Assembly: GCA_050293845.1 (NCBI GenBank) | Contig: JBNKNM010000102.1 | Span: forward strand, 1 to 18,927 | DNA from: Pseudobacteriovorax sp. | Lineage (GTDB): Bacteria; Bdellovibrionota_B; Oligoflexia; Oligoflexales; Oligoflexaceae | Reading direction: 5' to 3' | DNA: 18,927 bases | Shown here: positions 1-18,927 of the stretch, piece by piece | How the letters are laid out: each line of letters begins with the position of its first letter | Position numbering within the stretch: the stretch's first letter is position 1 | The notes under the pieces: generated by a model | The model's input: only the letters and a program-made list of their open reading frames with translations | Told to the model about the DNA's origin: nothing | Database searches by the model: none | Translations under genes and position numbers: made by a program

Positions 1-131
1 TAGAGGAAATTGCGGATGGAAATTATGAATTTAGAACATCACTTCGAAAGGGAGATGAGCTAGAAGAAGTGGCCAGAGCATTAAATCGTGTTTCAGAATT
101 ACTTGAAAAAGAACATAAAGATTCTCTTTAG
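1..131 (+). CDS. 3' end of HAMP-domain membrane protein (truncated at window edge)
   Basis: Not in the ORF track. Frame 3 reads EEIADGNYEFRTSLRKGDELEEVARALNRVSELLEKEHKDSL* with TAG at 129-131, matching the HAMP pattern (IAxG..., DE..E.A..N). It resembles the C-terminus of 4272..4772. The stop overlaps the convergent stop of 128..1543. Confidence 0.8.
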   Translation, partial: EEIADGNYEFRTSLRKGDELEEVARALNRVSELLEKEHKDSL

Positions 132-1543
132 GCACTATATTTCTTACTCCGAAACCAATCAGCAACTTCAAGGTAATAATCACCACAATCATCGCGATGG
201 ACATACAGAACATAGATAGTATCATTACTTCTATCATTACGGATATGGGGAGAAAACTTGTATTGCTTGACTCGTCCATCTAAATAACCAGGGATATATC
301 TTTGAAGCTCTTTGTAGACTTTAGGGTGTATAAGTATAGCATGATAGCCTCCCTTCACCTTCGCTTTGAGGTCAGATATTCCCTTGCGCGCTTCAAGATA
401 TGTTTCAGCAAAGGAAATAGATTCACCTTCTATTTCATAATTGCTTAATTCTCCAGAAAAAATTCCTTTTCCTTCACCATAGGTGAGTGAAGAGATTAGT
501 ACCAAATTATCGACTCCCATTTGTTCCACCACAATTTGCTTGAATATATTAAGCTGCTTAAAGACTGTACCCAGTACAAATTGACCTTTATTTTCATTTT
601 TAGGAAGAGGGAATGGGTATTCATATGTCACTGAATAATTGTCCTGTCCTGATTTGGCTATGTAACCTGGACCTCTTACTTCGAAAACATCATGGCCTTC
701 TGAAAGCCGGGACATTGGTATATATTTAAACTCATATTGAGCTCTCATAATATTTTGAATTTTGGCGAGATATGTATCAAATATTTCATGTTTCCTGGTT
801 ATCAATATGTCGTCAGGAGATTGTAGAATAAACTTACTTGTCCAAAATTTTACCCTATGTATTGGCATAGTTTCACGGTAACTAAGACCTTTTAAAATGA
901 GATCAATTTGATGTGGTAGGCATTTATCAGTCAATTCTCCGTGAAGATGCCGGTATTTTCTAGAACTTTCTTGTCGCTCTCTATCAACAGTTTGCCTGTA
1001 GAGATAATCTTTATACATGCGATCTTCAGATATAATGAAAATCATCATCCCTGCGAAATATCCAGCAACATAGTGTGGGTACATAAATGAGACTAATTCA
1101 TAGTTATATATAGTTAGACATAGTATAGAGGCAATTGTAACTAGTGTATTTCTTACTACACCAGAAGTTCTCTTGCGAAAACAAATAGCAAAACAAATCA
1201 TCTGTGCATATTGTAATGGTGATGTTGAAAGCTTAAAGTTGATCATATCAGCGCGTATTACTAAAAAAGTAGCGCCCAATACACCGGTTATGCTGACAAT
1301 GTCTGCAAGTGTTCGGTAGTAGCGAAATGTTTTGTAATTTGAACTGAGGAACATAACAAGTGTTATAGCCATAACCAGTATCGTTGGGATATATACAAAG
1401 GAAGACATAATATCGATGCGTGCATTAAGTATCGAAATGATGATTAAACCCACTAATCCTAGCAAAGAAATCCAAAACATGGATTTCTTTGCATGCTGAC
1501 AGAGGACATCGCTGTAATGTTCGATTTCTTTGTTAATGCTCAT
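128..1543 (-). CDS. Multi-TM membrane protein with degenerate class III adenylate/guanylate cyclase-like domain
   Basis: 471 aa with about 5-6 hydrophobic segments in aa 25-172, a coiled linker, then LPHQIDLI..G..YRETMP, GYIAKSGQD...YPF and SLTYGEGKG...YEIEGESISFAETYLE, which follow the layout of class III cyclase motifs. Confidence 0.6.
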   Translation of the reverse strand: MSINKEIEHYSDVLCQHAKKSMFWISLLGLVGLIIISILNARIDIMSSFVYIPTILVMAITLVMFLSSNYKTFRYYRTLADIVSITGVLGATFLVIRADMINFKLSTSPLQYAQMICFAICFRKRTSGVVRNTLVTIASILCLTIYNYELVSFMYPHYVAGYFAGMMIFIISEDRMYKDYLYRQTVDRERQESSRKYRHLHGELTDKCLPHQIDLILKGLSYRETMPIHRVKFWTSKFILQSPDDILITRKHEIFDTYLAKIQNIMRAQYEFKYIPMSRLSEGHDVFEVRGPGYIAKSGQDNYSVTYEYPFPLPKNENKGQFVLGTVFKQLNIFKQIVVEQMGVDNLVLISSLTYGEGKGIFSGELSNYEIEGESISFAETYLEARKGISDLKAKVKGGYHAILIHPKVYKELQRYIPGYLDGRVKQYKFSPHIRNDRSNDTIYVLYVHRDDCGDYYLEVADWFRSKKYSA

Positions 1544-1569
1544 TCAATAAAGCTACTGCAATTATTAAC

Positions 1570-1656
1570 AGATTTGCCAATCTACCTATCGGTGAAAAAA
1601 TTTGTTTCTCGCAGCATTTACCCTAAAAATAAGATCGCAAATAGAGTGGCAAATCT
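1570..1656. repeat. 15-bp inverted repeat (1 mismatch) with 57-nt spacer
   Basis: AGATTTGCCAATCTA (1570-1584) versus TAGAGTGGCAAATCT (1642-1656). Confidence 0.7.
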
Positions 1657-1707
1657 AACAAGCTGTTTCTATGGTAGAAATACAATCTATAGTTTTAACA
1701 AAAAAAG

Positions 1708-2310
1708 CTACCTTGGTGCAAAGGCGGCCTCAATATTTGCATTTTTACGCGATGATTTTTTTAGAAAACGATAATAACGAATAAAAAACTCCTTATAACA
1801 TAGAATTTTAACCATCCGCAATCTTAGAGGGCTCGTATAGTATACTGAAGCTTTTCTTCCAGGGTATTTCGGGACCTCTCCTGAGAACAGCTTGCCACAG
1901 GCAATACGTTCGTAAAGAGAAACTAAATAATGTCGTTGATTGTCCACAGCAAAGGTAACGTACTCTATACTTTGGTAGTTGCATGCGAAGCGACAAACTT
2001 CACACCAAAAACGAATCATCTCCCCATAAGACTGATGAAGTTCCCCCTTCGCCCAAACCAGATTTACTTCGAGGCAAAAGCTCATAGGTACCTTTTCAAA
2101 AATCTTGTTGGCTTTGGGTAGTACCTGAGGCCACGCCATGTCTTTTCCTATGGCAAAAGCAAAACCACCTAATAATTCATCATTAATAAAAGCCCCAAAC
2201 ACATCACATTCATAAATGTAGAGTTCTGGCACATTCATGTTAGCTCTATTATTATACTCTCTTAGAAACTCCCGCCGAGCCGATAAAGAATCAAGCTTAC
2301 GTATTTCCAT
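1708..2310 (-). CDS. Hypothetical protein, probable GNAT/acyltransferase-like fold
   Basis: 200 aa with SD GGGGA upstream. VFGAFINDELLGGF, CLEVNLVW and LVSLYERI resemble the GNAT beta-strands and C-terminal LY motif. Confidence 0.55.
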   Translation of the reverse strand: MEIRKLDSLSARREFLREYNNRANMNVPELYIYECDVFGAFINDELLGGFAFAIGKDMAWPQVLPKANKIFEKVPMSFCLEVNLVWAKGELHQSYGEMIRFWCEVCRFACNYQSIEYVTFAVDNQRHYLVSLYERIACGKLFSGEVPKYPGRKASVYYTSPLRLRMVKILCYKEFFIRYYRFLKKSSRKNANIEAAFAPR

Positions 2311-2683
2311 GTCTTTCCCCTATACAAGTGTCAAGTCCTTATTCCCTTATTAGTTGCGGAAAAGCAACGTTGGGACCATAGGTAAAGCACTAGAAATACG
2401 TGCTAATTTATGAATATAACATTGACAGTGTCTGATAAATAGACACAGGCGACCAGTAGTTTTACAAATCTGTAAGACTTGATTTATAAAACCTTAGAAC
2501 GGCAGGTTTTTTTTTTGGCATCTCTTTTGAGGTCAATTCGTTACAAAGTTTGCTAATCCTCCCATTTTTTGAAACGAGTTTTCATATTTGTTTTTAAGGA
2601 TCGAATTCCTACTTTTTGTAGAGCATAAAGTATACCAACCTGTAATGGCCATAGAATGAAATTGTGAACATCGATAAAAGCAC

Positions 2684-2729
2684 TTTTTTCAGTATATTTG
2701 AAACTATAGTTTCAAATATACTGAAAAAA
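2684..2729. repeat. Perfect 46-bp palindrome with no loop
   Basis: TTTTTTCAGTATATTTGAAACTA|TAGTTTCAAATATACTGAAAAAA: the 23-bp arms are exact reverse complements. Confidence 0.95.
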
Positions 2730-3035
2730 TAAGTTTTTATGCATATTTATATCAGATGAATATGATGTGATCCTAATTATGACTGTGAGAAGTTTATCAT
2801 CCGAAAGTCGTTTGTCAACTTCAATACTTTAGATTCCATTAATGGAAAATAAGACCTATTTTAAAAGGGTATTTACTTCGTTAAAAGATTGAAGGCTTAA
2901 TTCCTTAAGAAATTTTAAGTTTGATTTATCAAAATATTTGTTTGTGTATTTACAGGCTCATCTTGCTACAAATTCGAAAAAATATGATTGTTATTATTCT
3001 GTTATCGGGTTACTCAATGGTGCATGGAGGAATGG

Positions 3036-4229
3036 ATGACACCAAATCGGGAAACAGTAGCCATTAACAGTGAGTTAGTAAACACGTTAATCTCTAGGAA
3101 GGGGATTAAGAAGGAATGGCTAGCCGCGACTCTAGGTATATCAAGAATTACCTTAAGCAGATGGGTCAATGGGCATGTAAAAACAATCAAATATCGACAT
3201 CTTCAAAAACTATCGGAGTGCCTTGAATGCTCTGTGCATCAGTTGATTTTAAAGGAGGAGAGAGGTTTTGATCTGCTGGAGAAGAACACTAAATTCTTTA
3301 ATCAGACAAACGTTCAAAATAGCTTAGCCTTGCTGGGGGATAGTGATTTAAATAGCAAGGTTATTGACCAATCAATGGCAAGCCAAGTTTCTGTTGTTTT
3401 ACGTTCTCTAGATATTGCAAGCAAACTGATACATTTAGGTTATTTAGAGCAAGCCGAGCTATTTTATCATCATGGGAGCACCATAGCGGAAAGGCTTGAG
3501 GATAAAAAATGTATCGAAAAGGCCTGCATCGTTAATCTACAGTTAAGGCTAATTGACGAGACACCGCAGCGGCTAAAAAAGTTTCTCATCCGTGAGCTAG
3601 AAACTCAATTAGTGCATAGAGAGTATTTTGTAGCTCTTCAGATAGCAACTATCGGTTTTTGGAGGTCCATTGGAGATTTTTATACCGCTAAACAAGAGTA
3701 TGCTAGCTGTGTTAATCAGTTAAGAGAAAGGGGCCAGGAAGCTCAGGAGGAGTTTGTGCGTCTAGAAGGCCTTTTATTGTTTGCAGAACTTTCCTACTGG
3801 ACGGGAGTAGGAAGGATCATTGCCCATAGTTCTAAATTGCTTGATACTATGCAGAACCCAGAGCTTTGGAAGGCCATAGGGCTTATTTGGAAGCTGCGCA
3901 GTGCGGGAGCCGATCAAGTCGCCATACTTGTAAAACAGCTCAGGGAGTTGAATACCAAACACTTCGCCATAGTAAAGTTTGCTATCGAATGCCTTTTTAT
4001 AAGTAGTCATATTAGTATCTTACAGGAAATTTGGCCATATCTTTCCCCTGTCAAGGGAGTGGGTCGACTACAAATGCTCGAAATTGAACTTATGGATCTA
4101 TATATTAATGGGGCGCGAGATGAAATAAAAAGAGAAAGAGCGAACTTTGTAATTTCTCAAGTCAGGGCTCTTGGTTTACCCAAGCGATTACCATTATTAA
4201 AGGAAAGATTTTCTGACATCTTGGTTTAA
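3036..4229 (+). CDS. XRE/Cro-family HTH transcriptional regulator with helical (TPR-like) C-terminal region
   Basis: LISRKGIKKEWLAATLGISRITLSRWVNG...LQKLSECLECSVHQL is an XRE HTH. Start moved from the track's TTG 2988 to ATG 3036 because GGAGG lies at 3026-3030. Confidence 0.8.
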   Translation: MTPNRETVAINSELVNTLISRKGIKKEWLAATLGISRITLSRWVNGHVKTIKYRHLQKLSECLECSVHQLILKEERGFDLLEKNTKFFNQTNVQNSLALLGDSDLNSKVIDQSMASQVSVVLRSLDIASKLIHLGYLEQAELFYHHGSTIAERLEDKKCIEKACIVNLQLRLIDETPQRLKKFLIRELETQLVHREYFVALQIATIGFWRSIGDFYTAKQEYASCVNQLRERGQEAQEEFVRLEGLLLFAELSYWTGVGRIIAHSSKLLDTMQNPELWKAIGLIWKLRSAGADQVAILVKQLRELNTKHFAIVKFAIECLFISSHISILQEIWPYLSPVKGVGRLQMLEIELMDLYINGARDEIKRERANFVISQVRALGLPKRLPLLKERFSDILV

Positions 4230-4271
4230 GAAGTATGGATTCGGTGATAAAATAGGGTTACGGAGAATGCT

Positions 4272-4772
4272 ATGAATTCTTACAAGTCCCCTAAGCTAAG
4301 TTTTTTTCGCCGGAAGTTTTTGATTAACCGAGAGTTTCAGTTCTGGTTTATCATGTGCTTTGTGAGTGTGGCTATTGCAGTTATCGTAGCTGTGTTTCTA
4401 GCTTCGGAATATTTTTTTTGGTATTTTACAGAACAAGGAAGAGCTGCGGGATTAATGGAGGGGGATATTTTTTTCTCTTTTCTTGATCGTCAACGTTTAG
4501 CTATGACTCAAGTCCTATTCGTCCTATCAAGTTTCTTTTTTATCAGTTTATCAATGCTCGGGTTATTATTTAGTCATCGTATCGCAGGCCCTTTATATAG
4601 ATTAGAAAGACATATGAGAGCTGTAGCTAGGGGAGATATTGCTTCACCAATAAGGTTTCGTAGTAAGGATTTCTTCAAGGAGCTTTCCAAGGCTTATAAT
4701 GAACAATATGATTATTTGAAGTATGGATTGGAACCACCTTCTGTAACGTCTAAAGATGATACTCCCAAGTAG
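4272..4772 (+). CDS. Small two-TM HAMP-domain protein
   Basis: RRKFLINREFQ N-terminus, two TM helices, then the HAMP sequence SHRIAGPLYRLERHMRAVARGD...RFRSKDFFKELSKAYN. No output domain. SD GGAG upstream. Confidence 0.85.
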   Translation: MNSYKSPKLSFFRRKFLINREFQFWFIMCFVSVAIAVIVAVFLASEYFFWYFTEQGRAAGLMEGDIFFSFLDRQRLAMTQVLFVLSSFFFISLSMLGLLFSHRIAGPLYRLERHMRAVARGDIASPIRFRSKDFFKELSKAYNEQYDYLKYGLEPPSVTSKDDTPK

Positions 4773-4781
4773 TTAGCTAGA

Positions 4782-5549
4782 TTAATAATATTGGACTTTT
4801 ATTTCTACGCGGCGATTGTGTTCTCTTCCGATTGCAGTGTTATTTGATTCTGCAGGTCTTTGATCTCCATAAGAAATGGTGTCTAGCATCATAGCAGGAA
4901 AGCCAGCATTTTCCTTTATAATTTTTGCTGTCTCCCCTGCTCGTAATGCCCCAAGCAAATTGTTATTGAACTGATGCGACTTTCTACTATCTGTGTGCCC
5001 TTCAATCAGTAACGGACGATTGATTTTTTGTAATATACGACATAAGCGGATCAAGCGTTTGCGACCCTCTCTCGTATAGCGATAACTATTAGACGCGAAG
5101 AAATGAGCCCCTATTAGCTTGATGGTGAAGCCTTTTTCATGAACCTCAGTAATCATCGATTGTCTAAGTTTTTGATTGAACTGATTATTCTTGTGGGCAA
5201 TTTTAGTGATAAGGTTTTCAACTAGATTTTTGTCACGGTCAATAGCAATATGAGGATCTTCTTTTATGAGATATTGTTTGGGACCTGGGATTTCCTTTTT
5301 TTGCCCACGAAAAGCTTTGAAAATGAAACTACCTTTTGCAATATCACCAACCTCTTGATCTATATCAATGGTTTCGGGAATTTCTCTGAATGCCTCACGA
5401 ATGGCAGCTGTTGCCCCTAGGACACGATTAGTCTTTCCTTCTTGAATCGTTCCATAGAGAACAACGAATGCAGCAAAAAGTAGAGTCATGAGATCAGCAT
5501 AACTAACAATCCAGCCTGATTTCTCTCCTGATTCATCTTCCTCTTCCAT
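4782..5549 (-). CDS. motB: Flagellar-type stator B subunit, copy 2 (MotB/OmpA_C)
   Basis: TM WIVSYADLMTLLFAAFVVLY with the conserved Asp; OmpA_C motifs IEGHTD, RA, SYGDQRP and NRRVEI. Start taken as ATG 5549 (track start TTG 5552); overlaps the end of motB1. Confidence 0.9.
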   Translation of the reverse strand: MEEEDESGEKSGWIVSYADLMTLLFAAFVVLYGTIQEGKTNRVLGATAAIREAFREIPETIDIDQEVGDIAKGSFIFKAFRGQKKEIPGPKQYLIKEDPHIAIDRDKNLVENLITKIAHKNNQFNQKLRQSMITEVHEKGFTIKLIGAHFFASNSYRYTREGRKRLIRLCRILQKINRPLLIEGHTDSRKSHQFNNNLLGALRAGETAKIIKENAGFPAMMLDTISYGDQRPAESNNTAIGREHNRRVEIKVQYY

Positions 5550-6321
5550 CAATAGCCCTCTCGAAATATTTAACTTTTATCTCAACACGGTTATTTTTTA
5601 AAGATTCCTTACGGTCGATTGGTCGCATATTGCCGTACCCTGCAATAAATAAACGCTTTTTATCTATTCCACTATCAATAAAAATGCTGCGAGTGGCCGA
5701 TGCTCTCAAAGCACTCAGCTCAAGTGGTGTATAGGAGCCAAGATTTCGTACTTCGCTGTGACCATCGATGTATATTTTTAATCGATTTTTCTTCATTTTT
5801 TCCGCAATCATTTTTATAAGCTTTGTTCCTTCGTTTGTTGGAGTGGTCTTACCTCTGGGGAAAAACACTTTGTCGATTAGTTTAAGATGAAAACCATATT
5901 CGTCGCTATCAAATTGAGTAGCATTTCTTAAACTACGAGAGAGACCATCACCTTGGACTAGGTTTTTGATCTCCATTTCTAGCTCTTGCAATTCCCTTGT
6001 TTTATCAGGAAGGATATTTTGCTGACGGTTAAATTTTTTGATCGCTGGGTTTATAGTGGAATCTCTAATAGCTTTTTCAAAGGATAATTTTCCTTGAAAA
6101 CGTTCTGCTCTTCTGATTTTTTCTGGAATTTCATCAGGAATCTCTATAAATGCCTCTCGAATTGATGAAGTTATCCCAAGAATTTCTTGAGATTTTCCTT
6201 GAGGGGTAATACCGTAAAGAACGACAAAGGCGGCAAATAATAGTGTCATGAGATCGGCATAGCTTACGATCCAACCTGAACCTTGTTCTTCCTCCTCTTC
6301 TTCACCTAAGTGTGAACTCAT
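5533..6321 (-). CDS. motB: Flagellar-type stator B subunit, copy 1 (MotB/OmpA_C)
   Basis: Same TM motif WIVSYADLMTLLFAAFVVLY; OmpA_C-like IDGHSE, LSALRA, GYGNMRP and NNRVEI. Confidence 0.9.
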   Translation of the reverse strand: MSSHLGEEEEEEQGSGWIVSYADLMTLLFAAFVVLYGITPQGKSQEILGITSSIREAFIEIPDEIPEKIRRAERFQGKLSFEKAIRDSTINPAIKKFNRQQNILPDKTRELQELEMEIKNLVQGDGLSRSLRNATQFDSDEYGFHLKLIDKVFFPRGKTTPTNEGTKLIKMIAEKMKKNRLKIYIDGHSEVRNLGSYTPLELSALRASATRSIFIDSGIDKKRLFIAGYGNMRPIDRKESLKNNRVEIKVKYFERAIDGRGR

Positions 6322-6665
6322 TTCCCTTCCAGCTTACATGTTTTTACACTAAGAATTTTTCTTGGTATCGATTCTGTATATTTTAAAGTTGAATAACGAA
6401 AAGGTACACCATTCAGCTTCTCAACCATATCGGGTTTTGCTGTGAAAAAGCACCTTTGACGACCTAATTTAAAGTTTGCAACGCAAAGGCTGACCCAGCC
6501 AGGTTCCATCATCTCATTAGCCTCGGGATTGGGAACTATATACCACTCACACTTTGTTTTTCTTTCGGGGTCACACCCTGTGAGGTAGCACCCAATAGCA
6601 AAGGAAATGGTAAAGCTACTGGCAAGAAACCGTAGTGATCTGTTACGAATCATTTTGTTACTCAT
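6318..6665 (-). CDS. Small Cys-rich lipoprotein inside the mot operon
   Basis: Basic N-region, hydrophobic stretch and lipobox LTG|C, with four further Cys in the mature part. Likely start is ATG 6665 (overlapping the motA stop) or 6653. Its stop overlaps the motB1 start (ATGA). Confidence 0.75.
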   Translation of the reverse strand: MSNKMIRNRSLRFLASSFTISFAIGCYLTGCDPERKTKCEWYIVPNPEANEMMEPGWVSLCVANFKLGRQRCFFTAKPDMVEKLNGVPFRYSTLKYTESIPRKILSVKTCKLEGK

Positions 6666-7407
6666 TTTGAGACGCGGTATCGAGATGAGCACTCAATCTT
6701 TCGCGAATAAGCTTCGGATTGATACCTGTTAGAATCCCAAGAACCCCTGTTTTAATGATTTCTCCATTACGCATGTATTCTCCCATGCGGTATTTCAATT
6801 TTTTACCCAGGGGTATAAAAACTAAGTTTGCTAAAAGAGATCCGTAAAGGGTTGTCACCAGTGCCACGGCCAAACCAGGGCCGATTTTGGTGGGGTCGGA
6901 CAGATTTGCCATAATGACAATTAGACCTATTACAGTACCAATCATGCCAAAAGCGGGAGCTGCTTCTCCCATATCTTCAAAAATCCCTCGGCCATCAGTT
7001 AATCTTTTTTTCATAATTCGTAGGTCATCACCTAAAATTTGATCAATCAACTCTGGGTCTGCTCCATCGACAGCGAGCCTTATCCCTTTTGCTAGCAAGG
7101 GATTCTCAATGATTTCCTTTTCTAGGGAAAGTATGGACTCTTTACGGGCTTTATTGGCAAGATCGATGATTTGCTCGATGAGCTGCTCAGGAGGCTCCAC
7201 AGGGCTAATCACCGTTGTCATCGCTGCTTTAACCCCGTCGGTAGCAGCGCTAAGGGGCCAGCGCATTATAGATGAGCAAACAGACCCCCCTACAACAACT
7301 ATGACACTTAAAAGGTCCCAATACATAATCAAACTGCCAGACATGATCATAACCACTATAATAGTGATGCCACCAACGACGCCTCCTAGTATAGTTGCAA
7401 GATCCAT
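6658..7407 (-). CDS. motA: Flagellar-type stator A subunit (MotA/PomA family)
   Basis: MDLATILG, ARKESILSLE, GIRLAVDG, APAFGMIGTVIGLI and GPGLAVALVTTLYG motifs; G-rich SD. Confidence 0.95.
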   Translation of the reverse strand: MDLATILGGVVGGITIIVVMIMSGSLIMYWDLLSVIVVVGGSVCSSIMRWPLSAATDGVKAAMTTVISPVEPPEQLIEQIIDLANKARKESILSLEKEIIENPLLAKGIRLAVDGADPELIDQILGDDLRIMKKRLTDGRGIFEDMGEAAPAFGMIGTVIGLIVIMANLSDPTKIGPGLAVALVTTLYGSLLANLVFIPLGKKLKYRMGEYMRNGEIIKTGVLGILTGINPKLIRERLSAHLDTASQNE

Positions 7408-7509
7408 ATCCCCCCCTTAGTCTGATCCGATCCATAATTAACTGGAAGCTGAAAAATTGATTCAGGACAGTAAAGAAGGAGTCAGGATAACTTTTCACAT
7501 CCGGTTAAA

Positions 7510-7765
7510 TCAGCCCACTAGGTACTCTGATCGTAACACATATGAAATAGGGAGTTGGGGCAAATATTTCCTAAGCTCAAGAAGCCAGATCAGGTGTAAA
7601 TCGTATGAGTTCGGGGGACATAGCTTGGTCGCAGCTGTAAAAGTCTCTTCTAGAGATGAAGCGAAAGTTCAGCTAATGTCCTCTAGTTGAATTGATGATT
7701 TTAGAAAATCCCTTCCTTTAGGTGGATGCGGCTCACCAAAGTACTTCTAGTAGGAAGTACTTTTT
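7510..7765 (+). ncRNA. Candidate structured ncRNA (family unrecognised; boundaries approximate)
   Basis: Nested stem at 7598-7701 with several G-U pairs that work only on the + strand, a second stem domain at about 7527-7593, and a downstream terminator with its longer U-tract on the + strand. Confidence 0.4.
7738..7765 (+). terminator. Intrinsic terminator, possibly bidirectional
   Basis: AAAGTACTTC-tagtag-GAAGTACTTT followed by TT. Confidence 0.7.
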
Positions 7766-7783
7766 GCATCCTGTATATTTAAT

Positions 7784-8560
7784 TTAATCCAGCAGTGGTG
7801 AGCTTACAGCCAAAAATAAAATATTGTGCTCATTTTCAATGGGGTCATTCTCAACTAAAAAATCAAAGTCTTGAAGAAGGGCTTTTAGTAGCTTCAATTC
7901 CTTTTGGATATCCATACCTAATAGGTTCTTGCCTTGAATCATAAGACAGAGGTCAATAGGTTTAATCATTGTCATATTATAACTTTGAAAAGTCCTTCGT
8001 AACTCTAAACCCCATTGGAAACCTAAAAAAGGAAACATTTCAATTAGTTTGGCAAAGCTATAGAGAAAAGCGGCCCGGTTTTCCTGCATTCCATAAATTT
8101 GTTGGGTATGATCCATGAGTTGATTTGTGAGATATCGGCGTAGCTCAGAAAATTCACCATCAATATTGCAATGTTGGGCAAGATATAGACCTTGTAGCGA
8201 GGTGAAAAGCTTTGTGTCATCGGATGGCCATCGATGTTCGTTGTAATGGTATCTAAGCAGACTAAAAAGTTTGTTTAATTCATTCTGATACTTAGTATGA
8301 TGATGAGGATTGAAGTCTAGAAGAAGTGTTAAAATTGTAGCTATTTTACCCATACAAGATTCATGTTTTAAGCAGTGCTCCAGTTTGGGTACCATGAGTT
8401 TCTGAAAGCGATAGCTGGTCTGATGGCTAATAATTTCAAGGGCTAACAGATTACTTTGGCTCCCCAGAAAAACCGACTCATTAATACGATCAAGAGTTCG
8501 AAAGCTCTTATAGTGAAACTGTTCCTCATTGGATTCCCAGTCAATAGCATGGCCTTTCAT
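7784..8560 (-). CDS. Hypothetical protein, mostly alpha-helical
   Basis: 258-aa ORF with SD GGAGG upstream; no recognisable motif. Confidence 0.7.
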   Translation of the reverse strand: MKGHAIDWESNEEQFHYKSFRTLDRINESVFLGSQSNLLALEIISHQTSYRFQKLMVPKLEHCLKHESCMGKIATILTLLLDFNPHHHTKYQNELNKLFSLLRYHYNEHRWPSDDTKLFTSLQGLYLAQHCNIDGEFSELRRYLTNQLMDHTQQIYGMQENRAAFLYSFAKLIEMFPFLGFQWGLELRRTFQSYNMTMIKPIDLCLMIQGKNLLGMDIQKELKLLKALLQDFDFLVENDPIENEHNILFLAVSSPLLD

Positions 8561-8745
8561 GGCACTTCCTCCACTCGTTACTCCTAGATTGTGCCTTCTA
8601 GGGTTTTGAATATTCGGTAATCCTATATAAATCTGTAATTGAAGGTTCCAACACCGTCAATAATAAAATGCTTTCCGAGTTCCAAACAATAGCTTACCAA
8701 TAGGTAACAAAGTTGATCCAGTTAATATAATGCTACACTGGTTTT

Positions 8746-10764
8746 TTAGATACTAGTAGTTACAACCACTTGTATCGTAGCTGTTTCAGGGAGATCTTTA
8801 GTGATGGTAATAACATGACCCTTTCGAATGAAATCTTGAAAGGGCTTATCATCAACAAATAGAGCCCAATGAGCTTGATCTGGGTTATTAATCCCATCAA
8901 AATTAAAGCTTTTATTTTCCTTGATTACATAATTATAAGAGGCAGAAATTATTTCGTCATAGCTTAATGAGCATTCTGTTTGTATTACATTGTTAATCAA
9001 AATAAACTGGCTGGCCGTACAAGTATTATTGCTTGTGCTGACATAGAGACTGCCTGCAACCGGTTGTTGAGGAAGTGTAAATTGTTGAACCTCATCGCGA
9101 AAATCCCGGTAACTAACTTCGACAGCTTGGTTTTCACTAAAATTCTCTAATGAAAATTTAAAGAACCCATCCTCTGCATAAACAGGTATTTCTTCACCAA
9201 TTTCATTGATTTCAGCGCGAAGTTCGAAAAAACTTCCTTTGGTTTCTTCGATTATGGGGTAGGACAATCGTGGGGATCCTACAGCCAAATATATGACATT
9301 AAATATCTGACCATCTTGGGGTGGTCTTTTAAAGGTCAAGGTCGTGTCGGCTGCTGAGTAACTTGCTTGTAGGCTTTGGCCATTGTTGCTTAGAACTCTG
9401 ATATCGTGCAACTCTCTGGAATCTTCTAGGTGAAACTTATGGGGTAGGTCACCGAATTTTTTGTAAATGATAGATATCCTAGCATTTTCAGGGGGGATCT
9501 TGCGGAATACCAAGTTTCTTTGTTGAACCATGTAGTCTTCTGTGGGAAAGGCTGTACCATTGACATTGATACTTATAGTATCAATGTCAGGAGTCACTTC
9601 AAGAGGAACGTGATTCACCAAAGTATTGGGACCAAATCGATAATTGACTTTGATGACAGCATTTTCAGGAGGAGCTTCCATGAAGTATATGGATTTATTA
9701 TGGACTTGATAGGTTCCTTCATATAGCTGGCCGTTTATTGTAACAACCATAGTATTGGCTAGTGGCTGGTGGGTTAGGGGAAACTGAACCTTCATGGTGT
9801 TAAACAGGTCTCGCGAGATCTTATGGAAGGTGGACTCATAACTCGCATCACAAATGGAACCGCTAGTACCATCGCTTAGCCTAACAAGTTCATGGTAAAG
9901 GTAAGCGGGACGGAAAGCAGAAGGACAGTTCGCGGTAGAGTCGCCAGGGTTCCAATAAATCCCATAGACTCTGGCATCTTCTCCTAAGTTGCGTAGCTGA
10001 TTTAAGTGCTCGCGAATATAATCAATTCCTGCGCTATCCTCATAACCTCCAGCGCAAAGGCTACCGTCGCTGCAGTTGTCTTCATCGCTCACTACTAGGA
10101 TTCCCAGGTTGGAGTTGCTGCGGAGCCATGAGGTTGAGCAGTTTAAGGCATTCGCTATTTGGGCGAATCCGCTTTCATTCCCAGATCCATTAACTCCAAT
10201 GTCTAAAATGACGTTGGAAAAAGTCGCTTCGGGATTGTTATCACCCTTTTTGATTATTTTTGTTAAGCAACCATCCTTAGGATCGGTCGTGGTGATAGCA
10301 ATGTGCCAGTCACTTTGATTTATTTTACCAAGTAAATTAGGAAGTTGCGTGGAGAGTTTGTGTTGCTCTTCTGCCATGGAGCTAGAGTTATCAATCACAA
10401 GCAAGATATCAATGATGCCATAGTTGCGTTGAAAAAAAACCTCTTCGATCTCAGTTCCCAGAGAACCTTGGACGAGGTCTTGCCGGTGCTCAGGTCTCGT
10501 GATTTGCTGGAACTGCTTTGTTATTTGCTCACTATCCCGGCTAAACTTTATGGTCTGCTTAGTAATGCGATAGTCTGGAGTGAATTCGCTAGTAGCCTGT
10601 GATTGTTCTGTAGCTTTAAATGACTTAATAATTTTAATAGGTTTTTGCATGGATTGATCTAAATTACTTACACCAGGAGAGTTTACTCTATAATCCGCAT
10701 ATTCCACATAACAAGAAGCTATAGAAAGAACAAAAAGGATAGCAATAACATAGATCCTAGGCAT
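8746..10764 (-). CDS. vWA-domain lipoprotein with C-terminal beta-rich repeats (adhesin-like)
   Basis: Lipobox IAS|C; MIDAS motif IDILLVIDNSSSM, GSGNESG and ILVVSDEDNCS; repeated F.L...P....V..NG...F...PP....I.Y units; SD GAGGAGG. Confidence 0.8.
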   Translation of the reverse strand: MPRIYVIAILFVLSIASCYVEYADYRVNSPGVSNLDQSMQKPIKIIKSFKATEQSQATSEFTPDYRITKQTIKFSRDSEQITKQFQQITRPEHRQDLVQGSLGTEIEEVFFQRNYGIIDILLVIDNSSSMAEEQHKLSTQLPNLLGKINQSDWHIAITTTDPKDGCLTKIIKKGDNNPEATFSNVILDIGVNGSGNESGFAQIANALNCSTSWLRSNSNLGILVVSDEDNCSDGSLCAGGYEDSAGIDYIREHLNQLRNLGEDARVYGIYWNPGDSTANCPSAFRPAYLYHELVRLSDGTSGSICDASYESTFHKISRDLFNTMKVQFPLTHQPLANTMVVTINGQLYEGTYQVHNKSIYFMEAPPENAVIKVNYRFGPNTLVNHVPLEVTPDIDTISINVNGTAFPTEDYMVQQRNLVFRKIPPENARISIIYKKFGDLPHKFHLEDSRELHDIRVLSNNGQSLQASYSAADTTLTFKRPPQDGQIFNVIYLAVGSPRLSYPIIEETKGSFFELRAEINEIGEEIPVYAEDGFFKFSLENFSENQAVEVSYRDFRDEVQQFTLPQQPVAGSLYVSTSNNTCTASQFILINNVIQTECSLSYDEIISASYNYVIKENKSFNFDGINNPDQAHWALFVDDKPFQDFIRKGHVITITKDLPETATIQVVVTTSI

Positions 10765-11024
10765 TAGAATTCCTCCTCAGTGATGCTCCCAAGGGCAACA
10801 CTCGGAAGAGAAAGCTTTTGTTTGATTTTTTTCCATAAAAGCAGTTCTAATAGCTTGATTTTAACTAATAAAATAATTTAGCCTCTGTTAATGCGATTCT
10901 GGTTTGATTGGATTTCAGGAATGCAAATACGTTAAGAGTCTATGGCTTCAGGAAAGTAAATATAAACTTGCTTTTTATGAAATATAACAGTTATGTCAAT
11001 AAGGCGTTGATTGCGATCTCATGC

Positions 11025-11060
11025 AAAAAAGTGCCTCCCACAAAATAGGAAGCTATTTTT
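11025..11060 (-). terminator. Intrinsic terminator of the ABC-F gene
   Basis: Minus strand GCTTCCTA-ttttg-TGGGAGGC followed by ACTTTTTT, about 30 nt after the stop. Confidence 0.7.
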
Positions 11061-11085
11061 CGCAAGTGAGATCATGAGGAAAAGC

Positions 11086-12684
11086 TTACTGGATGCTGCT
11101 TTCCAATTGCTCTAAGTAGCTGTCGTAGCTCATTTCATGGAAAGTCGTACCATTATTGGATATCTCGATGAGCCGGTTCGAAACGGTACGCGCGACTTCT
11201 TGATCGTGAGTACTAAATAGGACAGTTCCTTTGTAATCAATAAGTCCGTTATTTAGAGCTGTAATGGACTCTAAATCGAGATGGTTGGTGGGATCATCTA
11301 AGATTAAGACATTAGTATTGGCGAGCATCATCTTGGCGAGCATACAACGCACTTTTTCGCCACCGGAAAGAACTTCCGCATGTTTTTTAGTATCCTCTCC
11401 AGAGAATAGCATACGCCCGAGAAAACTGCGGATAAAGTTTTCTGATTGATCGTCTGAATACTGACGTAACCAATCGATCAAATTAAGCTTACAATCAGCA
11501 AAAAAGTGATTAAAATCTTTTGGGAAAAATGACTGGCTTGTTGTGACTCCCCATCTAAATTCACCGCTATCGGCTTCTAGCTCACCCATTAATATTTTAA
11601 AGAGCACCGTAATAGCCTGTTCATTGTCCGCAAGGAATAAAGCTTTGTCTTGCTTTTGTATTTCGAAGCTAATGTCCTTTAGTACTTGCTCACCGTCCAC
11701 CATTTTTGAAATATTCTTTACTTCTAGGAGGATGTCTCCTGCTTCACGCTCCTGATCGAATTTTACGTAGGGGTATTTCCTTGAAGATATTGGCATATCT
11801 TCAAGAGTAAGTTTTTCAAGTTGCTTGCGTCTAGCTGTCGCTTGCTTAGATTTTGCGGCATTAGCGCTAAATCGGCTTATAAATGCTTCGAGCTCCTTAG
11901 CTTTGTCCTCTTTTTTCTTATTTTCGTTGGCGCGTAACTGCTGAGCTAGCTCCGAAGATTGTTTCCAAAAATCATAGTTACCCACATAGAGGGAAACTTT
12001 ACCAAAATCGATGTCTACCATGTGCGTACAAACCTTGTTAAGAAAGTGACGATCATGGGATACAACGATGACTGTATTTTCATAGTTCAATAAGAAGTGC
12101 TCCAACCAAGTGATGGCACGGGCATCAAGGTGGTTGGTCGGCTCATCCAAGAGCAATACATCTGGTTTGCCGAACAGGGCTTGTGCTAGGAGAACTTTAA
12201 CCTTTTCACTATGCTTGAGATCTTTCATGAGTTTATGGTGAAGCGACTCTACAACTCCAATACCGCTCAGTAGCGATGCTGCATTGGACTCTGCTTCCCA
12301 ACCGTCCATTTCTGCAAACTCAGCCTCGAGTTCGGCAGCACGCACTCCGTCTGCATCGCTAAAATCAGACTTAGCGTAAAGGGCATCTTTTTCTTTAATG
12401 ACTGTCATCAGTCTTTCATTACCAAGCATGACTGTTTGCAATACCTGATCATTTTCATATTGGAAATGATCTTGTTTGAGAAATGATAATCGCAGTTTAG
12501 GTGCAATATGAATGGACCCAGAAGTGGGCTCGATTTCTCCTGACAGGATATTTAGAAATGTGGACTTTCCTGCGCCGTTAGCCCCTATAACTCCGTAGCA
12601 ATTACCGGGTGTAAACTTGATGTTTACATCTTCAAATAACTTTTTGGTACTAAAAATAAGTGAGACATCTTGGATGCTTAGCAT
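11086..12684 (-). CDS. ybiT: ABC-F family ribosome-associated ATPase (YbiT/YkpA type)
   Basis: Two ABC domains and no TM segments: GANGAGKST, LLLDEPTNHLD, VSHDRHFLN, linker FISRFSANAAKSKQATARRK and LSGGEK. Confidence 0.9.
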   Translation of the reverse strand: MLSIQDVSLIFSTKKLFEDVNIKFTPGNCYGVIGANGAGKSTFLNILSGEIEPTSGSIHIAPKLRLSFLKQDHFQYENDQVLQTVMLGNERLMTVIKEKDALYAKSDFSDADGVRAAELEAEFAEMDGWEAESNAASLLSGIGVVESLHHKLMKDLKHSEKVKVLLAQALFGKPDVLLLDEPTNHLDARAITWLEHFLLNYENTVIVVSHDRHFLNKVCTHMVDIDFGKVSLYVGNYDFWKQSSELAQQLRANENKKKEDKAKELEAFISRFSANAAKSKQATARRKQLEKLTLEDMPISSRKYPYVKFDQEREAGDILLEVKNISKMVDGEQVLKDISFEIQKQDKALFLADNEQAITVLFKILMGELEADSGEFRWGVTTSQSFFPKDFNHFFADCKLNLIDWLRQYSDDQSENFIRSFLGRMLFSGEDTKKHAEVLSGGEKVRCMLAKMMLANTNVLILDDPTNHLDLESITALNNGLIDYKGTVLFSTHDQEVARTVSNRLIEISNNGTTFHEMSYDSYLEQLESSIQ

Positions 12685-12822
12685 TTATACACAGTCCTAT
12701 GGTAAATCTTCAAAGGCTGAAAGCATACAGGAAGCAGTCAAAAATGTATATAACCTTGTTAGAAGGAGCTTTTACTCCAGAGAATAGATACTGATACTGA
12801 TGTAAAATTATTGCCTCTTTGT

Positions 12823-13764
12823 TTAGAACTGGGTTTCAACTTTAATAAGTATATCCCAAGAATCTGGATAACTTTTGGGAGCGAGATCAAGATTTAAAAC
12901 ATATGAGTGACCAGGGAAATCGGATCGGGATGATCCCTGCTGGGGTAGAACAATTCTTTTTGTTATCGTGTATTCTGGAGTTAGTAAGGCATCGAGTGAG
13001 CTGATGGCCCAAAGTCCTAAAAATCCTCCAATAGCTAATTGCTGGTAAGTTTTTTGTTTTTTACGGTAAGCACTACCTTCCGCAGCTATAATTGCTTTAA
13101 CGTCATCCTCTAAGTTTGTAGCCATTGCTGCTTTTTCGCGAGATTTAGAGTTATCAATTTTATTATTGATATAAAAAAAGTAGCTAAACGCAGATAATTG
13201 CAGGGTTCCCGATAGAGCGCCATAAAAGTATTGTCTATGCATAAACTGACCTGAGCCAAATGGTAAAAAAGCGTAGATTTTCTCCCTAGTGGTTAAAGGG
13301 CGTCTCTTTTTTACAATCCTATATCTTTTCTTTTTATTCTTCTTACTCTGACCTGTGTCGGCCTGTGATTCGTTGGGTATTTGACTGGATACTCGCATCG
13401 CTTTTATGCGATTAAAAAAAGTTATAACAGATTCGTCAAGTACTTCACCTTTAGTAATCATAATACCGGGGTTGTAGGAAAGAGCAAAATTAAAAGCTTT
13501 TGCCGATTCGTTCAAATTGCTGAGCATATAATAGACAATACCCATCAATTTGTAGATCTTGATAAGTTTCACAGGGTTTTTTTCTTGTTGGGCAGCTATA
13601 ATCAACTTATCCCTAGCACCGGTAAAATCTGTCTTGATATAGGCTTGGTAACCCTGCTCTAGGGTATTTGCTTTGATATCATTAAAGGGGATAAAAGTTA
13701 GTGTAGACACAGAGATAGTACAGTAGACTATTCGCAATATGTTTCGAACTATATAATAATACAT
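12823..13764 (-). CDS. Exported TPR-containing protein with C-terminal hydrophobic segments
   Basis: Signal-like N-terminus, TPR-like IYKLMGIVYYMLSNLNESAKAFNFALSYNP, then FLPFGSGQF and hydrophobic helices. Confidence 0.7.
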   Translation of the reverse strand: MYYYIVRNILRIVYCTISVSTLTFIPFNDIKANTLEQGYQAYIKTDFTGARDKLIIAAQQEKNPVKLIKIYKLMGIVYYMLSNLNESAKAFNFALSYNPGIMITKGEVLDESVITFFNRIKAMRVSSQIPNESQADTGQSKKNKKKRYRIVKKRRPLTTREKIYAFLPFGSGQFMHRQYFYGALSGTLQLSAFSYFFYINNKIDNSKSREKAAMATNLEDDVKAIIAAEGSAYRKKQKTYQQLAIGGFLGLWAISSLDALLTPEYTITKRIVLPQQGSSRSDFPGHSYVLNLDLAPKSYPDSWDILIKVETQF

Positions 13765-13981
13765 CTATTCATTTATCTCCCAGTTACTGCCATGCTATCG
13801 GTTCAATATTACTGTAAATTGAGTAATGTAGACATAAATCACTGATAAATGAAAGATTTTGATTAATCATTATCTCAATTGTTGCAAAGGAGAAGCGTTG
13901 AATATTTTCAATTCATCGCCCCCTAGCTTTTCATGGATTCTTAGAGCAGTTAGGTAGGTATTTTTTAATAGATGAGTGTTC

Positions 13982-15532
13982 CTAGGGGGCACCTAAAAGA
14001 TTGGCGCGAACAGCATTAAATCCTCCTATTTGTTGGCCACAAACAGTTGTTGAAGCATCCATTTCAGCACCTGATAAGGCCTGTAGATCGACGCATGCTG
14101 TTTGCAGCAAGCCACCGGCTCCATTAGCTGTGGGACAGTTCGTTTCATTGGCAACGATAGCTGTACCAAGTGGGTTGCAATTGCTATCGAAACTAGTTAA
14201 TCCATTCACCAGGAGAAGGGGGGCATAGCTTGTGACCTTATTAAAGGAAAGATCGAGTACCCTGAGGGTACTTTTTTGTGAAATCGCAGAGATATCCTCG
14301 ACTTCATTAAATTGAAAGCCAACTCCCGTTAGAAATTTAAGGTCTTCTATAGGGGAAATATCGACAACTTTGTTTAGATTGAGCACCAAACCGGTTAATG
14401 TTTTCATTTGTCTTAAAGAAGAAATATCGACAACATTATTGATAGCTAAATCCAATATGACAACTTGATCCAGGTAGGAGAATGAGCTGATGTCGCTAAC
14501 TCCATTACCCCTCATGAACAATCCTTTTAGATTTTCAAGGTAAGAGATGGGTTCTACATCAGTAATAGCGTTGAAATCAAGGCGTAACTCTTCCAAATTG
14601 ATAAGACTGGCTAGGGGCCAAATATTGGTTAGTCTGGGAGTATTAGGATCAGGTGAAAAAATATTATCGACAACTGCGATAGATAGATCTAGCGTCGTCT
14701 GGCTTGTTAAGAAGTCATTTGCTTCTTCGCAGGTGCGAAAACCTTGTTTTAATTTGTCAAGGGTCAGCTGGATATCTGCAGGCTCATTGTCGTAATTAAT
14801 GCAATAGTCATAGAAGGTACGTACCTGATTCCTTAAGTTACAGTATTCACGGATAGCAATAGAGGCATTAATATCCAGAGGGCAGTTTTGAGGGCTTTTT
14901 TCCAGCGTTGTTCCCAAAATATTATCGCGAAACTTGAATTCCACAAGGTTTTTGAGGTCCTTTAAAGTGATAATATCTGTAATTTTATTTGCTTCAAGGT
15001 TAAGGGAGAGAAGGTTATATAACTGTGATAGACTGGTCACATCTTCTATTTGGTTGAAACTCGCATCAAGGTTAGCGAGCGTAACCAAAGTCTGGACCGG
15101 AGAAATATCGACGATTTCATTATTGGATAAGTTTAAGGATGATAAATTGCGAAGTTTGCTGAGTGGTAATAGGTCTTTAATTCTGTTTTCACTTAAGTCA
15201 ATAACAGAAAGATTATCTAGGGTTTCTAAGGGAGTTAAATCCTGAATGTTGGACTGACTTAAATCTAATTCTTTTGCGTCTAATATAAGCCTGGCGAGAT
15301 CATCACAGTTAGTAGTGCCTGTTTTGTTTTGGAGAGCTACATAGGTGAAATTTGCTTCTTGCGAATTATCTGCTGCATTACATTTGGAAGCAAAAAAACT
15401 TATTTCTCGTTGAGAGGCATTACTCTCAGCATCTCTAATAATTTGTTCGACAGATGGTTCTGAATCATCACAACTGATCGTCAACAGATGTAGTATTGAA
15501 ACTAAAAATGCAATGAAAATAGATGTCTTCAT
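13982..15532 (-). CDS. Internalin-like leucine-rich repeat lipoprotein
   Basis: Lipobox TIS|C; 22-aa LxxLxLxxNxIxDIxPLxxL repeats in two blocks with Cys-containing caps. Confidence 0.9.
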   Translation of the reverse strand: MKTSIFIAFLVSILHLLTISCDDSEPSVEQIIRDAESNASQREISFFASKCNAADNSQEANFTYVALQNKTGTTNCDDLARLILDAKELDLSQSNIQDLTPLETLDNLSVIDLSENRIKDLLPLSKLRNLSSLNLSNNEIVDISPVQTLVTLANLDASFNQIEDVTSLSQLYNLLSLNLEANKITDIITLKDLKNLVEFKFRDNILGTTLEKSPQNCPLDINASIAIREYCNLRNQVRTFYDYCINYDNEPADIQLTLDKLKQGFRTCEEANDFLTSQTTLDLSIAVVDNIFSPDPNTPRLTNIWPLASLINLEELRLDFNAITDVEPISYLENLKGLFMRGNGVSDISSFSYLDQVVILDLAINNVVDISSLRQMKTLTGLVLNLNKVVDISPIEDLKFLTGVGFQFNEVEDISAISQKSTLRVLDLSFNKVTSYAPLLLVNGLTSFDSNCNPLGTAIVANETNCPTANGAGGLLQTACVDLQALSGAEMDASTTVCGQQIGGFNAVRANLLGAP

Positions 15533-15568
15533 TCAAAACCCCAGATTTTTTGTGATAAACTTCCTTCT

Positions 15569-15595
15569 TTATCGGCGATTTGATGAAAACCAGTA
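15569..15595 (-). promoter_or_regulatory. Putative sigma-28 (FliA) promoter of the LRR gene
   Basis: Minus strand TACTGGTT-N11-GCCGATAA. The -10 box equals the FliA consensus and lies 36 nt upstream of the ATG. Confidence 0.55.
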
Positions 15596-15864
15596 GGTAA
15601 TGTGTTTTTCTTAAAATATAACAGTTAAATAGTGTCATTAATAAATTTTAAGAGAGCTCACTGTAATAATCTATTAAGAAAGTATTTATAGTACGGACTA
15701 TCAGCTTTGAGTTGTAAAAGTTGCCAGGAGGCGCTGGATGACAGAAAAAATACTTTAACGATAAATTAATTAACTAACTGAATTTATTTATAAAATATTA
15801 CTTCTATCTTTTTGTTAAACTCCGTGATCCATAAGTTCGACAATTTTAGTGTTAAGCAATTACT

Positions 15865-18279
15865 GTGAGTATCACTATGAGTCTATTCCATTTTATTGGC
15901 TTAGTTTTAACAATTGGACTAGGGTTTTCTTGTACTAAGAAAACCCAAACCGAGTCTGAAGTCGACAAAGCAGAAGTGCTAGAAACTGCTTTAAATAACG
16001 AGGTCCCTGCTTCTGTGGGAACACAAGGTGAAGACTCACTGAACCCAGAAGCAATTTTGAAAGAACCGGAAGAAAAAGAACTGGTACAATCTCTTAACAA
16101 CGATTCATTTTTTAGTTTGACAGTAGGTTCTGATACCGATGAAGAATTTGATACCCAGCCAACAAATGCGAAGCTTGTATATTACGAAGTGGAAAATCGT
16201 AATGAGGTTGATGCTAATAATATAACAGAAACCTCTCTTGATGGTGAAGCCGAATTGCTATTGGATCGTGGTCAGTACTACATTATTGAAGTTGATTACC
16301 AAGACCAGGGAATCCTGAAAGCGATGGTAAGCCCTGATATGCTAGTAGTGGAAACTAGTGAGCTGCCGGTGCTGGATATTCGTTTGAATCGTGTTTCAAC
16401 AATTGCTGCCGATCTTTTTCTAGAACTAGTCAAGCAAAAAGAAATTTTAGCGCTTTTTTATAGTCGTGAGATCAAAAGTTCTACGATTTATCACGCCGCA
16501 AGTGAGTTTAAATCGCTTATCAAATCACAGGTTTCTCAGTCATCCCTCGCCACTTACTGGAAAAGCGAAATGTACGTAGATTCCTTATCCAAATTTTCTC
16601 AGAATCTTTCAGAAACACTACTATCAGTAGCGCCTTATGATAATGAGTTTGAAAGTAAAAAGATAAATGAGATTATAGCAGAAATTGAAATCGAAGCACC
16701 AAAAATAAATGTAGATCTACTGCTCAAGAAAAACTCTAAAACCGCTTGCTATATAAAGCAAGACGTTTGTACAAGAAAACCTCACAAAATTGGCGAATTC
16801 AAGGATAACTATCAGAATTCTTCAAAGGACTATATCCGCTGCTTGCGTCGAGCTGCTGAGTACCATCGATGGTGTAAAAATGATCCATCCGATGTAACCA
16901 TTGCTGAGTTTAGGCAAGATAATGTCGTAATGGTATCGAGTGACTCCGATACTCCATTTCAAGGTTGTTTTATATCTATGGAAGCTTGTAATCGATTTCC
17001 TGATAGGGTTGGACAATTTATTGATAATTATAAGGCAGCTTCCACAGATATTGATAGATGTATGATGCGGGCTCATGATTATTTCAGGTCATGTCGTAAT
17101 ACCTCAGATCAAGTGGTTACTGCTACTTATTACGATAAAGGTGTTATGGTTCAACACTTAGATTCGAACACCCCATATACCGGATGCTTTGTTCAAATTA
17201 ATGCCTGTGAAAGGAAGCCAGAATGGGTTGGAATTCGCTATGATAACTACCAGAAAGCTTCATTAGATCCTGATCGATGCTTGCAACGGGCCCATGATTT
17301 TCATCGGGCCTGCCGCAATGATAACAGCGTTAAAACTTTCGCTGCATTCTATAACAAAGGGAATATCATTAAGGAAATTGATTCACAATCCCCTTACACG
17401 GGATGCTTTATTCAGGCTAATACCTGTCGCAAACACCCTGAGTCTGTGGGTCTTTATATTGATAACTATAAAAAAGCTTCCTTAGATCAAGATAGGTGCC
17501 TCAAAAGGGCAGCGGAGATTCATAGATGGTGTGGTAACGCATTTGAGGAAGTCGTAAATGCATCCTTTTATCAGAAGGGCACGGCACAGGCTACGATCGA
17601 TTCTCAGACCCCTTATTCGGGCTGCTTTATCAGCCAAACAGTGTGTCAACGTCTACCTGAAAGGGTGGGACTATTTCTTGATAATTATCAAAATGCTTCT
17701 GGAGATCCTGAACGCTGTATGATGCGCGCTCACGACTATCATCGGTCATGTAGGAATAAATTCGATGAAGTTGTTTCTGCTACCTTTTATGAAAAAGGGG
17801 CTGCTCAAAAAACTTTAGACTCTCAAACTCCGCACTCAGGCTGTTTTGTTAAGATGGAAGTTTGTAAGGCTCATCCTGAGAAAGAAGGCATATTTATCGA
17901 TAATCATAAGAATTCATCTTATGATGTTAACCGATGTATGATGCGCGCTGCTGATTTTCATCGCTGGTGCAAAAATTCATTTGATGAAACAGTAACAGCC
18001 ATGTTTTATGAAAAAGGTGAAATAAAAAAATCAATCGATTCCAAAACACCTTATTCTGGTTGCTATATAAGTCAAGATAACTGTAAGCGTCGTGCATCGA
18101 AAAAGGGTCTTTTTAAAGACAACTACCAGAATGCTTCCTTTGATCAGGACAGATGTATGAAACGTGCTGTCGACTACCATTCCTGGTGTCGTAATAGCGA
18201 TACTCAATCAACAACTGCTGCTTTCTATGTGGAAGGAAGCCTCATAAGTAGCAATATTTATACTGGTGAAGAGGAGTAA
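15865..18279 (+). CDS. Large lipoprotein with seven tandem 73-aa four-cysteine repeats
   Basis: Lipobox GFS|C (start GTG 15865 or ATG 15877), acidic N-terminal region, repeats from 16741 onward. Confidence 0.85.
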   Translation: MSITMSLFHFIGLVLTIGLGFSCTKKTQTESEVDKAEVLETALNNEVPASVGTQGEDSLNPEAILKEPEEKELVQSLNNDSFFSLTVGSDTDEEFDTQPTNAKLVYYEVENRNEVDANNITETSLDGEAELLLDRGQYYIIEVDYQDQGILKAMVSPDMLVVETSELPVLDIRLNRVSTIAADLFLELVKQKEILALFYSREIKSSTIYHAASEFKSLIKSQVSQSSLATYWKSEMYVDSLSKFSQNLSETLLSVAPYDNEFESKKINEIIAEIEIEAPKINVDLLLKKNSKTACYIKQDVCTRKPHKIGEFKDNYQNSSKDYIRCLRRAAEYHRWCKNDPSDVTIAEFRQDNVVMVSSDSDTPFQGCFISMEACNRFPDRVGQFIDNYKAASTDIDRCMMRAHDYFRSCRNTSDQVVTATYYDKGVMVQHLDSNTPYTGCFVQINACERKPEWVGIRYDNYQKASLDPDRCLQRAHDFHRACRNDNSVKTFAAFYNKGNIIKEIDSQSPYTGCFIQANTCRKHPESVGLYIDNYKKASLDQDRCLKRAAEIHRWCGNAFEEVVNASFYQKGTAQATIDSQTPYSGCFISQTVCQRLPERVGLFLDNYQNASGDPERCMMRAHDYHRSCRNKFDEVVSATFYEKGAAQKTLDSQTPHSGCFVKMEVCKAHPEKEGIFIDNHKNSSYDVNRCMMRAADFHRWCKNSFDETVTAMFYEKGEIKKSIDSKTPYSGCYISQDNCKRRASKKGLFKDNYQNASFDQDRCMKRAVDYHSWCRNSDTQSTTAAFYVEGSLISSNIYTGEEE
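16741..18276 (+). repeat. Coding tandem repeat, 7 x 219 bp
   Basis: Units start at 16741, 16960, 17179, 17398, 17617, 17836 and 18055; consensus GCFI....C...P...G.F.DNY..AS.D..RC..RA.D.HR.C.N.....TA.FY.KG......DS.TP. Confidence 0.95.
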
Positions 18280-18282
18280 GAA

Positions 18283-18312
18283 AATTGTACTAATAAGGAC
18301 GTTAGTACAATT
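18283..18312. terminator. Hairpin between convergent genes, probable terminator
   Basis: AATTGTACTAA-taaggacg-TTAGTACAATT, an 11-bp stem directly after the stop at 18279. Confidence 0.6.
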
Positions 18313-18421
18313 CCCAGTAACAATGCGGAGTAGGGGATAATTACCTAAGGAGGTTCCGGCTCTTCATAAACTTTTCAAAAATTTTTCATCTGCAACCTTC
18401 GTGTATGGAGAAAGTTCCGAG

Positions 18422-18927
18422 TTATATCTTATATTCCCAGCCTAAGAGCCATGAACCAAAGCTCAATCCATTTCCAATACCTTTGTAGCTATTTCCCAAA
18501 GGCGCTATTTCTGAATCCAGCAAGGAGTATTGTAGTTTCCAGTAACTTTTAGCTCCTATGGGAGACTTTATACCTATATTAAAAGTTCCCCGTACTGCAG
18601 TGGGAGGGTAGTATCCCTTGGGGTAATGATCTGGAAGAGTTATGAAAAGTTGTCGATTGAGGCCATATATTAAAGTCACACCAACAAAAGGAAGAATAAA
18701 TAAACGGTCAGATTGCAGCAAAGCATGATTGCTAAAATTGAGCTGAAAAATGTCGCTCCCTCTATTTTGTGGTGTGTATCCAACTGAGAAGCTACTTTGT
18801 AACCAAGAGGTAGCATTGTATCCTATACCTCCGCTGAATAGACCTTCATAGCCCAGGGATTGGAGATACCAAAAATTCACAGCTCTGGAACGAGCCATTA
18901 GGGAAGTGCAAGAAATTCCAAGCAGTA
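18422..18927 (-). CDS. Probable small outer-membrane beta-barrel protein (5' end outside window)
   Basis: The frame stays open to the window edge (LLGISCTSL precedes MARS, signal-peptide-like); alternating aromatic strands GGIGY and SVGY; C-terminus WLLGWEYKI. Confidence 0.6.
   Translation of the reverse strand, partial: LLGISCTSLMARSRAVNFWYLQSLGYEGLFSGGIGYNATSWLQSSFSVGYTPQNRGSDIFQLNFSNHALLQSDRLFILPFVGVTLIYGLNRQLFITLPDHYPKGYYPPTAVRGTFNIGIKSPIGAKSYWKLQYSLLDSEIAPLGNSYKGIGNGLSFGSWLLGWEYKI

Follow-up and report, generated by a model that had tools for sequence, protein, structure and literature searches.

Here we describe a conserved four-gene unit on the minus strand of an 18,927-nucleotide stretch of Pseudobacteriovorax sp. 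DNA (the window), which carries a motA gene, a small lipoprotein gene and two motB genes (A-L-B1-B2; Table 1) for an extra stator of predicted sodium type. The open reading frames and their junctions agree with a preliminary description of this DNA, in which the four genes were packed end to start and stood apart from other flagellar genes. Fifteen window proteins were scanned in all, and the 11 outside the unit have no flagellar-family match in Pfam or NCBIfam.

Table 1. Coordinates of the A-L-B1-B2 unit and its upstream region in the window
Feature	Position	Strand	Description
motA	6658-7407	-	PomA-like stator A subunit, 249 aa; PF01618 97.1 bits
small lipoprotein gene	6318-6665	-	115 aa, or 111 aa from ATG 6653; unnamed family
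motB1	5533-6321	-	262 aa; MotB_plug 42.7 bits and OmpA 47.9 bits
motB2	4782-5549	-	255 aa from ATG 5549; MotB_plug 39.4 bits and OmpA 44.8 bits
intergenic region 5' of motA	7408-7783	-	376 bases; presumed site of operon promoter

The motA start codon is preceded by GGGGGGG, a strong ribosome-binding site, and its stop codon (TAA) reads at 6660-6658. Two starts can be proposed for the lipoprotein gene: ATG 6665, which overlaps motA by 8 bases (ATGAGTAA) and gives the longer protein, and ATG 6653, which leaves a 4-base gap after motA and gives the form found in the database entry P0002; GTG 6692 simply opens the longest frame (ORF 6318-6692). An ATGA overlap joins the lipoprotein stop to the motB1 start, and motB2 begins inside the last codons of motB1, with an overlap of 17 bases from ATG 5549 or 20 bases from TTG 5552 (ORF 4782-5552). 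Upstream of motA, a sigma-28 pattern had no match, and an alignment of four orthologous upstream regions contained no conserved block; a sigma-70 scan returned hits at chance level (12 found, 11.2 expected), and Rfam had no match anywhere in the window. Of five sequencing runs listed as containing this DNA, none is of RNA.

We took an A subunit of the MotA/PomA type to be a protein of about 250 amino acids with a MotA_ExbB channel domain, four transmembrane segments and a cytoplasmic loop. The MotA encoded here is of that length, carries the MotA_ExbB domain (97.1 bits against a cut-off of 22.9), and aligns without gaps over residues 1-243 with Vibrio PomA (8BRD/8BRI; E 7e-56). Its best full-length NCBIfam model is PomA (NF006527) at 240.5 bits, below the equivalog cut-off of 341, while the TolQ and ExbB models reach only about 19 bits; these scores mark it as a PomA family member, yet not as a curated PomA equivalog. 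The rotor-contact charges R88, K89 and E96 (PomA numbering; R90 and E98 in E. coli) are present, with ARKESILSLE aligned to ARKGGFLALE of PomA, and are kept in all 17 MotA proteins compared, so that the Arg/Glu contact residues read earlier from the letters are upheld by alignment. All three of the threonines T158, T185 and T186 (PomA positions) are also present. These residues are conserved in sodium-driven stators, while proton-driven ones have alanine at T158 and T185 (PMC10374538). The T/T/T state is shared by the four A-L-B-B and six divergent-type MotAs, and the seven A-B-L MotAs, which include that of the colinear A-B-L locus in the host genome, read A/A/T. By these marks the window MotA is a typical flagellar A subunit of the PomA type with a sodium-type signature, which leaves the surface motility suggested in the preliminary description without support.

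The host genome has one match to FHIPEP (FlhA), two to full-length FliG and 11 to flagellin_N, and three stator loci, every one with a lipoprotein paralog. The closest paralogs of the operon's genes lie in the two other stator loci, both of which have a single motB, and the MotA residues of the three loci give two sodium signatures and one proton signature. In all, the genome has 16 matches to the MotA/ExbB family; divergent MotAB-like pairs are among them, and one such pair adjoins a FliG_C-like protein.

This genomic setting bears on the idea that the operon encodes a MotAB-type motor outside the flagellum, serving gliding, predation machinery or a task at the outer membrane with the lipoprotein as its output partner. 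The contig without flagellar genes is consistent with such a motor, and the 16 family matches suggest a lineage that uses motors of this kind widely. We nevertheless consider it very improbable, as MotA is PomA-like over its full length with the charges that contact FliG, scores poorly with the TolQ and ExbB models, and has its nearest paralogs in the two other stator loci. We also rejected a Zorya ZorAB pair, in which a long, tailed ZorA accompanies ZorB: MotA, at 249 amino acids, has no PADLOC match and is therefore not ZorA, and the two MotBs score weakly with the ZorB models (33.7 and 43.3 bits), compared with about 106-109 bits with the MotD model.

MotB1 and MotB2 are identical at 94 of 256 positions (37%; E 9e-40), and each has a single N-terminal transmembrane helix with the channel Asp followed by a plug, as expected of a MotB/PomB subunit. 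Their best full-length NCBIfam model is MotD (108.7 and 105.8 bits, under its cut-off of 283). Among solved structures, MotB1 comes closest to the MotB chains in 6YSL, 9HMF and 6YKM, and MotB2 to that in 6YSL (E 1.9e-16). Both proteins contain SYADLMTLLF, and the channel Asp (Asp23 in MotB1) is invariant in the MotB alignments. The transmembrane segments of the two copies are identical at 22 of 23 residues in three of the four genomes with this unit, the window included, and at 18 of 22 in the fourth (G057). Within the window, 15 of the 23 codons of this stretch differ between the copies, 14 of them synonymously and one with a change of residue; recent gene conversion can therefore be ruled out as the cause of the resemblance, and the identity of the helix is held by selection. 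Across genomes, the I/L and Y/F states in the helix co-vary between MotB1 and MotB2.

The remaining periplasmic parts have diverged strongly, with 25-31% identity between the two copies within a genome. Compared with the canonical motifs of the OmpA-like domain (GHTD, NxxLSxxRA and NRRVE), by which peptidoglycan binding is only predicted, MotB1 reads GHSE, LELSALRA and NNRVEI, and MotB2 reads GHTD, LLGALRA and NRRVEI; the SNWELSxLRA motif kept by the other MotBs of these genomes is altered in both. Such atypical motifs would suit a motor outside the flagellum. They are not accompanied by decay of either gene, an outcome that the preliminary description had held against its own proposal: both frames are intact in 4/4 genomes (the G057 copies contain X from N bases of that assembly), with the Asp, plug and OmpA-like domain kept, and NNRVEI in MotB1 is no mark of decay because the solved, functional Campylobacter MotB has the same residues in alignment with it. 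The MotB1 orthologs form one clade (support 100/99), the MotB2 orthologs another (100/100), and the two clades are sisters (100/99), which places their origin in one tandem duplication within the family.

The preliminary description called for a gene-order survey, which we made by searching genomes, a search for related loci in contigs having given only seven loci. The order proved to be conserved in relatives: of the family's 22 genomes, four from three genera have A-L-B1-B2 (G000, G056, G074 and G057), with the genes packed or overlapping in every case and identities to the window proteins of 60-74% for MotA, 62-65% for the lipoprotein, 42-54% for MotB1 and 49-56% for MotB2. A second family of the order (f3) also has modules with two motB genes and a lipoprotein gene, arranged B-B-L-A in three genomes (G014, G015 and G020) and B-L-A-B in another (G016), and this module arose independently of A-L-B1-B2. 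A B-L-A locus with a single motB is found in G019. In genus g15, the orphan MotB Bx is sister to Ba and the orphan By to Bb, with both orphans kept in 2/2 genomes, so that a MotB pair of the f3 type seems to have undergone duplication as a unit. A quick MotA tree resolves each locus type as one group, with one change, although the A-L-B-B group is without branch support; in equally quick MotB and lipoprotein trees the A-L-B-B and A-B-L types are single groups, and two changes must be assumed for the divergent A / B-L type.

The lipoprotein begins with a basic and then a hydrophobic segment that ends in the lipobox LTGC followed by D (MSNKMIRNRSLRFLASSFTISFAIGCYLTGC, then D), in agreement with the pattern [LVI][ASTVI][GAS]C. 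Lipidation is predicted from this lipobox, and the Cys-Asp pair is at least 90% invariant in an alignment of 53 sequences; the predicted mature protein has about 85 residues, starts with Cys-Asp and holds four more conserved cysteines. An AlphaFold2 model has a mean pLDDT of 90.3 and a helix at residues 8-29. No family in Pfam, NCBIfam or PADLOC matches the protein, including the profiles for the stator accessories FliL, MotX/MotY, MotE, FlgT and FlgP. Structure searches gave nothing at E <= 0.001 in the PDB with Foldseek and no match at Z >= 5 among 48,161 chains with VIA-align, where the best Z was 4.9 (rmsd 3.1, 66 residues) and the top matches were unrelated, generic OB-like or small beta-barrels; the best score in the ESM Atlas, 0.78, fell under the level taken as a lead. 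The family comprises 77 clusters among 1.84 billion representative proteins and is found in one order only, with a member in records of Pseudobacteriovorax antillogorgiicola, a cultured relative.

One reading of these results is that the lipoprotein is a passenger of the operon, with an unrelated periplasmic role and no functional tie to the stator. It would explain why no known stator-accessory family in Pfam or NCBIfam matches the protein, why its predicted fold is a generic small beta-barrel, and why 53 of the 99 family matches lie away from stator genes. Those 53 are a subfamily adjoining an AstE/AspA-like gene, and the family is thus not exclusively linked to stators. For the other 46, a MotB match is found no more than 1.2 kb away. 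We hold the passenger reading to be improbable, since the lipoprotein gene has remained a neighbour of motB or motA in at least five different arrangements (A-B-L, divergent A / B-L, A-L-B-B, B-L-A and B-B-L-A), its frame overlaps or abuts the adjoining stator gene, and the A-L-B-B and A-B-L types form groups in the lipoprotein tree just as in those of MotA and MotB. Two fused forms were considered as clues to a partner and set aside (P0116, of 266 amino acids, and a 263-amino-acid frame at L084): both belong to the stator-unlinked subfamily and have an unannotated tail with no MotB.

Across the order, the lipoprotein and MotB occur together in 78 of 95 genomes and are both absent from 13, while three genomes have only the lipoprotein and one has only MotB, counts that overstate independence because the genomes compared are kin. 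That the family tracks MotB in this way also argues against a motor unconnected with the flagellum. The lipoprotein is not dedicated to the two-MotB operon, as had been proposed in the preliminary description; paralogs adjoin both single-MotB loci of the same genome, and 37 of the order's genomes contain stator-linked copies. Its genomic associations make it a general stator companion, not one specific to two-MotB operons.

Based on these observations, we suggest, with a probability of about 0.6, that the operon encodes an additional flagellar stator of the sodium (PomA/PomB) type, with two MotB anchors and a lipoprotein accessory. The missed NCBIfam equivalog cut-offs for PomA and MotD, the altered motifs of both MotBs, the family members away from stator genes, and the lack of flagellar neighbours, of a sigma-28 match and of a conserved upstream block are counterpoints to this reading. 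The host, a member of the order of Oligoflexus and Pseudobacteriovorax, would possess one flagellar export apparatus and two further stator operons, and MotA would form, by homology, the ion-driven ring that pushes on FliG. Because the channel helix is near-identical and the plug recognisable, both MotBs should fit one MotA ring, and because their linkers and peptidoglycan-binding domains have strongly diverged, the operon would give one ion channel two periplasmic anchors. These could be used in alternative homodimeric stators or in a mixed B1-B2 dimer, and the evidence fits the two arrangements equally. The lipoprotein would be a membrane-tethered periplasmic stator accessory in the order, whose most likely target is the periplasmic part of MotB, with a role in recruitment, unplugging or anchoring. 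Complex prediction with the periplasmic parts of MotB1 and MotB2 and the mature lipoprotein gave an ipSAE of 0.00 in two runs without controls, a result that carries no weight for or against an interaction.

An obligate mixed stator, in which the MotA pentamer holds one MotB1 and one MotB2 on an asymmetric anchor with the lipoprotein as third fixed component, strikes us as possible but doubtful. Packed or overlapping genes in four genomes are compatible with equimolar synthesis, the near-identical helices would let a mixed pair fit the ring, both MotB copies are kept in 4/4 genomes having the module, and the g15 pair, seemingly duplicated as a pair, is kept whole in 2/2 genomes; each of these points is equally expected from separate MotB1 and MotB2 homodimers on one MotA. 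The single-MotB B-L-A locus of G019 indicates that one MotB can suffice with such a MotA and lipoprotein, and the lipoprotein accompanies single-MotB stators too. The word 'heterodimer' is also absent from the main text, as available, of the paper on the Aquifex two-MotB operon (PMC4525482). A more far-reaching version is speculative and, to our minds, unlikely: a heteromeric MotA5-MotB1-MotB2 stator with an asymmetric anchor would have evolved twice in the order and once in Aquifex, and the inner-membrane lipoprotein, as a new class of subunit or activator of the stator, would gate unplugging or docking.

The stator units of solved structure matched here contain copies of one B protein each, and the reason for pairing one MotA with two MotBs has been open since the arrangement was noted in Aquifex. 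Here the one-A/two-B arrangement is conserved and under selection, with at least two independent origins in an order of mesophiles with named flagellated members, so that the question becomes testable outside a hyperthermophile. The stator-linked lipoprotein family, for which Pfam and NCBIfam have no model, is a candidate new periplasmic component of the motor. A literature search of journals open without subscription found no title or abstract on Oligoflexales stators, on this lipoprotein or on a MotB heterodimer.

The one-motA/two-motB precedent in Aquifex aeolicus, invoked in the preliminary description, is real (PMC4525482). As in our operon, the two Aquifex MotBs agree closely at the N-terminus and transmembrane segment (97% identical there, 22 of 23 transmembrane residues here) and differ greatly across the periplasmic region (23% identity in Aquifex, 25-31% here), R88 and E96 of MotA are kept, and the stator is of sodium type (PMC4525482). 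As that operon is written in the paper (motA/motB1/motB2), motA is followed directly by a motB, whereas here the lipoprotein gene intervenes, and our operon is one of three stator loci, while other Aquifex stator genes go unmentioned in the available part of that paper (PMC4525482). The two lineages are also unrelated, and the duplication is an independent one.

Vibrio PomA/PomB (8BRD/8BRI) shares with our stator R88, K89, E96, T158, T185 and T186 of the A subunit and the channel Asp and plug of the B subunit. FliL, MotX/MotY and FlgT are periplasmic stator helpers, MotX/MotY being the T-ring partners of PomB. The Pseudobacteriovorax operon differs from PomA/PomB in having two B subunits and an unrelated small lipoprotein as accessory. 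A closer analogy may be found in MotK and MotE of Cereibacter sphaeroides, lineage-specific periplasmic proteins that are needed for stator function, bind a MotB and have been proposed to recruit or activate stators (PMC10954123), a role like the one we suggest for the lipoprotein. The likeness would be one of role, as the lipoprotein, with no match in Pfam or NCBIfam, has no sequence relation to MotK or MotE; it is cysteine-rich, is predicted to be lipid-anchored and about 85 residues long when mature, and has its gene within the stator operon or immediately behind it. Motors with multiple stators include the three motAB pairs of Bdellovibrio bacteriovorus, MotAB/MotCD of Pseudomonas and PomAB/MotAB of Shewanella. 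Our genome resembles these in having several stator operons for a flagellar system, with three loci and one FlhA. In those motors every stator pairs an A subunit with a B subunit of its own, whereas here one A serves two Bs, and a lipoprotein accompanies every stator locus.

The four tightly packed minus-strand frames (table) make up, as far as their sequences tell, a real and conserved variant of the flagellar stator operon, in which a sodium-type MotA is combined with a pair of MotB paralogs and with an accessory lipoprotein of an unnamed family. Contig C102, which the window covers entirely (18,927 bases), belongs to a draft genome of 6.68 Mb. The lipoprotein gene has two possible starts, an ATG at 6665 that overlaps motA as ATGAGTAA and an ATG at 6653, 4 bases past the motA stop codon (6660-6658); the protein database's own entry for it (P0002) is the 111-aa form. 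Its own stop codon overlaps the motB1 ATG as ATGA, and the motB2 ATG (5549) lies 17 bases within motB1. The best full-length NCBIfam models were PomA for MotA (240.5 bits) and MotD for the two MotBs (108.7 and 105.8 bits), each score falling short of its equivalog cut-off, and the MotBs are 37% identical to one another. Frames, junctions and domains thus bear out the one-MotA, one-lipoprotein, two-MotB operon of the preliminary description, as well as its statement that the window holds no other flagellar genes: none of the remaining 11 frames scanned matched a flagellar family in Pfam or NCBIfam. A Zorya system was rejected because MotA had no PADLOC match and the MotBs matched ZorB weakly.

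Location of the features discussed (unprefixed positions refer to the window; C, contigs of the same genome; L, extracted loci; G, surveyed genomes)
Feature	Location	Strand	Basis or description
HTH gene and HAMP-like gene	2988-4772	+	
motB2	4782-5552	-	ORF; Pfam MotB_plug + OmpA
motB1	5533-6321	-	ORF; Pfam MotB_plug + OmpA
Lipoprotein gene (frame)	6318-6692	-	ORF; no Pfam match
motA	6658-7407	-	ORF; Pfam MotA_ExbB
672-aa protein	8746-10764	-	residues 115-165 weakly match NCBIfam 'MIDAS family adhesin' (Bdellovibrio-type bacteria)
516-aa leucine-rich-repeat protein	13982-15532	-	internalin-like LRR matches
Second stator locus	C2		tblastn; motA divergent from motB-lipoprotein
Third stator locus	C159 (L014:6252-8061)		tblastn; motA-motB-lipoprotein, interrupted by contig end
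FliG_C/MotA-like/MotB-like operon	C198 (L012:738-3232)	-	
Orphan motB pair, G015	L081:482-2048		
Orphan motB pair, G014	L082:697-2263		
Lipoprotein relative with C-terminal tail	L084:2903-3694		

In a second genome of the genus (G056), the operon lies between homologs of window frames 1708-2310 and 11086-12684; the HTH and HAMP-like genes are absent at that position and are therefore not part of the module. In the window both are encoded between motB2 and frame 1708-2310. The HTH product has 413 aa and an N-terminal Cro/C1-type HTH. The HAMP-like product is a membrane protein of 166 aa whose HAMP match is below threshold, and the stator locus on C2 has a weak paralog of it (29% over 56 aa) at a distance of about 4.6 kb.

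Residues 1-243 of MotA align without gaps to the solved Vibrio PomA (8BRD/8BRI; E 7e-56), and the rotor-contact charges R88, K89 and E96 are kept, of which the Arg and Glu had been noted earlier. MotA also has T158, T185 and T186, which an excerpt of PMC10374538 describes as conserved in sodium-driven stators, with alanine at T158 and T185 in proton-driven ones. Two more loci in the genome, found with the four operon proteins, each combine a MotA and a MotB with a lipoprotein paralog. Given a single FlhA (FHIPEP) match, two full-length FliG and 11 flagellin_N matches, the genome therefore encodes one flagellar system with three stator operons. The C159-type MotA reads A/A/T at the three threonine positions, a proton-type signature, and the C2 and window types read T/T/T, which suggests a motor in this family that would use both ions. 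The same split, A/A/T at the motA-motB-lipoprotein locus and T/T/T at the other two, was seen across all 17 MotAs compared. MotA/ExbB-family matches in the genome number 16. The FliG genes are on C5 and C79 (L072 and L073; 140.8 and 97.3 bits), and the flagellin_N matches are distributed over 9 contigs. An operon on C198 encodes a FliG_C protein (353+ aa, 25.9 bits) together with two stator-like proteins, one of 254 aa that resembles MotA but is divergent and one of 220 aa that resembles MotB and has plug and OmpA domains; a second FliG_C-like match, on C80, shares its contig with another MotA/MotB-like pair. These sets may be non-flagellar rotor-stator modules.

With A, L and B standing for motA, lipoprotein and motB genes, the order A-L-B1-B2 is conserved in 4 of the 22 genomes of the window's family (f1), representing three genera: the window's genome, G056, and G074 and G057 from two others. 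All four frames are intact in every case (X residues in the G057 copies are N bases of the assembly). A careful tree of 34 MotBs recovered clades of B1 orthologs (100/99), B2 orthologs (100/100) and B1+B2 (100/99), so that a single tandem duplication preceded the split of these genera. The 23-residue transmembrane segments of B1 and B2 are identical at 22 positions in three genomes and at 18 of 22 in G057, and they co-vary across genomes, reading IVSY in both MotBs of the window's genome and G056 and LVSF in both of G074. Because 15 of the 23 codons differ between the window's B1 and B2, 14 of them synonymously, this identity reflects selection, and recent gene conversion as its source is ruled out.

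Past the plug, identity between the B1 and B2 of a given genome drops to 25-31%, and orthologs of B2 are better conserved (about 50-55%) than those of B1 (about 39-44%). Neither gene is decaying: the channel Asp and plug are kept in both. Their best solved relatives are flagellar MotB chains. The SNWELSxLRA motif, kept by other MotBs of these genomes, is altered in both. B1 carries GHSE and NNRVEI; the latter is no sign of decay, since NNRVEI is likewise present in the Campylobacter MotB of solved structure when the two are aligned. The computed results fit a mixed dimer and a pair of homodimers equally well; B1 and B2 may serve in separate stators, and the MotA5-B1-B2 heteromer put forward in the preliminary description is a possibility to which we give about one chance in four. 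By analogy with its families, the stator would have A5B2 architecture, generate torque on FliG and be anchored to peptidoglycan by MotB.

Family f3 of the same order has the gene orders B-B-L-A (G014, G015, G020), B-L-A-B (G016) and B-L-A (G019). Its two MotB types group apart from B1 and B2 in the tree of 34, and the combination of one MotA, two MotBs and the lipoprotein therefore has two or more origins within the order. An orphan B-B pair, away from any MotA or lipoprotein gene, is present in G014 and G015 as well, each member being sister to one B-B-L-A operon MotB of the same genomes; the pair looks like a duplicate of the operon MotB pair as a unit. The second member no longer scores above Pfam thresholds.

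In all three lipoprotein paralogs of the genome, the N-terminus is basic at first and then hydrophobic, and Asp comes directly after the lipobox (L-x-G-C). Asp at +2 is an inner-membrane retention signal, a rule from E. coli that may not be this phylum's. Across a 53-sequence alignment, conservation is complete or almost complete for the cleavage-site Cys-Asp, four further Cys, and the motifs KCEWYLVPEP and GWVSLCARNY. The AlphaFold2 model is confident (mean pLDDT 90.3), with a signal helix and then a small beta-rich domain; Foldseek against the PDB gave no match at E <= 0.001, and the best VIA-align hits among 48,161 chains (Z 4.9) were to unrelated OB-like barrels. A profile search of 5.8 billion proteins found 103 matches among 149 candidates, none with a Pfam domain, all named 'hypothetical protein' and originating from Oligoflexus, Pseudobacteriovorax, 'Proteobacteria bacterium' and metagenome records; HMMER over 1.84 billion representatives returned only 77 clusters at E <= 0.001. 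Of the 131 genomes of the class (the whole phylum in this genome collection), 81 carry the family; all 81 are among the 95 that belong to the window's order, and the 36 from other orders have none.

MotB profile matches (E <= 1e-25) occur in 79 of these 95 genomes. Lipoprotein and MotB are both present in 78 and both absent in 13, with lipoprotein only in 3 and MotB only in 1, counts over related genomes that are not an independent statistic. By coordinate comparison, a MotB match is no more than 1.2 kb away for 46 of the 99 lipoprotein matches (f1 28/32, f3 5/17, f16 7/22, smaller numbers elsewhere), and some links may have been missed on short contigs. One or more linked copies are present in 37 genomes, while in 44 every copy is unlinked. 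The gene order around linked copies varies, with at least five arrangements (A-B-L, divergent A / B-L, A-L-B-B, B-L-A and B-B-L-A). In quick trees, the A-L-B-B and A-B-L types each form one group for MotB and lipoprotein, and the divergent type takes two changes; for MotA all three types each form one group, that of A-L-B-B without branch support. Since the linkage is kept in several gene orders and the types group in trees, we read it as a probable functional tie to the stator rather than chance adjacency. The lipoprotein also occurs in single-MotB orders such as A-B-L and hence has no special tie to operons with two MotBs; the earlier proposal of a dedicated partner is wrong on that point but right in linking the lipoprotein to stators. 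More tentatively, the lipoprotein would act from the inner membrane on the periplasmic part of MotB.

Unlinked copies belong to a subfamily of their own, which has the motif IPVCARN and adjoins an AstE/AspA-like gene. At five of six such loci (L062, L066, L067, L068, L069, L071) the neighbouring gene is transcribed divergently and encodes about 330 aa, and that at L062 matches AstE/AspA in Pfam. Phosphofructokinase-like and response-regulator-like genes, judged by N-terminal sequences only, are near some copies, and some members (P0116 and one at L084) are extended at the C-terminus by about 160 aa.

A search of titles and abstracts returned nothing on the stators of this order, on the lipoprotein or on mixed dimers of MotB. 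One member of Oligoflexales has been shown to bear a single flagellum, in passages that make no mention of stators (PMC12865303). MotK and MotE of another lineage are periplasmic, bind MotB and are needed for rotation (PMC10954123, abstract), but the window lipoprotein is unrelated to them in sequence. The precedent cited earlier, a motA/motB1/motB2 operon in Aquifex, is confirmed by passages of PMC4525482, a paper whose main text does not use the word 'heterodimer'. There the two MotBs share 97% identity across the N-terminal and transmembrane region and 23% in the periplasmic region, and either one, when fitted with the periplasmic domain from E. coli, could power an E. coli motor with sodium. 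The window operon follows the same pattern, with alike transmembrane regions and diverged periplasmic regions in both MotB pairs.
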